This document shows positions 1-64,000 of a stretch of 64,000 bases of DNA, piece after piece. Within the stretch, counting starts at the first letter, position 1, and the number at the start of each line of letters is the position of its first letter. This stretch comes from a virus. Both the position numbers and the translations under genes were made by a program. The DNA is taken from positions 1 to 64,000 of the IMG/VR virus record IMGVR_UViG_3300042691_044682; one strand, given 5' to 3'. Below the pieces are notes generated by a model. It did not search any database. It worked only from the letters and a program-made list of their open reading frames with translations, and was not told where the DNA came from.

Positions 1-10066: not shown

Positions 10067-10459
10067 TCATCGCCGCGCCCTCTTCTTCGCCGCCGGCTTC
10101 TTCCGTGCCCGGGGCTCTGCCGCCATGGCTAGGTCGTAGGCCGCCTGGGCCGCGGCCGCCATCGCGGGCGTGACACCGGAGATCTCCAGCGCCAGGCGGT
10201 CCTTCTCGACGAACGCGTCGAAGTCTTTCACCGCGAAGAGGAGGTTCTCCAGCACGACCTTCGCCCGCGGCTCGCCACGGCCGCGCGCGTCAATCGAGAA
10301 CTCGATCGCGACCACGCCGCGCAGCGGCACCCAGCCGGCAGGCTCGCCGCACCAGACCAAGACGGCGCTGTTAAACGCAGCACGCCCCCCGACCACGCGG
10401 ATGTCGCCCCGCTCGGGCGGCGGCGAGGGACGGGACGGGTCAAGGATGGTCGGGCTCAT
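10067..10459 (-). CDS. Hypothetical protein
   Basis: 130 aa ORF packed in the operon. Confidence 0.6.
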   Translation of the reverse strand: MSPTILDPSRPSPPPERGDIRVVGGRAAFNSAVLVWCGEPAGWVPLRGVVAIEFSIDARGRGEPRAKVVLENLLFAVKDFDAFVEKDRLALEISGVTPAMAAAAQAAYDLAMAAEPRARKKPAAKKRARR

Positions 10460-10462
10460 GGC

Positions 10463-10744
10463 TCAGCCCTCCGTCCGCGGGAACCACGGCGAGACCGGGT
10501 TCGCGATCGCGCGCACCAGGCGGATGGTGGCGTCCTCGTAGGCGGTGCGCGCCATGGCAAGGTCGCGGGCCTGCTGCGGGAAGAGATGCCCCACGGCGCG
10601 CAGGGCGGCTTCGACGCGCCCGTGCAGCTCCGCCGCCTTCGCCTCGAAGGCCTTGGCCTCGTTCATGAGTCGGCGGCAGAGCGCGTCGATCTCGGCCTGG
10701 GTCAGATCCCGGTAGCCGGTGATCTTGGTGTGCTGGTCCTTCAC
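10463..10744 (-). CDS. acb2: Acb2/Vs.4-like cyclic-nucleotide sponge (anti-CBASS)
   Basis: QHTKITGYRDLTQAEID...MN..K at the N-terminus and LAMART..E.A...LVRAIANP.S at the C-terminus match the Acb2 pattern; 93 aa. Confidence 0.8.
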   Translation of the reverse strand: MKDQHTKITGYRDLTQAEIDALCRRLMNEAKAFEAKAAELHGRVEAALRAVGHLFPQQARDLAMARTAYEDATIRLVRAIANPVSPWFPRTEG

Positions 10745-10746
10745 GC

Positions 10747-11241
10747 TCAGCCCTCCTTTGCCTTGGTGACGGCGACGGCCGCATCATCCACCGACACGAC
10801 CCCCAGGTTTTTCGCCAGCCCACCCCGAATGGCGCGCGGCGTGTCGCGGCGGGGGCAGATGCCCTGCCGGCAGATAACCTCGTACCCGTCCGGGCACGCG
10901 CAGTTGCCCCCAACCCGCGATATGGCCTGGGCAGAAGGCGGGCGCAGCAGGGCGCCGACCTGGATCTCGTCCCGCATGAGCCAGATGGCGTCGGCGGCGT
11001 GCTTCAGCGCACGCGCCACGGCCTCGGCCCGGCGGCCGTTCTCACCGCGCAGGGGCCGAAGCGGCTGCAGATCAGCCCGGATGGCGTCGATCAGGTGGGC
11101 GGCGTCGCCGAGCGCACAGCGCATCGCCACGGGGTCGTGGCCGACCTTCTCGCGGTACGCCCGCATGGCGGCCAGCGCCTGCTGCTCACGCTGGCCCACT
11201 TGGCGCTCGGCGGGAATCGGATCGTTCGGGTCGTCGCTCAT
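10747..11241 (-). CDS. Hypothetical protein
   Basis: ATG 11241 overlaps the upstream stop. Confidence 0.6.
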   Translation of the reverse strand: MSDDPNDPIPAERQVGQREQQALAAMRAYREKVGHDPVAMRCALGDAAHLIDAIRADLQPLRPLRGENGRRAEAVARALKHAADAIWLMRDEIQVGALLRPPSAQAISRVGGNCACPDGYEVICRQGICPRRDTPRAIRGGLAKNLGVVSVDDAAVAVTKAKEG

Positions 11242-11714
11242 CGCACCCCGAACCTCTGCTTCGCCGCGGCGAGCACCCCGTCCCTGGACGACGCGACGGC
11301 GCGATCGATCGTCACCAGCGAGGCCGGACGACGCGCCCAGGCCGGCAGCCTGATCAGCACCGCGGTCTTGCCCTGCAGCTTCGTCTCCACGGCTTCGGCG
11401 GCCTTGGTCTGCGTCACCTCCATCCAGGGAAAGAGCGGCGTGACGAGCCGCGCCGCCGCGGTGTGCAGGACGTCGCGCAGCTTGCGCCCCTGCGCATCCA
11501 TCTCCGTGGCGGCGCGGATCCGCAGCCAGCCCTCCTGCTCGCCCATGCCCTCCTCCACGACCACGCGCGTTTCGGCGGTCCAGCCGAGCGTGGTGAGGAT
11601 CATCCCCGTGAACAGGATCGAGACGCCGAAGCCCTTGTCCTTCTTCACAATGGACAGGCGCACCTGGTCCTGCGCCCGCCCGGGCAGTGGGAACTCGATC
11701 GGCGCCCAGGTCAT
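11238..11714 (-). CDS. Hypothetical protein
   Basis: ATGA-coupled ORF. Confidence 0.65.
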   Translation of the reverse strand: MTWAPIEFPLPGRAQDQVRLSIVKKDKGFGVSILFTGMILTTLGWTAETRVVVEEGMGEQEGWLRIRAATEMDAQGRKLRDVLHTAAARLVTPLFPWMEVTQTKAAEAVETKLQGKTAVLIRLPAWARRPASLVTIDRAVASSRDGVLAAAKQRFGVR

Positions 11715-12142
11715 GCCACCACCGCCGCCGCATAGGTCGCCGGGGCCCGCTTATCCACCGCGAAGCCTCGCGCGCGCAGCCACTCGATGACGTCCTCCTC
11801 GCGGTCCGACGAGAGGCGGTCGAAGAGCGCCAGCACCTGACCCAGCCGGCGATGAACGGCCGGGTAGTTGATATCGACGGACTCCCGCAGGCGGATCAGC
11901 TGCAAGAGGCGGTCGGTTTCCTTCTGGCGGTCCTGCATGCCCCGGCGATAGCCATCGGCTTGGCCACGATAACGCCGGGCTTCGTTTTCGGCCGCCTCCA
12001 GCGCGGCCCGAAGATCGGCCACCAGCACCCCGAGCGCCGTGATCCGCTCCGCCGCCCAGGCGGCGGCCTCGATCACGTCGTCGGAACCGCTCGCGACCCG
12101 CCCAGCGTCACAGAGCAGTTCCATCCTCATGTCGTCGGTCAT
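11711..12142 (-). CDS. Hypothetical coiled-coil protein
   Basis: ATGA-coupled ORF. Confidence 0.65.
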   Translation of the reverse strand: MTDDMRMELLCDAGRVASGSDDVIEAAAWAAERITALGVLVADLRAALEAAENEARRYRGQADGYRRGMQDRQKETDRLLQLIRLRESVDINYPAVHRRLGQVLALFDRLSSDREEDVIEWLRARGFAVDKRAPATYAAAVVA

Positions 12143-12432
12143 GTTCAGGATCCTCCTCGCTCGTTTCCTCTCCCGGCCCCGGCGCCTCGCCGAGGTCGAA
12201 GGTGATGGTCACCAGGACGCGGCGCCGCCAGCGCATGACGCCCGCCTGGCCGCCGCCGGCGACGACGTCGCCAAGGGTGCGCCAGCCGAGCGCCGGGCCG
12301 CACCAGACGTCGATGCCGGCGCCCAGGCCCTCGAGGTCGCCGCGGATGGTGCCCACGGGGCGCTCGACGTCCTCGCTGGGCGGCTGGAGCGGGGCGAACA
12401 GGTCATCGATCACTGCTCACCCCGCTCCCTGC

Positions 12433-12804
12433 CGGCGTTGCGGTGCCTTGCCCTGCGAAGCCCTGCCTTGCCTGCGATGCCTTGCGATGCCCAGCCTCGC
12501 CTCGCCTTGCCTTGCCTGCCCTGCCCGGCCACGCCAGACCCAGCCCCGCCAGGCCATGCCTGCCGTGCCCCGCCATGCCCGGCCACGCCGTGCGCCGCGG
12601 TGCCTCGCCTTGCCTGCGCTGCCATGCCCCGCCAAGCCCCGCCATGACTAGCCATGCCTGCGGTGCCCTGCCCCGCCACGCCAGACCCAGCGACGCCTTG
12701 CCTTGCCTGCCCTGCCCGGCCACGCCAGACCGTGCCGTGCCATGCCTTGCCTGCCATGCGGTGGCACGCCTCGCCTAGCCTCGCCTAGCCCGGCGCCGCC
12801 TGCG
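12433..12804 (-). ncRNA. GGY-NN pentamer array A (8 units; putative guide RNAs)
   Basis: 68 in-phase pentamers (mostly GGC-NN; GGT/CGC/GTC variants) in units of 9,8,9,8,10,8,8,8, each preceded by GGCA/CGCA. Confidence 0.85.
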
Positions 12805-13237
12805 TCGGACCTTCCACCAGCGCCCCCATTGCCGCCTCGATGTGCGGCGCCAGGGACGCGTAGCGGCGGTACCGCTCGAGGACGCGATCGACATCGAGCC
12901 GCATCCGCCGCAGGAGCACCTCCATGTCATCCTCGTCCTGCAGGACGGCGGTGATGGTCCGGTAGGTGTTCCTGGCGACGGTCACGTAGGCGCGGACGGG
13001 CACCAACGCATCGTCCGGCCGCGGCAGCATCGTCACCGCGGCGCGGATCACCCGCCCGGCCTCGATCAGCAGCAGCTTCGCCTGCGCGTCGTCCGCATCC
13101 CAGGTGAAGGCCGCGTGGAGCGCCGTGTTGGAGCTCCGCGCGAAGTCGATCACAGCCTCCTTGGTGAGGACGCCGCCGTTCATCTGGCGGACGACCTCGA
13201 GCTCGGCGAGCTGCGACTGGGTCAGCATCCTGCTCAC
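12785..13237 (-). CDS. Accessory protein coupled to the RAMP gene
   Basis: GTG overlaps the RAMP stop (GTGA); LTKEAVIDFAR...LHAAFTWD motif; 3' end overlaps array A. Confidence 0.8.
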   Translation of the reverse strand: MSRMLTQSQLAELEVVRQMNGGVLTKEAVIDFARSSNTALHAAFTWDADDAQAKLLLIEAGRVIRAAVTMLPRPDDALVPVRAYVTVARNTYRTITAVLQDEDDMEVLLRRMRLDVDRVLERYRRYASLAPHIEAAMGALVEGPTQAAPG

Positions 13238-13926
13238 GGCCGCTCCTGGATCCGGAAGCTGCCCCAGCCGACGCCGGCGCTGTTCTTGCTGTCCGCCCGG
13301 CCCTCGCCGATGCCGACCTGCTCGCCCACCCGCGACATCAGGTTCGCGATGTCGGTGGCGGTGAACTGGTCGGCGTCGAAGCGGACCGTCACGTCCATCT
13401 CCCACTCGCGCCACATGGGCCGGGTGCGGATGTCGATGACCCCCGTCGCGTTGCGGGTGGGCAGGTCGCTGCGGATGGGCTCGGGGCCGAGGATGCGCAC
13501 CAGCGGCGTGCCGTCGATCCGGTCGAAGCCGTGCGGCTCCACGAAGACCGACATCTTCGCCAGCGTCATCTTGAAGTTCACGAGCCGGCAGGCGGAGATC
13601 ATGCCGCTGCGGAAGGCCCCGGCATGGACGCCGTCCCAGCCATCGGTGGAGATGTGCCGGGCCTCGTTGAAGGCGGCGTCGAAGTCCTTCGCGTCGCGCT
13701 TCTTCTTGCCGCGGGCGGTGGACCCGGCGGCCTGCTTCTCCATCATCGCCTGCATGGCCTTCGCGGGGAACCGCGAGATCACCAGCGGCGCGGTGCCGAT
13801 GATGTGGAAGGTCACCATGCGCATGTTGGGCGCGGTGATGGTGATCGGCTGGGCGCCGTCGCCCAGCTCGTCGCCGCGCCCCTTGGCCGATCGCTTGGCC
13901 TTGGCGCCGGCAGTCATCCCATCCAT
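13234..13926 (-). CDS. Stand-alone Cas7/RAMP-like protein (Vipr-like)
   Basis: 230 aa; beta1 VTFHIIGTAPL, VHAGAFRSGM helix and C-terminal Gly-rich loop VGIGEGR...GVGWGSF; AAGGA RBS before ATG 13926. Confidence 0.8.
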   Translation of the reverse strand: MDGMTAGAKAKRSAKGRGDELGDGAQPITITAPNMRMVTFHIIGTAPLVISRFPAKAMQAMMEKQAAGSTARGKKKRDAKDFDAAFNEARHISTDGWDGVHAGAFRSGMISACRLVNFKMTLAKMSVFVEPHGFDRIDGTPLVRILGPEPIRSDLPTRNATGVIDIRTRPMWREWEMDVTVRFDADQFTATDIANLMSRVGEQVGIGEGRADSKNSAGVGWGSFRIQERP

Positions 13927-13980
13927 GATGTCGATCCTTCGTTCAGAAGATCCCCGGGCGGCCAATCCGCCTGGGGTGGT

Positions 13981-14014
13981 ACGGGGAGCGGGTTCCAGGC
14001 CCGCTCCCCGTTTT
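13981..14014. terminator. 12-bp perfect hairpin at the 3' end of array B
   Basis: ACGGGGAGCGGG-TTCCAGG-CCCGCTCCCCGT, followed by T's on the + strand. Confidence 0.65.
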
Positions 14015-14019
14015 CGTGC

Positions 14020-14319
14020 CGGCCTCGACCGGCCTGGCCTTGCCTCGCCGAGCCGAGCGAAGCCCGACCGCGCCTAGCCACGCCTGCCGTGCCCGGCCGT
14101 GCCTTGCCAGTCCACGCCCTGCCTGCCGTGCCCGGCCGCGCCAGTCCTCGCCCTTCCAGTCCTAGCCAAGCCTGCCGCGCCATGCCGAGCCCCGCCTGTC
14201 CGTGACTAGCCATGCCTGCGGTGCCTCGCCACGCCCTGCCACGCCTAACCAGGCCTCTACACGCCTCGCCTGCCGTGCCACGCCCGGCCTAGCCCCGCGA
14301 AACGCAGCCAGGCCCCGAC
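14020..14319 (-). ncRNA. GGY-NN pentamer array B (6 units; putative guide RNAs)
   Basis: 56 in-phase pentamers in units of 9,10,8,9,7,13 separated by GGCA/CGCA. Confidence 0.85.
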
Positions 14320-14360
14320 ACGGCTCAATGAAAGACATTTCAATGTGATCCTGTCCAGCG

Positions 14361-14386
14361 GAAAAATACATCTAGATGTGTTTTTC
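14361..14386. promoter_or_regulatory. AT-rich palindrome upstream of array B
   Basis: GAAAAATACATCTAGATGTGTTTTTC; 26 bp with one mismatched pair. Confidence 0.55.
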
Positions 14387-15233
14387 ACGCAGGGTCGATC
14401 GGATCCTCCGGCGGCGCCGGCACAGGCGGACGCTCCGTCCCGCCCTCCATGAACTCCACCAAGCGCTGGTACGCCTCCAGCTCCGCCGTCGGCATCTTCG
14501 CGAAGTCCAGCACCAGCTTCCGCTCCGTCTGGGTCACCTCGTGCTGGTGCTCGATCGGCGCCCCATCGACCCCCGACAGCTCCACCCGCTTCGGCCGATC
14601 CTCCATCCCCAGCGCCTTGCGCCGCTGCACCTGGATGCTCTCGGCCAGCCGCGTCAGCGCCGTGATCTTCGACGCGATCGCGTCCTTCCCATCCGCCAGC
14701 ACCTCCAGCACCTCGAGGTCGGGGTCCTTGTGGTCGGTCATCACGAACAGGAGCTTCGTCACGTGCCGGTGCAGCTGGTCGAACGTCTCGGACAGCTGGT
14801 CGATCCGCCGGAGGTCGCGCAGCACCCCCACCTTCATCACCTCGGCCACCCGGTCGATCGTCAGCTCCCGCGCCTCGGCCACCAGCGAGGTGGGCTGATT
14901 ATTTTCCTGATCTTCTGGGTCCGAGGGGTCCGAAAAATCGGACGAATGGTCCGAGCGCTCCTTGGGAGCCAGCTTTTCCCTGCGGTCCGAGGGGTCCGAG
15001 GGCTCGGACTTTGGGCGGCTGGCCTCGTCGTGTTCGAGGACGGCGCGGGCGACGGCGGCTGACTGTGCGGCGGCGAGGGCGGCGGGGGAACGGGCCCAGC
15101 CTTCGCTCACGGCGCGCTTGCGGATGGCCTTTTCGGAGACGTTGAACTTGGCGGCGAGAGCGAGGTTGGAGACTGTCCCCATCTCCCACTCGGCCCGGAG
15201 GGCGAGCCATTCCTCGGGGCTGAGGGCGGGCAT
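14385..15233 (-). CDS. terS: Terminase small subunit
   Basis: N-terminal HTH (LAAKFNVSEKAIRKRAVSEGW) and ELSGVDGAPIE motif. Confidence 0.8.
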   Translation of the reverse strand: MPALSPEEWLALRAEWEMGTVSNLALAAKFNVSEKAIRKRAVSEGWARSPAALAAAQSAAVARAVLEHDEASRPKSEPSDPSDRREKLAPKERSDHSSDFSDPSDPEDQENNQPTSLVAEARELTIDRVAEVMKVGVLRDLRRIDQLSETFDQLHRHVTKLLFVMTDHKDPDLEVLEVLADGKDAIASKITALTRLAESIQVQRRKALGMEDRPKRVELSGVDGAPIEHQHEVTQTERKLVLDFAKMPTAELEAYQRLVEFMEGGTERPPVPAPPEDPIDPA

Positions 15234-15236
15234 GTG

Positions 15237-15455
15237 TCAGCCCTTCTGCGGGACGACCCGGATGGGCGCGACCTCGAACTGCATGCCGCAGTGCTCGCAG
15301 AGGGGGAAGCGGGCTTCGGCCAGCGCGACGTAGGCGCCGCTGCGGGCTTCGTGCCAGTCATCACATGCCAGGATGTGCGGGCGCTGGCAGCATGGGCAGA
15401 GCACCTCCATCTCGACGGGGCGCAGGGGCGAACGGGGCAGAGGGAGGGTGGTCAT
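15237..15455 (-). CDS. Small zinc-ribbon protein
   Basis: CPCC...CEHC. Confidence 0.6.
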   Translation of the reverse strand: MTTLPLPRSPLRPVEMEVLCPCCQRPHILACDDWHEARSGAYVALAEARFPLCEHCGMQFEVAPIRVVPQKG

Positions 15456-15610
15456 ACCCCTCCTCCCCCGGCGAGGCCGCAGAACCCGCGCCGCGCCGCG
15501 CCGAGGGTCCGGCGCCAGACCCGGGATTGGCCGTCGGAGATCTCGTAGGACGGCACCCTGGCGAAGGGGCACCAGCGCTCGCGGGCGTCGGCTTCGGTGA
15601 GAGCGGTCAT
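15452..15610 (-). CDS. Small hypothetical protein
   Basis: MTALTEADARERWCPFARV; ATGA-coupled at both ends; below the track cutoff. Confidence 0.55.
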   Translation of the reverse strand: MTALTEADARERWCPFARVPSYEISDGQSRVWRRTLGAARRGFCGLAGGGGV

Positions 15611-15960
15611 GCGTCGGTATCCTCGTCGACGGAGGCGGGCTTCTTCTGCGGCACCGGGCGCGCACGCCAGCCGGGGATCTCGGCGAAGCGCTCCTCCTGG
15701 CCGGGAACCGGCTCGATGGCGAAGGCCACCCCCGCGGCGAGTTGGACCTCGATGACGCGGCCGACGATCGCCTCAATGGTTTCTGAGACCGCGGTGATGG
15801 CACCCCCCACGGGCGGCGGGCCGAAGCGCGGCGGCATCATCCAGCGGATCTGCATGTCGCGGCGCAGATCGGCGGGCGGGATGCTGTGCGGCACCCAGCC
15901 CAGGTGGACATAGACGCGCCGCTCGGCGTCCCAGCGGTAGACGGGAAGCGTGGTGGTCAT
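15607..15960 (-). CDS. Hypothetical protein
   Basis: ATGA-coupled. Confidence 0.6.
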   Translation of the reverse strand: MTTTLPVYRWDAERRVYVHLGWVPHSIPPADLRRDMQIRWMMPPRFGPPPVGGAITAVSETIEAIVGRVIEVQLAAGVAFAIEPVPGQEERFAEIPGWRARPVPQKKPASVDEDTDA

Positions 15961-16514
15961 GCGTCGGTTTCCCCGAAGATCTGCTTCTTGAGCTGCGCGG
16001 CCAAATCCCGCTCGGCCCTTTCGTCGGCCACGCTGATCCGGGCCGCGACATGCGCGCGGATGATGGCGGCGTAGCACTCGCGCGCGCCGTCCTCTGCGGC
16101 GGTGCCGTGGAGCCGATCGCCGACCAGCTTCGCTATCTCCGCCGCCTCCCGCATCCCTTCGGCTCGCGCCGCCGCGATGCGCCCGGCCAGCGCAGACGCG
16201 CCCGCTGGCGGTGGCAGCGCCTCCAGCGGCAATTCCGGCCGCAGCGTGCAGCCGTCGCGCCGACCGCGCAATTCGGCGGCGGCCTCGCGCGCGGCGACCT
16301 CGTCGGGGATGGGGCATGGGCCGAGGTAACACCAGCCTGCCCGGTTCATGTCCTCGACGCTGCCGCGCTCCAGCCACGTCTTGGTGCGCGGGTTCCAAAG
16401 GCACGGGCGCACAAAGGCGCGCGGGCTTTTCAGCCAATGCCACCCATCCCGCTCCGGATTGAGCGGCACGCCGGGGCGCGCCGGATCGGGCCAGCCGCTC
16501 GGGTCGGCGCTCAC
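15957..16514 (-). CDS. Hypothetical protein
   Basis: GTGA-coupled; WPDPARPGVPLNPERDGWHWL. Confidence 0.6.
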   Translation of the reverse strand: MSADPSGWPDPARPGVPLNPERDGWHWLKSPRAFVRPCLWNPRTKTWLERGSVEDMNRAGWCYLGPCPIPDEVAAREAAAELRGRRDGCTLRPELPLEALPPPAGASALAGRIAAARAEGMREAAEIAKLVGDRLHGTAAEDGARECYAAIIRAHVAARISVADERAERDLAAQLKKQIFGETDA

Positions 16515-17308
16515 GTCCGGCGCTCCCGCCCAGGCGGCGCCGGCGGCGCGGGATCGAACGGGCGCCTGGTCGCCCAGTCCGGCGGGACGTCGGTGCCGTA
16601 GGAGCCCAGGGCGCGGATGCAGGCGGCGAGGCTCGCAATCGCGGACGAGCTGCCCTGCAGGCTGACCATCCAGGGCAGCTCGTCGCCGGTGAGGAAGCCG
16701 ATCTCCATGGCCAGCCCGCGCCGGAAGGCCGCCTCCCAGGAGGTCATGGTCTCGTCGTCGATCACCCACCGCAGCTCGGGGCCGTTGGGCTGCGCACGCG
16801 CGTGCCAGGAAGTCGCCCCGATGGCGATGCGGACCCGGATGTCAGCCCCGGCCGGCAGAGCCCAGCCGCGGCGGCTGAGCCGAACCCACAGGACGCGCTC
16901 GCCGGCATAGTGCTGGACCAGCACCATGCGCTGGGCAGGACCCGGCAGGGAGGTGCCCGCCGCACAGGTGCGCTGGCCGCGCTCGGTGGTGCCGCCGAAG
17001 ACCTCCCAGGCGCCGGTGCGGCCCAGGCTGAAAAGCTCGGCACGCGCCGGGGCTGCAGAGCCGAACAGGAGAAGGATCGCGAGCACCAGGCCGCCCAGGG
17101 CCGCCCAGGCGAGCCAGCGGATACCACCCAGGCGGTGCAGGATGCGGTCGGAGAGACTCGGGCGCGCCCTGGCCCGCTCGAAGTCCAACATCGCAGCGCG
17201 CGCCAGCACCACCACGTCCTCGGTCACGACGGACGCCTCGCTCATCTTGGCAAGCATCTGCCGCTCGGCCCGCTCGCGCAGGCGATCTGTTGCTTTATGT
17301 TCAAGCAT
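16511..17308 (-). CDS. Membrane-anchored or exported protein
   Basis: Hydrophobic segment plus APARA site, then a GAWEVF..G...C domain. Confidence 0.6.
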   Translation of the reverse strand: MLEHKATDRLRERAERQMLAKMSEASVVTEDVVVLARAAMLDFERARARPSLSDRILHRLGGIRWLAWAALGGLVLAILLLFGSAAPARAELFSLGRTGAWEVFGGTTERGQRTCAAGTSLPGPAQRMVLVQHYAGERVLWVRLSRRGWALPAGADIRVRIAIGATSWHARAQPNGPELRWVIDDETMTSWEAAFRRGLAMEIGFLTGDELPWMVSLQGSSSAIASLAACIRALGSYGTDVPPDWATRRPFDPAPPAPPGRERRT

Positions 17309-17744
17309 CTATGCGCCTCCCCTCATCTTGTCTGCCAGCACAGCGCCCGCCTCGGTGGCCGCATAGCGGGTGGTCTCGCCCGAGCGCCGCAGCAGGCCCG
17401 CGGCCACCAGGGCAACGATCGAAGGCATGTGCAGGTGCTGCGGCGCCGTCGTCGGCCGCGAGCTGGCGGCGAAGTAGAGCAGCGCCTCCCTCTGCCGCGG
17501 GGTGAGCTGGCGCGCGCTCACGCGACCACCTCGTAACCCAGGCGCTCGGCATAGGCGGCCGCCCGCTCGCGCGTCTGCGCCCCGCCGAGATAGCACGATT
17601 TTTCAGTTACTTGCAGCGTTTCGCTCCGACGATATGGCATGCAATACGCGCCTCGCAGCCCGCAGCCCGGGCGACACCGGATCGCCCACCAGGGCTCGCC
17701 ATTCGGGATGAGCTCGATCGCCACGGTGCGACGCGCCGCCTCGC

Positions 17745-18179
17745 TCACGACGCCACCGCCCGCCACGCCTCGGCACGCAGCAGCGCCGCCACCAGGGCCG
17801 CCGCCGGCGCCCCCGCCCGCCCCGCGAACGCCCGCCCCTTGTAGGCCGGCGTCCAGCAGCACCCCTCGTAGCGCCGCGGCGCGCCGATCCCCTGCACCTT
17901 CACCGACGGCAGCCAGCCCAGCCGCTCGCACTCCGTCCAGGCGCGCCCGAGATCCTCGGCATAGCGCGGCGGCACATCGCCCGACGCCGTCCAACTCATG
18001 TCGCCGCGACGCCAGGCCACGCGCGCCTGCCAGACGAGCAGGCTCGTCTCGATCGGGCGCAGCTGGCTCTCCCAGCCCAGCGCCAGGGCGACGGCATCGC
18101 ACAGCTGGTCGACATCAGCACCGTCGGCCTCGAGCTGCTTGGCCAGCCGGAGGAGGTCAGCAGAGCGCGCCTCGCTCAT
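17745..18179 (-). CDS. Hypothetical protein
   Basis: MSEARSADLL..., coupled to neighbours. Confidence 0.55.
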   Translation of the reverse strand: MSEARSADLLRLAKQLEADGADVDQLCDAVALALGWESQLRPIETSLLVWQARVAWRRGDMSWTASGDVPPRYAEDLGRAWTECERLGWLPSVKVQGIGAPRRYEGCCWTPAYKGRAFAGRAGAPAAALVAALLRAEAWRAVAS

Positions 18180-18520
18180 CACGCCACCACGCCGAACGAG
18201 ACGCGGATCTCGCCGCGCTTGAAGACCAGGGTGTCGCCCGGCGCGATGGCGGGCAGGTTGAACAGCGGCACGGTCGACAGCAGCGGCGCGGTCCGCCCCT
18301 CGGCCAGGAAGGCCTCCATGGAGATCGGCACATGCGCGGCGCGGCAGAGCGGCGGCGCCGGCCACTCCACGATGGCAAGGTTCTCGAAGCCGCGCTCGGC
18401 CGGCCCGAAGGTCACGGCCTTGCGCTCGGCGTAGGGGACCAGGCCATCCGTCCCCGGCGGCACCCAGGCCGGCGCCAGCCAGAGGACGAACATCTCGCTC
18501 GCGGGCGGAAGATCGCTCAT
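18179..18520 (-). CDS. Hypothetical protein
   Basis: Coupled ORF. Confidence 0.55.
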   Translation of the reverse strand: MSDLPPASEMFVLWLAPAWVPPGTDGLVPYAERKAVTFGPAERGFENLAIVEWPAPPLCRAAHVPISMEAFLAEGRTAPLLSTVPLFNLPAIAPGDTLVFKRGEIRVSFGVVA

Positions 18521-18792
18521 GCCCGCCCCACCGCCGCGCTCTCGGCCAGCTCGACGAGCTGCGCGGCTTCGATGAGGCGCGCGGCCACGGCGCGAGCCTC
18601 ATGCGCGCCCAACGGCAGCGAGGTGGCCAGCGCGCCCATGACATTGATCGCGACGACCACCTGGTAGACCGGGTGCGCCTCGCTCCCGAAGCGCGCAGAG
18701 GCGATGCGGAGGACGAACGGACGGCCTTCGGTGAGAGGCCACGCCTCCGCGCCATCAGGCTCGCCACCCGGCTCGCGCACGTCCTCGCTCAT
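18517..18792 (-). CDS. Hypothetical protein, first gene of the leftward unit
   Basis: GGAGG RBS before ATG 18792. Confidence 0.55.
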   Translation of the reverse strand: MSEDVREPGGEPDGAEAWPLTEGRPFVLRIASARFGSEAHPVYQVVVAINVMGALATSLPLGAHEARAVAARLIEAAQLVELAESAAVGRA

Positions 18793-18799
18793 AGGCCCT

Positions 18800-18940
18800 C
18801 CAGCCACCATATGCGGCTGGCAATCTACCACAGTTTTCTGTTATTCTGCCAAGCGCGATGTTGATACCGTTGCGAACACGCACCATATTACCTGGGACGC
18901 GCGCCTTGCCGGCCGCGTCATCCCCCAACATCGCCAAGGA
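18800..18940. promoter_or_regulatory. Divergent promoter region
   Basis: AT-rich gap between divergent units; TTGATA-N17-CATATT on +. Confidence 0.5.
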
Positions 18941-18948
18941 AGACCGCC

Positions 18949-19503
18949 ATGCCCTCCGGACATGACGCGCCCACGCACCCGAACTGCTGGGTCCTCATCG
19001 GACTCCCCGCATCGGGCAAGACCACCTGGCGGCGAGCCCAGATCGAGCGCCGCGCGCGCCTCGATCGCAGCCTGACCGTCATCAGCACCGACGACCTCAT
19101 CGAGCAGATCGCCGGCGCCATCGGCGTCACCTACTCCGACGCCTTCCGCATGATCGAGCACCAGGCGCTTCTCGCTCACGTGAAGCGCCAGTTCCGCGAC
19201 GCCGCCGACCGGCGCGATGACCTGATCATCGATCGGACCAACCTCTACCCGACCTCACGCGCCACCTGGCTCGGCCGGCTCGCCGGCTACCGCAAGATCG
19301 CCGTGGTGTTCGAGGTGAGCGAGGCCGAGCACACCGAACGCCTGGCCATGGCCGGCTGGAACGGGAAAGTCATCCCGCCCGCCGTGCTCGACGACATGCG
19401 CTCGAAGTTCGTCCGCCCCATGAAGGACGAAGGCTTCGACATGGTCTGGACCTACCGGGACGGGGTGCCCGTCACCCCCTCCCCCGTCGCCGTCGCCGCA
19501 TGA
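18949..19503 (+). CDS. P-loop kinase (AAA_33 / polynucleotide-kinase-like)
   Basis: LIGLPASGKTT, ISTDD, IIDRTN, R..W and EGFD motifs. Confidence 0.85.
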   Translation: MPSGHDAPTHPNCWVLIGLPASGKTTWRRAQIERRARLDRSLTVISTDDLIEQIAGAIGVTYSDAFRMIEHQALLAHVKRQFRDAADRRDDLIIDRTNLYPTSRATWLGRLAGYRKIAVVFEVSEAEHTERLAMAGWNGKVIPPAVLDDMRSKFVRPMKDEGFDMVWTYRDGVPVTPSPVAVAA

Positions 19504-19595
19504 CCCCCGGCGCCTCCACCCGAGGCGCCGGCCCTCGCCCGCCACCCGGCGGGCCCGCTGAGCCCGGCCGGTCCGCCGGGCAGAAAGGGAACACT

Positions 19596-20036
19596 ATGAG
19601 CCGCAGGCCCATCCCCGCCCGACACCCCGACCAGCACCTGGTCGTCGCCGGGTGGGATCCTCCGCTCAACACCTTTTTCGCCGTCGTCCAGTTGCGGGCC
19701 CACCTCCGCGACCCCGACGACGAGGAAGACGGCGTCATCCTCTCCCTCGGGGACGATGGCACCACCATCGACACCCCGAAGGACCTCGCCGAGCGCATCA
19801 AGGCCTACGCCGAGCTCGACGAGATGACCCTCCTCCGCCTCGCCGCGGACCGGGTCATCAACGACGGACGGACGCCGAACTACATCGCCGACGGCCGCGC
19901 CGCCCAGGCCTTCACCGCCCTGGGCTTCGAGACCGCCTACGAAGGCCTCATGAGCCAGCAGCCGGCGCCCCGGCACCAGCATCCGAGGATCGCCGAATTC
20001 GTGGCGAACCTGCGTGCTTCGCTGACCGATCCCTGA
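19596..20036 (+). CDS. Hypothetical protein
   Basis: RBS; VAGWDPPLNTFFA motif. Confidence 0.65.
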   Translation: MSRRPIPARHPDQHLVVAGWDPPLNTFFAVVQLRAHLRDPDDEEDGVILSLGDDGTTIDTPKDLAERIKAYAELDEMTLLRLAADRVINDGRTPNYIADGRAAQAFTALGFETAYEGLMSQQPAPRHQHPRIAEFVANLRASLTDP

Positions 20037-20134
20037 CCCGAACGCCATCGGCGCCCCCGCGCGCCGATGCGCAAGCTGACCCGCCCGCTCCCCGGGCAGC
20101 CCGTCGTGGCCACAGGGAGCGATGGAATCCCACC

Positions 20135-20389
20135 ATGCCGAAGATGAACCCCGCCGAACGCATCGCCATCCGCCTGGAGGTGCTCGAGGAGATCCTCTCG
20201 CTCGCCCAGGATGGCGAGAACCTCCGCTTCGTCGATGTCGCCCTCATCGAGGCGCGCATCAGCGCGCTGAAGATGGTCGCCTCCGACATCGCCGCCACCA
20301 CGCGCGCCCCGAAGCGCGCCGACGGCGAGTATCCCCACCTGCCCGCCGCCAGGGCCGCGAAGGCGGCCAAGCGCGCCGGCAACGCCTGA
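20135..20389 (+). CDS. Hypothetical protein
   Basis: Leader motif then ATG. Confidence 0.6.
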   Translation: MPKMNPAERIAIRLEVLEEILSLAQDGENLRFVDVALIEARISALKMVASDIAATTRAPKRADGEYPHLPAARAAKAAKRAGNA

Positions 20390-20505
20390 GCCGAATGCCC
20401 GCCGCCAGCAACCCTTTAGCCCCGCTTAATGGTTGCTGGTGCGCATGCAGTACCGCCCGCCCCCGGGCTGCCCGCCGTGGCTGTAGGGGCGCATGGACAC
20501 CACCC

Positions 20506-21183
20506 ATGAACACCGACCCCGCGGCCCTGCGCGAGACCCTCGCGAAGTGCCGCGACATGATCGCGACGGAACTCGACGCGCTGCTCAACTGCTGCTGCGT
20601 GCTCGACTACCCGGACGGCAACGACGGCCAGCCCGTCCCGCGCCGAGACACCCTCGACGAGGGCGCCAAGCCCGAGGTCGAGGCCATGGAAGCCGTCCTG
20701 GCCGACATGCGCGCCATCGCCAGCTTCACCATCGGCGAGCGCGTCCAGCTGGCCCGCGACGTCGAGATCTTCGACCTCGGCGTCTGGCGCGCCGGCACCA
20801 CCGGCACCGTCACCTGGGCCGCCCCGCCCACCGGCAAGCTCGATGACGGCCTCCTCGCCACCATCGAGCTCGACGGCGACCACCCCGCCCTGGCGGAGTG
20901 GGACGGCTGCCTGCAGGTGTACCTCAACGCGGACGACGACTGCCCCTGGTGGAAGTGGATGCCGGCCTCGGCCGCGCAGCCACACGCCTCGTACGATCTC
21001 GAGCCGCACAGCTGGGTCTGGTGCACCGTGGAGACGCCCAGCGTCTTCAAGGATCACCGCCTGCCCGACGACCCCAGCCGCAAGGCATGGACCGACGAGC
21101 ACAAGGCCGCCTGGGCCGAACTCGAGGCGCTGGCCGAACAGCACGGCACCTCGATCCGGACATCATCATACCGCCGCGGCTGA
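20506..21183 (+). CDS. Hypothetical protein
   Basis: Leader motif then ATG. Confidence 0.65.
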   Translation: MNTDPAALRETLAKCRDMIATELDALLNCCCVLDYPDGNDGQPVPRRDTLDEGAKPEVEAMEAVLADMRAIASFTIGERVQLARDVEIFDLGVWRAGTTGTVTWAAPPTGKLDDGLLATIELDGDHPALAEWDGCLQVYLNADDDCPWWKWMPASAAQPHASYDLEPHSWVWCTVETPSVFKDHRLPDDPSRKAWTDEHKAAWAELEALAEQHGTSIRTSSYRRG

Positions 21184-21303
21184 CCGCCGCATCGCGGGCC
21201 GCCGGGAACCTTCAAGCGAAACACGAAGGTTCCCGGCGCGCCAACGGATCGCCGCCGCCCTCCCGGCACCGTCCTTCGAGACGGAGGGCATAGGAGACAC
21301 CGC

Positions 21304-21876
21304 ATGGGCAACCGTGCACACGTCCAGTTCCAGACCAGGGAAGAGCGGGCGACAGCCCAGACCTACTTGCACTGGAATGGCTCCATTGACAGCGTGGCCG
21401 CCTTCATGGTCATCGCCACCGAGCTCGGCGGCCACCCGGCCCTGCCGAGCGCGTTCACCGCGCGCTTCATCGCCGCGGCGACGCTCTTCGCTGCCACCCG
21501 CGACCACCTCACGGTCTACGTGCAGGAGCCGGATCGGTACCCGATCAAGGGTCCGACCCAGCAATCCGACAACGGCCGGATGCACTGGACCTGGACCCGC
21601 CCGGAGATCCCGGGCGATGAGGAGGTCGTGATGGTGGACACGCCATCCGGTCCCTTGATCCACCCGAGCCATCAGCTGCGCGGGTTCGAGCTCACCTGGG
21701 ACCACGACGGCAAGATCGATCGCCTCTCGTGGGCGCAGGTCTTGGACCTCGTGAAGGCGGACCGCTACTGGGCGCCGGACCGCCACATCCTGCCGACCGC
21801 CCGGAAGCTCTTCCACCCCGACGCGCTCTATCCGCCCCTGCCGGAACTGGCCTTCAGCCATCCGGCCGTGGCGTAG
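21304..21876 (+). CDS. Hypothetical protein
   Basis: AGGAG RBS; MGNRA...YLHWNG motif common in phages. Confidence 0.7.
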   Translation: MGNRAHVQFQTREERATAQTYLHWNGSIDSVAAFMVIATELGGHPALPSAFTARFIAAATLFAATRDHLTVYVQEPDRYPIKGPTQQSDNGRMHWTWTRPEIPGDEEVVMVDTPSGPLIHPSHQLRGFELTWDHDGKIDRLSWAQVLDLVKADRYWAPDRHILPTARKLFHPDALYPPLPELAFSHPAVA

Positions 21877-21976
21877 CGCGCCACCCCACCGCAAGCCGGC
21901 CGTCGCAAGGCGGCCGGTCTTGCCGGTCCTCAGCCCCCGGGCCCGGCCCGTCGCGAATGGGGGCAGGAGCATTCAA

Positions 21977-22258
21977 ATGCCCGACGAATACATCGCGCAG
22001 GACCTCGACGCGCCGCCCTTCGTGCCTGGCAGCCCGGCCCACACGGTCGCGCTGGCGGGCGCGCTGGCGGCCGGACAGGCGGCCGGAGCCCTTCGCAAGT
22101 CCGGCCTCTACCTGCCCCACGCCAGCCCGCCCGGCATGCACGGAAACCCCGAGGATTTCGGGGCGTTCCAGTGGGCCGAGGCGGCCGGCTACGGGCACCC
22201 GAGCCTGCGCAGCGTGTTCACCCACGGCTTCCTGTCCATCTTGGGCAAGGAGTCCTGA
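21977..22258 (+). CDS. Hypothetical protein
   Basis: Leader plus AGGAG. Confidence 0.6.
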   Translation: MPDEYIAQDLDAPPFVPGSPAHTVALAGALAAGQAAGALRKSGLYLPHASPPGMHGNPEDFGAFQWAEAAGYGHPSLRSVFTHGFLSILGKES

Positions 22259-22260
22259 CC

Positions 22261-22542
22261 ATGGCCGAGATCTTCTTCCTCGCCATGGATCTCGGCAACG
22301 ACGCGTTCGGGCACCAGCCCGATCGCGCCGCGACCGCCGACGACATGCGGCCCGAAGTGGTGCGCATCCTGAAGAACCTGGCCGATCGCGTCGAAGCCGG
22401 CGGCCCCATCCAGACGGATGGGTCCTACCGGCTGATCGACAGCAACGGCAACACGGTCGGCTACGCCGGCGTGAAGGAGGACGGACCGCGGCGCTCCCCC
22501 CTCATTTGGGAGGGCCTCGCCCGCCTCGTCGACGGCGAATGA
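22261..22542 (+). CDS. Hypothetical protein
   Basis: AAGGAG; NDAF...EVVRIL..LA...D.NGNTVG. Confidence 0.65.
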   Translation: MAEIFFLAMDLGNDAFGHQPDRAATADDMRPEVVRILKNLADRVEAGGPIQTDGSYRLIDSNGNTVGYAGVKEDGPRRSPLIWEGLARLVDGE

Positions 22543-22632
22543 GCCTGCCGCCGCCAGGGCAACCTGGCGGCGCGCAAGCTGCGCCTCGCCCCCGGGCACA
22601 GCCCGTCGATCACAGGGGGCACGGAGACCGCA

Positions 22633-23082
22633 ATGCGGGATTTCGTCGACATCGGGGGCACGCCTCATGACGAGGAGTGCGCCCAGATCGGGGACAGCTT
22701 TCCCCATGGCCAGGAGCTCAACAAGCTCGAGTGCCGCGCCTACATCCTTGCGCTGCGCCGCCACTACGGGCCCGAGCCCGACGGCGCCTCGCTGGTGATC
22801 AAGGCCAACCCCCACGACTTCGGGACCTGGCGGGAGGTGCGCTGCACCTTCGAGCGGGAGAACGAAGCCGCGCGCGAGTACGCCTACAAGGTCGAGAACG
22901 GACTGCGCTTCTGGGCGCACGGCTGCCTATCGGCCCCGGTGGTGTACGACGACAGGGGGCGACCGAAGACCATCCGCACCAAGGATGGCGACGTGCCCTT
23001 CACCGAGGACGCGATCGCCCAGGCGTCGGCCGATGCCTGCTGCTGGCCGGAGGAACAGCCATTACCAGCCCCGATCGCATGA
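22633..23082 (+). CDS. Conserved phage hypothetical protein
   Basis: IG.TP.DE.CAQIG...NPHDFGT..EV motif. Confidence 0.7.
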   Translation: MRDFVDIGGTPHDEECAQIGDSFPHGQELNKLECRAYILALRRHYGPEPDGASLVIKANPHDFGTWREVRCTFERENEAAREYAYKVENGLRFWAHGCLSAPVVYDDRGRPKTIRTKDGDVPFTEDAIAQASADACCWPEEQPLPAPIA

Positions 23083-23414
23083 CCGCCCTGCCCGAGCTGC
23101 TCGGCCTCGCCGAGCACGCCCGCAAGAGCCACGCCTACTGGCTGCGCTGCGCCCGTGAGGGCGGCAACGGCCAGTACGGCCGGGCCTACTGCCTCGACGG
23201 CGCCGCAACGTGGCGCCGTCGCCTCGGCCAGCTGCTCGCAGAGATCCGCGCGCGGCCGGACGAGCTCGCCGCCCTGCGGCGCCGCCAGGCGCTCAAGGCC
23301 CAGCGGGACAAGCTGCACCAGCAGCAGGCCAAGCTCGCCAAGTCCTACGCGAGCCGGATGAAGAAGCTCGAGGGACGGCTCGTCGCCGTCGATCGCGAGC
23401 TCGGCAGGACCTGA
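23079..23414 (+). CDS. Hypothetical coiled-coil protein
   Basis: ATGA-coupled. Confidence 0.6.
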   Translation: MTALPELLGLAEHARKSHAYWLRCAREGGNGQYGRAYCLDGAATWRRRLGQLLAEIRARPDELAALRRRQALKAQRDKLHQQQAKLAKSYASRMKKLEGRLVAVDRELGRT

Positions 23415-23501
23415 GAGTCCGGCGCCCCTCCGGGGGCGCCGGCGCTAGTGGCACCACGCCCCCGGGTGCCGCCCTTCGAGGGAGGGGGCAGGAGCATTCA
23501 C

Positions 23502-23915
23502 ATGCCCGAGAAGACCGTCGAATTCAGCAAGGAGGGCCTCAAGCGCTCCGGCTTCGACGACGACGTGAAGGCCGCCCTGCAGCCGATCTGCGACGCCTAT
23601 GGCGTCGAGGTCGAGCTGCGCGGCGGCATCATCGACCGCCCGGTCGCCTACACGATGAAGGTCCACTTCACGAAGGCCGACCCGGCCGCGGAGCGCACGG
23701 CCTTCGAGCGGTGGTGCCGCAGCTTCGGCGTCATGCCGGAGCAATACGGCCACCGCTTCACCAACGGCGGCGTGGAGTTCGAGCTCATCGGATTCGAGCC
23801 GGGCCGGCCCAAGTTCCCCCTCAAGGGACGGCGGGTCCAGGACGGCAAGGTCCTGCTCTTCACCAGGGCGTCGGCGAAGCACCTGACGCCCCCGCCCCAG
23901 GCCGCCGCGGCCTGA
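23502..23915 (+). CDS. Hypothetical protein
   Basis: Leader plus AGGAG. Confidence 0.65.
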   Translation: MPEKTVEFSKEGLKRSGFDDDVKAALQPICDAYGVEVELRGGIIDRPVAYTMKVHFTKADPAAERTAFERWCRSFGVMPEQYGHRFTNGGVEFELIGFEPGRPKFPLKGRRVQDGKVLLFTRASAKHLTPPPQAAAA

Positions 23916-24012
23916 GCGAACGCCTGGCGCCCTGAAAGGGGCGCCAGTGCAAGCGGCGCCTACGCCCCCCGGGCTCCGCCCGTCGAGAATGGGGGGCAAG
24001 GAGACCATCACC

Positions 24013-24459
24013 ATGGCCTTCGAATACGCGCTCGCCCGGCTCAAGCCGAGACCGAGCGCCTGGAACCTGTTCCATACCCGCGAGGAGGCGGAAGCCTCCC
24101 TGCCCGCGCTCAATGCCAGGCCCAAAGAGCCGGATGAGGATGCCTACCGGGTCATGACCCGGCAGGAATTCCAGACGGCCCAGGAGGCCTACTGGCTGGG
24201 CGACGGCGGGCTCACCGAGATCACGGCCGAGCGGTACGACGAGATGCTCAACGTCCTGCCGCCGGTCGCCTGGGAGCGCCAGGAGGGAGTGGAGCGGTTC
24301 CTGATGAGCGAGTTCACCATCGGCAACCTCACCGAGCAGTACGCCCAGGCCCATGGGCGCTTCTTCTGCCGGATCGTGAACGCGCACGACCGCTCGACCT
24401 GGATTACCGGCGCCGAGATCGCCCGGCACGTCCAGGCCGAGCAGACGGTGGGGGCATGA
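24013..24459 (+). CDS. DUF1419-like hypothetical protein
   Basis: EITAERYDEMLNVLPP...F.MSE motif. Confidence 0.55.
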   Translation: MAFEYALARLKPRPSAWNLFHTREEAEASLPALNARPKEPDEDAYRVMTRQEFQTAQEAYWLGDGGLTEITAERYDEMLNVLPPVAWERQEGVERFLMSEFTIGNLTEQYAQAHGRFFCRIVNAHDRSTWITGAEIARHVQAEQTVGA

Positions 24460-24797
24460 CAGCCCTCCCCCGCTTCAAGATCGGCACGAACCGCGGCCGC
24501 CGGCGCATCTGGCTGGACGGCCGGCGGCTGGCCGATGCGGGCTTCGTAGGCGGCACCGTCTACGAGTGCCTGGTGCGCCGGGGGGAGATCGTCTGCACGA
24601 TCCCCGAACCCGGCGACCGCGAGCCGATCGCGCCCCCGCCCGCGGGGGCGACGGTCGGCCAGCGGAAGGTGACCGGCCGGCCCGACGGCAAGCCGATCAT
24701 CGACATCTCCGGGAAGGCGGTGGAGACCGCCTTCCCCGCCGCCGAGACGGTGAAGGTCCGGTTCGAACCGGGCCGCATTACCATCACGAGCGGCTGA
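24456..24797 (+). CDS. Hypothetical protein
   Basis: ATGA-coupled; IGTNRGRRRIWLDG. Confidence 0.6.
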   Translation: MTALPRFKIGTNRGRRRIWLDGRRLADAGFVGGTVYECLVRRGEIVCTIPEPGDREPIAPPPAGATVGQRKVTGRPDGKPIIDISGKAVETAFPAAETVKVRFEPGRITITSG

Positions 24798-24887
24798 CCG
24801 AACGCCGCCGGCGCCCCCGCGCGCCGGCGCGCATGCATCCCTCCGCCCCCAGGGGATGCCCGTCGCGAACGGGGGCAAGGAGTTCCC

Positions 24888-25121
24888 ATGGAACACGAGA
24901 CCAAAGTGCCGCTCCCGCTCACCATCGGCGAAAGCTACATCGGTGACGGGGTCTATGCCCGGTTCGACGGATACCAGATCTGGATCCACGCCGATCGCGA
25001 TGGCAGGCGGCACGAGATCGCCCTCGAGTGGCGCACGCTCGAGGGCCTTAACCACTATGCGGCCCGCCTGGCCGAAGCCCTGAAGACCCAGCATACGGCC
25101 GCGGCAAAGCCGCCGGCCTGA
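24888..25121 (+). CDS. Hypothetical protein
   Basis: YIGDGVYARFDGYQIW motif; RBS. Confidence 0.65.
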   Translation: MEHETKVPLPLTIGESYIGDGVYARFDGYQIWIHADRDGRRHEIALEWRTLEGLNHYAARLAEALKTQHTAAAKPPA

Positions 25122-25417
25122 TGACGCTCCAGGAGGTCAAGCGCCTGCTCCGCCATGGCCCATGGGCCTGGCCGGGCGGGTACCCGCTCTACCTGGTCTG
25201 CGACGATGGCGGAGCCCTGTGCTTCACCTGCGCCCGCAAGGAGTGGCGCCAGGTGGTCAGCGCGCACCTGCGCCCTTGGGCGCAGAATGCCGAGATCGAC
25301 CAGTGGCGCATCGCTACCTACGACACGAACTGGGAAGACCCCGAGCTGCAGTGCGAGCACTGCGGCAAGCGGATCCAGAGCGCGTACGCCGAAGACGAGG
25401 CCGTCCAGGCCTCGTGA
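25121..25417 (+). CDS. Zinc-binding hypothetical protein
   Basis: AWPGGYP, CFTC and CEHC. Confidence 0.7.
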   Translation: MTLQEVKRLLRHGPWAWPGGYPLYLVCDDGGALCFTCARKEWRQVVSAHLRPWAQNAEIDQWRIATYDTNWEDPELQCEHCGKRIQSAYAEDEAVQAS

Positions 25418-25509
25418 CCCGACTGCCTGGCGCCCTCCGGGGCGCCAGCGCAAGCGACGCCTACGCCCCCGGGCTTCGCCCGTCGAGACAGGGGGCAAGG
25501 AGTTTCCTC

Positions 25510-25983
25510 TTGGAAAGCCCACCGAATTCCGACGACACCGTCGTCCAGCTCGCAATGGAGGCGGCCACCAACGCCGCCGCCAAGGTCGTCCAGGATCATC
25601 TCGGCGTCACCACCGGCGACTATGCCGCCCAGTGGTGGAGCGGCGCCGATGAACGCTATCCCGGCATCGAAAACCGCCATGGCTTCCTGGGCGCGCTGCG
25701 CGACTACCTGCGTGACCAGCGCGAGCGGGTCGAGGCGGACAACGATTCGGTCGAGGCCGCCCTGCAGTACGCGATCTACGTGCTGCGGGAGCAGACTGGA
25801 CCGATCCCCGAGCGGGCCACCGCGGCCATCAAATGGCTCGAGGACATCCTGGCCCAGCGCGACTGCGCGAACTGGGGCTACGTCGACCTCCAGCCCGACG
25901 ACAAGGGCGTCGTCCGGATCACGACCCGCGGTGAAGGCTGCGATCGGCTCACCAGCCTGATCAGCACCATCATCCGCGGCTGA
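25510..25983 (+). CDS. Hypothetical protein
   Basis: TTG after leader and AAGGAG. Confidence 0.55.
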   Translation: MESPPNSDDTVVQLAMEAATNAAAKVVQDHLGVTTGDYAAQWWSGADERYPGIENRHGFLGALRDYLRDQRERVEADNDSVEAALQYAIYVLREQTGPIPERATAAIKWLEDILAQRDCANWGYVDLQPDDKGVVRITTRGEGCDRLTSLISTIIRG

Positions 25984-26158
25984 GAAGGCCGGGCGACCGT
26001 CAAGGAGATTTTCCCGCCGAAAATCGCCCCAGCGGTCGCCCGCCACCAGCAATGCCTACGCCCCCGGGCCTTGCCCGTCGATCACAGGGGGCGGGAGAAA
26101 ACCCGTGAAACAACACTCGCCTGTGATAGCGTCGAAGCCCCGTCCATGGAGGCCCTCG

Positions 26159-26392
26159 ATGCGGATCCTGCCCCTCGCCACCCTTCTGGCGCTCGGCGCC
26201 TGCGCCCTCGAGACCACCTACGTGCCCGTCGGCCAGACCAATGGGCCGATGGAGCAGGCGCGGGCGCGCTGCCAGTTCCAGACCGCGAGCTCGCCCGCCC
26301 TCATCGTGAACGGCGGGCTCAGCACCTCGTTCTCCCTCATGGAGACGTGCATGCGCGGCGAGGGCTACGCGACGGTGGTGGTTCGCCGCTGA
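26159..26392 (+). CDS. Small lipoprotein
   Basis: MRILPLATLLALGA-C lipobox; C...CM..GY. Confidence 0.6.
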   Translation: MRILPLATLLALGACALETTYVPVGQTNGPMEQARARCQFQTASSPALIVNGGLSTSFSLMETCMRGEGYATVVVRR

Positions 26393-26560
26393 GCAAGCGG
26401 TTTCTGCCGCCGAAAATGGCGATCAAAACCCGATCAAGACGAAAAATGGCGGATTTCTGCCGTTTTTCTTCGTGTTTGGGGTTGTTTTCCTAGCCGCAAT
26501 CACCATTTCTCTATCGTGACAGACAGGCATCCCGCCTGCTGCACGATGGAGAACGAACCC

Positions 26561-26719
26561 ATGCTCAACCTGGCTTTCATCCCCATCCGCCTCGTCCCCT
26601 ACCTCCTGGTGGGCGCCGGCGCCGTCATCGGCGTCGCCGGCACGCTGCTCACCGAACACCGTCTTTTGCCCTGGCTGGCCAAGGACGGTGACGAGAAGGG
26701 CAAGAAGGCGGAAGCCTGA
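26561..26719 (+). CDS. Small membrane protein
   Basis: One transmembrane segment; RBS. Confidence 0.5.
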   Translation: MLNLAFIPIRLVPYLLVGAGAVIGVAGTLLTEHRLLPWLAKDGDEKGKKAEA

Positions 26720-26731
26720 GCCACAAAGCGA

Positions 26732-26825
26732 GCCCCCGGCGCCGAAACGCCGGGGGCCGCTGGAGCCTTGCAGTGCCGAGCCCAGCCAAGCCATGCGCTA
26801 CCCCGCCTGGCCTGCCGCACCGGCC
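26732..26825 (-). ncRNA. Orphan single-unit GGY-NN RNA (unit C)
   Basis: GGCA plus 10 pentamers (26812-26763), 10-bp hairpin at 26732-26757, promoter immediately upstream. Confidence 0.7.
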
Positions 26826-26828
26826 ACG

Positions 26829-26857
26829 AGAATCACACAGAACTAGGTTCCTCTCAA
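26829..26857 (-). promoter_or_regulatory. Sigma70-like promoter for the orphan unit
   Basis: TTGAGA-N17-GATTCT. Confidence 0.5.
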
Positions 26858-26939
26858 GTCGAACGTGCATCCGCACCAACGGATCGCCGCCGCCTCCCCG
26901 GCACCGTCCTTCGAGACGGGAGGCATGGAGAACTGCCCT

Positions 26940-27209
26940 ATGGCCGTCCCCCAGATCGTCATCGCCGCAGCCCCCTACGCGGGCGCGCTCGCCTTCACCA
27001 CCCTGCGGCTCGCCGCCGCCGGGTTCGGCCTGGTCGCCGGCCTCTGGGCCGCCGACAAGGCCTTCGGCTTCAGCCGGAAGGCGGACGCCCAGCAGCAGGC
27101 GCTGCTCGACATGATCAACAAGCAGCCCACCGCGGAAGGCGGCGACCCCGTCGCCGCCCCGCCCCCGACGCCGAACGGCCTGGACCCCCACCCCGCGGGC
27201 CAGGCCTGA
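26940..27209 (+). CDS. Small membrane protein
   Basis: Leader plus RBS; hydrophobic. Confidence 0.55.
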   Translation: MAVPQIVIAAAPYAGALAFTTLRLAAAGFGLVAGLWAADKAFGFSRKADAQQQALLDMINKQPTAEGGDPVAAPPPTPNGLDPHPAGQA

Positions 27210-27346
27210 CGGCCAGAAGCCCCCCGGTGCCCCCGCGCCGGGGGGCTTCGTCGTTCCTGCATCCCATTGAAATCTAGGAACAAATCCCCATGTAACTGGT
27301 ACGCCGCGGCATCCCGCCCGGCGCCCCCCCCACATGGAGAACCACC

Positions 27347-27739
27347 ATGCAGGAGCAGCTCGTCGAGCTGCCCCACAGCCCTTATGCGGCGCTGTGGGCG
27401 ACGCTCGACAAGGACGCGCTCGCCATCGCCGAAACCAGAGGCTGGCATGAGCTCAAGCCCAACCAGGAACCGCCTTACGAGGAGTGGCTAGGCCACATCA
27501 TCCTCGCCGGCGGTCACTTCATGCTCCGTCGCGACGCCTTCGAGCTCGCGACGTGGCTGGGCGACAACGAGCTCATGGGACGCCTCTTCGACGCCCTCCC
27601 ATGGGCCGGTGACACCCTCGCCCCCCTCACGCTCGAGGAGGTCAAGGCAGACCTGCGCGCCTTCATCGCCCCCATCCAGGAGACCATCGCGGACGAGAAC
27701 CAGTCCGAAATCCCCTGGCACGCGGCACAAGCCGCCTAG
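27347..27739 (+). CDS. Hypothetical protein
   Basis: GGAGA RBS. Confidence 0.65.
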   Translation: MQEQLVELPHSPYAALWATLDKDALAIAETRGWHELKPNQEPPYEEWLGHIILAGGHFMLRRDAFELATWLGDNELMGRLFDALPWAGDTLAPLTLEEVKADLRAFIAPIQETIADENQSEIPWHAAQAA

Positions 27740-27837
27740 CCGATACGCCGCCGCCGGCCCCACGCCGGCGGCGCGCGCGCCGGCCCGCCCGCCCCTCGGG
27801 CCGCCCGTCGAGGCAAGCAGGGGCCATGGAGAACACC

Positions 27838-28167
27838 ATGAAGACCTTCGCCGATCGCGCCCTCGAGGCGCTGATGGCGCCCGAGAACCAGGGCGTCATG
27901 CAGCGCTTCGAGCGCGCCTTCAACAATGCCGCCGTCGACGCGTTCGGCGACGGCACCGTGGTCCCGGCCGAACTCGTGACCGGCCTGGTCGCGGGTGTCA
28001 TCGTGACGATGTGCCTGAACCTGGCTGCGGCGAACCCGCAGGAGGGTTGCACCGACACCGACACCGCGATCGCGTTCGCCCACGAGGTGGTCCTCGCCGC
28101 CGGCACGCTCCTGAACAATCGGGAGCGCCGCATGGAGGCGGCGCCCGCCACCGTCACCACCCACTGA
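27838..28167 (+). CDS. Hypothetical protein
   Basis: GGAGA RBS. Confidence 0.6.
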   Translation: MKTFADRALEALMAPENQGVMQRFERAFNNAAVDAFGDGTVVPAELVTGLVAGVIVTMCLNLAAANPQEGCTDTDTAIAFAHEVVLAAGTLLNNRERRMEAAPATVTTH

Positions 28168-28199
28168 CCAACGCCCCCGGCCTCGCGCCGGGGGCGCTC

Positions 28200-28677
28200 G
28201 TCCCCACCCGCCGGATCGCCCGGCGGGTCCGTCGAGCCCGCCGGATCGCGGGCGAAGGGACACTCACCATGCACATCGCAGTCTTCATCAAAGAGGCGGG
28301 CTACGACACGGATGGGAACGAGGGCCCGGTAGATGGAGTGATTTCCTGTCTCGACCGGCGCGCGGCCGAAAGCCTCGCGGCGGGCGGACAGGCCTGGATC
28401 GCCCACAAGGACACGATCCTGCTCCCCATCACCGCCGCCCAGTACGACCGCATCCGTGTCGTAGCCGCGCGTGACAAGTCCGATCTCCTGTATTTGGACG
28501 AAGACGCGCCGAGCGACCTCAAAGACGAAATCTACGACCTGGTGGCCAACCACGAAGCCCGCGAGCTGATTGGCTGACCCCTGACCAAGCGCCCCCGGCT
28601 TCGGCCGGGGGCAGTCCCCACCCGCCGGATCGCCCGGCGGGTCCGTCGAGCCCGCCGGATCGCGGGCGAAGGGACAC
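28200..28677 (+). repeat. 64-bp exact direct repeat (28200-28263 and 28614-28677)
   Basis: Identical leader copies flanking gene 28269-28577. Confidence 0.9.
28269..28577 (+). CDS. Hypothetical protein
   Basis: ATG after the repeat leader. Confidence 0.6.
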   Translation: MHIAVFIKEAGYDTDGNEGPVDGVISCLDRRAAESLAAGGQAWIAHKDTILLPITAAQYDRIRVVAARDKSDLLYLDEDAPSDLKDEIYDLVANHEARELIG

Positions 28678-28680
28678 CCG

Positions 28681-28842
28681 ATGAACACCACCATCACCGT
28701 CCTGCAGGCCCTCGGCACCGCCGGCGGCCTGCTCTTCCTGCTGAAGGTCGGCCTGGTCCTCGGAGAAGACATCTCCGAGTGGCTGCACCGCCGCCGCGCC
28801 GCCAGCCGCGCCATCATCACCTACGATTCCCGGAGGCGCTGA
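28681..28842 (+). CDS. Small membrane protein
   Basis: 53 aa after the repeat leader. Confidence 0.5.
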   Translation: MNTTITVLQALGTAGGLLFLLKVGLVLGEDISEWLHRRRAASRAIITYDSRRR

Positions 28843-29096
28843 TGGTCCTGGGCTGGCTCGCCAGCGTCGCGGGCGCCTGCGCCCGCATGACGCTCACCCG
28901 GCCGGATCAGTGGTACCACCCGAGCAACGAGCCGCCCGACACCTCGCGCGGCGTCTGGCTCCAGGGCCCCAGAGGGCTGTCCGCCTTCTGCCTGCCCGAG
29001 GACGCCTGCGCCTCGATCGTGTCGGTGGTCTCGCCCACCGGGTCCATGATCCACCAGGAACGGCACATCGCCGACCTGGCCAACCAGCAGACCTGA
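28842..29096 (+). CDS. Hypothetical protein
   Basis: TGATG-coupled. Confidence 0.45.
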   Translation: MVLGWLASVAGACARMTLTRPDQWYHPSNEPPDTSRGVWLQGPRGLSAFCLPEDACASIVSVVSPTGSMIHQERHIADLANQQT

Positions 29097-29194
29097 CCGA
29101 TGAGCCATGGCCCGCCCAGCGGGCCATGCGCTAACGGAACGCCGCACCCCGCCGGCACCGTCCTTCGAGACGCGGGGTCATGGAGACATCCCCC

Positions 29195-29971
29195 ATGCCC
29201 AACCACGTCACCAGCAAGATCACCGTCTCCGGCCCCGCCGAGGACGTCGCCGCCTTCAAGGCGCTGATGATCCGCGAGGAGCCGACGCTCTACGGCCAGT
29301 TCCACGCTGATCCCGCGCTGCGGGGCCAGCCGACGGGCGAAACCGAGACGATCTTTGACTTCGGCCGCATCATCCCCCGCCCCGAGATTCTCGAGCGGAC
29401 GGAGGAGAGCGGCGATTCCGCCCTCGGGCTCTTTGCCCTCGGCGTGGAGAATTCGGAGACCACTTTCGGCTTCCCCGCCCCGAATCCGCTCACCTATCCG
29501 TGGGTGAAGGATCTCGGCATCGAGACGCGCGAGCAGATGCTCGCATGGCTCGAGAAGGAGCGGCCCGAGGCCATCGCGGCGGCCAAGACCGCCATCGAGG
29601 CCAAGAAGCTGACGGGGCACACAAGCTGGTACCCCTGGTCCATCGCCAACTGGGGCACGAAGTGGAACGCCTACTCGTTCCAGCTTCACGAGGAAGCGCC
29701 GGGACGGCTCGTGTACACGCACGACACCGCCTGGTCCTTCCCCGAGCCCGTCTACGACGCGCTCTCCGAGCGCTTCCCCACCCTCCGGATCTGCATCGCG
29801 TGCTTCGACGAATGCAGCTGCTTTGCCGGCCGCGGGGCTTACAACGCCGGGCCCGACGACCAGCCCTTCGAAATCGTCGACGCGACGGACAGCATCTACG
29901 AGGAGGTCTATGGCCACCCGCCCGAGCGCTTCGACGACGAAGAGCCCGAGGCGGGGCCGGCCACCGCCTGA
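29195..29971 (+). CDS. YubB/DUF1281-like protein
   Basis: MPNHV, FDF..IIP.P, WY.W...NWGTKWNA and TAWS.P motifs. Confidence 0.75.
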   Translation: MPNHVTSKITVSGPAEDVAAFKALMIREEPTLYGQFHADPALRGQPTGETETIFDFGRIIPRPEILERTEESGDSALGLFALGVENSETTFGFPAPNPLTYPWVKDLGIETREQMLAWLEKERPEAIAAAKTAIEAKKLTGHTSWYPWSIANWGTKWNAYSFQLHEEAPGRLVYTHDTAWSFPEPVYDALSERFPTLRICIACFDECSCFAGRGAYNAGPDDQPFEIVDATDSIYEEVYGHPPERFDDEEPEAGPATA

Positions 29972-30069
29972 CCTGCGCCCCCGGCTTCGGCCGGGGGCGT
30001 TCGTCCCTGTCGGCCCGTCCTGGGCCGGCCCGTCGAGCCCCGCCGGATCGCGGGGCGAAGGGACACCAC

Positions 30070-30408
30070 ATGCCCCGCTTCCACGTCACCATCGAGCGCA
30101 AGCGCGCCGAGTACCTGACCGTGCGCGTCACGGCCGAGAACGAGGAGGAGGCCCGCAACCTCGCGCTCAAGCGCGACGGCGAGGGCCGCTACGACCTCCG
30201 CGACTGGGACGCCGGCGACGTGATCGAGGATTCGTCCGTGGTCACGCACGTCGAGCTCCCGAACTACGAGGAGCTCGCCGTGGAACTCGGCTTCGTCCTC
30301 GTCCAGAGCGCTGACAAGCACGGCGACGAGGAGCACCTCTGGGAAAGCCCCAACGGGGTGGACCTCTATCGCACCGCCCGCGAGGCGGTGGAGAGCGCGA
30401 GCGCATGA
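30070..30408 (+). CDS. Hypothetical protein
   Basis: V.AENEEEA motif. Confidence 0.6.
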   Translation: MPRFHVTIERKRAEYLTVRVTAENEEEARNLALKRDGEGRYDLRDWDAGDVIEDSSVVTHVELPNYEELAVELGFVLVQSADKHGDEEHLWESPNGVDLYRTAREAVESASA

Positions 30409-30638
30409 TCGGCTGGCACCCCTGCGAATGGATGCCCGCCATCGGGCGCTCCGCCAAGCGCCGCGCCATCGCCTGGTCCTGCCAGACCGATGCGCGGCTG
30501 CGGGTGCGCCACTGCGGCCATCCGACCGCGCTCCGCCCCTACTACGTCGAGATCGACGGGACGTCGCAGCTCCACGAGCTCGGCACCTTCCGCCTTCTCG
30601 ACGAGGCCCAGGCCGCCGCCATGCGCGCGGTCGGCTGA
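30405..30638 (+). CDS. Hypothetical protein
   Basis: VRHCGHPTALRPYY motif. Confidence 0.65.
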   Translation: MIGWHPCEWMPAIGRSAKRRAIAWSCQTDARLRVRHCGHPTALRPYYVEIDGTSQLHELGTFRLLDEAQAAAMRAVG

Positions 30639-30644
30639 CCGAAC

Positions 30645-30680
30645 CGCCCCGCTGGCTCCGGCCGGCGGGGCGTTTCTCGT
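30645..30680 (+). terminator. Intrinsic terminator
   Basis: CGCCCCGCTGG...CCGGCGGGGCG then TTTCT. Confidence 0.6.
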
Positions 30681-30753
30681 GGCACCTTCATCGATTGCCC
30701 CGGCGCCTGACCCTCCGGGGTTCAGGAATTGTGCATCGGCCGAACCCGCCGCC

Positions 30754-30783
30754 TTGTTTATTCGTGATCCGTAACCATATAAG
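30754..30783 (+). promoter_or_regulatory. Sigma70-like promoter
   Basis: TTGTTT-N17/18-(A)TATAAG in a GC-rich background. Confidence 0.55.
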
Positions 30784-30789
30784 CTTCAC

Positions 30790-31420
30790 GAGGGCAGCCC
30801 AGCCGGGCTGGTACCCTGCTCCCCCATTCAGCAACGTCAGTTTCGGGGGTGAGCAAAGGCCCGCCGCTTCTGCGCTGCGCCGTTTGGGCCGGCGCGCCGG
30901 CCGGGCAGTCCTCGAGGATCCATCCTTCATTCCCGCGTCCCCTCCTCGTGAGGGGCCAGACCGCGAAGACCAGCCGCGCCGGGAGGCGCGGGGGAACGGG
31001 ATCCGGCACGCTGCCCGCACGGCAGCGCTGCCGCCGAGCCTGCCGCGAGTGATGCCGCGGCGGGAGGAATCGGCCCACGCATCCGACCATTCTCCCCGCT
31101 GCTTCAGAGCCATGGGGTCTGGCCTGCTACGATATTCCCGAACGCCGCCCTTCGAGACGGCGCCCCCGAGGCAAGCTCCGCCGATCGGCGCTGACCAGCG
31201 CCACCGGGCGGAAAGCGCCGGCACGGTATGCCGGCCGGCTCGCCCGACGGGGTATTGGACCTGGAGCCCCGGCCGCAAGGCCGGCCCCCTGCTGAAGCGC
31301 ATGGGGGGCAGTAGGACCAATGGAACGCAAAGGTACCGCCGAACGACGCGCCTCCAGCGCGGCGGCCACCATGTGCAGAGAGAAACCCCCCACCGGCACG
31401 GTCCGGTGGGGGGTTTCGTC
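30790..31420 (+). ncRNA. Candidate large structured ncRNA
   Basis: No convincing CDS; long-range closing stem; GNRA-capped hairpins; bounded by promoter and terminator. Confidence 0.5.
31382..31417. terminator. Bidirectional terminator hairpin
   Basis: GAAACCCCCCACCGG-N6-CCGGTGGGGGGTTTC between convergent units. Confidence 0.7.
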
Positions 31421-31423
31421 GTT

Positions 31424-32215
31424 TCAGGGCGTCATCGCCGGCATGAGCTGCAGCTGGTCGGCGAGCAGGTCGAGCGCCTTGGGCACGCCCGCGAAGCGCG
31501 CCCGCCACTCGGCCTGGCGCCGCGGCAGGTCGGCCTGCACCCGCGCGCAGTGCGCCCGCCAGGCGCGCAGGTCGCTCTCGTGCGCCTCGGCCAGCCGCGC
31601 CAGGCGCCGCCCATACTCCTCCGCGCTCTCGTCGTGCCGCTGCGGCGGCGGCTCGCGCTCCGGCGGCGCCGGCGGCAGGCCCGGATAGGGCGCCACCTCA
31701 AGCTCGAACAGCACCAAGTCCAGCAACACGCCCAGCACCGGCCAGCTCAGCCGCCCGGCCAGGAGCGTGATGACCCGCCGTGCGCGCGTCACCCGCGGCG
31801 GCTCGAGCGCCTCATGGTTCCGGCCCGGCGCGCCGACGTCGTAGCGCCCCGACCAGCGCCGCTGCACGCCCGCCCGGGTGGCGTACTCGCGCAGGTCCGC
31901 CGCGGCCTGCAGGCGCCGGCGCAGCACGTCGCCCGTGTCGCCGAGCGCGCCACCAATCAGCAGCACCTCGATCGGACCGGGCAGCGCGGCATAGGCGGGG
32001 CCGAGGAGGGCGTAGATCTTGTCGCGGGCCAGCTGCAGGCCGCCGCGCTGGCGTTGCCGCTCCGGGGTGCCGCGATCGGCGCCCCATTTCTGCAGGATCA
32101 GGCCGGTGTCACGGTCCCGGTAGACCTCGACCTGCTCGCGCCGCCGGGTCGCCTCATGGCGAGTTCCCTTGGCCAGCCGCTTGAACCTGGACTTCCACCG
32201 CTTCGCCAACCGCAT
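31424..32215 (-). CDS. Hypothetical protein (possible late regulator)
   Basis: 263 aa, basic; function suggested only by position. Confidence 0.55.
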   Translation of the reverse strand: MRLAKRWKSRFKRLAKGTRHEATRRREQVEVYRDRDTGLILQKWGADRGTPERQRQRGGLQLARDKIYALLGPAYAALPGPIEVLLIGGALGDTGDVLRRRLQAAADLREYATRAGVQRRWSGRYDVGAPGRNHEALEPPRVTRARRVITLLAGRLSWPVLGVLLDLVLFELEVAPYPGLPPAPPEREPPPQRHDESAEEYGRRLARLAEAHESDLRAWRAHCARVQADLPRRQAEWRARFAGVPKALDLLADQLQLMPAMTP

Positions 32216-32270
32216 CGCGCCTCCGCACAGGCGCCACACTTCTATGTGGTCCGGGCGAGGCTAGGCAAGG

Positions 32271-33002
32271 CTATACGTCGTCGGCCAGCAGCACCATGAG
32301 CGCGACCCGCCCGCGGATCTGGAAACTGTCGCCATCCACGCGCCAGACCTCGCCGCGATAGGGCCACGGCAGCTCGACCCGAACGCGCTGCATCGTGCCC
32401 GAATTGCGGAACACGAGAACCGCGCGCGCCGCCTCCCCCTCGCCCTCCACCGCCACGCTGCGGACGGTGACCTCATGGCGCCCCTCGCGGATCCGGTGCA
32501 CGAGCACCAGGTCGCCATCGCGCAGCGGGCGGGTCATCGAAGCGAAGGCCTGCACGCCGATGTAGCTGCCGGCAGGGTAGATGGCGTTCGCATGGCCATC
32601 GAGCAGAACCGCCGCCTCGTCGGCCGCAAGGCCGGGCGGCAGCGCCAGGTGCTGCGGCGGGGCGATGTCGGCCTCATAGGTCGGCCGCCACATGCCGTCG
32701 GCCGCCGCAACCCGGACCGGCACGGTCGCCGCCTTCACGCCGGTCGCCGGCGTCTCGCCGATGATCTCGGTCACCGTGGCGCCGGGGATTGCGCGCGCCA
32801 GCCGCTCGAGCGTCTCCTGGCTCAGCGTCTTCGAGTGGCCGTTCATGAAGTTGTAGATGGCATTGGCCGAGCGCAGGCCGGCCGCGCGCGCCCAGTCCGC
32901 CGCACGGAGGTCGTGCCGCTGCATGAAGGCCTCGAGGGCGCCGCGGCGGCGTCGGTACAGCCGATCGCCGCCCCGAGGCCCGTCTAATGGCTGCGTCATC
33001 AT
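32271..33002 (-). CDS. CI-like repressor (HTH plus degenerate S24 domain)
   Basis: WARAAGLRSANAIYNFMNG HTH; C-terminal ..IYPAGS..., LRDGDLVLV and IRGRV; divergent from a cro-like gene. Confidence 0.75.
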   Translation of the reverse strand: MMTQPLDGPRGGDRLYRRRRGALEAFMQRHDLRAADWARAAGLRSANAIYNFMNGHSKTLSQETLERLARAIPGATVTEIIGETPATGVKAATVPVRVAAADGMWRPTYEADIAPPQHLALPPGLAADEAAVLLDGHANAIYPAGSYIGVQAFASMTRPLRDGDLVLVHRIREGRHEVTVRSVAVEGEGEAARAVLVFRNSGTMQRVRVELPWPYRGEVWRVDGDSFQIRGRVALMVLLADDV

Positions 33003-33043
33003 AGGACTAGCATCACAGAGTGCTGTGGTTCATATTCCGCCCC

Positions 33044-33298
33044 ATGAATGGCACCCGCATCGAGGCGCTGCTCGACGAGCTCGAGAAGGCAGCTCGCAAG
33101 AAGCGCCTGACGAAGAAGCAGCTCGCCGAGATGGTCGGCCTGCATCAGAACACCCTCCGGAACTTCCGTGGCTACCGCGCTCGGGAGAAGCCCGACGACT
33201 GTCGCTGGACCCCATCGGTCGAGACCATCGCCCGACTGGAGCCCGTCCTGCTGCCACGCCGGGCACGCGACTCCGCGAAACCTCAGGTTTTCACATAA
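33044..33298 (+). CDS. Cro-like HTH protein
   Basis: LTKKQLAEMVGLHQNTLRN...WTPSVETI.RLE. Confidence 0.7.
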   Translation: MNGTRIEALLDELEKAARKKRLTKKQLAEMVGLHQNTLRNFRGYRAREKPDDCRWTPSVETIARLEPVLLPRRARDSAKPQVFT

Positions 33299-33302
33299 CC
33301 CG

Positions 33303-33752
33303 GTGTTCGCGTCCTCTGTCAAGCGAAAGCGCCCCGCCTCACCGGAGCACAAGCTCCAGGCGTCGCTGGTGGCCTGGCATGAACAGTGCGTGGCGCGGAA
33401 CAGCTGCGAGCTCATCGCCATCCCGAATGGCGGCTTCCGCCGCAAGTCCGTGGCCGGGAAGATGAAGGCCGAGGGTCAGCGCAAGGGCGCCACCGACCTC
33501 GTCCTCGCCCTGCCGGAAGGCCGCAGCCTGTGGATCGAGGTGAAGCTCGACGACACCCCCACCACCAAGCGCACGGACCTCTCGGCCGAGCAGCGCGCGT
33601 TCCGGACGAAGATCCTATCCCTGGGGCATTCTCACCGGGTGGTGCGCTCGATCGAGCAGTACCGCGCCGTGATCGAGGAGTTCGGCGTCCCGCACCTCGA
33701 GCGCGCGCCGCTCAGGCGAGCGGGCGAGCCTCGGCGGTCAGCTCCCGAATGA
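33303..33752 (+). CDS. VRR-NUC nuclease
   Basis: EHKLQ, AIPNGG, G..DL, IEVK, LSAEQ and VVRS motifs. Confidence 0.85.
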   Translation: MFASSVKRKRPASPEHKLQASLVAWHEQCVARNSCELIAIPNGGFRRKSVAGKMKAEGQRKGATDLVLALPEGRSLWIEVKLDDTPTTKRTDLSAEQRAFRTKILSLGHSHRVVRSIEQYRAVIEEFGVPHLERAPLRRAGEPRRSAPE

Positions 33753-34059
33753 CGCGGCTGGCCTGGCGGAAGCTCTTCGCCGGCAGCTGACGCAGCTTCT
33801 CGACGAGCTCCCGGATCGCCTGGTCGCGCTCATGGGCCGGCGCCGCTGGCTCCGCGCCCGTCAGCCCCAGCGCCTCGTCGGCCGCCAGCCCCATCGCCTG
33901 GCACGCCCGCGCGAGCTGCTCGGCCGTGATGCGGTCCTCGTCGCGCTCGAACTTCGACCACTGCACGCCGCTCACGCCGATGACGGCGCCCGCCGCCGTC
34001 TGCGTCCACCCCAGCTCGACGCGCCGCCGGCGCAGCGCCGCCGCTATGCGCTCCCGCAT
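33712..34059 (-). CDS. XRE-family HTH protein
   Basis: LRRRRVELGWTQ..AG..IGVS..QWSKFE. Confidence 0.75.
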   Translation of the reverse strand: MRERIAAALRRRRVELGWTQTAAGAVIGVSGVQWSKFERDEDRITAEQLARACQAMGLAADEALGLTGAEPAAPAHERDQAIRELVEKLRQLPAKSFRQASRVIRELTAEARPLA

Positions 34060-34104
34060 GATCCCCCGTCCCACCGATCCGCCATCATCACACGAAGCTG
34101 TGCT

Positions 34105-34659
34105 TCATGCCACTGCCTCGGCCAGCCGCGCCTCGATCTGCGCCACCCGCAGCCGCGCGGCCCCGGCCGCCGGCCCGCCGCTCGCCGCCAGCTTGCGGTA
34201 GTACTCGAGCAGCGCGCCGTCGCTGAGGTGGCCGGACGGTCGCGCCACCTTCGGCCCGGCCGCCTCCCGCTGGCGGGCCGGCGCGATGACCTCCTCCGCG
34301 TAGCGCGCCCGGAAGGCGGCCGCGATCGCGGCGCGCGCCTCCGGCGCCAGGGCATCGACGGGGTCGCGCGGCGGCGCCAGCAGGGGCGCGCCGCCGGCGT
34401 TCGCGATGGCGCGGCTGTGCGCCTGCGCGCGCCAGTCCTCGGCCACCAGGGCGCTGATTTCCTCGACCGAGGGCCAGAAGGCGAAGCGGCGGCAGGCCTC
34501 GCGCTGGAGCCGCTCGCTCAGCGCGGCCGTGGGGACGCTGAGCGCGAAGGCCAGCGCCCCGGCCCGGGCCTTGGCGTCGGCGGCGGTCGGCGGGTTCCGC
34601 ACGGCGGCGGCGAGCGGGCGCAGGAAGCGCAGCCAGTCCTCGATGGCGGCGGGGGTCAT
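34105..34659 (-). CDS. Replication-associated hypothetical protein
   Basis: ATGA-coupled to the initiator; F.FWPSVEEI motif. Confidence 0.6.
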   Translation of the reverse strand: MTPAAIEDWLRFLRPLAAAVRNPPTAADAKARAGALAFALSVPTAALSERLQREACRRFAFWPSVEEISALVAEDWRAQAHSRAIANAGGAPLLAPPRDPVDALAPEARAAIAAAFRARYAEEVIAPARQREAAGPKVARPSGHLSDGALLEYYRKLAASGGPAAGAARLRVAQIEARLAEAVA

Positions 34660-35786
34660 GAGATCCTCCTCGTTGCGAAGGTGACGTCTATCGGCTCGCC
34701 CGGGCCCTCGGCCTCGCGGCGCATGTCGTCCATCAGCCAGTCGAGCTTGCCCGGCCGGTCGCGGTAGACCTCGCCGCCGTGGCGGGTCGTCTCGGTCTTG
34801 TCGGGGAACAGCCCGGTCCAGCCGTTGGCGATGGATTGCTCGATGACGAGGCGCGGGTCCTGGCCCTTGGCGCGAAGGCGGTCGAGGGCCTTGAGCGACA
34901 ACTCGGCCGCCCGCTGCGTCCAGCGCGCCTTGGCGACCTCGGCGCGGTAGCGCGACCAGTCGTCCCAGGCGTCGGCCGGCAGCCAGTCAGGCAGCGCTAC
35001 GGCGATTTCCGGACGCGGCTTCGTGCGCCCCGCTCCCCCCCTGGGGGGGGACCCGTCCGAAGGACGGGGGGGGGATTCTTTCTTCTTCTCTACTACCTTC
35101 TCCTTCTCTATGGCATTTTCCGGCATGGCATCAGCATGGTTCGCGGAGTCCGAGGTTTTCTGCGGCTTTGCGGGAAAATGTAACGCGGCACTGGAAGTTA
35201 CCGGCGGCGTTACAGGCGTTACTGCGGGCGTTACGGTAACGCTGGTAACGGCGTTACGCGTTACACCCTCCGACGGCGTTACAGCCCCCGCCGCCGCACG
35301 ACGGCGCGCCCGCAGCGCCGCCACCCGCTGGCGGGTCTTCTCGCGCCTCTCGTCCTCCTCGCTGACCCGCCCCCACCGCGCCGCCGCACCCGCATGCGCG
35401 CTCCGCCGCCGCGCCGATCGCCGCTCCCACGCATGCAGGACCGCCTCTGCCACGACCGGGTGGTACAGCCGCCCATCCGAGCATCGGACCCAATGTCGCA
35501 GCGCGACCCCCCGCACCTCCGGCCACAGCGCGCCCGCGCCCGAGAGGTGCTGCAGCACCCTGTCATCGTCCGGCAGGCTGCCCGCCGGCACCTGGTTCCA
35601 CGACTTCGCCCACAGCGTCACGCCAGCCTTGAACTCAGCCCCGTTCGCCAGCGCGTAGAAGTCGCTGTCCAGCAGGCGCATCACGTCGAGAGGCATGAAG
35701 CGCAGCCCGCGCAGGTCGGCCTCCGCCGGCACCAGGGGGTCCGGAAGGCCCTCCTCCCCATCCCGCAGGCGGACCACTCTTGCCAT
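34656..35786 (-). CDS. DUF1376-family replication initiator
   Basis: FMPLDV.RL.DS, SW.QVPAGSLPDDD..L, DGRLYHPVV; C-terminal LPDWLP..AW and QSIANGWTGLF. Confidence 0.85.
   Translation of the reverse strand: MARVVRLRDGEEGLPDPLVPAEADLRGLRFMPLDVMRLLDSDFYALANGAEFKAGVTLWAKSWNQVPAGSLPDDDRVLQHLSGAGALWPEVRGVALRHWVRCSDGRLYHPVVAEAVLHAWERRSARRRSAHAGAAARWGRVSEEDERREKTRQRVAALRARRRAAAGAVTPSEGVTRNAVTSVTVTPAVTPVTPPVTSSAALHFPAKPQKTSDSANHADAMPENAIEKEKVVEKKKESPPRPSDGSPPRGGAGRTKPRPEIAVALPDWLPADAWDDWSRYRAEVAKARWTQRAAELSLKALDRLRAKGQDPRLVIEQSIANGWTGLFPDKTETTRHGGEVYRDRPGKLDWLMDDMRREAEGPGEPIDVTFATRRIS
35179..35284. repeat. Iteron cluster / putative replication origin
   Basis: Six GCGTTAC plus three inverted GTAACG copies inside the initiator gene. 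Confidence 0.7.
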
Positions 35787-36038
35787 ACGCCCCTCCGCAC
35801 TTCCTGTGATCCTGAGCGATGCCGCAGCGCGCCCATTCGGCACGCGTGCGCATCAACCACACGGCAGGCTAATCCGCGATATGGTTCGGACGCAAGGCGA
35901 GTCTTTTCTCCTATCGTTCTGTGGTTGTCGGATTGATTTCCTTCCGTAGCATCCCCATATCCACCACATCACCCGTCGCTCGCGCCGGACGCACCGCGGA
36001 TCCGCCGCGGCGCCGCCGCCGCCAGCCGAGGCACCATC

Positions 36039-36581
36039 ATGCCGAAAGCGACCATCACGATCGGCGGCCCCATGAATTCCGAGGGGTTCGCCATGCTTGC
36101 CGCCGCCATGGCCGACGACGGCCTGCCGACGCGCGATCCCGACGACGACGCGGGCCCGGGCCAGCAGCCCACCCTCACCGCCGCCGGCACCGCCGACCCG
36201 GCCTTCTACCGCCAGGCGCTCATCGACGCCCAGGCCGCCAACGAGCCCATCTCGCTCGGCACCTGGGACAACGACGACGACGTCACCGACGCCGGCAAGT
36301 ACACCCTGCGCTGCGCCGACCAGCTCGCCCTGGTCGTGCGCACCTACCAGCCCGGCGGCTTCGATCCCGACTATGGCGAAGACCGCGACGCCTACATCGC
36401 CATCTCAGGACGCCTCGCCCCCGTGCGCGGCTCCGCCTGGATCGGCAGCGACGGCGAGCCGATGCTCCCCATCGCGCGCGCCGACATCGCGTCCTCGGAC
36501 GCATTCAGGGCCCGCTACGACGACGCCAGGAAAGCCTGGGCCGTCATCGACGCCAAGGTCCCGCCGATCGACATCCTCTGA
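36039..36581 (+). CDS. Hypothetical protein
   Basis: RBS; coding-like codon pattern. Confidence 0.65.
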   Translation: MPKATITIGGPMNSEGFAMLAAAMADDGLPTRDPDDDAGPGQQPTLTAAGTADPAFYRQALIDAQAANEPISLGTWDNDDDVTDAGKYTLRCADQLALVVRTYQPGGFDPDYGEDRDAYIAISGRLAPVRGSAWIGSDGEPMLPIARADIASSDAFRARYDDARKAWAVIDAKVPPIDIL

Positions 36582-36664
36582 CCGCAAGCACGGCGCCCCT
36601 CCCGGGGCGCCGGCGCTTGCCGCGGCACTCCCGCCGCGGCCCGTTGAGCAAGAGGAACCACCCC

Positions 36665-37222
36665 ATGCCCGACTGCTTCGTGTGCCCGCTTGGCGGGAAC
36701 GCGAAAGCCATGTCCTTCGCCGAGTTCTTCCGGCGCTTCCCCCACCGCCTCGTCCCCGAGGCATGGGAGGCGCTCGCAATCGCCGCCATGACCGACCAGA
36801 TCATCGAGTTCCGCGACGATCGGCACGACCCCATGAAGGCCGTGTCGACCAACTTCGTCACCACGAACCCGACGGTGCCCGACGGCGCGCCGTACTGGTC
36901 GATATCCGCCAGGACGCTGAAGCTCGCCACCGCGCGCACGCTGCTTCACCAGCCGCAAGCGCGCGTCGTGACGCCGACGAAGCTCCTCACCGACGATCGT
37001 GGTCCGAAGACCACCTATCGCCTCGGCCTGCGTGCCTCGGTGACCGTGGACTCAGACGTCCTCGTCGACGCGCATTCGCCCGACGACGCGATCGCGCTCT
37101 TCGAAGCGTCCCCCGATCGCTACCACGGCGAAGCCATGGACGTGCTCGAGAACTCCTGGGACTGGCACGAGCTGACGCCCATGCAATGGATCGTCGTCTC
37201 CGCCATCCCCACGGACGACTGA
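36665..37222 (+). CDS. Hypothetical protein
   Basis: GAGGA RBS. Confidence 0.6.
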   Translation: MPDCFVCPLGGNAKAMSFAEFFRRFPHRLVPEAWEALAIAAMTDQIIEFRDDRHDPMKAVSTNFVTTNPTVPDGAPYWSISARTLKLATARTLLHQPQARVVTPTKLLTDDRGPKTTYRLGLRASVTVDSDVLVDAHSPDDAIALFEASPDRYHGEAMDVLENSWDWHELTPMQWIVVSAIPTDD

Positions 37223-37320
37223 CATGCCGCATGCCGCCGGCGCCCCGTGCGCCGGCGTGCAAGCCGGCCCGCCCGCTGCCGGGCCTGCCCGTCGTGGCAC
37301 TAGCAGCGCAGGAGACAGCC

Positions 37321-37965
37321 ATGAGCTTCCCCTTGCCGAGCGTGCGCTCCGTCTCCGGAGTGGCGCTCAAGGCGGCACTCGATGTGATCGCGACCGTGGC
37401 CCGCTGGCGGGACGCCCTGCCGAACGACCCCGACACGATCCGCGACGCCGCCATCAAGGCTCTGGCCGCGCTCGAGCTCATCCGCGAAGCCCCCACCGCC
37501 ACCGCGGCGCGGGGCTTCAAGACCGACGCCCTTTCCGAAGACGAGATCCTCGCCCTCTACGCCGCCCGCAACGCCTGGTTTCGAGCCGGCTGGCGCGCAA
37601 TCGACCGGGCGATGGCCGTCTACGGCCCCGACTGGGGGAAGGTGCCCGGCAACCGTGTCTATGCCACGGTGCCGCGCAACCTGCGCTTCCGCTACAACCG
37701 GCACACCCGCAAGGTGACCCTCGATGCCGCCCAGCAGATCATCGCCGCCCCGGTCTTCTGGGTCGACGGCGACCTGCCGGCCGAGGTGACGATCGGCGGA
37801 GTGGTGCCGTCCCCCTGGCAACCCGACCTCGCCAGGCTCTCCCGCGAGGGCGAGATCTGGTCGAGCGGGAAGTGGGCGAAGACCTTCGAGATGAGGGTCG
37901 ACTACGAGCTCTGGCGCGCGAAGTACCCGGACCAGTACCGGAACACTTCGGCCACCAGGTCATAG
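37321..37965 (+). CDS. Hypothetical protein
   Basis: Leader plus AGGAG. Confidence 0.65.
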   Translation: MSFPLPSVRSVSGVALKAALDVIATVARWRDALPNDPDTIRDAAIKALAALELIREAPTATAARGFKTDALSEDEILALYAARNAWFRAGWRAIDRAMAVYGPDWGKVPGNRVYATVPRNLRFRYNRHTRKVTLDAAQQIIAAPVFWVDGDLPAEVTIGGVVPSPWQPDLARLSREGEIWSSGKWAKTFEMRVDYELWRAKYPDQYRNTSATRS

Positions 37966-38062
37966 CCGATGGGCCATGCCACCCCTCGCGGGAGGCATGC
38001 GCCAACGGACCGCCGCGCCCCCCCGGCACCGTCCTCCGAGGCGGGGGGCCATGGAGACCACC

Positions 38063-38800
38063 ATGACCGACTTCACCCTCGCCGGCTCCGATGTCGGCGT
38101 GCGGCGCGTCGACTTCGCCGGGCTCGTCGCTGAGCTCGGCGACGACGCCGCGCTGGACGCCATCGCCGCCACCGAAAATGGCGGCGTGCATCGCGCGCCC
38201 GGCACGCCGGTTCGCCTGGTCCGCCGCTTCAAGAGCGGCGACGAGGCGCTCGGCTTCGACTACTTCGCCCGCAAGGCCGGCGTCTCCCCCGAGGAGCGCG
38301 CCACGCCGGAGGGCGAGCCCGCCGACGACGACAAAAACGACGAGACCAACCGCAACGCTCCCCTCGAAGGGGAGGCGCTCGCACCCTCGTATCAGCACCT
38401 CTACACGACGTTCCAGCAGGACCCTGAGTCGGTCCAGCTGAAGCGCGTGACCGTGCGCTTCTCCCTAACGGTGCCCGTCAGCCTGGCTGTGCGGGCGCCC
38501 GACGAGAAGGCCGCGCGCGAGGTGGTTCGCCGCTACATCACCGGCGAGGAATTCGACACCGACACGGCCATCCTGATGAGCCCGGTGGACATCCTCGCCG
38601 CCGCGGCGCGCCGCCTGGAGAATGCCGAGAACCTGGCCGAGGCCGAATGGTCGGCCTCCACCTTGCGCGTCGAAGACGTGACCAAGGAGGAGGTCGAGAA
38701 GCTGCTGCGGCGCCTGCTCGCGGAGGAACTCCGCGCCTACCAGGAGACCGTCGTCAGCAACGTCGACGCACTCGCCGCCATCTTCGAGCGCGGTGGTTGA
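38063..38800 (+). CDS. Hypothetical protein
   Basis: Leader plus GGAGA. Confidence 0.65.
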   Translation: MTDFTLAGSDVGVRRVDFAGLVAELGDDAALDAIAATENGGVHRAPGTPVRLVRRFKSGDEALGFDYFARKAGVSPEERATPEGEPADDDKNDETNRNAPLEGEALAPSYQHLYTTFQQDPESVQLKRVTVRFSLTVPVSLAVRAPDEKAAREVVRRYITGEEFDTDTAILMSPVDILAAAARRLENAENLAEAEWSASTLRVEDVTKEEVEKLLRRLLAEELRAYQETVVSNVDALAAIFERGG

Positions 38801-38890
38801 TCGCATGCCCGCCCGGCCCCGCGTCGGGCGGGACATGCGATGCCTCGCCCCCGGGCATCGCCCGTCGCGAATGGGGGCCGGAGACACCAT

Positions 38891-39508
38891 ATGTCCTCCA
38901 TCCAGATGCCGCCCCCCAATCGCGGGGACCGGCGCCGCCTCGAGCGCAAGCAGCGCAAGAGGAACCGGAAGTATCCCATCTTCGGAATGATGGCCCACGG
39001 GACCTCCCGTGACCACGAAGAGCTCGCCCGCACCCCCGAACAGTCCGCCGATCACCACATGAAGATGATGAAGGACCTGTTCGAGAAGGCTGGCGCCAAC
39101 TCGACGCCGCACCTGATCACATTCGGCCCGTCGGGCTCGATGTTCATCCTCGGCGACCCCGAGGAACACGACAACGCGACCTCGGTCGCGCCTTCGCAAG
39201 CGAAGGTGGTCGCCTGGACGGCGGCCTGGGCCAAGCGCCGCAACGCCGACAGGTACGTCCTCGGCGTCGGTGCCTGGGTCATGCCGAACGCCCTGGCGAA
39301 CGACCGGCAGCCGCGCCGTTGCATCCTCGTCGTCGTGGACGATCGCGAAGCCGGCCTAACCATCAAGGCCAGCGAGGTGGTGCACGATCCGAAGACGGAC
39401 TCCATCGTCGGGTTCAACGACCACGCCCCGATCGACCTGGGGATCCAGAAGGTCCTCTTCCGCAACCTGCTGCCGGCCAAGTCGGTCGGCGCAGAACTCG
39501 CCGCATGA
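38891..39508 (+). CDS. Hypothetical protein
   Basis: Leader plus GGAGA. Confidence 0.65.
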   Translation: MSSIQMPPPNRGDRRRLERKQRKRNRKYPIFGMMAHGTSRDHEELARTPEQSADHHMKMMKDLFEKAGANSTPHLITFGPSGSMFILGDPEEHDNATSVAPSQAKVVAWTAAWAKRRNADRYVLGVGAWVMPNALANDRQPRRCILVVVDDREAGLTIKASEVVHDPKTDSIVGFNDHAPIDLGIQKVLFRNLLPAKSVGAELAA

Positions 39509-39601
39509 GAGTCCGGCGCCCCTTCCCGGGGCGCCGGCGCTAGCGGCGTCTCCCCCCGGGCGCCGCCCTTCGATCACGGGGGATCATGGAGAACCACTAC
39601 C

Positions 39602-39901
39602 ATGACGACCAACGCTGCGCGCCGCGACCCGGCGCGCATCGAGCAGGCCATCGAGTGCCTGCGCCACGCCCGCCGCCTCCTCCGCAAGGCGGGCTGCAAG
39701 CGCGCCGCCCAGCGCGTCCGCGGCGCCCTCAAGAGCGCCGAGGGCGCGCACCGGCACGCCGAGAACCTGGTGGTCCGGCACGGCGACTACGGCCCGCCGG
39801 CGCCCGCCATCACCACCGACCTACTGCAGCCGCCGCCCGACCTCGCCCAGAAGTGGGAGGCCGAGGCGCGCCGGCTGACCGCGGCGGCGGGAGCCTCGTG
39901 A
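39602..39901 (+). CDS. Hypothetical protein
   Basis: VRGALKSAEGA.RHA motif. Confidence 0.6.
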   Translation: MTTNAARRDPARIEQAIECLRHARRLLRKAGCKRAAQRVRGALKSAEGAHRHAENLVVRHGDYGPPAPAITTDLLQPPPDLAQKWEAEARRLTAAAGAS

Positions 39902-40197
39902 TGAACACGCCGCTCCCGCCGCCGGTCGGCTTCGTCGTCTACCGCAGCGCCGCGAAAGCGGCGGTGCAGTGGAGCCGCACCGTGAAGCTCGCCGAGACCA
40001 AGACCTTCGTCGAGGCCTGCATCAAGGCCGTCGCGCACTCCAAGAAGATCAACGGGGAGACCCGCGTCTTCCCGGTCGGTGCCGACCCCCGCAATGGCGC
40101 AAATGCCTGGGCGGTGGCCTGGTACGGCGAGACCATCCACCTGCGGCACGGCCCGTCGATGCGCGACATCATCGCGCGCGCCGCGGCCGCGACCTGA
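39901..40197 (+). CDS. Hypothetical protein
   Basis: Coupled ORF. Confidence 0.55.
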   Translation: MNTPLPPPVGFVVYRSAAKAAVQWSRTVKLAETKTFVEACIKAVAHSKKINGETRVFPVGADPRNGANAWAVAWYGETIHLRHGPSMRDIIARAAAAT

Positions 40198-40290
40198 TCG
40201 TCTGCCACCGCCGGCTTCGGCCGGCGGTGCGCAAGCGATGCCACGCCCCCGGGCATTGCCCGTCGCGAACAGGGGGCCATGGAGACCACC

Positions 40291-40617
40291 ATGACCATCT
40301 CACTCGAATTCCAGCGCGTCGTGATGCTCAGCACCGGGCACATCACGAAGGACGACAACGAGCGCCTGCACGAAATGGCGCTCGCCGACCTTGAGGACGG
40401 CGCGCAGCCGTTCCTGGTCGCGTCCTATTATGGGGGCTTCCTCATCCGAGTGCTCGGGGAGCCCATCTTCCCCGAAACGCTTCATCAGCGCGAGAATGCC
40501 GGCCTGTCCGATGCCTTCCTTGCCCTGATGAAGTTGGCGGCCGAGCACAAGGCGGACTGGCTTCGCCTCGACACGGACGGCCTCACCTCCGATGAGTTGC
40601 CCACTTTCGAGTGGTGA
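40291..40617 (+). CDS. DUF5983-like hypothetical protein
   Basis: LSTGHIT...WLRLD.DG...LPTFEW. Confidence 0.6.
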   Translation: MTISLEFQRVVMLSTGHITKDDNERLHEMALADLEDGAQPFLVASYYGGFLIRVLGEPIFPETLHQRENAGLSDAFLALMKLAAEHKADWLRLDTDGLTSDELPTFEW

Positions 40618-40721
40618 CCAAGCCGCATGCCGCCACCGGCCCGTCCGGTGGTGCGCATGCCTTCCGTCCCGCCCGCGCGGGAGGCCCGTCGTGGCCATAG
40701 CGGGCGAGGAGACCTCCCCCC

Positions 40722-42113
40722 ATGGGGAAGAACCCTTTTCCTCCGGCGACGCCAGACGACCTGGCGCGCGTCGCGCCCATGCTCAGCTTCATGTCGAGCA
40801 TGGAAGGCAGCTCGCGCTTCGCATCGGCGCTCCTCGAGGCCTTCAACCTCGTGAAGCTCGATGCGGAGACGCGCGCCTGGCTCGAAGGCCCCGTGGTGGT
40901 GCATTCCACCTCGACCTGGCCGATCGAGCACGGCGATACCCCCCGCTGGATGCTGGACCGGATCCCGGCCGAGAGGCTGGAGATCGTCATGGGCCAGCAT
41001 CCGGGGATGATCGTCGGCCCGTGCGAGATCGCAGCGGTGATGCAAAGCGCCATCCATACGGCGCCCCTCACCATGCAAGGCAATGGCCTGTATCTCTGGG
41101 CCACGGCCCGCGCGCTGCAGCATCGCACGCACGAAGACGGCACCCCGAATCCGCTGTCGGTGGAGGAAGCCGAGCGCATGCTCGGATCCCGGCTCCCACA
41201 GGACGCCGAGATCCTCAGCGCGGCCGGCATGTACCACCAGGACTACCGCTCCCTCTGCGCCGAGATCCGGCGCAAGGTGGCGGCAGGCGGGGGCAAGCGC
41301 ATCGCGCCTGGTCTCAGGCCGCGGCCTGCTCCCCTGACGGCGCCCATCGCGGCGCCGCCCAAGACCGTCCCGGTCCCTTCCGAGGTCGCGGCCGTCCTGG
41401 CCACGTCGACCTGCGAGGGGAACGTCCTCAAGCTCCCGCAGCAGCTCGATCGCCCGACCTACGAGGCGACCGATGCGGTGCTGAAGGCGCTGGGAGGGAA
41501 GTGGAATCGCCACAAGGGCGGGCACGTCTTCGCCGAAGACCCCGCCCCGCTGATCGCCAATGCCCTTGGCGACGGCGCGGTCATCGACCGCAAGAAGACC
41601 TTCGAGATCTTCGAGACGCCGCCCGAGGTGGCCGCGCGCATGGTGGGGATGCTCCCCGCCAGCGAGCGGCTCCTCGAGCCATCGGCCGGTACGGGCCGAC
41701 TGGTGAAGGCAGCACTCCTCGCGGGCACGGCGCAGTCCATCCACGCCATCGAGGTTGACCCGCGCAACGTGGGCGAGCTGCGAGCGATCGCAGATCCCCG
41801 CGTCGCGGTGATCCATGGCGACTTCCTTTCCATCGCCGGAGACACCACATATGACGCCTGCGCGATGAACCCGCCGTTCCGAAACGGCGCCGACATTGCG
41901 CATGTGCGTCGTGCCTACGAGCTGCTTCGGCCAGGCGGCACCCTCGTCGCCATCATGAGCGAGGGCGCGTTCCACCAGCAGCAGCGCCGGGCCAAGGAGT
42001 TCCGCTCCTGGCTCCGCGACCTCAAGACCGAGACGGAGAAACTGCCCGCCGGGACCTTCCGCCAGGAAGGCACCGACGTGGTTACGCGGCTCATCCAGAT
42101 CCGGAAGCCGTGA
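40722..42113 (+). CDS. Orphan amino-methyltransferase (N6-A type) with N-terminal extension
   Basis: FETPP, LEPSAGTG, GDFL, MNPPF and LP.GTF..GT.V motifs. Confidence 0.8.
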   Translation: MGKNPFPPATPDDLARVAPMLSFMSSMEGSSRFASALLEAFNLVKLDAETRAWLEGPVVVHSTSTWPIEHGDTPRWMLDRIPAERLEIVMGQHPGMIVGPCEIAAVMQSAIHTAPLTMQGNGLYLWATARALQHRTHEDGTPNPLSVEEAERMLGSRLPQDAEILSAAGMYHQDYRSLCAEIRRKVAAGGGKRIAPGLRPRPAPLTAPIAAPPKTVPVPSEVAAVLATSTCEGNVLKLPQQLDRPTYEATDAVLKALGGKWNRHKGGHVFAEDPAPLIANALGDGAVIDRKKTFEIFETPPEVAARMVGMLPASERLLEPSAGTGRLVKAALLAGTAQSIHAIEVDPRNVGELRAIADPRVAVIHGDFLSIAGDTTYDACAMNPPFRNGADIAHVRRAYELLRPGGTLVAIMSEGAFHQQQRRAKEFRSWLRDLKTETEKLPAGTFRQEGTDVVTRLIQIRKP

Positions 42114-42433
42114 TCGCATGCCGCCGCCTGGGCAACCGGGCGGCGCGCAAGCGTCTCAGCCGCCCCCCATGGGACGCCCGTCGTGAACGGGGGGAAGGAG
42201 ATACCCATGATCGCTCAGCTGCTCGAACTCGTCGGGAAATTCATGCTGGCGATGGCGAACACGGTCGCCGCCTTGATGGTGGTGGTCGATATGATTCGCC
42301 GTCGCAGCGCCCCGGCGCAGGTCGGGAGCTACTGACCGCGTGCCGCCGGCCTCCGCTCAGGGGGCCGGCGTGCAAGCCGGTCCGCGCCCCAGGGACCGGC
42401 CCTTCGAGGAAATGGGGCGAAGGAAGAGAGAGC

Positions 42434-42589
42434 ATGACCGGAACATTCGCGTTGGACCTCAGGACCATCGCGCACGCCCTCCTGCCGGAGGGGCTGCGCC
42501 GCTGGCTGGCCCACCTCCTCGAGCGCTTCGGGGAGGTGGCCGCCTTCGGCACGGCGATCATCGCTCTGGTGGTCGGCATTCTGCGCTGA
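42434..42589 (+). CDS. Small membrane protein
   Basis: Leader plus RBS. Confidence 0.45.
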   Translation: MTGTFALDLRTIAHALLPEGLRRWLAHLLERFGEVAAFGTAIIALVVGILR

Positions 42590-42836
42590 CCACCGCACTG
42601 GCCCATCTGGGCGACGCCGCTTCGGGAGACCGGGGCGGCGTTTTTTCTGTTGCGCCGCGAATCGCAGTATGCTGTGAACCACATCGAGCCGCCTCCCCGG
42701 CGGCTCGACATTCTTGGACGTTTCCTCCCTAGACTCGGCCGCTGGCGGACCACCCGCCGGCGGCCTTTCTTTTTTCCGCTTGACGCAAACCACAGGATCG
42801 TGTTGTTTTCCTCTCGTCGTTATGACGGAGGCGAGA

Positions 42837-43700
42837 GTGAGCGACGCGATAGATGTGGCCGAGGCCCCGGCGGTTCCGGCGAGGCCCACACCCCGGGAGC
42901 CGGGGCTCCATTTCAATGTGCCGGAGGCCGAGTACCACTCGGGGCCGGAAGTCTCCGTCTCGAAGCTCAAGCGCCTGGCCGTCGCGCCCGCGAAGGTCCT
43001 GGTGCCGCAGAAGGAGACCGAGGCCCTCGCCGCCGGGACCCTGCGCCACATGGCGCTGCTCCAGCCCCATCTGCTCGAGGCGACCTACTTCGTGACCGAC
43101 CTCGAGCGGATCTCCGCCCGCGAGAAGGCCACCCAGGCCGAGATCGAGCGCGCCGGCGGCCGCGAGCTGGTGAAGCGCGCGGAGTGGGAGGCCGCCCTGC
43201 GCCTGCGCGACGCCGTCCACACCCACCCCACGCTGCGCGACATGCTCGCCCCCGAGGGCCTCGCCTGCGAGGCCAGCTTCTACTGGATCGACGCCGTGAC
43301 GGGCCTGCGCTGCCGCGGCCGCGCCGACGCGCTGCGGCTCGACTGGGGGGTGGCGATCGACCTCAAGACCACCGAGGACGCCAGCCCCGCCGGCTTCGCG
43401 CGGGCCGTCGCGAACTACAAGTGGCACTGGCAGAACGCCTTCTATGCCCAGGGCCTGACCGCGACGTGGCAGGACCCGCAGGCGTTCTTCTTCGTCGCGG
43501 TCGAGAAGGAGCCGCCCTTCCTGCCGGCGATCTACGAGCTCGACCAGCGCGCCGTGGATCTCGGCCGGCGCGATGTCGCCGCCCAGCTCGAAATCTGGGC
43601 CCGCTGCGAGCGGGCCGGGATCTGGCCCGGATACGACGAGCGGCCCGTGCGCCTCGATCTGCCCGGTTGGGCCTACGCGCAGGCCGGGGAGTACGCCTGA
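42837..43700 (+). CDS. recE: RecE-like PD-(D/E)XK exonuclease (DUF3799)
   Basis: EYH, S.S.LK, GT..H..LL.P, CRGRAD, IDLKTT, Y..Q.AFY and FVAVEKEPP. Confidence 0.85.
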   Translation: MSDAIDVAEAPAVPARPTPREPGLHFNVPEAEYHSGPEVSVSKLKRLAVAPAKVLVPQKETEALAAGTLRHMALLQPHLLEATYFVTDLERISAREKATQAEIERAGGRELVKRAEWEAALRLRDAVHTHPTLRDMLAPEGLACEASFYWIDAVTGLRCRGRADALRLDWGVAIDLKTTEDASPAGFARAVANYKWHWQNAFYAQGLTATWQDPQAFFFVAVEKEPPFLPAIYELDQRAVDLGRRDVAAQLEIWARCERAGIWPGYDERPVRLDLPGWAYAQAGEYA

Positions 43701-44104
43701 TGTCCAGCGCCGCCACCATTCCCGCCGGCCTGGTCGCGCTCGGCCTGACCGACGGCCAGCGCCCCTTCGTGCTGGCCCAGGCCGAGATCGCCCAGTGCAT
43801 GCATGACCTCGGGCTGGTCATGCTGGCCCCGCCCTCCGAGGCGGCCGTCGCCCGCCTCGCCGGCGTCGCCGCCGGCCTGGACCGGGCCGCGAACAGGCTG
43901 CGCCGGGAGATCCTGCGCCAGGCGCCCGAGGCGGCGCCCGAACCCGCCGTCGTGACCCAGGAGATGTGCGAGGCCGCACATGCGGCCCTCGAGCAGCAGG
44001 CCAAGGGCGAGCTCTGGGACGACGCCGATGAGGTCCTCGAGGGCATCGAATGGCCGCCCATCCTGAGCGCCGCGCTCGCCGCCCCCACCCAGCAGAAGGC
44101 ATGA
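43700..44104 (+). CDS. Hypothetical protein
   Basis: TGATG-coupled. Confidence 0.55.
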   Translation: MSSAATIPAGLVALGLTDGQRPFVLAQAEIAQCMHDLGLVMLAPPSEAAVARLAGVAAGLDRAANRLRREILRQAPEAAPEPAVVTQEMCEAAHAALEQQAKGELWDDADEVLEGIEWPPILSAALAAPTQQKA

Positions 44105-44108
44105 CGCC

Positions 44109-45311
44109 ATGAGCCAGAACAGCAAGCCCCCCACGGGCGCCCCCACCCGCGATCTCGCCACCATCCGCGCCGCCGGCAAGCAGGTGGCCAAGGACGCCGG
44201 CGGCGACCTCGTGAAGAGCTTCTTCGAGGCCCACAAGGACACCATCGCCGCCGTGCTGCCCCGGCACATGACGCCGGAGCGCATGCTCAACCTCGGGCTG
44301 CGCGCCCTGCGAGTCACGCCCCGCCTCATGGAGGCGAACCTCGCCAGCCTGTTCGGCGCGACCGTGACGGTCGCGCAGATGGGCCTCGAGCCGAACACCC
44401 CGCTGCGCCACGTCCACCTCATCCCCTACCGGAACACCAAGGCGAACCGGACGGACGTGCAGGTCATCATCGGCTACCAGGGCTACATCGAGCTCGCCCG
44501 CCGCTCGGGCCAGATCGAGACGCTGGCCGCGCGCGCCGTCTTCGCCCGCGACAAGTTCCGGATCAGCTACGGCATCGAGGACACCATCGAGCACGAGCCG
44601 GCGCTGAACGGCGAGCGCGGCGAGTTCATCGGCGCCTACGCCGTCGCGAAGATGAAGGGCGGCGGCTACCAATTCGAGTGGATGGCGAAGGGCGAGATCG
44701 ACCGCATCCGGGACGGCTCCTCGAACGTGAAGGAGGCGCTCCGGGCGGCCGAGAAGTACAAGCGGGCGCCCCAGGGCCCCTGGTTCGAGCACTACGACGA
44801 GATGGCCCGCAAGACCGTCATCCGGCGGCTGGCCAAGTACCTGCCGCTCTCGGTCGAGCTCGCCTCGGCCATCGAGCTGGACGAGAAGGCCGAGCGCGGC
44901 GCCCCCGTGAACTTCGGCAAGGTCCTCGACAACGTCGACTACGCCGAGGTCGTGGCGGCGGAGGAGGAGGACGGCGAGCCGGAGGCCACGGAGCAGGCGG
45001 AACGGGCGGAGCCGGCCGCGGCCGTGCTCCCCCTGCGCGGGGCGCGCCAGGTGGATGGCGAGGCGGGCCGGCCCCCTGTCGCCCAGGAGGGCGTGGTGGA
45101 GCTCGCGGCAGCCTACCGCTCGACCGTCGAGGCCATCCTGGGCGACGAGCCGCGCTTCACGGTCAGGGTCCTGGTCATGCCGAACGGCGCCAAGCCGGCC
45201 TGCTTCCTCGACCACAAGGGGCACGTCCATGCCTACCTCGAGGAGGCCCAGGCCCGGGCGGCGGCGGCGCGCATGGTCGACGCCGATGACTTTCCCGGGG
45301 CGGGCGCCTGA
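44109..45311 (+). CDS. recT: RecT recombinase
   Basis: LPRHMTPERM, GLEPN, IGYQGYIELARRSG, PW..HYDEMARKTVIRRL.KYLPLS. Confidence 0.95.
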   Translation: MSQNSKPPTGAPTRDLATIRAAGKQVAKDAGGDLVKSFFEAHKDTIAAVLPRHMTPERMLNLGLRALRVTPRLMEANLASLFGATVTVAQMGLEPNTPLRHVHLIPYRNTKANRTDVQVIIGYQGYIELARRSGQIETLAARAVFARDKFRISYGIEDTIEHEPALNGERGEFIGAYAVAKMKGGGYQFEWMAKGEIDRIRDGSSNVKEALRAAEKYKRAPQGPWFEHYDEMARKTVIRRLAKYLPLSVELASAIELDEKAERGAPVNFGKVLDNVDYAEVVAAEEEDGEPEATEQAERAEPAAAVLPLRGARQVDGEAGRPPVAQEGVVELAAAYRSTVEAILGDEPRFTVRVLVMPNGAKPACFLDHKGHVHAYLEEAQARAAAARMVDADDFPGAGA

Positions 45312-45353
45312 CCAAACGCCCGCTCCATTCACCCCAGCACAAGGTAGATCCCA

Positions 45354-45653
45354 ATGAGCCAGTCCCATCTGCTGCCCGACGAGGCCGAGATCGCCCGCGC
45401 CCAGGCGCAGGTGACCGAGGAGGCGCGTGAGGGCGAGCAGACCTTCGCCACCCTCGTCGCCTCCGCCTCCGGCGCCGTGGTGTCGGTCGAGGTGTTCCAG
45501 ACGAAGCGCGGCCCGCAGCTGCACGTCGTCGCGACCGGCAACGGCCGCCGCATGCAGCCCCTCATCTTCGACCGCTTCCAGATGGCCGCCCTGCTCGGCG
45601 CCATGGAGGGCGCTCGCCAGACGGCGATCAACGGGGCGGCGGATCCCTTCTGA
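45354..45653 (+). CDS. Hypothetical protein
   Basis: Operon ORF. Confidence 0.55.
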   Translation: MSQSHLLPDEAEIARAQAQVTEEAREGEQTFATLVASASGAVVSVEVFQTKRGPQLHVVATGNGRRMQPLIFDRFQMAALLGAMEGARQTAINGAADPF

Positions 45654-46015
45654 TGATCCCCCTCAACGGCATGCGGGTCCGTCACGATGGCCCCTGGCTG
45701 TGCCACGACGCACGGCTGAAGACGCTCTACCCGGCGGACCACCCGGCCCGCCGGCCGACCAAGCTGACGCACTTCGCCGATGCCGTGAGCGCCACCAATG
45801 CTCTCAGCATCGACCACGGCCACCTGCTCGACCTGGTGTGGAAGATCCGCTCGGCCGAGTCGTTGGCGATGCATGTGCGCGAGCACACCGGCTGCGAGAG
45901 GACCCGGGCGATCGCCATCGAGCTGTCGACCGGCTTCTTCGCGGACGTGCTGTCCGACATCGACGCCCTCCTCGCCCGCAAGGCCGAGGCGGAGCTCTGG
46001 GCCGAGGGGGACTGA
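45653..46015 (+). CDS. Hypothetical protein
   Basis: Coupled ORF. Confidence 0.55.
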   Translation: MIPLNGMRVRHDGPWLCHDARLKTLYPADHPARRPTKLTHFADAVSATNALSIDHGHLLDLVWKIRSAESLAMHVREHTGCERTRAIAIELSTGFFADVLSDIDALLARKAEAELWAEGD

Positions 46016-46018
46016 GCC

Positions 46019-46384
46019 ATGACCGACCTGCTGCCGCTCTTCCTGCGGCTGGTGCGCCAGGAGGAGCGCGAGCGCGACTTCACCGTGCGCCAGCTCTCGG
46101 TGCTGCTGCTGATCAACGCCCGCGGCGCCATGACCGTGCGGGCCATGGCGGCCGAGATGGGCATCCCGAAGCCTTCGGTGGTGCGCGCGATCGACGCGCT
46201 CCAGCGCATCGAGTTCGTCCGCCGGCGGGAGGATCCGAACGACCGGCGTAGCGTCCTGGTCTCGCTGCGCGCCGCCGGCCAGCGGTTCGTGGACGGCATC
46301 CGGCAAGAACCGGAGGGCAGGACCGTTCGCGTCGCCGAGCCCGTGGGGCTCAAGCTCGCGCGCCCGACAGCCGCCCAGGCATAA
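46019..46384 (+). CDS. MarR-family transcription factor
   Basis: TVRQLSVLL, TVRAMA..MGI.KP.V.RA.D.L and RR.D..DRRSVLV. Confidence 0.85.
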   Translation: MTDLLPLFLRLVRQEERERDFTVRQLSVLLLINARGAMTVRAMAAEMGIPKPSVVRAIDALQRIEFVRRREDPNDRRSVLVSLRAAGQRFVDGIRQEPEGRTVRVAEPVGLKLARPTAAQA

Positions 46385-46451
46385 GCCGGTAATCACATTT
46401 TCCTGTTGTTATGCGCGGGAAAATGTGCTGACTTCTGGGAGGGAGAAGCGG

Positions 46452-46673
46452 ATGAGCCAATTGCTGAAAGCGGTCGACGTCTATGGGCTGCTGCGCGAGC
46501 GGATCGCCGCCGCAGGCAGCCAGCGGGCCTACGCCACGCGCGTCGGCATCAGCCCTCAGTTCCTCTCCGACGTCCTCATGGCGCGCTCCGAGCCCTCGGC
46601 CGCCATCCTGGCCGACCTCGGCCTGCAGCGGGTGGTCCGCTACATCAGGAAGGATACGGTGAATGCCGGATAA
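46452..46673 (+). CDS. Small HTH protein
   Basis: GSQRAYA..VGISPQFLSDVL.AR.EP. Confidence 0.7.
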   Translation: MSQLLKAVDVYGLLRERIAAAGSQRAYATRVGISPQFLSDVLMARSEPSAAILADLGLQRVVRYIRKDTVNAG

Positions 46674-46941
46674 CAAGGCGACCAAGCAGACATCCGACGA
46701 GGCCGAGGTCGGCGGCATCGCCGCCGAGCGGCTTCGTTCGATCATTGAGCGCATCGAACGCCTCGAGGAGGAGAAGAAGGCGCTCTCGTCCGACATCAAG
46801 GACATCATGGCCGAGGCCAAGTCCGCCGCCTTCGACGTGAAGGTCCTGCGCCAGATCCTCAAGATCCGGAAGGCCGAGCCCGCCGAGGTGGAGGAGCAAG
46901 AAACCTTGCTCGACCTCTACCGCCGCGCGCTCGGGATGTGA
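46663..46941 (+). CDS. gapR: GapR/DUF2312 nucleoid-associated protein
   Basis: RLRSIIERIERLEEEKKAL..DIKDI.AEAKS..FD.K..RQI...LDLY..ALGM. Confidence 0.9.
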   Translation: MPDNKATKQTSDEAEVGGIAAERLRSIIERIERLEEEKKALSSDIKDIMAEAKSAAFDVKVLRQILKIRKAEPAEVEEQETLLDLYRRALGM

Positions 46942-47522
46942 GCGCCATGGCCTTCAGGGATCCTCCCCAGGATTGGCCGCCCGAGGACATCGCGCGGCTG
47001 CGCGAGCTCTGGGCGACCGGCATGTCCACGGCGAAGATCGGCCAGGCGATGGGCCGCACGAAAAGCGCGGTCGTGGGCAAGGCGCACCGCCTCGATCTGC
47101 CCGGGCGGAAGTCGCCGATCAAGAAGGCCGCCGCGCCGGCGCCGAAGCCGGCAACCAGGCCGGCCGCCGCGGCCCCCAAGATCCAGCCCGAGAAGGCTCC
47201 TCTTCAACGCATCCCCCTTCTGCGGGGCGGGGCCGCGGCGTTCCAGCACATCATGGCGCGCAACGCGCAGGCCCGCGCCGCTGACCAGGCCCCGACGCCG
47301 GAGCCGCAACGCGAGCTCCGCGAGGCTCCTCCGCCCGCCGTCTCCGCCGCGGTGCGGGAGTCGGGGCGCGCGTGCCGCTACTGCCTGCCCTCGGGCCAGG
47401 ACTTCCCGCGCTGGCGCTACTGCGACGCCCCGATCCAGGCCGACGGGCGCCGCTACCCCTACTGCGACGAGCACTATTACCGCTGCATCCAGCAGCGGGC
47501 CGAGAAGCAGGATGCGGCGTGA
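46938..47522 (+). CDS. gcrA: GcrA-like regulator
   Basis: W..E....LRELW..G.S...IG..MG..KSAVVGKAHRL.L; C-terminal CRY...YC...YPYC.EH. Confidence 0.85.
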   Translation: MSAMAFRDPPQDWPPEDIARLRELWATGMSTAKIGQAMGRTKSAVVGKAHRLDLPGRKSPIKKAAAPAPKPATRPAAAAPKIQPEKAPLQRIPLLRGGAAAFQHIMARNAQARAADQAPTPEPQRELREAPPPAVSAAVRESGRACRYCLPSGQDFPRWRYCDAPIQADGRRYPYCDEHYYRCIQQRAEKQDAA

Positions 47523-47713
47523 TGGGCGACCTGTTCGGCGGCTCTCTCCCCATCCCGCTCGAAGCGCAGATCAAGGAGGTCGAGCGGGAGATCGCGCAGC
47601 GCGAGCGCGTCTACCCCCGGTGGGTCGAGGCTGGAAAGCTCCCGCGCGCCACGGCCGACCGGCAGATCGCAGTCATGCGCGCCGTCCTCCACACACTGAA
47701 AGGGCTTTGCTGA
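47522..47713 (+). CDS. Hypothetical protein
   Basis: QI.EVEREI..R.RVYPRWV..GK. Confidence 0.65.
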   Translation: MGDLFGGSLPIPLEAQIKEVEREIAQRERVYPRWVEAGKLPRATADRQIAVMRAVLHTLKGLC

Positions 47714-48183
47714 TGCGCCCCGCCCCCTGGCTGCACCTCGAGCCGCATCGCCTGGGCGGGCTGTATGCCTCGCCCTACGGCTCGCCCTACGGCGCCTTCG
47801 AGGTCCTGCACAAGCCGACCGCGACGACGCTCCGCATCATCGCCTCCTCCGATGTCTTTGAGCACGTCTCGGTCAGCACGGCCCGCCGCACGCCAAACTG
47901 GGCGGAAATGGAGTTCGCCTGCCGCCTGTTCTGGGACGAGGAGGAGGCGGTGATGCAGCTGCACCCGCCGCGCAGCCAGTGGGTGAGCAACCACCCCTAC
48001 GTGCTGCACCTCTGGAAGCCGGCCGACCCGGCGACGCCGATCCCGCTGCCGCCGCAGCTGATGGTTGGCATCCCTGGGGTGGAATTCGACCCGAACAACC
48101 CGAGGGACCGCGACGCGGCAGCGGCCGTGCATGCCGCCCTCTCCCAGAAGCTCGATGCGCACCTGCGCTCGGGAGGCCGCTGA
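47713..48183 (+). CDS. Conserved phage hypothetical protein
   Basis: EHVSVS...RTP.W.EM...Q.HPP...VSNHPYVLHLW. Confidence 0.7.
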   Translation: MRPAPWLHLEPHRLGGLYASPYGSPYGAFEVLHKPTATTLRIIASSDVFEHVSVSTARRTPNWAEMEFACRLFWDEEEAVMQLHPPRSQWVSNHPYVLHLWKPADPATPIPLPPQLMVGIPGVEFDPNNPRDRDAAAAVHAALSQKLDAHLRSGGR

Positions 48184-48437
48184 TGCCGCTGTTCATCTCG
48201 GTCGCGATGCTCCGCGACCCCGTGCGGAATCGCGTCTTCAACCACACCCTGGTGACCATCGCCCCCAACGAGGCGAAGGCCATCGAGGCCGCCAAGGCGG
48301 ACCTGGCGCGCATCCATCCCACGATGGAGCTGCGGGACGGTTCCATTCTCATGGTCGAGCCGGCCGCGATCCGCGCCGCCTATGCCGAGCTTGCCGGCAC
48401 CAAGCCCGCCGCGTCCGGCGAAGGCCGGATGCAATGA
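48183..48437 (+). CDS. Hypothetical protein
   Basis: Coupled ORF. Confidence 0.55.
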   Translation: MPLFISVAMLRDPVRNRVFNHTLVTIAPNEAKAIEAAKADLARIHPTMELRDGSILMVEPAAIRAAYAELAGTKPAASGEGRMQ

Positions 48438-48613
48438 GCGCGCCCGGGGCCGACCGCAAACCGATGGTCGTGCATTGCGGCGACTGCAAGCACGTCTGGA
48501 CGGCCTGTTGGCTGCCGATGGACGCGCTCAAGGTCGCGCGTCTGGTGAAAGGGCTCTGCTGCCCGTCCTGCGGCGCGACGCCGAAGCGGATCTTCATGGG
48601 AGACGGCACATGA
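48434..48613 (+). CDS. Small zinc-ribbon protein
   Basis: CGDC...CPSC. Confidence 0.6.
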   Translation: MSAPGADRKPMVVHCGDCKHVWTACWLPMDALKVARLVKGLCCPSCGATPKRIFMGDGT

Positions 48614-48849
48614 CCCGCGCCCCCAAGCGCGTGCGCGAGATCCTCGGCGCCCTGGGCGATGCGTGGGTGTGGGACGGCTTCACCGGCGGCCACCACCTCC
48701 GGTTCCGCCACAGGGCCAGCGGTGCAGCCCTGTTCGCCGCCAGCACATGCAGCGGTCATCCCCGCCGCGATCTGCAGAACACCCTGGCCATGGCCCGGCG
48801 CCTCGAGCGCCAGACGACGCCAGACGGAGTGCGCGCATGCAAACGTTGA
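48610..48849 (+). CDS. HicA-fold-like small protein
   Basis: TGGHHLRFRH...AST motif. Confidence 0.4.
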   Translation: MTRAPKRVREILGALGDAWVWDGFTGGHHLRFRHRASGAALFAASTCSGHPRRDLQNTLAMARRLERQTTPDGVRACKR

Positions 48850-49070
48850 GCCTCGCGATCATCGTGCTCGCCGGCGCGGTCATCCCTTCGTTCTTCCTGT
48901 ACGCCGTCGTCTATGAGCTGCGGACCGGGAAGAGCTTTGCCCTGGGCGGCCCATCCACGCCGCTCTCCGAGAAGGGCCCGTTCGCGGCGGCGATGGTCGT
49001 CCTCATGGTGCTGAGCAATCTCATCCTGGTGATCGCCGGCATCGCCCTCTTCGCGGAGAAGAACCTGTGA
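48837..49070 (+). CDS. Membrane protein with 2 transmembrane segments
   Basis: Two hydrophobic segments. Confidence 0.55.
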   Translation: MQTLSLAIIVLAGAVIPSFFLYAVVYELRTGKSFALGGPSTPLSEKGPFAAAMVVLMVLSNLILVIAGIALFAEKNL

Positions 49071-49426
49071 CCAAGCAACCCAGTCTCGACATGCCGGCGG
49101 CCGTACCGGCGGACGGGCGCGTCGTTCCCATCGCCGACCCGAAGTTGCGCGTCCTCGTGCTCGCGATGCTGGGCCTCCGGGCGGCGAGGAGCGTGCTCGA
49201 GCAGGAAGGCAAGTTCGCCCACGGCCTCGCGGGCATGCAGGTCGCCAGGACGCTCATCGAGCGCGAGTACTTCCAGACGGAGGCGGAGGTGCACCGCCGC
49301 CTGCCCAAGGTGATGGCGGCCGCCGGCGTCGACCTGAGCGCGTGGCAGGCCTGGGCGTTCAAGGATGGCGGCGAGGCCGTTGTGTGCCGCCCGTTCGCGG
49401 ACGCGATCGAGGAGGTGAAGGGATGA
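49067..49426 (+). CDS. Hypothetical protein
   Basis: Coupled ORF. Confidence 0.55.
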   Translation: MTKQPSLDMPAAVPADGRVVPIADPKLRVLVLAMLGLRAARSVLEQEGKFAHGLAGMQVARTLIEREYFQTEAEVHRRLPKVMAAAGVDLSAWQAWAFKDGGEAVVCRPFADAIEEVKG

Positions 49427-49950
49427 CCGACGCCCCCGACATGCAAGCTGCCGTGCCGGGTCCGGCTGCCGAAGCATGGATCCCCACCGACTATTCGGAC
49501 GAGATCATCTACCACACCACCGACCACCCCTCGGAATGGCTCATCCCCCGCGGCTCCGGGCATGTCCTCGGCGATGAGCACGGAGAGGAGCCGCATGACG
49601 ACGTGCCGCTACTCAAGGACGGCGACATCATCAGCTTCGATCGGCGGACGCAGCACGGCACCGGCACCCTCACCGTGCATCACCTCCCCGACGAGGACGA
49701 GGATGATAGCGGCTGGAGCCGCTGGACGATCGACCCGCCGATGCCGGCGGCCCCGTCAGGGGCGGACATGCATCTCTGCCTGGCCGACGACCCGGAAATC
49801 TACGGCGTCGAGCCCGGCGAGGTGGCTGACGAGCTGGACCCCGGCACCTACACGGTGCGCTTCTACGCCTGGGTCTCCGTGCCGTTCCGCTACGACGCCA
49901 AGGCCGGCGAACTGGTGCGCCTGGTCGCGGGCAAAAGGGCGCCGGCATGA
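49423..49950 (+). CDS. Hypothetical protein
   Basis: Coupled ORF. Confidence 0.55.
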   Translation: MTDAPDMQAAVPGPAAEAWIPTDYSDEIIYHTTDHPSEWLIPRGSGHVLGDEHGEEPHDDVPLLKDGDIISFDRRTQHGTGTLTVHHLPDEDEDDSGWSRWTIDPPMPAAPSGADMHLCLADDPEIYGVEPGEVADELDPGTYTVRFYAWVSVPFRYDAKAGELVRLVAGKRAPA

Positions 49951-50609
49951 CCGACCGCCCCATAATCTTTTCAGGCAGCATGGTCAGGGCGCTGCTCGAC
50001 GGACGCAAGACCCAGACGCGGCGGATCCTGAAGCCGCAGCCGAAGACCTTCCGCATCACTGAGGACGGGGTCGAGCAGGACGCCCCGGTGATCCTGCATC
50101 ATACCGAGAGCGAGCCCTGGCCCAAGGTAGCGATCGGGCGCGTCATCACCCGCCAGGAGGTGCGTTACCGCCCCGGCATGCGCCTGTGGGTGCGGGAGGC
50201 GCACGCGACCAGCGCGAATCCAGATCTCAAGCCGTGGTATCGCCTCGATCATCCTGAGGCCACGGCCGCAGGCCCCCGGGTGGACGTCAAATGGCGCCCC
50301 TCCATCCACATGCCGCGCTGGGCCAGCCGCTTCACCCTGAACGTGACCGCGGTGCGCGTGGAGCGGCTGCAGCAGATCAGCGAGGCGGATGCGATGGCGG
50401 AGGGGATGATCAATCTCGGCGGCCGCGGTGTGCCTGACTGCTGGTGGCACAGCCACGACGGCCTCTCTCGCGCAGGCGCCACGGCGCGAGCTGCGTTCGG
50501 GATGCTCTGGGATGATCTCCACGGCGCCGGCGCCTGGGACGCGAACCCCTGGGTGGTCGCCATCACCTTCGGCGTGGCCAAGAGGAACATCGACGAGGCT
50601 GCGCCATGA
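49947..50609 (+). CDS. Conserved phage protein (ASCH/PUA-like)
   Basis: RPIIFS..MVRALLDGRKTQTRR, LWVRE, WRPSIHMPRWASR and W.ANPWV. Confidence 0.8.
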   Translation: MTDRPIIFSGSMVRALLDGRKTQTRRILKPQPKTFRITEDGVEQDAPVILHHTESEPWPKVAIGRVITRQEVRYRPGMRLWVREAHATSANPDLKPWYRLDHPEATAAGPRVDVKWRPSIHMPRWASRFTLNVTAVRVERLQQISEADAMAEGMINLGGRGVPDCWWHSHDGLSRAGATARAAFGMLWDDLHGAGAWDANPWVVAITFGVAKRNIDEAAP

Positions 50610-50760
50610 CCGGGCACTACGAGCGGCACGCCGCCTATCAGATCCTCGCTGGCTGGATCCGCCTCGAGCACGCCGGCGCGCGGCGCCGCGAGGCGGTCAG
50701 CTTCCGCGCCGCCGACGACATGCAGGACCTCTGGACCTGGATCCTGCGGGAGGGGCTGGC

Positions 50761-51153
50761 ATGACCGCCCGCGCCCTCCGCATGCTCTACCGCGAGGTCC
50801 CCGAGGTGAAAGGCTGCCTGACCGGCTGCGGCAAGTGCTGCGGCCCGGTGCCCTGGTCGCCGGCGGAGCTCGAGCGGGTGGCATCGCGCATCCCGCCGGG
50901 AACGCTGTCGAGGCCGGCGCCATCCGGCCCCACCGAGATGGTGATGCTCATCAACCCCGTGACGGGCGGCTGCGCCATGCTCGACGCCGAGAAGCGCTGC
51001 ACGGTCTACGAGGCGCGCCCGCTGATGTGCCGCATGTTCGGCGCCGTGGCCGGTCCTGGGCTCGAATGTCCCTTCGGCGCCCGTGCCGGCCGCCCGCTGT
51101 CCGATCGGAAGGCCGGCGCCCTGGCGCAGCGCTACAAGCGCGAGGCGCCATGA
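50761..51153 (+). CDS. YkgJ-family cysteine-cluster protein
   Basis: C..GCGKCC...C..L...CTVYEARP..CR. Confidence 0.8.
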   Translation: MTARALRMLYREVPEVKGCLTGCGKCCGPVPWSPAELERVASRIPPGTLSRPAPSGPTEMVMLINPVTGGCAMLDAEKRCTVYEARPLMCRMFGAVAGPGLECPFGARAGRPLSDRKAGALAQRYKREAP

Positions 51154-51542
51154 CGCAGCTCGGGCTGTTCGACACGGCCGACGGCTCCGACCGGCACGGC
51201 GGCATGGCCATGCCGGACTGGCTGCACGACGAGCTATGGGGCGAACGGAAGGTCGCTGCCACCGTGTCGCGCGGCAAGGGCGCCCAATGGGTGATCGAGG
51301 TGGTGCAGGCGCCCGACCGCTCCTGCTGGTTCGCCGCCTACGCCTACGACTTCTGGGACGCGCCGGACGGCACGGCCTGCGGCGGCGGCACGCCCCTGTG
51401 CCACCGCGGGGAGACGCGCGAGGCGGCGATCGCCGCGGCGGCGCGCGCGCTCATGGCCCGGTTGCCCGACCCCGACAAGCTCAAGGGCAAGGCCCGGGCG
51501 CACGTCCGCGCCTTCCTCGAGGGCCTGGAGCGCGTCGCATGA
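51150..51542 (+). CDS. Hypothetical protein
   Basis: Coupled ORF. Confidence 0.55.
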   Translation: MTQLGLFDTADGSDRHGGMAMPDWLHDELWGERKVAATVSRGKGAQWVIEVVQAPDRSCWFAAYAYDFWDAPDGTACGGGTPLCHRGETREAAIAAAARALMARLPDPDKLKGKARAHVRAFLEGLERVA

Positions 51543-51898
51543 CGGCGCTCCGCCTGCCCGACTGGCCGCTCCTGATGGACCAGCCGACGCTGCAGCGCTA
51601 CCTGAGCCTGACGCGTCGCCAGCTGAAGGCCTATCTGGCCGCCGGCCTGGTTCCCCCGGCGCGCGAGCACCTGCCCGGCCAGCTGCGCTGGCACCGCGGC
51701 GAGGTGGATGCTTCGATCGCCCGCGCATGGGGGATGCGCCAGGCGGAGGAGCCAGGGGATGCGATCAGGGAAGCGAAGCAGCGCCTTGAGGGGCTCGCCG
51801 GCCCGGCCCGCCTACGTCCAGGCCGTGCAGGCGGCCAGCGGCGCGACCTACCTCTACTACCGCCGCAACGGCCGGCGAATCCCCCTTCCCGGCCCTGA
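51539..51898 (+). CDS. Excisionase/AlpA-like protein
   Basis: WPLLM.....YLSL.....G.VP......RW.R.EVD; directly upstream of and overlapping int. Confidence 0.6.
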   Translation: MTALRLPDWPLLMDQPTLQRYLSLTRRQLKAYLAAGLVPPAREHLPGQLRWHRGEVDASIARAWGMRQAEEPGDAIREAKQRLEGLAGPARLRPGRAGGQRRDLPLLPPQRPANPPSRP

Positions 51899-52982
51899 GG
51901 GGTCGGAAGCCTTCCGGATCGCCTACCAGCAGGCTGAGAGGTTCTTCGAGGGCGCCTTCGCTCCCCCTGGCTCTGGGCGCCACACCGTCGAGGACGTCAT
52001 CACCGCCTACCTCGACAGCGCCGACTATCGCCAGCTCGCGCCCAAGACCCGCGCCGACTACCGCCGTGTGCTGGACGGCTTCCGGACCCACTTCGGCGAC
52101 CTCCCGGCGGCTGCGCTCACCGAGCCCTGGATCGAGGAACTGCGGGCCAGGTACGCTCCCGACCACAGCCGCGGCGATGCCGGCCACGCGATCGAGTGGA
52201 ACGCGCTGCGCGCGCGCATGATCAGCGCCATGCGCCACTACCGGCGGGTTCACCCCGAGGCCGGTCTGGCGAACCCATGGGAGGCGTCCCGCCGCCTCAA
52301 GCCGCCGGTCAGCACCGCGCACCGGCCCTGGCCGCCGGAGGTGCTCCTGGCCGCGCTGCGCGCGGCGACGCCGGAGTTCCGCGCGCTGCTGGTCGGCTAC
52401 CTCCTCACGGCGCAGCGCGGCGGCGACGTGACCCGCTTCGGGCCGGAGCAGTACGACGCCGCCAGCCGGACGCTCACGCTGAGCCAGGGCAAGACCGAGG
52501 TGCCGCTGCGGATCCATGTGCCGGCGCCACTGGCGACCGCGATCGAGGCGATGCGCGGCCGCGGCGCGACCAGGCTATTCGTCACCCCGCGCGGCCGACC
52601 ATGGACGACAGCCAACGCGCAGGAGACGCTGGCGCGGCTGCTCGAGCAACTCGGCCTGGCGCGCTACACGCTGCACGGGCTCCGGGCGACAGGCCCGGTG
52701 GCGCTGAAGATGCTCGGCTTCGAGAACCGCGCCATCCGGGCGCTGACCGGGCACACCTCCGACCGCAACCTCGAGGTCTACCTGCGCGGCGTGGAGCACT
52801 ACCCGCTCGCGCGCGAGGCGCAGGAAGCGCTCGCCGGCGTCTTCGGGCCAGTGATCGAGGACGCGCTCGCCGGATCCAACGAGCGCCGATTCAGCGGTGT
52901 GACCGGGCGCGCGGCCCGCGCAGGTGGCAAATCAGTGGCAAATGACAAATCTGGGCGGCGGGAGAAGGCTCTAAGTGATTGA
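51759..52982 (+). CDS. int: Tyrosine integrase
   Basis: TAQRGGD (R), QGKT (K), LHGLR (H..R), TGH and VY (Y). Confidence 0.92.
   Translation: MRSGKRSSALRGSPARPAYVQAVQAASGATYLYYRRNGRRIPLPGPEGSEAFRIAYQQAERFFEGAFAPPGSGRHTVEDVITAYLDSADYRQLAPKTRADYRRVLDGFRTHFGDLPAAALTEPWIEELRARYAPDHSRGDAGHAIEWNALRARMISAMRHYRRVHPEAGLANPWEASRRLKPPVSTAHRPWPPEVLLAALRAATPEFRALLVGYLLTAQRGGDVTRFGPEQYDAASRTLTLSQGKTEVPLRIHVPAPLATAIEAMRGRGATRLFVTPRGRPWTTANAQETLARLLEQLGLARYTLHGLRATGPVALKMLGFENRAIRALTGHTSDRNLEVYLRGVEHYPLAREAQEALAGVFGPVIEDALAGSNERRFSGVTGRAARAGGKSVANDKSGRREKALSD
52924..52943 (+). repeat. Putative Int arm-type sites
   Basis: GTGGCAAAT twice, about 50 bp from the att core. Confidence 0.5.
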
Positions 52983-52990
52983 TTTTACTC

Positions 52991-53030
52991 TGGCATCCCG
53001 TACGGGATTCGAACCCGTGTTACCAACGTG
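52991..53030 (-). mobile_element. attP core: 3' part of tRNA-Glu
   Basis: Reverse strand CACGTTGGTAACACGGGTTCGAATCCCGTACGGGATGCCA: T-arm, acceptor strand and CCA; 5' half absent. Confidence 0.85.
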
Positions 53031-53237
53031 GACACCACGATTTGCGCTAGATCAATGCCTTGAACCGGCAAATTTTCCAGGGCGCCGCCTGGTGCACCAC
53101 ATCGCCAGCACATCACTTCACATCGGCTTCATACGATCGGTAGGTTTTTTTCCTATTCTCCTGTGATACGGTGGAGCGATGACAACCACCTCGGCGGCGC
53201 TGGTCCGCCTGCCCTCCTGCATTGCCGTCGAGACCGC

Positions 53238-53651
53238 ATGAGCGAATCGCCGGCGAGCGACACGCCCATCCTGTCGCCGGACGCGGTCTTCCGGATCTGG
53301 AACGCCTGCTTCTTCGTCGACGCGATGGACCGCCCCGAGGACCTGGTGCGCGTCGACGGCATCATCACCAGCGTGCCCTTCAGCCGCACGCGCGTGGGCA
53401 ACCATGCCGCCGAGATCAAGGTCCTTCTGCTGGAATTACCGGAGCAGTTTCGACGCAGCGCCGGTGGCGGGTGGACCTTCCTCAACGCCTGCACGGACCG
53501 CCGCGGCCGGTTCTGGACGGGCGAGCACACGGCCATGGAGCAGCTGGTGCTCCTGGGCGTGGCGGCGGGGCTGGTGAGCTGGACGCTGCCGCGGGACCTC
53601 TGGTCGATCCTGCCCGGCGGGATGCCCTACCTGCGGGTGGAGGACCAATGA
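53238..53651 (+). CDS. Conserved phage hypothetical protein
   Basis: GGGWTFLNAC.DR.G..WTG.H..MEQL...W.ILPGGMPY. Confidence 0.7.
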   Translation: MSESPASDTPILSPDAVFRIWNACFFVDAMDRPEDLVRVDGIITSVPFSRTRVGNHAAEIKVLLLELPEQFRRSAGGGWTFLNACTDRRGRFWTGEHTAMEQLVLLGVAAGLVSWTLPRDLWSILPGGMPYLRVEDQ

Positions 53652-53860
53652 CCGACGCCGAGCTGCTGAGCGCGATGAATGCGATCTGCCACCACCAGGT
53701 GGCGCGAAGCGTCCATCCGCTCACCTGCGGGAACGACAGCAACCACCCTCCCCTGTTCCCGCTCGTGCATGCGCAGCGCATCGTGCTGCGCTGCGCGCAT
53801 TGCGACTACCGCCAGACCTACCTGCCCGACATCGTCAGACCTACCTGCCCGACATCGTGA
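53648..53860 (+). CDS. Zinc-binding hypothetical protein, 3' end altered by a duplication
   Basis: HPLTC...H...C..CDYRQ. Confidence 0.6.
   Translation: MTDAELLSAMNAICHHQVARSVHPLTCGNDSNHPPLFPLVHAQRIVLRCAHCDYRQTYLPDIVRPTCPTS
53813..53858 (+). repeat. 23-bp perfect tandem duplication
   Basis: CAGACCTACCTGCCCGACATCGT twice. Confidence 0.95.
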
Positions 53861-53885
53861 AGAGCGCTGCCGCCTGCACCCGGGC

Positions 53886-54104
53886 ATGAGCCAAGAGGAC
53901 GTCGGCCACAGGTTTGACGTGAAGGGCGGCCGGGTGTCGGAGGTCTTGCACGGCCACTACGACCCGGGCGGATCGAAGTGGGACAAGATGATGACCAGGG
54001 TGAGGCGGGATATCGGGAGACGGTCCGCGCCGCGGGCGTCTACACCGGCATCGAGTTCATCTGATCCACGAACGACGAAAGGCCCGCCGGGCCCCAGGGA
54101 GTGA
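53886..54104 (+). CDS. Small HTH protein or remnant
   Basis: MSQEDVG.RF.V..GRVSEVL.G. Confidence 0.45.
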   Translation: MSQEDVGHRFDVKGGRVSEVLHGHYDPGGSKWDKMMTRVRRDIGRRSAPRASTPASSSSDPRTTKGPPGPRE

Positions 54105-54244
54105 TCCCCAGGGCCCGGCGGGCCTTCGTGCGTCACAATTCGACGGCCGGGGGACCACCCCCCGGCCGCCCTCGCCTGTCCAGACGGCGCTGGATCCTCT
54201 CGATTGGGGATGAGTGGTTCCGCCAGGCGCGCCGCCCGGCGAGC

Positions 54245-54562
54245 TCAGACGTAGCGGATGAGCAGGATCGCCGCCGCCTGGGCGTGCGCTACCAGCGCCG
54301 GCCAGCCAGCTTGGCGGATGAGCCGCTGGCGCTCCTCGACGGAGGCGCGCAGCCGCCAGGTCTTCCAGCCCCAGTGCGGCTCGATCTGCGCGATCTCGCG
54401 TGCCAGGAACCACACCGAGGCGATGCCGGCGCCGTAGAAGGCGCCGATCGCGCCGTCGCGCAGCAGGTAGCCGGAGGCCAGCGCGCCGAGCCCGGTCACC
54501 AGCATCGCGCCGGCCACATGCAGCAGGGAGGGGCCGAGGCCCCGCTTGGTCGCCATGTCCAT
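54245..54562 (-). CDS. Membrane protein in the lysis module
   Basis: Several hydrophobic segments; downstream of the endolysin. Confidence 0.6.
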   Translation of the reverse strand: MDMATKRGLGPSLLHVAGAMLVTGLGALASGYLLRDGAIGAFYGAGIASVWFLAREIAQIEPHWGWKTWRLRASVEERQRLIRQAGWPALVAHAQAAAILLIRYV

Positions 54563-54579
54563 GGATATCTCCCTTTCGT

Positions 54580-55245
54580 TCAACGCAGCGCGGCGCGCAG
54601 CTTCGTGATGATGTCCTCGAGCGCGGCAACGCGCGCCGCGAGAGCGGGATCTGCGCCGCCGGGAACGACGGCAGGGGCGACCGGCGCCGTCGGGCGCGGC
54701 ACGGCCGGCACGGCCGGCTGGCCCGCCACGGCCGCGCAGGCGGCGGCCCAGTAGCCGCCCCAGGTCTGGCGGTGCGGCTTCCCGGGCCGCCAGTTGCGCA
54801 GATAGTACTGCCAGGCCTCCTCCTCGTTCACGGCCTCCGGAGCCGGCAACGGCCGCGGGTCGGTCAGCAGCAGCAGCCGCGCGAAGGCGGCGGCGAGCTC
54901 GTCGCCCTCGATGGTGGCGAAGTGCCGCCAGATGGCGTCCGCGTCGAACGGGACGCCGCCGGCGGCGGCGAGGTCCTGCGCGGCGGACCGGGACGCGGGG
55001 TGCCGCATGACCCCGGCCACGCCACCACCCCGCTCGAACTGCCAGAAACCCGTGGCCGGGCCGATCGCGCCCGGCACCAGGCGGCCGTTCTGCACCTCGA
55101 GCTGGTCGCGCGCCTCGAAGCCGCTCTCCTGCAGGCCGATCGCGGCCATCATGGCCATCGCCGGCGCGCCCCCGGAGGCGCCGTAGGTCGTGGCGATGTG
55201 GTCCACCGCCGGGCGGATGAGGGTGTTGAGCGGGATCGCCGCCAT
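54580..55245 (-). CDS. Putative endolysin (lysozyme-like)
   Basis: AIGLQES, GPA.GFWQFE.GGG and AW.YY...WRPGKPH; next to the holin. Confidence 0.7.
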   Translation of the reverse strand: MAAIPLNTLIRPAVDHIATTYGASGGAPAMAMMAAIGLQESGFEARDQLEVQNGRLVPGAIGPATGFWQFERGGGVAGVMRHPASRSAAQDLAAAGGVPFDADAIWRHFATIEGDELAAAFARLLLLTDPRPLPAPEAVNEEEAWQYYLRNWRPGKPHRQTWGGYWAAACAAVAGQPAVPAVPRPTAPVAPAVVPGGADPALAARVAALEDIITKLRAALR

Positions 55246-55247
55246 GG

Positions 55248-55943
55248 TCAGTGCCCCCTGCCGAAAATGGAGGAGCGCGGCGATCGCTCCCCCGCGGCCA
55301 TCGCGCTGCTCGCGGCCACGGAGCGCTGCACCGCCGCCGTCGCAGCCAGCCCGCCGGCACGGCTGCCACCGACCCAGTACTGGCAGACCCCCCTGAATTC
55401 CACGACGAGAGCACCCACCAGCGCCATCAGGATGTCGCGAAAGCCGTCCTGCAGCCGCGCGACCCCGCCGATGTTCAGCAGGAGCACCGCGAGCGTCATC
55501 GTGAAGAGCGATGTGACGGCCACCGTCTGGAATGCCGGCATCCAGGCGAGGTTCGATCCGATCTTTGCCAACTCCACGGTCTGCCCCCGCGCGTTCGCGA
55601 CGTCGGCCAGTGCGACGCGCAGCTCCTCGAGGTCGGCCTGGCGCTTCCGATCCTCGGCCGCGGCGACGATCTCGGCCAGCCGCACCCGCGCCTCGAGGGC
55701 CTTCTGCGGGTCGGCGCCGAACACCGCGGCCGCCTGGACGGGGTCATCGGTGCCGGCGACCGCCTGCACGACCGTCGCCGCCTGCTGAGCCGCCTGCCCG
55801 GCGGTCTCGCCGGCCAGGGTGCGGACCAGCTCTGGCACGAGCGTGGTGGCGACACCGACGAGCGCGCCAAGCGGCCCGGCGGTGACGAACCCCGTGGCCC
55901 CGGCCGCGATGGTGCGACCGGCCACGTCTCCGATATCGGTCAT
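55248..55943 (-). CDS. Putative holin
   Basis: LADVANAR, two transmembrane segments, YW.G.S.G. Confidence 0.65.
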   Translation of the reverse strand: MTDIGDVAGRTIAAGATGFVTAGPLGALVGVATTLVPELVRTLAGETAGQAAQQAATVVQAVAGTDDPVQAAAVFGADPQKALEARVRLAEIVAAAEDRKRQADLEELRVALADVANARGQTVELAKIGSNLAWMPAFQTVAVTSLFTMTLAVLLLNIGGVARLQDGFRDILMALVGALVVEFRGVCQYWVGGSRAGGLAATAAVQRSVAASSAMAAGERSPRSSIFGRGH

Positions 55944-56127
55944 GGGGGATCTCCGTGCGCGAGCCTCTCGAAGGCGGGCAGCTCGCGGGCCCGCACATGC
56001 ATCCTGGAGCCGTCCGGCAGCACCAGCTGGACCCACTGACCGTCCTCGACCCGGCGCACCCCGGGGTGCAGCAGGTAGGGCGTCACGCGCTTTGCGCGGA
56101 CCCGCAGCCAGGCCTCGTCGTCGGCGC

Positions 56128-64000: not shown

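What the first reader, a model, noticed from the sequence alone, without database searches (positions are those of the whole stretch)
12433..14386. Lone Cas7/RAMP-like gene plus partner, flanked by GGY-NN arrays: a non-CRISPR RNA-guided system (VIPR-type)
Seen on the minus strand, in order: AT-rich palindrome, array B (14319-14020), 12-bp hairpin, 230-aa RAMP-like gene with a Gly-rich C-terminal loop, coupled 150-aa gene, array A (12804-12433). The arrays hold 124 pentamers in strict phase, each a fixed triplet (GGC, some GGT/CGC/GGA/GTC) plus a variable NN. (G/C)GCA tetramers shift the phase and cut them into 14 units of 7-13 pentamers. There is no cas1/2/3/6 and no repeat-spacer array. Known: Cas7 RAMPs polymerise along guide RNA with a fixed footprint. 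Inference: one protomer binds each pentamer, the triplet is the protein anchor, NN carries the targeting information, and the tetramer marks unit boundaries or processing sites. This fits my recollection of the recently reported phage VIPR systems (not verified here).
Basis: partly seen in the sequence, partly recalled or inferred. Interest (0 to 1): 0.97.

Follow-up and report, generated by a model that had tools for sequence, protein, structure and literature searches.

The report
Phage VIPR RNA-guided silencing locus

Summary
On the minus strand, two arrays (14314-14021 and 12800-12434) hold about 121 GGY-NN pentamers and 14 (G/C)GCA-type tetramers. Each tetramer shifts the phase by -1, giving 14 units of 8-13 tiles. 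The arrays flank a 230-aa gene and an overlapping 150-aa gene, far beyond chance.

All of this matches the VIPR systems published in 2026, including their "staggered arrays with 1-nt overlap".

Under the published 1-nt skip rule, guide B6 reads V-Y-A-R-F-S-S-D/E-N-Q-R-D/E. It matches the start of large serine recombinase genes at 24 of 24 read bases, one of them in a Roseococcus genome, with the skipped base at the wobble position. No convincing target was found for the other 13 guides.

Verdict: a new member of a known kind. No cas1 and no CRISPR array were found. The first-stage scan had already noted the B6 decoding on this same window.

The parts
14340..14386 (-). AT-rich intergenic stretch with an imperfect palindrome, directly after the terS-like stop. 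It may hold the terS terminator, the array B promoter, or both (inferred).
   Evidence: Sequence. The fold is weak (-10.6 kcal/mol, z -1.05). No sigma-70 consensus promoter or intrinsic terminator was found.
14021..14314 (-). vrRNA array B: six staggered units, B1-B6, of 8-13 tiles. B6 (14084-14021) is the serine-recombinase guide.
   Evidence: Tiling. Chance controls. B6 targets.
13981..14011 (-). 12-bp GC-rich hairpin between array B and vipr, with no T-run. It may end or stabilise the 3' end of the array transcript (inferred).
   Evidence: strand folding gave -27.6 kcal/mol, z -3.1, with 0 of 200 shuffles as good. The only Rfam match is a sub-threshold sX11 hit (27.8 bits against a cut-off of 70).
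13234..13926 (-). vipr: a 230-aa minimal RAMP (Cas7/Csm3-like) protein with the Gly-rich loop GIGEGRADSKNSAGVGWG.
12785..13237 (-). vap-like accessory gene, 150 aa, with a GTG start overlapping the vipr stop. Function unknown; the fold is weakly winged-helix-like.
   Evidence: P0121 is 150 aa and 100% identical. phrog_15946 E 9e-8. A related ORF lies beside vipr on the same strand (downstream in 37) in 38 of 81 loci. The model has pLDDT 77; PDB matches reach only E about 0.1 (MukE, RepE, PadR/MarR-type winged helix). BFVD gives an uncharacterised phage protein at E 4e-6.
12434..12800 (-). vrRNA array A: eight staggered units, A1-A8, of 8-11 tiles. A1 overlaps the last five codons of vap.
   Evidence: Tiling. 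Chance controls. Repeat family D2.
26728..26857 (-). Solo vrRNA-like cassette 12 kb away: TTGAGA-N17-GATTCT, then GGCA, 10 pentamers and an 11-bp GC hairpin.
   Evidence: Sequence. Hairpin -35.9 kcal/mol, z -3.0. A GGYNN run here is one of only three outside the arrays. Solo vrRNAs are described in bioRxiv 10.64898/2026.10.15.759431.

Best explanation
This is a phage-encoded VIPR (Viral Interference Programmable Repeat) system of the staggered-array variant.

Proposed mechanism, inferred by homology with SUSP1 VIPR. The two arrays are transcribed on the minus strand and yield about 14 vrRNAs of 8-13 pentamers. Vipr protomers coat each vrRNA, one per pentamer. They hold GGY through the thumb and the Gly-rich loop and expose the NN pairs. 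The filament binds double-stranded DNA that reads NN-x-NN-x (the 1-nt skip rule) and represses transcription.

Shown here from sequence. Guide B6 is written against codon positions 1 and 2 of the catalytic N-terminal motif V-Y-A-R-F-S-S-D/E-N-Q-R-D/E of large serine recombinases.

Inferred consequence. The phage probably silences the integrase or excision recombinase of competing mobile elements in its host, likely from the family of a Roseococcus MAG (presumably Acetobacteraceae). Skipping the wobble base would make the guide indifferent to synonymous change. The 150-aa partner is the vap accessory protein, possibly DNA-binding.
For: Protein:
- The only PDB sequence match is SUSP1 Vipr. The alignment pairs SUSP1 R138 (thumb), D177 and R179 (G-loop) with R169, E208 and R210, which are invariant in this family.

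Arrays:
- GGYNN runs lie beside the gene on its own strand in 74 of 81 related loci and almost never on the other strand.
- Over 152 distinct units, GGY columns carry 0-1.2 bits of entropy and NN columns 1.8-2.0 bits.
- 302 of 317 non-pentamer tiles are GGCA tetramers. This matches the paper's staggered arrays with 1-nt overlap.

B6 target:
- Exact 22/22 matches in 3 IMG/VR contigs and 24/24 in 7 genome contigs.
- All four sites inspected (three IMG/VR contigs, the Roseococcus contig) are the in-frame start of a serine recombinase gene, with the skip base at wobble.
- The Roseococcus ORF carries the Resolvase, Recombinase and Zn_ribbon_recom domains.
- With up to 2 mismatches there are 29 sites in 16 of 151 genomes of that family, against 0 for the reversed control pattern.
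- Five other guides with 18-20 read bases gave 0 exact viral hits and a 16-base guide gave 6. So about 0.002 chance hits are expected for 22 bases.

Consistency with the literature:
- B6 has the sense of the coding strand, so it can pair with template DNA but not with the mRNA. This fits DNA targeting.
- No guide scores above shuffled controls on the phage's own contig, as the paper reports for other systems.
- The context is a virus record, between terS-like and terL genes.
- Targeting of a satellite's excision recombinase by SUSP1 VIPR is published.
Against: - Nothing here shows that the arrays are transcribed, processed or bound by the protein.
- Similarity to SUSP1 Vipr is weak and covers mainly the C-terminal 45 residues. 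SUSP1 W178, which stacks on G2, aligns with an invariant Gly.
- There is no 40-nt conserved 3' tail as in the characterised type II vrRNAs. The paper reports sRNA-seq confirmation for the ribozyme-interspersed and single-vrRNA architectures, not for staggered arrays.
- Only 1 of 14 guides has a firm target. B1 is suggestive only: 13/16, uncorrected P 0.007.
- The perfectly matched Roseococcus recombinase sits among ordinary host genes, not in an obvious prophage.
- The B6 motif is so widespread that the true natural target cannot be named.
- No consensus promoter was found.
Confidence: 0.9

Rival explanations
1. A degenerate or orphan fragment of a type III or type VII CRISPR-Cas system: a stray Csm3/Cas7 gene whose flanking repeats are unrelated simple sequence.
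For: The best structural matches are Csm3, type VII Cas7 and gRAMP domains.
Against: No Cas1 is on the contig and no repeat-spacer array is in the window. The pentamer arrays travel with the gene in 74 of 81 homologous loci, on the same strand. The only sequence-level PDB match is Vipr, not any Cas7. The family has thousands of members, many in viral contigs.
Confidence: 0.02
2. The arrays are protein-coding low-complexity sequence (Gly/Ala/Arg-rich ORFs such as 12410-12757) or plain microsatellite DNA with no RNA role.
For: Open frames of 70-115 aa run through both arrays. The equivalent array in mycobacteriophage Donkeykong is annotated as CDS gp48.
Against: A 5-nt period with -1 shifts every 8-13 tiles cannot keep a reading frame's meaning. 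Three positions are fixed and two are at maximal entropy across loci, which is not a codon pattern. Guide B6 decodes exactly onto a foreign gene under the 1-nt skip rule. High GC alone produces long spurious ORFs here.
Confidence: 0.02
3. It is a VIPR-type ribonucleoprotein, but in this clade it acts differently from SUSP1. It might target RNA, or the vap partner might recruit a nuclease or other effector, rather than acting by simple transcriptional roadblock.
For: The clade is only distantly related to SUSP1 Vipr (E 2.6e-4). It lacks the 3' tail, and its vap has no confident fold assignment. The paper describes types whose vaps are nucleases or helicases.
Against: B6 has the sense of the mRNA, so it cannot pair with that mRNA. 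The vap model shows no nuclease or helicase match, only weak winged-helix-like ones. Residues that hold GGY in SUSP1 are largely kept.
Confidence: 0.07

Closest known systems
VIPR systems (Vipr + vap + vrRNA), bioRxiv 10.64898/2026.04.26.720920; the staggered-array architecture of its fig. S18
   Same: A minimal RAMP protein and a two-gene operon. GGY/NN pentamer arrays lie upstream and downstream on the same strand. NN is hypervariable. The context is a phage. Neighbouring units overlap by 1 nt. A target obeys the 1-nt skip rule with the wobble base skipped. No self-targeting was found.
   Different: The type (I-VII) could not be assigned because the paper's tree and supplementary data were not available. 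The host lineage is high-GC (71% GC contig). The paper reports no sRNA-seq confirmation for staggered arrays.
SUSP1 and P. fulva type II VIPR (structures in bioRxiv 10.64898/2026.04.26.720927; PDB 36pp)
   Same: Weak but specific sequence similarity. The thumb Arg and the G-loop acidic and Arg residues are conserved. There is one array upstream and one downstream. A recombinase gene is a target, as for SUSP1 vrRNA4 on the F5 satellite recombinase (10.64898/2026.10.15.759431).
   Different: There is no roughly 40-nt conserved 3' tail or pseudoknot. Units abut through a conserved GGCAN-(G/C)GCA end. SUSP1 W178 is Gly here. The vap is unrelated by sequence to anything named.
Csm3/Cas7 backbone subunits of type III and type VII CRISPR-Cas
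   Same: The RRM core, thumb and Gly-rich loop fold, and presumably polymerisation along a guide RNA with a fixed footprint.
   Different: There are no other cas genes, no CRISPR array and no adaptation module. The period is 5 nt rather than 6 nt. The guide information is non-contiguous.

Membership tests
VIPR | Sequence relationship to an established Vipr protein | tested here: met
   The only PDB sequence hit is SUSP1 Vipr 36pp_D, E 0.011 for the single sequence and 2.6e-4 for the profile of 27 homologues. It covers the thumb-to-G-loop region. The match is weak, so this rests on being the sole hit together with the fold.
VIPR | Tandem GGY/NN (YNNGG) pentanucleotide repeats flanking vipr on its strand, 9-16 per vrRNA | tested here: met
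   14 units of 8-13 tiles. Runs occur far above chance. 74 of 81 homologous loci carry runs beside the gene on the same strand.
VIPR | GGY conserved and NN hypervariable across related loci | tested here: met
   Over 152 distinct units, GGY columns carry 0-1.2 bits and NN columns 1.8-2.0 bits. Almost no guide is shared between loci.
VIPR | Minimal locus with a vap accessory gene; no cas genes and no CRISPR array | tested here: met
   The partner ORF is translationally coupled, and a related ORF lies beside vipr (downstream in 37) in 38 of 81 loci. There is no Cas1 and no repeat-spacer array. Only Cas1 was searched as a family.
VIPR | Targets obey the 1-nt skip rule, usually in coding sequence with the skip base at wobble, and there is no self-targeting | tested here: met
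   B6 matches 24/24 read bases at the start of serine recombinase genes, with the skip base at wobble. No self hits exceed the shuffled controls. The other 13 guides have no firm target.
VIPR | Conserved structured 3' tail after the repeat tract (type II vrRNAs) | tested here: not met
   Units abut directly. Only a short conserved end, GGCAN-(G/C)GCA, is present. This fits the paper's separate staggered-array architecture, so it argues against type II, not against VIPR.
VIPR | vrRNAs are expressed, co-purify with Vipr, and the RNP binds and silences DNA | not testable with these tools
   This needs sRNA-seq, pull-down and reporter assays.
VIPR | Assignment to one of types I-VII by Vipr phylogeny and vap family | not tested
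   The paper's tree, seed sequences and supplementary tables are not held. The vap fold is inconclusive.
CRISPR-Cas type III/VII | Cas7-family protein encoded with other cas genes (cas10/csm, cas6, cas1-cas2) and a repeat-spacer array | tested here: not met
   There is no Cas1 on the 92-kb contig and no interspaced repeats of 22 nt or more in the window other than the pentamer arrays and a coding repeat.

The most novel reading that the evidence does not exclude
In this very large, uncharacterised Vipr clade, vrRNAs carry no tail. The conserved GGCAN-(G/C)GCA tetramer junction would itself be the ruler or cleavage signal that cuts a continuous pentamer tract into guides. Phages of the clade would also carry 'universal' guides such as B6, written against invariant catalytic codons so as to silence whole enzyme families (serine integrases) of rival elements rather than one rival.
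Probability: 0.3. Interest if true: 0.55.

Novelty: new member of a known kind. Interest (0 to 1): 0.38.

Why it matters
VIPR was described only in 2026, and experiments so far cover mostly E. coli and Pseudomonas type II systems. This locus is a clean natural example of the staggered-array form, for which the paper reports no sRNA-seq confirmation. It comes from a high-GC phage whose Vipr family returned 4744 homologues here. One guide decodes without ambiguity onto the catalytic motif of serine recombinases. This extends two published ideas to a distant clade: that VIPR reads codon positions 1-2, and that it disarms rivals' recombinases. It also offers a ready-made guide-target pair for experiments. 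In addition, arrays of this kind appear to be annotated as protein genes in well-studied mycobacteriophages.

Tried and rejected
Guide searches that found nothing convincing:
- Exact 1-nt-skip scans of IMG/VR for guides A1, A3, A5, B2 and B4 gave 0 hits.
- B2 in metagenomes gave 0 hits.
- A5 in metagenomes gave 2 hits in unrelated, out-of-phase contexts, which is chance level.
- A5 with up to 2 mismatches in 101 genomes of the Roseococcus MAG's family gave 1 hit, also chance level.
- B1 in IMG/VR gave 6 hits, none in a recombinase and most with in-frame stops.

Tests of where the guides converge:
- I tested whether all guides converge on serine recombinases, using 18 genes. Only B6 is significant. 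B1 is suggestive: 13/16 in frame at GGG-LCYGYRVV, uncorrected P 0.007. B4 is not significant (P 0.21).
- No guide hits the phage's own contig, the Roseococcus contig other than B6, or the 81 other VIPR loci above shuffled controls.

Annotation searches:
- Pfam gave nothing for either protein; NCBIfam gave nothing for Vipr and only a spurious sub-cutoff hit for vap.
- Rfam gave only sub-threshold hits.
- No promoter or terminator consensus was found.
- The vap fold search against PDB gave only weak winged-helix-like rows.

- 'Relatives' cannot be drawn for a virus record.

Full report
**What is there**

On the minus strand the order is as follows:
- a terS-like gene (14385-15233, phrog_1206);
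- an AT-rich stretch with an imperfect palindrome;
- array B;
- a GC hairpin;
- a 230-aa ORF (13234-13926);
- a 150-aa ORF whose GTG start overlaps the upstream stop (12785-13237);
- array A;
- further small ORFs, then the large terminase (8142-9851, phrog_38).

Tiling the arrays gives eight units in A (12800-12434) and six in B (14314-14021). Each unit has 8-13 tiles. Twelve units end in (G/C)GCA and the last unit of each array in CGCC or GGCC; each is followed directly by GGC, which shifts the phase by -1. About 83% of pentamers are exact GGY-NN, and the rest differ at one base.

This is far beyond chance. Of the 17 runs of four or more GGYNN in the whole 92-kb contig, 14 lie in these arrays, against 1.6 expected. 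Shuffles of the arrays themselves give 0.2 pentamers in such runs, against 43 and 35 observed. The hairpin after array B has a 12-bp stem (-27.6 kcal/mol, z -3.1).

**The protein**

Pfam and NCBIfam give nothing for it. PHROGs places it in phrog_4652, of unknown function. A model built on 27 homologues has pLDDT 81.

By sequence, the only match among all solved structures is 'SUSP1 Vipr protein' (36pp_D). E is 0.011 for the single sequence and 2.6e-4 for the family profile. That alignment puts SUSP1 R138, D177 and R179 opposite R169, E208 and R210, which are invariant in this family. The structure paper shows these SUSP1 residues holding the GGY bases. SUSP1 W178 aligns with an invariant Gly, which is a difference.

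**Relatives**

The family is large. There are 4744 proteins at E of 1e-3 or better and 539 confirmed places in IMG/VR.

Of 81 fetched loci, 74 have runs of four or more GGYNN next to the gene on its own strand. The opposite strand has almost none.

Across these loci 302 of 317 non-pentamer tiles are tetramers, with consensus GGCA preceded by GGCAN. Units are mostly 9-10 tiles long. Over 152 distinct units, the GGY columns carry 0-1.2 bits of entropy and the NN columns 1.8-2.0 bits. Guides are almost never shared between loci.

A relative of the 150-aa partner lies beside the gene on the same strand (downstream in 37) in 38 of 81 loci, by single-sequence tblastn.

**What is known**

VIPR systems were reported in 2026 (bioRxiv 10.64898/2026.04.26.720920). 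Their features are:
- a minimal RAMP protein, Vipr, and an accessory gene, vap;
- vrRNAs of 9-16 YNNGG repeats;
- mostly phage or prophage location;
- DNA recognition in which each NN pairs and one target base is skipped, usually the wobble base;
- transcriptional silencing of rival mobile elements;
- seven types, and several array architectures including 'staggered arrays' whose vrRNAs overlap by 1 nt (fig. S18).

The structure paper shows one protomer per repeat, with GGY sequestered by the thumb and G-loop. A later preprint shows SUSP1 VIPR silencing a satellite's excision recombinase, and describes solo vrRNAs.

The locus here meets every sequence-level criterion. Its -1 tetramer junction is what a 1-nt overlap looks like in DNA. 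It lacks the roughly 40-nt tail of type II vrRNAs, so it is not type II. I could not assign the type because the paper's tree and tables are not held.

**Targets**

I applied the 1-nt skip rule to all 14 guides.

*B6.* It reads GT-TA-GC-CG-TT-TC-TC-GA-AA-CA-CG-GA, that is V-Y-A-R-F/L-S-S-D/E-K/N-H/Q-R-D/E.
- It matches exactly in three IMG/VR contigs (22/22) and seven genome contigs (24/24).
- In the four sites I inspected it falls at the in-frame start of a serine recombinase gene, with the skipped base at wobble.
- One perfect site is in a Roseococcus sp. MAG of 68% GC. The ORF there carries the Resolvase, Recombinase and Zn_ribbon_recom domains.
- With up to two mismatches there are 29 sites in 16 of 151 genomes of that family and none for the reversed control. 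All read [VIL]YAR[YF]SS[DE]NQR[DE].
- Chance is negligible. A 16-base guide gave 6 exact viral hits and five guides with 18-20 read bases gave none.
- B6 has the sense of the coding strand, so it can pair with the template DNA strand but not with the mRNA. This fits DNA targeting.
- The phage contig itself has no Resolvase-domain gene.

*B1.* It scores 13/16 in frame at the GGG-LCYGYRVV motif of the same Roseococcus recombinase (uncorrected P 0.007). This is suggestive only.

*B4 and the rest.* These are not significant. No other guide found a convincing target. No guide hits the phage's own contig.

**The partner protein**

The model has pLDDT 77. It shows helices, a four-strand sheet and a long C-terminal helix. 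PDB matches are weak (E about 0.1) but are mostly winged-helix DNA-binding proteins. BFVD returns an uncharacterised phage protein at E 4e-6. This is compatible with the paper's DNA-binding vaps but is not shown.

**Verdict**

The thing is a new member of a kind published months earlier. Expression, processing at the tetramer and DNA silencing remain inferred by homology.

Noticed in passing
window 26728-26857 (minus strand): A solo vrRNA-like cassette lies 12 kb from vipr: TTGAGA-N17-GATTCT, then GGCA, 10 GGY-NN-type pentamers and an 11-bp GC hairpin (-35.9 kcal/mol, z -3.0).
   Followed up: partly
L131:1526-1871 (Mycobacterium phage Donkeykong NC_051648.1, about 36889-37234): A staggered GGYNN array lies directly upstream of gp49, a 31%-identical Vipr homologue. 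It sits under the annotated CDS gp48 'hypothetical protein'. All 25 mycobacteriophage records hit carry the homologue, so the array is probably annotated as a gene in them too.
   Followed up: partly
L001 (Cyanophage Cy-LDV1 BK059895.1, g34 and downstream): A named cyanophage carries a 63.5%-identical Vipr homologue (g34). Eight GGYNN runs lie at locus 3638-4577, partly under the annotated CDS g33.
   Followed up: partly
window 58988-62521: Nine diverged copies of a 60-nt repeat, spaced at multiples of 60 nt. This is probably a 20-residue repeat inside a large structural gene (tail fibre-like?).
   Followed up: no
window 10463-10744 (minus strand): A 93-aa ORF in the same terS-terL interval matches phrog_29522 and phrog_717, both of unknown function.
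   Followed up: no
window arrays: A2/A3/A6 and A4/B3: Several units share blocks of tiles: GGTCT-GGCGT-GGC(C/G)G-GGCAG in A2, A3 and A6, and GGCAT-GGCTA-GTCA(T/C) in A4 and B3. This suggests that units arise by duplication or recombination between units.
   Followed up: no

Follow-up and report, generated by a model that had tools for sequence, protein, structure and literature searches.

The DNA analysed here, called the window below, comprises positions 1 to 64,000 of the IMG/VR virus record IMGVR_UViG_3300042691_044682, whose genome is a single contig of 92,321 bp with a GC content of 71%. The virus encodes a large terminase (TerL) at 8142-9851 (Pfam Terminase_6C, E 7e-18; phrog_38, E 7e-74), and the product of a second gene, at 14385-15233, resembles a small terminase at its N-terminus (phrog_1206, E 3.5e-8). 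A phage megablast with positions 1-24000 returned no match, and the best identity of TerL was 41% in viral_contigs, 35% in genome_contigs, and 37% in isolated Rhizobium phages. When Logan contigs of the runs X3, X4, X5, and X8 were compared with positions 11000-15500, they covered the flanks of the arrays described below at 0 mismatches, and the same phage is therefore present in those runs. The Logan contigs break within the arrays, where most of the aligned pieces are less than 90% alike; these pieces probably come from the arrays of other organisms. Of the 11 runs in which the stretch occurs, none is listed as an RNA run.

The minus strand carries, in order, an array of short units (array B), the genes vipr and vap, a second array (array A), and then more small genes. 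A solo unit lies farther away. The boundaries of units A1-A8 are those given by both a greedy and a dynamic-programming parse. The features are as follows.

Array B, 14020-14314, minus strand: six units upstream of vipr, with GGCA/CGCA punctuation as in array A
vipr (P0003), 13234-13926, minus strand: 230 aa, a lone RAMP with a predicted Cas7-like fold
vap-like gene, 12785-13237, minus strand: 150 aa, its ATG overlapping the vipr stop (ATGA)
Array A, 12433..12800, minus strand: eight head-to-tail putative vrRNA units (A1-A8) of 8-10 GGC-NN pentamers each
Unit A1, 12800-12752, minus strand
Unit A2, 12751-12708, minus strand
Unit A3, 12707-12659, minus strand
Unit A4, 12658-12615, minus strand
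Unit A5, 12614-12561, minus strand
Unit A6, 12560-12517, minus strand
Unit A7, 12516-12473, minus strand
Unit A8, 12472-12433, minus strand
Solo unit C1, 26765-26812, minus strand: about 10 pentamers, then a G+C-rich hairpin; it lies 12 kb away from the locus

The vipr and vap genes

The 230-aa product of vipr belongs to a large group of proteins, with 4928 homologues at E <= 0.001, and on the evidence of its AF2 model (pLDDT 79.2) it has a Cas7-like fold. A Foldseek search with this model gave 29 matches at E <= 0.001, with E-values from 8.7e-5, all of which are CRISPR effector complexes of types III, III-E, and VII. Similarly, the top 31 rows of a VIA structural search are all CRISPR RAMPs (Z 10.3-6.4), and the top structures include Cmr4, Csm3, and the Cas7 domains of gRAMP. 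When a profile built from 30 homologues was compared with 177,635 PDB sequences, the top match was entry 36pp_D, named ‘SUSP1 Vipr protein’. The alignment (E 9.9e-4, 21.9 bits) covers 46 residues about a G-x-G-x-x-RP motif in the glycine-loop (G-loop) region, and the second-ranked match had an E-value of 0.23. At the sequence level, the link of this protein to SUSP1 Vipr may be called borderline.

The vap gene is translationally coupled to vipr through the ATGA overlap. A Pfam search assigned its product to no family, and a Foldseek search with its model (pLDDT 74.8) gave no match at E <= 0.001; most of the weak matches (E 0.1-1) were to winged-helix DNA binders. A search of viral_contigs with a vap profile also gave no match. 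To place both genes in a wider context, we gathered 147 loci encoding Vipr relatives (41 genome, 26 viral, and 80 metagenome loci; 120 after dereplication), which come from many phyla. The relatives of Vipr in these fetched loci are at most 64% identical to it, and relatives with 70-74% identity were seen as proteins only. By tblastn, 104 of the fetched loci, every one of which encodes a Vipr, have a vap homologue on the vipr strand; after dereplication, the number is 78 of 120.

Anatomy and punctuation of the arrays

A scan of the window for a period of five bases gave only three clusters, at 12479-12800, 14022-14314, and 26765-26812. In all three, GCC on the plus strand corresponds to GGC on the minus strand, and the opposite polarity occurs in none. 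Outside these, the 92-kb genome has three weaker period-5 clusters, which proved to be ordinary coding sequence and were not retained as arrays. Tandem Repeats Finder and the parses of the array region detected the 5-nt periodicity and its multiples only, and none of the direct repeats of about 25-40 nt that alternate with unique spacers in a CRISPR array. Known RNA elements and transcription signals were not found either: Rfam at gathering thresholds gave 0 matches in the whole window, a tRNA/tmRNA scan found 0, a sigma-70 promoter scan of 11500-15500 found 0 (shuffled mean 0.2), and no minus-strand terminators were found flanking the arrays.

Each pentamer of array A consists of a constant GGC (sometimes CGC, GGT, GTC, or GCC) followed by two variable bases, NN. 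Units A1-A7 are each terminated by a four-base step, GGCA or CGCA, at which the register moves by one base and the following unit abuts directly, giving units of 5n+4 bases (44, 49, or 54). This step occurs at 7/7 internal boundaries of array A and 5/5 of array B. A8 merges at its 3' end into the ribosome-binding site that serves the next gene, which has a GTG start at 12413. Units B1-B5 contain 7-10 pentamers each, and B6 is longer and degenerate. An earlier note, made from the sequence alone, had written out the NN series of A1-A8, and our two parsers reproduce every one of them, as they do the series it gave for B2, B3, and B5. Its total of 134 pentamers over the three loci is likewise close to our recount of about 133-134.

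The start of A1 deserves particular attention. The note had pointed out that this unit overlaps the last codons of the accessory gene, which the vap stop codon TAG at 12787-12785 confirms. GGCGG, CGCCG, and GGCTA of A1 coincide with the end of vap (...QAAPG-stop); the first two ‘pentamers’ are probably merely vap coding sequence, and the real start of A1 is probably 12790. Farther along the array, a stretch of 38 nt is present as an exact duplicate (12731-12694 equals 12540-12503), and each copy crosses a unit boundary: one runs from the last part of A2 across the boundary into A3, and the other likewise from A6 into A7. The RNA of the array has a predicted folding energy of -192.7 kcal/mol, as compared with -180.2 ± 5.0 kcal/mol for shuffled sequences, and is more stable than 98 of 100 shuffles.

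The same architecture recurs in the Vipr relatives, where both the arrays and their punctuation co-occur with vipr. Period-5 GGY arrays lie on the vipr strand in 96 of the 120 dereplicated loci (26,902 nt in total) and in 35 of the 41 genome loci, whereas arrays on the opposite strand occur in 6 loci only (546 nt). A parser that was free to take steps of four, five, or six bases, and for which the odd base was left unspecified, resolved the family arrays into 5600 pentamers, 497 four-base steps, and zero six-base steps. NGCA accounts for 464 of the 497 four-base steps, and 372 of those 464 are GGCA. Between two such steps, the units mostly comprise 7-13 pentamers, with a peak at 9-10. The NGCA punctuation of units is a conserved feature of this Vipr clade. 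The guides themselves are not conserved: none is shared between the arrays of this phage and those of its relatives, and the NN are hypervariable. Six apparent ‘hits’ of B4 in the loci of relatives were rejected, as they are one non-array sequence repeated across related loci.

Dinucleotide composition and target searches

The note had described the NN as much richer in A/T than the genome, and this holds: their GC content is 0.46 in the phage and 0.44 in the first set of relatives, as compared with 0.71 for the genome. The AT-richness is real and can by now be largely explained. In part, it arises because the code published for related systems reads codon positions 1 and 2 and skips the GC-rich wobble base; the phage's own genes have GC1 0.69, GC2 0.55, and GC3 0.89. 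The NN GC content lies below both GC1 and GC2 mainly because of a surplus of A at the first N, which is family-wide. Across 67 loci, NN GC climbs with locus GC (slope 0.39, r 0.42, p 4e-4).

The composition of the NN also bears on how they might be read. Among six frame/strand models, the inner NN of the family are fitted best by sense codon positions 1-2, which beat a uniform model too, and this fit holds in all three GC bins (616, 845, and 1018 NN). The maximum-likelihood weight of the sense strand is 0.81-1.00, with a gain of 14-22 nats over a 50:50 mixture. With the 92 inner NN of this phage by themselves, the sense codon model outperforms the antisense model but not a uniform one. As a single codon phase fits, and as different phases would be blended by skips of 0, 2, or 3, a period-3 reading with a skip of one base is favoured. 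The family composition thus provides indirect support for a one-base skip and suggests that the guides favour the sense strand.

Pentamers next to the unit boundaries follow a different pattern. The last NN before the four-base step is A-N in 11 of 12 units of this phage; among 323 complete units of the family, the first position of the last NN is A in 59% and C in 5%, and N4 of the first NN is C in 5%. The NN beside a boundary may serve the boundary instead of the target, and because they are constrained next to the NGCA step, the part of a unit that acts as guide may be less than its full length. Two regularities that had been proposed as composition rules proved to be local to this locus. 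The first, that A2-A8 start with AA or AT, is correct for array A (7/7; AA, AA, AT, AA, AT, AA, AA) and fails as a rule, since array B has such a start in only 1 of 5 units. In the family, AA/AT starts are found in 32% of the 323 units, as compared with 19% at inner positions, and the identical starts of A3 and A7 are due to the 38-nt exact duplication.

The second regularity is the absence of CC from the pentamers. It is true of these arrays, a lone CC in a count of 128 pentamers being attributed to a parse that ran past the array ends, but the family shows no special avoidance: CC occurs in 171 of 5241 pentamers, where 175 are expected from the two positions taken independently. This rate corresponds to about 4.3 CC per 130 pentamers, for which a count of zero has a P of about 0.013, uncorrected for the 16 dinucleotides. 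The explanation offered for the absence, namely that CC is avoided because it would pair with the GG anchors, is not borne out. C is depleted generally at the first N (0.15 overall) and not at the second, and the predicted fold of the array RNA, as described above, is more stable than those of nearly all of its shuffles.

Targets of the guides were sought on both strands as NN-x-NN-x-... patterns with skips of 0-3 nt, and guides with shuffled NN order served as controls. In the phage's own 92-kb genome, no guide scored above the shuffles at skips of 0-2 except for a weak match of B6 (19/26 at skip 1), and a perfect score at skip 3 was discarded, as it is the guide's own locus. For guides of eight NN, a threshold of 80% is reached by chance in 92 kb; A6, for example, scored 13/16, and its shuffles also reached a maximum of 13. 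In 1.86 Mb of fetched loci, the guides gave 135, 128, 142, and 160 matches of at least 80% of NN at skips of 0, 1, 2, and 3, respectively, as compared with shuffled means of 143.9, 148.6, 145.8, and 143.3, which places the real guides at chance; an earlier, smaller search of 0.46 Mb of loci had found no target. Similarly, when 310 guides of the family were searched against 1.84 Mb with the arrays masked, real and shuffled guides were equal at every skip and threshold.

Searches for exact patterns with a 1-nt skip gave 0 matches in viral_contigs for A5, B2, A3, and C1, and a number of matches at chance level in genome_contigs (A5 1, B2 0, A3 7). The A5 match lies in frame (KDTGTVRIGT) within the gene for a PATR/PEP-CTERM surface protein (1968 aa) from a Planctomycetota MAG; it was rejected as a target, as no other guide matches nearby and about one match is expected by chance. 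The seven A3 matches, which fall in unrelated genomes of 36-45% GC, were rejected as well. A comparison of the guides with 152 Vipr and vap proteins at the codon level gave chance matches only. The nearest partial match of C1 (14/20) lies at 27482-27510 in a neighbouring ORF, and by hand count the two homologues of that ORF, P0154 and P0155, match no more of the ten codons of C1 than the copy in this phage does. No natural target for any of 15 guides was found in the sequences searched, which include neither a close relative of the phage nor any known host. The gapped search that had been proposed as a check thus gave match rates equal to those of shuffled NN under all gap models in the sequence covered. 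With neither a close relative nor any known host in that sequence, this test has little power, and its result does not overturn the reading of the arrays as guides.

A probable staggered VIPR array and its relation to known systems

VIPR, described in 2026, is reported as a CRISPR-like DNA silencer that consists of a lone ancestral RAMP, Vipr, together with vap and vrRNAs of alternating GGY and NN, and it is found mostly in phages (bioRxiv 10.64898/2026.04.26.720920). Features that mark a VIPR system are a Vipr with an RRM core, a G-loop, and a thumb, an adjacent vap predicted to interact with DNA, and, on either side of vipr and on its strand, tracts of four or more GGY/NN (YNNGG) repeats in a viral or proviral setting. 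According to that report, the system recognises dsDNA in which successive NN lie one skipped base apart, the skipped base being usually at the codon wobble position, and its targets are competing phages and satellites (bioRxiv 10.64898/2026.04.26.720920). The same paper reports no self-targets for the published systems, establishes the 1-nt skip rule for type II VIPR and not for the clade studied here, and shows staggered vrRNA arrays in fig. S18, which its text does not count among the architectures that sRNA-seq confirmed (bioRxiv 10.64898/2026.04.26.720920). VIPR is also the subject of a structural companion paper (bioRxiv 10.64898/2026.04.26.720927) and of two others (bioRxiv 10.64898/2026.10.15.759431 and 10.64898/2026.10.21.760802).

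We consider it highly probable that the phage carries a VIPR system of the ‘staggered array’ type and that array A is the downstream set of its guide RNAs. The guide reading is supported because the locus matches the published VIPR architecture and because the protein evidence agrees with it: the Cas7-like Vipr, its link to SUSP1 Vipr, and the conserved vipr-vap pair were, like the anatomy of the locus, all observed here. The core of the earlier note, in which guides with fixed GG anchors and variable NN were thought to be served by the neighbouring RAMP and accessory gene, therefore stands. The locus is already a known kind of element and does not represent a new kind of system.

The following mode of action can be proposed. 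The minus strand of array A would be transcribed together with array B, vipr, and vap, and vrRNAs of about 40-54 nt would be separated from one another at the NGCA steps, which are one base short, as the legend of fig. S18 and the punctuation of the family suggest. Vipr protomers would polymerise along the vrRNA, clamp every GGC, and expose the NN, by analogy with what has been published for SUSP1. The 8-10 NN of a unit may then pair with dsDNA that has the same dinucleotides one skipped base apart, over a target footprint of about 23-29 bp that would typically be in codon register, and binding may repress transcription of a competing phage or satellite. These last steps are published for type II systems, and the evidence for them here is indirect.

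Among the alternatives, the one that survives best accepts the arrays as genuine Vipr-bound RNAs and supposes that this clade reads its targets by a rule other than the 1-nt skip. Such a rule might involve another gap, the inner NN only, a tolerated wobble, or an RNA target. It would explain why no target was found under the 1-nt rule, it would accommodate boundary NN that are constrained and may not be read as guide, and the 1-nt skip has been tested experimentally in type II systems only. However, skips of 0, 2, and 3 performed no better than shuffles, and the NN fit a single codon phase (positions 1-2, sense), which implies a period of 3 and a skip of 1. The missing targets are equally well explained by a lack of any close relative or known host among the searched sequences, and we regard this alternative as unlikely.

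Much less probable is a function other than guiding, in which the pentamer tracts would be a scaffold or sponge for the RAMP, a DNA site (e.g., for packaging), or G-rich structural DNA. TRAP sites consist of 9-11 GAG/UAG triplets with 2-3-nt spacers, in which the triplets are recognised and the spacers carry no information. The arrays resemble these sites of a ring-shaped RNA-binding protein in having a fixed triplet and a 2-nt spacer repeated about ten times in RNA, although the protein is unrelated. In addition, a small-terminase-like gene lies upstream at 14385-15233, and no target was found. Against these points, the arrays track vipr and not terminase genes: of the 120 Vipr loci, which span many phyla, 96 have them in the orientation of vipr. 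Their NN are hypervariable, with no guide common to any relative, and resemble sense codon positions 1-2, as would be expected of guides that read sequence and not of a scaffold. Moreover, experiments have shown that the homologous protein of SUSP1 binds DNA under the guidance of RNA (bioRxiv 10.64898/2026.04.26.720920). A TRAP-like binding tract, a packaging site, and G-quadruplex DNA were each dropped in view of the VIPR papers and the fold of Vipr. Finally, it is scarcely credible that the region is low-complexity protein-coding sequence: all three minus frames are open, with ORFs at 12403-12723, 12410-12757, and 12417-12635 overlapping the array, but open frames are expected of a GGC-NN composition in a 71% GC genome, the 5n+4 unit length changes the frame unit by unit, relatives conserve the five-base step with free NN and not a peptide, and real genes flank the array (stop at 12785, GTG start at 12413).

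Within the VIPR reading, the staggered array leads us to put forward, tentatively and with considerable doubt, a set of rules for this clade. According to these, NGCA delimits the units and the NN at the boundaries are constrained, the guides run overwhelmingly in the sense of the target codons, and the arrays diversify by segmental duplication. The rules on NGCA, on sense guides, and on duplication were not found stated in the accessible portions of the VIPR papers. If they are true, segmental duplication across unit boundaries would create new guide combinations without any adaptation machinery, and the copy shared by A2/A3 and A6/A7 would be an example.

The locus shares with staggered VIPR systems a lone Cas7-like Vipr, an adjoining vap, GGY/NN arrays on the strand of the genes, and residence in a phage, and, in agreement with the legend of fig. 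S18, its units abut without a tail and are offset by one base at the boundary (bioRxiv 10.64898/2026.04.26.720920). It is a well-resolved, high-GC example of this staggered array, which is the least characterised VIPR architecture. In contrast to type II VIPR, for which 9-16 pentamers per unit are quoted, the units here have 7-10 (bioRxiv 10.64898/2026.04.26.720920). The type II system of Escherichia phage SUSP1 is similar in its arrangement, with a vrRNA upstream, vipr-vap, and an array downstream, and in its GGY anchors (bioRxiv 10.64898/2026.04.26.720920; structures in bioRxiv 10.64898/2026.04.26.720927; PDB 36pp). However, the SUSP1 vrRNAs are described there as about 100 nt long with an invariant structured 3' tail, whereas those predicted here are tailless and end in the four-base NGCA step, and SUSP1, unlike the present phage, has a known target, a satellite (bioRxiv 10.64898/2026.04.26.720920). 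The two Vipr proteins are marginally similar in sequence (E 9.9e-4).

The resemblance extends to the Cas7 filaments of class 1 CRISPR systems (Csm3, Cmr4, and Cas7 of types I, IV, and VII), with which Vipr appears to share the RAMP fold and, if it binds its RNA as proposed, the use of one protomer per short RNA step. Unlike class 1 CRISPR systems, the locus has no CRISPR repeats, spacers, or other cas or adaptation genes, and its step is 5 nt, with three bases fixed and two read, instead of 6 nt with one base flipped. The NGCA punctuation, the units of 9-10 pentamers, the constrained boundary NN, and the sense-codon-like NN provide concrete hypotheses as to how such arrays are cut and read, and the catalogue of 14 guides will be directly testable once the host or the competing elements are sequenced.

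A boundary-spanning duplication within array A

Array A, the run of vrRNA units A1-A8 built of GGC-NN pentamers, contains an exact 38-nt duplicate on its minus strand, with window positions 12731-12694 identical to 12540-12503. Each copy takes in the final four pentamers of a unit, the closing GGCA step, and the opening pentamers of the unit after it, such that the A2/A3 junction is the same as the A6/A7 junction. The offset between the two copies is 191 nt, which corresponds to four units. The duplicate suggests segmental duplication as the route by which arrays are enlarged or shuffled, in place of changes one unit at a time.

Metagenome runs X3, X4, X5, and X8, which carry two different habitat labels, yielded contigs that match the VIPR locus flanks without mismatches (region compared, window 11000-15500). 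In these four runs the assemblies break off within both array A and array B.

The last unit of array B, B6, which is long and degenerate (13 NN), resembles window 11739-11776 (plus strand), a site within the gene at 11711-12142; with the one-base-skip rule applied, 19 of 26 bases match. Shuffled B6 guides gave a mean of 17.2 and a maximum of 18, versus 19 for the real guide, and the match is probably due to chance.

Genes of the VIPR locus and its surroundings

The lone Cas7-like RAMP gene, vipr, ends in a stop codon that overlaps the start codon of the accessory gene vap in the motif ATGA (window 13234-13237), an arrangement that points to translational coupling of the two genes. Directly upstream of array B lies a gene whose product matches phrog_1206 (E 3.5e-8, residues 4-71):

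14385-15233, minus strand, 282-aa gene with a small-terminase-like N-terminus

The large terminase is 4.5 kb away from this gene, and the interval between the two contains the VIPR locus along with several unknown genes.

Related phages and Vipr homologues

One further ORF of the window has a homologue, P0154, encoded on an 88-kb metagenome contig; a related large phage therefore exists.

27347-27739, plus strand, 130-aa ORF, 63% identical to P0154

Homologues of Vipr, annotated as hypothetical proteins, were found among isolated or named phages, including 25 Mycobacterium phage records at about 31% identity:

BK059895.1, 31484-32092, Cyanophage Cy-LDV1, Vipr homologue, 63.5% identity
NC_051648.1, 37364-37963, Mycobacterium phage Donkeykong, Vipr homologue, one of the 25 records

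What the first reader, a model, noticed from the sequence alone, without database searches (positions are those of the whole stretch)
14020..14084. Unit B6 decodes to the active-site motif of large serine recombinases when every third base is skipped
Seen: NN series GT TA GC CG TT TC TC GA AA CA CG GA CG. Read as NN-x codons this gives V-Y-A-R-(F/L)-S-S-(D/E)-(N/K)-(Q/H)-R-(D/E)-R, e.g. VYARFSSDNQRDR. Known: serine recombinases begin with Y-A-R-x-S-(S/T)-x-x-Q, which contains the catalytic Ser. Inference: the guide pairs with codon positions 1-2 and skips the wobble base, so synonymous mutation cannot escape it, and it aims at the 5' end of serine-integrase genes. This phage uses a tyrosine integrase and no serine recombinase is visible in the window, so the target would be a competing element.
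Basis: partly seen in the sequence, partly recalled or inferred. Interest (0 to 1): 0.95.

Follow-up and report, generated by a model that had tools for sequence, protein, structure and literature searches.

The report
VIPR guide against serine recombinase genes
This 65-base repeat unit is a guide RNA of a phage VIPR system (a CRISPR-related DNA silencer described in 2026 preprints), and it spells the catalytic-site codons of large serine recombinase genes carried by other mobile elements, making it a well-supported new example of a published kind of weapon.

Summary

The locus is a VIPR system with four parts: a Cas7-like vipr gene, whose only match among PDB sequences is the SUSP1 Vipr protein; a conserved partner gene; and two staggered guide arrays. 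The published VIPR rule is that NN pairs with the target and one base, the wobble base, is skipped.

Evidence for the target:
- A 10-NN core with a 1-nt skip has 29 exact hits in IMG/VR. All 29 are in frame on the YARFSS..QR motif of serine recombinases.
- The 0-nt skip, the 2-nt skip and the reversed NN order each give 0 hits.
- The first 12 NN match perfectly (24/24) at codons 14-25 of a 575-aa large serine recombinase gene in two Acetobacteraceae genomes and one metagenome contig.
- The 13th NN never matches. It lies in a terminal motif (GCCGGCA) shared by both arrays.
- Guides B1 (GLCFGYRV) and B4 (LYLRDLA) hit the same gene family at fixed in-frame spacing.
- The phage record has no serine recombinase of its own.

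Not shown: expression of the guide, silencing, the phage's host, and the nature of the target element.

SUSP1 vrRNA4 is a published precedent, and this scan has made similar finds on other DNA. The finding is a new member of a known kind.

The parts
14025..14084 (-). Guide portion of unit B6: 12 GGY-NN pentamers. The NN series spells V Y A R F/L S S D/E N/K Q/H R D/E and has the same sense as the target's coding strand.
   Evidence: 24/24 NN bases match codons 14-25 of the gene L102:9905-11629.
14017..14024 (-). Array-terminal motif (G)GCCGGCA.
   Evidence: Alignment. The 13-NN pattern has no exact match in the viral, genome or metagenome collections.
13982..14010 (-). 12-bp G+C-rich hairpin closing array B, directly upstream of vipr. 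A similar GGGAGCGGG-stem hairpin closes array A.
   Evidence: minimum free energy -33.4 kcal/mol, z = -2.2; array A end z = -4.9.
14020..14319 (-). Array B: six abutting guide units, B1-B6, each ending in a 4-base GGCA/CGCA step that shifts the phase by one base (a staggered array).
   Evidence: The architecture matches the 'staggered vrRNA arrays' described in the fig. S18 legend of 10.64898/2026.04.26.720920.
14275..14319 (-). Unit B1. Its first 8 NN spell G L C/W F/L G Y R V, the start of the Recombinase domain of the same gene family, 142 codons after the B6 site.
   Evidence: 15/16 at DNA level in G382. At protein level it scores 16/16 in P0141, P0154 and P0189, and 0/200 shuffles reach that score. 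Joint B6+B1 pattern.
14128..14172 (-). Unit B4. Its first 7 NN spell F/L Y L R/S D/E L A, matching the same gene family 117 codons after the B6 site.
   Evidence: At protein level it scores 14/14, and 0/200 shuffles reach that score. The best DNA-level score is 13/14, in L121.
13234..13926 (-). vipr gene (230 aa), a Cas7/RAMP-like protein.
   Evidence: Its only PDB sequence match is the SUSP1 Vipr protein, 36pp_D (E 0.011 for the single sequence; E 1.7e-4 for the profile). The AF2 model has pLDDT 81. Foldseek finds Csm3/Cmr4/Cas7-11 folds with probability 0.94-1.00. phrog_4652.
12785..13237 (-). Partner (vap-like) gene, 150 aa. Its start overlaps the vipr stop.
   Evidence: phrog_15946. A homologue lies directly downstream of vipr in 38 of 66 related loci.
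12433..12804 (-). Array A: eight further guide units downstream of the partner gene. None matches the serine recombinase family.

Best explanation
B6 is the last guide unit of a staggered vrRNA array in a phage VIPR system. It is transcribed on the minus strand together with vipr. Vipr protomers would bind the GGY anchors and present the 12 NN dinucleotides. By the published 1-nt-skip rule these pair with the template strand of a 36-bp stretch of DNA, touching only codon positions 1 and 2. That stretch is codons about 14-25 of a large serine recombinase gene and encodes VYARFSS(D/E)NQRD, which includes the catalytic Arg and Ser. The likely result is transcriptional silencing near the 5' end of the recombinase gene of a rival integrated element in an Acetobacteraceae-type host, so that the element cannot excise or integrate. 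Synonymous changes in the target cannot break the match. Units B1 and B4 of the same array aim at two further conserved motifs of the same gene family. Shown here: the anatomy of the locus, the family membership of vipr, the sequence matches and their controls, and the absence of a self target in the phage record. Inferred: expression and processing of the unit, DNA binding, silencing, and the biology of the target element.
For: VIPR membership. GGY-NN runs sit on the vipr strand in 55 of 66 related loci, and none sits on the other strand. Published rule and precedent. Target match: 29/29 in-frame serine recombinase hits for the 10-NN core, against 0 for the 0-nt skip, 2-nt skip and reversed order. 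There are 6/6 metagenome hits for the 12-NN pattern. In the order of Roseococcus, 5 of 401 genomes have a hit, against 0 for the control. The match is 24/24 at DNA level in G382, G300 and L110. The G382 gene carries Resolvase, Recombinase and Zn_ribbon_recom domains. The joint B6+B1 pattern with a fixed 391-nt gap has 1 mismatch in 40 bases in G382 and none in the backwards controls. B6, B1 and B4 each reach the maximum score on this protein family with 0/200 shuffles doing so, while the other 11 guides do not differ from their shuffles. The target family is common and multi-copy in the family searched: 32 of 151 genomes carry it, with up to 7 copies each. Named homologues are Sediminicoccus, Humitalea, Roseomonas and Siccirubricoccus. 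The closest cellular Vipr homologue is from Roseococcus. The own record holds no match to the guide and no Resolvase domain. B6 is identical in a contig from an independent freshwater study (record 8).
Against: No single sequenced gene matches B6, B1 and B4 all perfectly. The best is 51/54 bases at DNA level in G382, so the true target is unsampled or the guides cover several variants. The phage's host is inferred only from G+C content and from the nearest cellular Vipr homologue. No related prophage was found in 151 genomes of that family. Two of the 12 anchors in the guide are not GGY (CGC and GTC), and in SUSP1 changes to anchors abolished silencing. The unit lacks the long structured tail of SUSP1-type vrRNAs, so the rules measured on SUSP1 may not transfer exactly. 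The phage record is 83% complete by CheckV's estimate, so an own serine recombinase in the missing part is not excluded.
Confidence: 0.85

Rival explanations
1. Chance: the NN series is arbitrary and merely happens to decode to a well-known motif.
For: The motif was recognised after the fact by a reader who had many units and many known motifs to choose from.
Against: A 24-base exact match occurs in three independent high-G+C recombinase genes and six metagenome contigs, always in frame at the same motif. The skip-rule, reversed-order and backwards controls all give 0 hits. Two sister guides hit the same gene family at constant in-frame spacing.
Confidence: 0.01
2. Self- or host-regulation rather than conflict: the guide controls a serine recombinase that the phage itself carries in the unsampled part of its genome, or a host-element recombinase whose activity the phage needs to time.
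For: The record is 83% complete. VIPR acts as a programmable repressor, so a regulatory use is conceivable.
Against: The 92-kb record has no Resolvase domain and no match to the guide, and it has a tyrosine integrase. The published surveys found no self-targeting at 80% or more NN match. The published precedent is silencing of a satellite's recombinase.
Confidence: 0.07
3. Relic or inactive unit: B6 was acquired by recombination between arrays and is no longer used. It may have degenerate anchors, no processing, or no target left in the current host range.
For: It has two non-GGY anchors. No perfect 13-NN target was found in any collection. The arrays show shared tracts suggesting recombination. 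No RNA data could be obtained.
Against: The 12 guide NN are perfectly preserved relative to living targets. The 13th NN is explained by the shared terminal motif. The unit is identical in an independent sample. Internal anchor degeneracy is described as frequent in natural vrRNAs.
Confidence: 0.07

Closest known systems
VIPR systems (Vipr + vrRNA + Vap), bioRxiv 10.64898/2026.04.26.720920 and 10.64898/2026.04.26.720927
   Same: A lone RAMP/Cas7-like protein, a small partner gene, arrays of GGY-NN pentamers on the same strand, phage-borne, the NN + 1-nt-skip code with the skipped base on the wobble position, and targets in coding sequences of other mobile elements.
   Different: The Vipr protein here is only remotely similar to SUSP1 Vipr (profile E 1.7e-4 over about 45 residues). 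Units abut with a one-base phase shift (the 'staggered' architecture of fig. S18) rather than each carrying a roughly 40-nt structured tail. Only the last unit of each array is followed by a hairpin. The setting is a 70% G+C phage, probably of Alphaproteobacteria. Which of the seven published types this is was not determined.
SUSP1 vrRNA4 against the F5 satellite excision recombinase, bioRxiv 10.64898/2026.10.15.759431
   Same: A phage VIPR guide aimed, wobble-aligned, at active-site codons of a recombinase of a rival integrated element, so that escape would require damaging the enzyme. The preprint's supplementary legend places the footprint just upstream of the catalytic serine.
   Different: The footprint here is 36 bp (12 NN), against an 18-bp footprint for vrRNA4. 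It covers the catalytic Arg-x-Ser itself at the very N-terminus (codons 14-25), against residues 79-84. Two more guides of the same array hit the same gene family. The target element here is uncharacterised, and nothing has been tested experimentally.
Class 1 CRISPR crRNA-Cas7 backbone (type I / III)
   Same: A RAMP-fold protein polymerises on a guide RNA and periodically interrupts pairing. The model's best fold matches are Csm3, Cmr4 and Cas7-11.
   Different: There are no CRISPR repeats. No cas genes were looked for here. The period is 5 nt with only 2 of 5 bases read, against 5 of 6 in CRISPR. The target is read with gaps. The published output is silencing, not cleavage.

Membership tests
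VIPR system | Vipr protein: a minimal RAMP (RRM core, glycine-rich loop, thumb) related to the published Viprs | tested here: met
   The only PDB sequence match is the SUSP1 Vipr protein, 36pp_D, aligned across the C-terminal G-loop region. The AF2 model has pLDDT 81. Foldseek gives top hits to Csm3, Cmr4 and Cas7-11 with probability 0.94-1.00. Similarity to SUSP1 Vipr is weak and local. The thumb was not inspected.
VIPR system | vrRNA arrays of alternating GGY / NN pentamers next to vipr, on its strand | tested here: met
   Arrays A and B flank the vipr-partner operon. In 55 of 66 loci encoding homologues, all 245 runs lie on the vipr strand. Such runs are rare in other high-G+C DNA: 1 run in 182 kb.
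VIPR system | Adjacent accessory (vap) gene | tested here: inconclusive
   A conserved 150-aa partner gene follows vipr in 38 of 66 loci and belongs to phrog_15946. It has no Pfam match. It was not compared with vap1-6.
VIPR system | Targets obey the 1-nt-skip rule, with skipped bases on wobble positions | tested here: met
   The 1-nt skip gives 29 hits, all in frame. The 0-nt and 2-nt skips give 0 hits.
VIPR system | vrRNA is expressed, processed and bound by Vipr, and represses its target | not testable with these tools
   No RNA run holds the locus. Bench work is needed.
VIPR staggered-array subtype (fig. S18) | Adjacent vrRNAs overlap by 1 nt, with no spacer or tail between units | tested here: met
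   Every unit ends in GGCA/CGCA followed directly by the next GGC, a 4-base step that equals a pentamer sharing its last base with the next unit. It was compared only with the figure legend text, because figures are not held.
Large serine recombinase (the target) | N-terminal Resolvase catalytic domain with the Y-x-R-x-S nucleophile motif, plus Recombinase and zinc-ribbon domains | tested here: met
   L102:9905-11629 matches PF00239 (E 2e-25, from residue 12), PF07508 and PF13408. The B6 footprint covers residues 14-25. Assigning the catalytic Ser to the first S of the YARFSS motif rests on textbook knowledge of gamma-delta resolvase Ser10.

The most novel reading that the evidence does not exclude
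B6 works as a family-level guide rather than an element-specific one. Because it reads only codon positions 1-2 of an almost universal catalytic motif, one 36-bp guide reaches at least 83% NN match on 23 of 32 large serine recombinase loci taken from the putative host family (30 from a 151-genome sample, plus two fetched earlier). On the full 13-NN series it reaches 85-92% even on recombinases of unrelated low-G+C phages. Together with similar anti-recombinase guides noted in unrelated VIPR phages elsewhere in this scan (not checked here), this would mean that elements mobilised by serine recombinases are a principal and recurrent enemy of VIPR-bearing phages across bacterial phyla. It would also mean that VIPR arrays evolve towards protein-motif-level recognition, in effect recognising a protein family through its DNA.
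Probability: 0.3. Interest if true: 0.65.

Novelty: new member of a known kind. Interest (0 to 1): 0.45.

Why it matters
It gives an independent natural example, far from the E. coli model both in sequence and in host lineage, of a VIPR guide aimed at the catalytic codons of a rival element's serine recombinase. The footprint is long and perfectly matched, and two sister guides hit the same gene family. That supports two general points. Wobble-skipping recognition is exploited to hit sites that cannot mutate without damaging the enzyme. Recombinases that mobilise rival elements are a recurrent target. It also supplies concrete, testable guide-target pairs for a staggered-array VIPR system, a type for which no guide-target pair or experiment is described in the parts of the 2026 preprints read here.

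Tried and rejected
The exact 13-NN pattern was searched in viral contigs, in 185,579 species genomes and in metagenome contigs, and found nothing. The 3' 11-NN pattern in viral contigs also found nothing. This led to re-reading the 13th NN as part of the terminal motif.

No match to the guide was found in the window or in the phage's own record.

Sequencing runs: no RNA holder is listed. Laying contigs of four DNA runs showed only that B6 is unchanged in X3 and nearly unchanged in X4. The many joints in that output come from other repeat arrays.

The consensus scan found no promoter or terminator at the arrays.

Host: a 19.7-kb piece of the phage found no related prophage in 151 Acetobacteraceae-type genomes. 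The window holds no tRNA genes. Cluster look-ups gave no organism names.

Target element: Pfam and PHROG scans of the neighbours of the recombinase in G382, G300 and L110 showed no phage or satellite marker genes. In G300 they showed two tyrosine-recombinase-like genes, a dynamin-like GTPase and a low-G+C island. The kind of element is therefore undetermined.

No vrRNA-like arrays lie in the recombinase loci, apart from one short run in L119.

Guides B2, B3, B5 and A1-A8 show no significant match to the recombinase family, and their targets were not pursued.

DNA-level checks therefore used genome-search loci instead of the best protein hits P0154, P0141 and P0129.

Full report
**1. What is there.**
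The window has about 70% G+C. It holds two intergenic arrays in which GCC recurs every 5 bases on the + strand, at 12433-12804 and 14020-14319. There are no others of that density. On the minus strand these are GGY-NN pentamers. Parsing gives eight units in array A and six in array B. Each unit has 7-13 pentamers and ends in a 4-base GGCA/CGCA step that shifts the phase by one. B6 is the last unit of array B, running from 14084 down to 14020. Its anchors are 11 GGY plus one CGC and one GTC.

**2. What system it belongs to.**
Between the arrays lie two overlapping minus-strand genes.

- The 230-aa product of 13234-13926 has no Pfam match and belongs to phrog_4652.
- Its only hit among all PDB chain sequences is "SUSP1 Vipr protein", 36pp_D. 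The E-value is 0.011 for the single sequence and 1.7e-4 for a 29-sequence profile. The alignment runs across the glycine-rich C-terminal segment.
- An AlphaFold2 model (pLDDT 81) finds Csm3, Cmr4 and Cas7-11 folds with probability 0.94-1.00.
- Of 66 loci in species genomes that encode homologues, 55 carry GGY-NN runs. All 245 of these runs are on the vipr strand.
- 38 of the 66 loci carry a homologue of the 150-aa partner gene directly downstream.
- Such runs are rare in other high-G+C DNA: one short run in 182 kb.

This is the VIPR system described in three 2026 preprints. In that system Vipr polymerises on a vrRNA, hides each GGY and presents each NN. The NNs pair with double-stranded DNA while skipping one base per dinucleotide. 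In natural targets the skipped base falls on the wobble position, and the outcome is transcriptional silencing of rival mobile elements. The abutting, phase-shifted units here fit the preprint's "staggered arrays" with a 1-nt overlap (fig. S18 legend).

I then checked the papers and the family membership myself.

**3. Is the decoded motif real?**
I applied the published rule to the ten central NN (Y A R F S S D N Q R).

| Pattern tested on IMG/VR viral contigs | Exact hits |
|---|---|
| 10 NN, 1-nt skip | 29 contigs |
| 10 NN, 0-nt skip | 0 |
| 10 NN, 2-nt skip | 0 |
| 10 NN in reversed order, 1-nt skip | 0 |

All 29 hits are in frame, at the N-terminus of a serine recombinase reading [V/I/L/A]YARFSS[D/E][N/K]QR. 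These hits come from phages of 37-54% G+C and match 22-24 of the 26 NN bases. They show what the guide spells, but they are not plausible targets for a 70% G+C phage.

**4. Targets in a plausible host range.**
The closest cellular Vipr homologue is from Roseococcus sp. SDR (64% identity).

- In 401 genomes of its order, the 13-NN pattern with up to 3 mismatches hit 5 genomes. The backwards control hit none.
- The two best hits (G300 and G382) differ only in the 13th NN.
- The 12-NN pattern has six exact metagenome hits. All are serine recombinase N-termini, and one (L110) has 68% G+C and is of the same subfamily.
- The full 13-NN pattern has no exact match anywhere.
- The 13th pentamer lies in the motif GCCGGCA, followed by a GGGAGCGGG-stem hairpin, with which both arrays end. 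I conclude it is a terminal handle and that the guide is 12 NN long.
- In G382 the guide matches codons 14-25 (VYARFSSENQRD) of a 575-aa gene at 24/24 bases. That gene carries Resolvase, Recombinase and Zn_ribbon_recom domains.
- The guide has the sense of the coding strand. It would therefore pair with the template DNA strand and cannot pair with the mRNA.

**5. Convergence of sister guides.**
Scanning the fetched loci with all 14 guides showed a consistent pattern.

- B1's best match lies exactly 426 nt (142 codons, in frame) downstream of the B6 site in three different genes.
- B4's best in-frame match within the gene lies 351 nt (117 codons, in frame) downstream in the same three genes.
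- A joint B6(12 NN) + 391-nt gap + B1(8 NN) pattern has 1 mismatch in 40 bases in G382 and 3 in G243. The backwards controls have none across 251 genomes.
- On 120 homologues from the protein collection (named ones are Sediminicoccus, Humitalea, Roseomonas, Siccirubricoccus, Sabulicella and Falsiroseomonas), B6, B1 (GLCFGYRV) and B4 (LYLRDLA) each reach the maximum possible score. None of 200 NN-order shuffles does. The other 11 guides are indistinguishable from their shuffles.
- At DNA level, on 32 loci, B6 scores 24/24 in three loci and at least 20/24 in 23. B1 peaks at 15/16 and B4 at 13/14.
- No sequenced gene is perfect for all three guides. The best is G382, with 51 of 54 bases.

The terminal one or two NN of B1 and B4 (AC; CG AC) do not match. 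Like B6's 13th NN, they fall in the semi-constant ends of the units.

**6. Self versus non-self, and the target element.**
The phage's 92-kb record (83% complete by CheckV's estimate) contains no match to the guide. It has no Resolvase domain and one tyrosine integrase at 52380-52787.

The target family is frequent and multi-copy in the family searched. It occurs in 32 of 151 genomes, with up to 7 copies each, and many copies sit at contig ends. This is what one expects of mobile elements. In G300 the gene sits beside two tyrosine-recombinase-like genes, a dynamin-like GTPase and a 55-58% G+C island in a roughly 69% G+C genome. No phage or satellite marker genes were recognised, so the type of element is open.

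**7. Limits.**
- No RNA data exist for the locus, so expression, processing, binding and silencing are inferred from the SUSP1 work.
- The host is inferred. No related prophage was found in 151 genomes.

**8. Comparison and novelty.**
Two things are already in the 2026 preprints. One is the code: NN plus one skipped wobble base. The other is the strategy of aiming at active-site codons of a rival's recombinase so that it cannot escape, shown for SUSP1 vrRNA4 against the F5 satellite recombinase with experimental evidence that excision is blocked.

Other agents of this scan have noted anti-recombinase VIPR guides on other DNA. I did not check those.

What this case adds:
- a distant Vipr lineage with staggered arrays, in a high-G+C phage that probably infects Alphaproteobacteria;
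- a 36-bp perfect footprint covering the catalytic Arg-x-Ser itself;
- three guides of one array tiling one gene family;
- evidence that the last pentamer(s) of a unit serve as a handle and not as guide.

**Verdict.** It is a new member of a known kind, of moderate interest.

Noticed in passing
window 14275-14319 and 14128-14172 (minus strand): Units B1 and B4 of the same array spell GLCFGYRV and LYLRDLA. These are conserved motifs 142 and 117 codons downstream of the B6 site in the same recombinase family. Three of the six B units therefore tile one gene family.
   Followed up: yes
window 12433-12804 and 14085-14274: The targets of the other 11 guides (A1-A8, B2, B3, B5) are unknown. None matches the serine recombinase family better than shuffled controls do.
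   Followed up: partly
window 14017-14024 and 12433-12440, and the unit ends throughout both arrays: Unit ends are semi-constant: often GGCCG GGCA[C/G] GGCA, and GCCGGCA plus a hairpin at the array ends. These terminal NN do not match targets. This suggests a 3' handle inside the pentamer register, which would matter for anyone decoding staggered arrays.
   Followed up: partly
window 14084-14075, 14172-14163, 14216-14207 and the start of unit A4 in array A: Four of the 14 units (B3, B4, B6, A4) begin GGC-NT GGC-TA. In B4 and B6 these NN do match the target, so it is unclear whether this reflects a preference for the 5' end or shared ancestry of the units.
   Followed up: no
window 26732-26857 (minus strand): A solitary unit of about 10 GGY-NN pentamers lies 12 kb from the vipr gene. 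It is preceded by GGCA and followed by a G+C-rich hairpin with a T run, which looks like an intrinsic terminator. It may be a stand-alone vrRNA. Its target was not sought.
   Followed up: partly
window 14385-15233 (minus strand): The gene upstream of array B matches a terminase small subunit family only at its N-terminus (phrog_1206, residues 4-71). The VIPR module therefore sits next to the packaging genes.
   Followed up: no
window 14330-14380: An AT-rich stretch with a near-perfect palindrome (ACATCTAGATGT flanked by A and T runs) lies immediately upstream of array B on the minus strand. It could be a promoter or operator region for the array. The sigma-70 consensus scan did not match it.
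   Followed up: no
L101 (G300, Sediminicoccus rosea) 8325-13062: The target-type serine recombinase gene is preceded on the same strand by two tyrosine-recombinase-like genes (612 and 364 aa). It borders a 55-58% G+C island that also holds a dynamin-like GTPase with a PLD-like C-terminal domain. This is an unusual three-recombinase module.
   Followed up: partly
L119 3112-3146 (G239:C9): A single run of 7 GGY-NN pentamers lies next to a truncated copy of the target recombinase. It is the only such run in 182 kb of recombinase loci. It may be chance, or a solo vrRNA of the kind that satellites use as decoys.
   Followed up: no

What the first reader, a model, noticed from the sequence alone, without database searches (positions are those of the whole stretch)
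14275..14319. Unit B1 independently decodes to a second serine-recombinase motif (GLCFGYRV)
Seen: GG CT TG TT GG TA CG GT AC = G-L-(C/W)-(F/L)-G-Y-R-V-T. This resembles the GG-x-x-(Y/F)-G-Y-(R/D)-V motif at the start of the recombinase domain of large serine recombinases. Unit B4 (14172-14128: TT TA CT AG GA CT GC CG AC = (L/F)YL(R/S)(D/E)LART) loosely recalls the L(F/Y)LxDLAxKT helix of the same family, which is weaker evidence. Inference: one array multiplexes guides against one gene family.
Basis: partly seen in the sequence, partly recalled or inferred. Interest (0 to 1): 0.85.

Follow-up and report, generated by a model that had tools for sequence, protein, structure and literature searches.

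The report
VIPR guide RNA against serine integrases

Summary
On the minus strand, 14319-14275 is nine five-base units whose variable pairs read GG CT TG TT GG TA CG GT AC.

The locus is a VIPR system sitting between the phage's small and large terminase genes:
- a Cas7-like Vipr protein, related to SUSP1 Vipr in PDB 36pp;
- a conserved partner gene;
- two GGC-NN arrays on the same strand, joined in the "staggered" style.

Under the published rule (read two bases, skip one), B1 matches 18/18, in frame, codons 147-155 (GLCFGYRVT) of a 590-aa large serine recombinase in a Beijerinckiaceae MAG. It matches 16-17/18 at the same codon in seven more recombinase genes.

B6 maps to codon 5 (YARFSSDNQ, the catalytic serine). 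B4 maps more weakly to codon 122. B1 lies 25 codons after B4, in the same frame. Order shuffles of B1 never reached the observed best match (0/150). B2, B3, B5 and array A show no signal in this gene family.

No single gene was shown at DNA level to meet the 80% threshold for all three guides, and expression could not be tested.

VIPR, its code and silencing of a satellite's serine recombinase are already published, so this is a new member of a known kind. The scan has met VIPR before on other DNA (e1-6000052, e1-3327540).

The parts
14275..14319 (-). vrRNA unit B1: nine pentamers, NN = GG CT TG TT GG TA CG GT AC. This is the guide against the GLCFGYRV(T) codons of large serine recombinases.
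   Evidence: Sequence. Exact in-frame target in L001. Shuffle tests.
14271..14274 (-). 4-mer GGCA junction between B1 and B2. The same [G/C]GCA 4-mer separates every unit, giving the one-base phase slip of a 'staggered' array.
   Evidence: Unit parsing. Fig. S18 legend of bioRxiv 10.64898/2026.04.26.720920.
14020..14319 (-). Array B, six units: B1 14319-14271, B2 14270-14217, B3 14216-14173, B4 14172-14124, B5 14123-14085, B6 14084-14020. 44 of 56 anchors are GGC or GGT.
14128..14172 (-). Unit B4, NN = TT TA CT AG GA CT GC CG AC. It gives a weak match to the L-[FY]-L-K-D-L-A-x-K codons (helix after the catalytic domain), 25 codons upstream of the B1 site.
14020..14084 (-). Unit B6, 13 pentamers. 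It decodes to VYARFSSDNQRDR, the catalytic-serine motif at codon 5 of the same recombinases.
13981..14011 (-). 12-bp GC hairpin closing array B. Its stem GGGAGCGGG is the same as in the hairpin after array A.
   Evidence: -30.7 kcal/mol, z = -3.1.
13234..13935 (-). vipr gene: a RAMP/Cas7-like protein of 233 aa.
   Evidence: Profile hit to PDB 36pp_D 'SUSP1 Vipr protein', E = 1.5e-4. AF2 model with pLDDT 82.7. The 50 listed Foldseek PDB matches (15 with E <= 0.001) are CRISPR-Cas effector complexes or Cas7-fusion effectors (type III Csm/Cmr, III-D, Cas7-11/gRAMP, type VII). phrog_4652.
12785..13237 (-). Accessory (vap-like) gene of 150 aa, overlapping the vipr stop.
   Evidence: A homologue lies directly downstream of vipr in 25 of 26 related viral loci. 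phrog_15946. No Pfam match.
12433..12804 (-). Array A, eight units with the same grammar. It begins inside the 3' end of the vap-like gene and ends in a hairpin at about 12385-12430.
14320..14384 (-). AT-rich spacer with an imperfect palindrome, between the terS stop and B1. It is a candidate promoter or operator, and this was not shown.
   Evidence: No sigma-70 consensus was found.

Best explanation
B1 is the first guide unit of a phage-encoded VIPR array.

Mechanism, inferred from the published VIPR work. The array is transcribed on the minus strand together with, or upstream of, vipr. One Vipr protomer binds each GGC anchor and presents the adjacent two bases. The resulting filament binds double-stranded DNA by pairing two bases and skipping one.

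Target, shown here. B1's read bases equal the sense strand of codons 147-154(155), G-L-C-F-G-Y-R-V(-T), of a sub-lineage of large serine recombinases. This stretch sits at the junction between the catalytic domain and the recombinase domain. The skipped base falls on the wobble position. Units B6 (catalytic serine motif, codon 5) and, less surely, B4 (codon 122) address the same genes.

Likely consequence, inferred. The phage silences the integrase or excision recombinase of rival prophages, satellites or integrative elements in an alphaproteobacterial host (Acetobacteraceae- or Beijerinckiaceae-like). Synonymous mutations cannot provide escape.
For: VIPR membership:
- The Vipr family profile hits SUSP1 Vipr (PDB 36pp) at E = 1.5e-4.
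- The fold is that of Cas7-type RAMPs.
- The partner gene is syntenic in 25/26 related loci.
- GGY-NN arrays lie on the vipr strand in 22/26 related loci and never on the other strand.

Target:
- The B1 pattern has only 2 exact hits in genome contigs. One is in frame at GLCFGYRVT of a 590-aa protein with Resolvase + Recombinase + Zn_ribbon_recom domains.
- Seven further recombinase genes in Beijerinckiaceae genomes match 16-17/18 at the same codon.
- Order-shuffle tests on sets not chosen by B1: z = 4.0 with 0/150 shuffles reaching the observed maximum, and z = 3.0 with 6/200.
- The best B1 site falls at codon ~147 in 57 of 93 genes, and 25 codons after the B4 site in 34. It lies 142-143 codons after the B6 site in a class-wide sample.
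- B6 and B1 both reach >=80% in the same genes.
- There is no serine recombinase in the phage record, and no self match above 67% for B1.

Published rule, threshold and precedent: bioRxiv 10.64898/2026.04.26.720920, 10.64898/2026.04.26.720927 and 10.64898/2026.10.15.759431.
Against: - No RNA data: transcription, processing sites and the ends of B1 are unshown.
- Three of B1's nine anchors are not GGY, so Vipr loading on this unit is uncertain.
- In 401 Beijerinckiaceae genomes the total number of hits with <=2 mismatches (31) equals that of the reversed-pattern control (about 32). Only the location of 8 of them carries the signal.
- B1 reaches >=80% in only 2 of 79 and 1 of 80 viral recombinase loci, so the real target lineage is narrow and poorly sampled.
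- No gene was shown at DNA level to match B6, B4 and B1 together at >=80%. The best case, P0153, is a protein-level upper bound.
- The host is inferred, not known.
Confidence: 0.8

Rival explanations
1. B1 is a decayed relic or a leader. It descends from a recombinase-directed guide, but with three degenerate anchors at the array's 5' edge it is no longer loaded or used. Only B6 and similar units are active.
For: Anchors GTC, CGT and CGC within nine units. B1 is the outermost unit, next to the AT-rich spacer. There is no expression evidence.
Against: The pairs that follow the degenerate anchors (GG, TT, GG) still match the target exactly in L001, which is not expected of a drifting relic. The VIPR paper notes that internal degeneracy of vrRNA repeats is frequent. 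Other units also carry GGA, GTC or CGC anchors.
Confidence: 0.12
2. The match is chance. A G-rich dinucleotide series happens to spell a glycine-rich peptide found in a very large protein family.
For: On a uniform-composition estimate (my arithmetic: 2 x 596e9 / 4^18), roughly ten or more exact 18-base hits are expected in 596 Gb. The second exact hit (L002) lies outside any long ORF. The total of <=2-mismatch hits equals the control.
Against: Order-shuffled B1 never reaches the observed best. The best sites pile up at one homologous codon, at a fixed 25-codon distance from B4 and 142-143 codons from B6. B6 of the same array independently decodes the catalytic motif of the same family, with z = 25 on a set chosen by motifs outside all three footprints.
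Confidence: 0.03
3. The pentamer arrays are not guide RNAs but DNA-level elements of the packaging module, such as terminase-binding (pac) repeats or G-rich structural DNA. They do lie between terS and terL.
For: Their position between the small and large terminase genes. The GG-N3 spacing could in principle form two-tetrad G-quadruplexes (my inference).
Against: Arrays travel with vipr, not with terminase genes, in 22/26 related loci and always on the vipr strand. The variable pairs carry in-frame matches to foreign genes, which a pac site has no reason to do.
Confidence: 0.02

Closest known systems
VIPR systems with staggered vrRNA arrays (bioRxiv 10.64898/2026.04.26.720920, text and fig. 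S18 legend)
   Same: A Vipr RAMP protein plus one accessory gene. GGY-NN pentamer arrays flank them on the same strand. Units abut with a one-base overlap or slip. The system is phage-borne. Targets follow the read-two, skip-one rule with the skip on the wobble base. There is no self-targeting.
   Different: This is a high-GC (71%) phage record whose Vipr is only remotely similar in sequence to SUSP1 Vipr (E = 1.5e-4 with a profile). There is no conserved ~40-nt tail after each unit. Instead each whole array ends in one GC hairpin. The VIPR type (I-VII) could not be assigned, because the paper's tables are not held.
SUSP1 VIPR silencing of the F5 satellite excision recombinase (bioRxiv 10.64898/2026.10.15.759431)
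   Same: A vrRNA reads near-invariant codon positions 1-2 next to the catalytic serine of a serine recombinase of a rival element. The proposed effect is a block of excision that synonymous mutation cannot escape.
   Different: Here the target is a large serine recombinase (Resolvase + Recombinase + Zn ribbon, about 550-590 aa). Up to three units of one array address three separate motifs (codons 5, 122, 147). The rival element itself is not identified, and nothing has been tested experimentally.
Class 1 CRISPR Cas7 backbone filaments (Csm3/Cmr4, type VII Cas7, Cas7-11)
   Same: A RAMP fold, and one protomer per fixed-length stretch of guide with periodic unpaired positions. All 50 listed Foldseek matches of the Vipr model are CRISPR-Cas effector complexes or Cas7-fusion effectors (type III Csm/Cmr, III-D, Cas7-11/gRAMP, type VII).
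   Different: There is no CRISPR repeat-spacer array, no cas genes and no adaptation module. The guide period is five with only two bases read. TM-scores are only 0.33-0.50.

Membership tests
VIPR system | Vipr protein: a minimal RAMP (RRM core, G-rich loop) homologous to characterised Vipr | tested here: met
   The profile of 25 homologues hits PDB 36pp_D 'SUSP1 Vipr protein' at E = 1.5e-4 over the G-loop region; the single sequence gives E = 0.012. AF2 pLDDT is 82.7. The Foldseek matches listed are CRISPR-Cas effector complexes or Cas7-fusion effectors (type III Csm/Cmr, type VII, Cas7-11).
VIPR system | Tandem GGY-NN pentamer repeats (>=4 units) in the intergenic DNA flanking vipr, on the same strand | tested here: met
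   Arrays at 14020-14319 and 12433-12804. 44/56 anchors in array B are GGY. Related loci carry arrays on the vipr strand only, in 22/26.
VIPR system | Adjacent accessory (vap) gene | tested here: inconclusive
   A 150-aa gene overlaps the vipr stop and is syntenic in 25/26 relatives. Homology to the named vap1-6 could not be checked. There is no Pfam match and only a weak PDB hit, 37sn_A.
VIPR system | Natural targets obey the one-base-skip rule at >=80% NN match, in coding DNA, with the skip on the wobble position | tested here: met
   B1 matches 18/18 in frame in L001 and 16-17/18 in seven more genes. B6 matches 24-25/26 in frame.
VIPR system | No self-targeting by its own guides | tested here: met
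   The best self match for B1 is 12/18, for B4 13/18 and for B6 19/26 in the 92-kb record. The record has no PF00239 match.
VIPR system | vrRNAs are expressed, processed to about 50-100 nt and bound by Vipr; binding silences transcription | not testable with these tools
Rfam has no matching family.
Large serine recombinase (the target gene family) | N-terminal Resolvase catalytic domain with the Y-A-R-x-S-S motif, followed by Recombinase and zinc-ribbon domains | tested here: met
   P0001 has PF00239 at 3-138, PF07508 at 173-287 and PF13408 at 312-365. The B1 site is residues 147-155, between the first two.

The most novel reading that the evidence does not exclude
The array is a deliberate multi-site anti-integrase programme. 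Several guides of one staggered array are tuned to different invariant motifs of large serine recombinases (catalytic serine, the helix after it, the domain junction). The phage would thereby lock down or exclude a whole lineage of integrative rivals in Acetobacteraceae- or Beijerinckiaceae-type hosts, and an escape mutant would have to change three functionally constrained peptides at once. The exact end of the B1 match at the GGCA junction would also be the first target-based evidence for unit boundaries in staggered arrays, which the discovery paper did not confirm by RNA sequencing.
Probability: 0.3. Interest if true: 0.5.

Novelty: new member of a known kind. Interest (0 to 1): 0.35.

Why it matters
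This is an independent natural example, in a distant high-GC alphaproteobacterial phage, that VIPR guides read codon positions 1-2 of conserved enzyme motifs. It also shows that integrases and excision recombinases are a recurrent target of inter-element warfare. It offers a compact test case (three guides, one gene) for two open questions: how staggered arrays are cut into units, and how many mismatches VIPR tolerates. It adds no new principle beyond the 2026 preprints.

Tried and rejected
- Exact scans of IMG/VR for B1, for full B6, and for a fixed-spacing B4+B1 pattern all found nothing.
- No relatives are drawn for a virus record, so a Beijerinckiaceae MAG reached through L001 served as the centre instead.
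- The other eleven units (B2, B3, B5, A1-A8) gave no signal against the recombinase genes. All fourteen units were then scanned against eleven loci that hold a target recombinase, seven of them stretches of 7-20 kb. B2, B4 and seven A units had no hit at >=80%. Apart from the B1 and B6 sites, only three isolated hits at or just above the 80% line appeared, for B3, B5 and A7.
- The arrays of 26 related vipr loci contain no recombinase-directed guides at the three motif sites, only scattered 14/16 hits. The trio is therefore specific to this phage among those sampled.
- A search for a gene matching all three guides used 120 Acetobacteraceae-like proteins, 25 class-wide loci and 80 more viral loci. 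It gave only a protein-level upper bound (P0153: 22/26, 15/18, 16/18).
- The simple scan found no sigma-70 promoter or intrinsic terminator. There was no Rfam family.
- No supplementary tables of the VIPR paper are held, so the VIPR type was not assigned.
- The idea that the arrays encode a pentapeptide-repeat protein was dropped, because frames are broken by stops and by the 4-mer junctions.

Full report
**What is at the coordinates.**
The window is 71% G+C. On the minus strand, 14319-14275 reads GTC-GG GGC-CT GGC-TG CGT-TT CGC-GG GGC-TA GGC-CG GGC-GT GGC-AC, followed by the 4-mer GGCA.

Only two places in the 64 kb show five-base periodicity: 12433-12804 and 14020-14319. There the identity at distance 5 reaches 0.54-0.70, against 0.29 +/- 0.06 elsewhere. 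Each array splits into units of 7-13 pentamers separated by a 4-mer [G/C]GCA.

Two caveats:
- Three of B1's nine anchors are not GGY.
- The last pair AC also ends units B2, B4 and B5, so it may belong to the junction rather than to the guide.

**What the locus is.**
The arrays flank two minus-strand genes that lie between a small-terminase-like gene (14385-15233) and the large terminase (8142-9851). The contig is a 92-kb IMG/VR virus record.

Evidence on the 233-aa gene at 13234-13935:
- It has 4931 homologues, none of them with a Pfam domain on record.
- A profile built from 25 of them hits one PDB entry, 36pp 'SUSP1 Vipr protein', at E = 1.5e-4 over the glycine-rich C-terminal part.
- The AlphaFold model (pLDDT 82.7) finds CRISPR-Cas effector complexes and Cas7-fusion effectors (type III Csm/Cmr, type III-D, type VII, Cas7-11/gRAMP) in every listed match.

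Evidence on the rest of the locus:
- The 150-aa downstream gene recurs directly after vipr in 25 of 26 related viral loci.
- In 22 of those 26 loci, GGY-NN arrays lie on the vipr strand. None lies on the opposite strand.
- Both arrays end in GCCGGCA plus a strong hairpin with the same stem.

This is the anatomy of a VIPR system as described in bioRxiv 10.64898/2026.04.26.720920. The 4-mer junctions fit that paper's 'staggered arrays', in which adjacent vrRNAs overlap by one base (fig. S18 legend). I checked it against the papers and the tests above.

**Testing the B1 claim.**
Under the published rule, the NN pairs are read and one target base is skipped. B1 therefore specifies GGNCTNTGNTTNGGNTANCGNGTNAC.

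Exact scans:
- IMG/VR gave no hit.
- 596 Gb of genomes gave two hits.
- One hit (L002) lies outside any ORF of 80 aa or more and is not a recombinase.
- The other (L001, a Beijerinckiaceae MAG) lies in frame at codons 147-155, GLCFGYRVT, of a 590-aa protein beginning MRAAIYARYSSDLQ. That protein carries Pfam Resolvase 3-138, Recombinase 173-287 and Zn_ribbon_recom 312-365.

The site is thus at the junction between the catalytic and recombinase domains, not inside the Pfam Recombinase model. In an alignment of six such proteins, G146, G147, G151, Y152 and V154 are invariant.

**Is it more than chance?**
- In 401 Beijerinckiaceae genomes, hits with up to 2 mismatches (31) are no more numerous than those of the reversed pattern (about 32). 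Bulk counts are therefore uninformative.
- However, eight of the 31 lie at the same codon of homologous recombinases, at 16-18/18.
- On 79 viral-contig recombinase genes retrieved by N-terminal motifs, not by B1, the mean per-gene best in-frame match of B1 exceeds order-shuffled B1 by z = 4.0. No shuffle in 150 reaches the observed 15/18. Antisense matches show nothing.
- On a second set of 80 loci, retrieved by motifs outside all three footprints, the values are z = 3.0 for B1, 3.8 for B4 and 25 for B6. B2, B3 and B5 lie between -0.7 and 1.1.
- The best B1 site lies at codon ~147 in 57 of 93 genes, and the best B4 site at ~122 in 53. The two are exactly 25 codons apart in 34 genes.
- In a class-wide sample, the B1 site sits 142-143 codons after the B6 site.

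**Co-occurrence.**
- B6 without its last pair has six exact metagenome hits. All are at the N-terminus of such recombinases.
- In L038, B6 (24/26), B4 (13/18) and B1 (14/18) lie in one frame in the order B6, B4, B1.
- B6 (22/26) and B1 (15-16/18) both pass the paper's 80% threshold in three gene copies of genome G298, one of G218 and one viral contig, L053.
- B4 never passes it (maximum 14/18).
- The proteins closest to the three decodes come from Acetobacteraceae (Sediminicoccus, Roseomonas, Falsiroseomonas and others). One of the named Vipr homologues, at 64% identity, is annotated from Roseococcus.
- At protein level, which is an upper bound because Leu, Arg and Ser codons are ambiguous, P0153 would allow 22/26, 15/18 and 16/18. 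P0138, P0153 and P0189 spell GLCFGYRV exactly. Their DNA could not be fetched.
- B1 reaches 80% in only 2/79 and 1/80 viral genes. It therefore addresses a narrow sub-lineage, whereas B6 is broad (23/79 and 20/80).

**Self and context.**
- The phage record has no Resolvase-domain gene.
- It has no site matching B1, B4 or B6 above 73%.
- The target genes sit next to tyrosine recombinases (L001), or next to a second, convergent serine recombinase and an IS1595 transposase beside kdpDE (L148).
- They also sit at the ends of many prophage contigs.
- They are therefore integrases of mobile elements.

**Mechanism.**
Shown here:
- family membership of Vipr;
- the array grammar;
- in-frame, sense-strand target matches for B1 and B6, with the skipped base on the wobble position.

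Taken from the papers, not tested here:
- One Vipr protomer binds each GGY and presents the NN.
- The filament binds dsDNA by a gapped hybrid wrapped around the non-target strand.
- Binding silences transcription on either strand.
- SUSP1 uses this to silence a satellite's serine recombinase and block its excision.

Inferred for this locus: the phage represses the integrase or excision recombinase of rival integrative elements.

**Verdict.**
The observation and the core of the interpretation hold. The finding is nevertheless a new instance of a published system with a published type of target. The scan has already met VIPR on two other genomes. What it adds is three units of one staggered array converging on three motifs of one gene, and a target match that ends exactly at a unit junction.

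Noticed in passing
window 10463-10783 (-): A 106-aa protein matches Pfam PF24729, the Acb2/Tad1 hairpin domain (E = 2.9e-8, above the cut-off), and phrog_717/29522. It is a candidate anti-CBASS nucleotide sponge, in the same terS-terL insert as the VIPR module.
   Followed up: partly
window 26732-26857 (-): A lone unit with the same grammar: GGCA plus about 10 pentamers (NN = CA GG AG AT TT TG TC AC AA TC), followed by a GC hairpin and a T-run, 12 kb from vipr. It is a candidate orphan vrRNA. Its best self match is 15/20, and no target was sought elsewhere.
   Followed up: partly
window 13981-14011 and about 12385-12430 (-): Both arrays end in GCCGGCA followed by a hairpin with the shared stem GGGAGCGGG (-30.7 and -40.9 kcal/mol; z = -3.1 and -5.5). 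This may be the array's 3' cap, a terminator or a processing signal, in place of the per-unit tail of SUSP1 vrRNAs.
   Followed up: partly
window 12433-12804 and 14085-14270 (-): Eleven units (A1-A8, B2, B3, B5) have no identified target. They show no signal in recombinase genes; in the loci around the targets, B3 and B5 each gave one isolated hit at or just above the 80% line (A7 a third) and the rest none.
   Followed up: partly
L148 (G298:C5:2189000-2208999), 10254-13520: Two convergent large serine recombinase genes sit side by side next to kdpD/kdpE and an IS1595 transposase. Both carry a B6 site at 22/26. The same genome has three copies of the B1/B6-matching gene.
   Followed up: partly
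window 13234-13935 (-) and its homologues: This Vipr clade is very large and well conserved: 4931 database clusters at E <= 1e-5, and 120 listed at 60-74% identity. Where a source gives a name, it is only 'hypothetical protein'. Named sources include Roseococcus, an Acidobacteriaceae MAG, a Rhodocyclaceae MAG and Cyanophage Cy-LDV1.
   Followed up: no

Follow-up and report, generated by a model that had tools for sequence, protein, structure and literature searches.

Between two early genes of a GC-rich phage lies a solitary run of GGC-type pentamers, far from the gene of the RAMP protein beside which two arrays of such repeats are found. What does an isolated unit of this kind do, and why does it stand where it stands? 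The window analysed here is a stretch of 64 kb from the start of a virus record that measures 92,321 bp and has a GC content of 71%, and a preliminary description of it had taken the run for a self-contained, functional trans-acting RNA. A frame for the question is provided by the VIPR systems, a form of CRISPR-like DNA silencing described in 2026 (10.64898/2026.04.26.720920). Their RAMP protein, Vipr, polymerises on a vrRNA composed of GGY-NN repeats, the NN letters of which pair with double-stranded DNA while every third base of the target, usually a codon wobble base, is skipped. Binding silences the transcription of competing phages and satellites (10.64898/2026.04.26.720920). Staggered vrRNA arrays, whose units are joined by 1-nt-overlap junctions, are presented in Fig. 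S18 of the same work, and VIPR structures in a companion paper (10.64898/2026.04.26.720927). Table 1 lists the features of the phage genome that are discussed below.

Table 1. Coordinates of the orphan tract, of its neighbours, and of the VIPR operon and arrays.
Feature	Position	Strand	Remarks
Array A, eight staggered vrRNA units	12443-12800	-	Downstream of the vap-like gene
Coupled 150-aa gene	12785-13237	-	phrog_15946; no Pfam match; candidate vap accessory gene by position
vipr gene, 230-aa RAMP	13234-13926	-	phrog_4652; its product would take up the guide
Array B, six staggered vrRNA units	14020-14299	-	Upstream of vipr
Adjacent gene, 57-aa (52-aa from 26561) single-pass membrane protein	26546-26719	+	The guide spells a variant of it
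Near-target site TEHRLLPW	26651-26674	+	ACC GAA CAC CGT CTT TTG CCC TGG; inside the adjacent gene
GC-rich 12-bp hairpin	26731-26758	-	After the orphan unit; from RNA folding
TGCA junction-like 4-mer, then AGGCTC	26763-26772	-	Units 9-10 (TGCAA GGCTC) of the preliminary description
Proposed guide, eight GGY-NN pentamers	26773-26812	-	NN = CA GG AG AT TT TG TC AC
Ten in-phase pentamers	26763-26812	-	NN series CA GG AG AT TT TG TC AC AA TC
GGCA	26813-26816	-	Junction letters before the ten pentamers
Vestigial leader pentamer GGTGC + GGCA	26813-26821	-	1-nt-overlap junction GGCA|G, as between units of arrays A and B
Proposed promoter TTGAGA-N17-GATTCT	26829-26857	-	Weak; 8/12 against the sigma-70 consensus

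The Vipr protein and its arrays

The gene that had been described as a RAMP gene some 12 kb from the tract lies at a distance of 12.8 kb and is specifically a vipr. No Pfam match was obtained for its 230-aa product, which has 26 relatives in IMG/VR at 49-57% identity; in every one of these that has arrays, the pentamer arrays lie on the vipr strand. A profile of 17 homologues matches a single PDB entry, 36pp_D, which is the Vipr of SUSP1 (E 2.4e-5, positions 13-184 of 200), and an AlphaFold (AF2) model with a pLDDT of 78 has Csm3/Cas7 chains as its top Foldseek matches, with a probability of 1.0. R169 aligns with the thumb residue R138 of SUSP1 Vipr, and E208 and R210 align with D177 and R179 of the G-loop, all three residues being invariant in the family. 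Elsewhere in the protein, Ser51 (codon at 13774-13776, minus strand) takes the place of SUSP1 H17, the histidine that contacts the first G of GGY and that is also found in most relatives. CGC triplets are tolerated in the arrays (9/118), and the orphan tract has both a CGC and a TGC; a link between Ser51 and this tolerance is a speculation.

The vipr gene and the coupled gene that accompanies it on the minus strand are flanked by arrays A and B and lie beside the gene of the small terminase. The large terminase (8142-9851, minus strand) is closest to terminases of Rhizobium phages, at about 37% identity, so that the host of the phage, with its 71% GC, may be an alphaproteobacterium. The sequencing runs that contain the phage are labelled as fungus and freshwater metagenomes.

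The orphan locus is a member of the published VIPR systems and not a new system. The phage encodes a homologous minimal RAMP with RRM core, G-loop, and thumb, and its tandem GGY-NN units number at least four, with a conserved GGY and a variable NN. Successive units overlap by 1 nt, as expected of staggered arrays, and 1-nt-skip reading places the skipped base at the codon wobble, both for the core of array unit B6 and for the orphan read against its adjacent gene. The B6 reading provides a positive control for the skip code as this phage uses it. When the 9-unit core of B6 was searched as a skip-1 pattern, 46 exact matches were obtained in IMG/VR, all of them in frame on the serine-recombinase motif YARFSS[DE][NK]Q. 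Since this is the catalytic-serine motif, the arrays of the phage appear to target recombinases of other mobile elements, and recombinase targeting has been reported for the SUSP1 arrays (10.64898/2026.04.26.720920). The whole of unit B6 (14020-14084, minus strand) decodes to V-Y-A-R-[FL]-S-S-[DE]-[NK]-[HQ]-R.

Anatomy of the orphan tract

The tract occupies a gap of about 220 nt between the plus-strand genes 26546-26719 and 26940-27209. The flanking genes all lie on the plus strand, so that the antisense orientation first reported is correct. The elements were likewise recovered in the positions originally given, with TTGAGA at 26857-26852, a spacer of 17 nt, GATTCT at 26834-26829, and then GGCA, ten pentamers, and a hairpin. 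The triplets of the pentamers are, in order, GGC GGC GGT CGC GGC GGC GGC GGC TGC GGC. Runs of this kind were scored in one pentamer phase, with +1 for each GGC, -0.5 for one mismatch, and -2 otherwise. A scan of the whole contig brought out only arrays A and B, the orphan tract (5.5), and a 4-unit run at 32254-32273 (4.0). For comparison, the arrays of the 92-kb contig were masked and 200 Markov surrogates were generated at each of orders 1, 2, 3, and 5. None of them attained the score of the orphan; a score of at least 5 was found in 2-4% of the surrogates, and a score of 4 in about half of them. The 4-unit run consists of four perfect GGC-NN pentamers on the plus strand between two minus-strand genes, and with a score that is met in about half of the surrogates it provides no evidence for another guide.

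The tract is better read as eight pentamers followed by TGCA than as the ten-pentamer unit first proposed, because 7 of 13 array units end in GGCAC-[GC]GCA and the orphan has GGCAC-TGCA at this very place. Eight pentamers and 4 nt make up 44 nt, which is the modal (commonest) length of the array units, and the match to the neighbouring gene, described below, stops at unit 8, in agreement with the unit end deduced from the arrays. What stands of the original unit is the common phase of its ten pentamers; its extent gives way to the 44-nt reading. Within the eight pentamers, 7 of 8 triplets are GGY and the remaining one is CGC, the variant that occurs 9 times in the arrays.

The comparison with the arrays goes further. 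In arrays A and B, one unit is set off from the next by the 4-mer [GC]GCA followed by a G, which forms the 1-nt overlap, and the orphan is preceded by GGTGC GGCA|G. GGY conformity is 80% in the orphan (8-10 pentamers) and 84% in the arrays (118 pentamers), and the NN letters are variable and AT-rich, with 40% GC in the orphan and 45% in the arrays against 71% in the genome. The orphan and the arrays thus have the strand, the GGCA|G junction, and the unit-end motif in common. The view that the tract obeys the same grammar as the arrays and is not a microsatellite is upheld by these agreements, and by the fact that decoding under VIPR rules spells the adjacent gene. Judged by its sequence, the tract very probably belongs with arrays A and B as a further guide unit of their system, with a putative RNA as its product. 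No Rfam family was found in the whole window at the gathering threshold, and DNA contigs from four sequencing runs are identical to the window across the orphan locus, so that they carry no comparative information; no RNA run was found among the sequencing runs listed for the phage.

The promoter and the hairpin that had been assigned to the tract fared less well. The sequence TTGAGA-N17-GATTCT is present at its place, in an AT-richer stretch that precedes the tract. It is weak, with 8 of 12 positions of the sigma-70 consensus, and was not called in a promoter scan; moreover, its proposed -35 box lies within a plus-strand element of which a second copy, with no guide after it, precedes gene 21304. 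The two copies of this element (26845-26935 and 21205-21300, plus strand), situated upstream of genes 26940 and 21304, have about 90% identity over about 70 nt. They share an exact repeat of 19 nt (26876-26894 = 21241-21259) and end in a CCGTC...GACGG hairpin beside the ribosome-binding site. The element is probably a recurring 5' leader of early genes. A promoter shared with array B was rejected, the local alignment of the leaders of array B and the orphan having a score of 14, which is not significant (P 0.44).

A hairpin does follow the orphan unit, but it folds with 12 bp (26758-26731) and not with the 10 bp first given. Two roles are conceivable: it may cap or terminate the guide RNA at its 3' end, or it may terminate the plus-strand gene whose end is at 26719. 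A terminator scan left it uncalled because there is no T-run on the plus strand and only 4 T in 8 on the minus strand. It may not belong to the unit, since GC hairpins without a T-run that follow stop codons may simply end plus-strand genes in this genome. A hairpin of 12 bp, much like this one in its spacing, also closes array B, and the arrays of relatives are often followed by a hairpin. The terminal hairpins of the orphan and of array B have no common sequence, and the units of this clade are without a tail.

The hairpin directly after a plus-strand stop codon, and the likeness of the stretch around 26845-26935 to the region upstream of gene 21304 (about 90% over about 70 nt), would also suit an explanation without any guide. 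The GCC-periodic stretch would then be part of a plus-strand intergenic region made up of a terminator hairpin and a 5' UTR element, or a product of chance. However, the repeated plus-strand element excludes the pentamer tract itself, and chance has to contend with a run score met in 0 of 200 surrogates and does not explain why the decoded guide matches the gene next to it (P about 0.0003, see below). We regard a plus-strand cis element or a chance run as very improbable.

What the guide reads

The guide was decoded with the published 1-nt-skip code, in which the strand opposite the guide is read as codons with a free third base. The result is GTx GAx CAx AAx ATx CTx CCx TGx, which translates as V-[DE]-[HQ]-[NK]-[IM]-L-P-[CW]. 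A scan of the 92-kb genome in six frames with this degenerate peptide had TEHRLLPW as its top match, with a BLOSUM score of 39; the next match reached 32, and array guides of equal length reach 24-31 in the same scan. TEHRLLPW belongs to the small membrane protein whose gene stands next to the tract, about 90 nt away from the guide. The match keeps to the actual reading frame of this gene, and the skipped bases coincide with wobble positions. Against the two flanking genes, a score of 39 was attained by 0 of 2000 base-shuffled guides and by 1 of 3000 permutations of the unit order (P about 0.0003).

The allele of the phage itself agrees with the guide in 10 of the 16 letters read. The six mismatched letters are accounted for by threonine in place of valine (2), arginine in place of lysine (2), CTT in place of ATx, and TTG in place of CTx. 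Five successive codons of the site, GAA CAC CGT CTT TTG, form a cluster of rare codons, the 5-codon window ranking in the lowest 0.6% of windows; TTG, CTT, and CGT make up 3.5%, 5.1%, and 5.4% of their respective codon families.

With the top match of the whole genome lying in the early operon, it could be supposed that the guide binds its own site at 26651-26674 despite the mismatches. Vipr, as it accumulates, would then throttle the plus-strand early operon and provide a timing switch. Yet a match of 10 letters in 16 is below the 80% used for natural targets, the VIPR papers report no self-targets above 80%, none of the array guides self-targets, and the allele of a relative, described in the next paragraph, fits the guide better than the phage's own. 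Self-regulation hence appears quite unlikely. When the contig was searched as DNA, neither the array guides nor the orphan guide had a self-target above the level of shuffled guides.

Only three homologues of the small membrane-protein gene are on record. The closest sister, P0011, is encoded on a contig of 88,068 bp, which also encodes homologues of the next two genes, and has TEHRLLPW like the phage studied here. P0012, retrieved in a HMMER search of 1.84 billion representatives, is 66% identical in a gapless alignment and has VEHKLLPW, with valine and lysine exactly where the phage's own allele fails to match. The guide spells 7 of the 8 residues of this allele. Because valine, glutamate, histidine, lysine, proline, and tryptophan fix the first two letters of their codons, P0012 would match in 14 or 15 of the 16 letters, depending on its leucine codons; this figure, deduced from amino acids, exceeds the 80% that the VIPR papers apply to natural targets. 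The dinucleotide AC of the last unit recurs at the ends of array units, and if it were a constant unit end, the resulting 7-unit guide would match the phage's own allele in 10 of 14 letters and that of P0012 in 12-13 of 14. P0012 stems from a contig of 1,194 bp, and P0004, a homologue of the product of the downstream gene, stems from a contig of equal length, which suggests that synteny is probably kept. No synteny was found for the region 22500-30000 in INPHARED, and collections of viruses, metagenomes, and genomes yielded none for the flanking proteins.

Other candidate targets were considered and rejected. One was found within gene 27347-27739 (site 27482-27510, 14/20, in wobble register), where the sisters P0007 and P0008 show no shift towards the guide. 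The 8-unit (16-letter) pattern has six matches in IMG/VR, which is chance level, all in contigs with 34-38% GC. The S-restricted pattern has eight matches in GTDB, again at chance level: six in pyruvate phosphate dikinase of Thermoanaerobaculia, one in an integrase-like ORF of Streptomyces, and one other.

Proposed role and known systems

The explanation that we favour, with moderate confidence, regards the tract as a dispersed vrRNA gene with one guide, which belongs to the VIPR system that the phage itself encodes and is aimed at rival relatives. A minus-strand RNA would run across 26821-26731, would be trimmed at the GGCA|G junction, as in staggered arrays, and would be capped by the hairpin. 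Protomers of Vipr (gene 13926-13234) would each bind one GGY, and eight NN dinucleotides would be presented. Loaded with this guide, Vipr may silence the early operon of relatives with a VEHK-type allele by means of a transcription roadblock. The phage's own copy, mismatched in 6 of the 16 letters read, should escape, and the difference between 10/16 for this copy and the deduced 14-15/16 for P0012 suggests that the guide probably targets rival alleles and spares its own. No figure for the mismatch tolerance of VIPR has been published. The position of the guide beside a resistant allele would keep weapon and shield together in recombination between co-infecting relatives.

The likeness to the neighbouring gene could also be a fossil. 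The tract would then be a decaying relic that is no longer transcribed or loaded, either one unit duplicated out of an array or the remainder of an earlier guide locus. The weak promoter speaks for such a remnant, as does the lack of an RNA run among those listed, and no dispersed units were found in three complete relatives. Decay is nevertheless hard to reconcile with a tract in which GGY has been retained in 7 of 8 triplets, a conformity no worse than that of the arrays, in which both junction motifs are intact, and which still spells 7 of 8 residues of the allele of a living relative. We consider a relic unlikely.

If the guide is indeed directed at rivals, the locus would be a clean example of a guide genetically linked to a resistant form of its target, in a phage that is rich in GC and whose arrays are staggered. 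It would also be a concrete case of discrimination between self and non-self by a gapped code, in which the carrier's allele is altered partly through rare synonymous leucine codons. Does this extend to other loci? We suggest, as a conjecture that may well fail, that dispersed VIPR guides as a rule adjoin a recoded, immune copy of their own target, or alternatively that the adjacency marks the birthplace of the guide. The rule, if true, would describe a module in which weapon and shield are linked and are passed by recombination from one related phage to another, with a penalty on recombinants in which the two parts have come apart. The targets of dispersed guides could then be predicted by looking next door, and the linkage would describe an allele-specific war of phages on their close kin. 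To our knowledge there is no adaptation machinery for VIPR, and the adjacency may for this reason mark where and how new guides arise. A precedent for guides set apart from the operon is provided by the contig of the Vipr relative L006 (G005), in which a third staggered array, with six units (10709-11046, plus strand), is present 6.6 kb from vipr, in addition to two flanking arrays. The neighbour rule applied to this distal array gave no clear outlier match, the top match of its last unit being weak and situated about 250 nt downstream.

How does the locus compare with what has been described? It resembles the published staggered VIPR in its Vipr homologue, its two-gene operon flanked by pentamer arrays on the same strand, its 1-nt-overlap junctions, its 1-nt-skip wobble code, its residence on a phage, and the presence of a recombinase among the array targets. 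It differs in having a single guide, which is separated from the operon by 12.8 kb and stands in antisense orientation in the early region. From the SUSP1 system it differs in a Vipr that is only distantly related (E 2.4e-5), in the replacement of H17, which contacts G1, by Ser51, and in units without a pseudoknot tail.

Stand-alone guides are known as well. Solo (orphan) vrRNAs occur on F5 satellites and on VIPR-null phages of the SUSP1 family, and some of them match rivals better than self (10.64898/2026.10.15.759431). They are defined by the absence of vipr from the contig or by a nearest vipr beyond 20 kb (10.64898/2026.10.15.759431); here the 92-kb genome itself contains a vipr gene, at a distance of 12.8 kb, and the tract is accordingly a dispersed guide of a VIPR-positive phage. 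Both have a stand-alone GGYNN guide away from vipr, conflict among related mobile elements, and a match to self that is lower than the match to a rival. By contrast, the published targets of solo vrRNAs are vipr genes, other vrRNAs, satellites, and host REP decoys, none of them a variant of a gene adjacent to the guide. The preliminary description had seen in the tract the definition of a minimal programmable scaffold, a claim of novelty that has to be dropped, since the literature already contains both single vrRNAs and solo vrRNAs. A guide beside a recoded copy of its own target is not described in the VIPR papers 10.64898/2026.04.26.720920 and 10.64898/2026.10.15.759431, and what is new at this locus, at the level of sequence, is the relation of the guide code to the adjacent gene and to the allele of a relative. 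Nearest in logic are the mini-CRISPR arrays borne by archaeal viruses (PMC6858448), which comprise one or a few guides, match close relatives and not their carrier, and have been proposed to exclude rivals. Whereas these rely on the Cas machinery of the host and on contiguous spacers, the guide described here would be served by the virus's own Vipr and is read in a gapped code.
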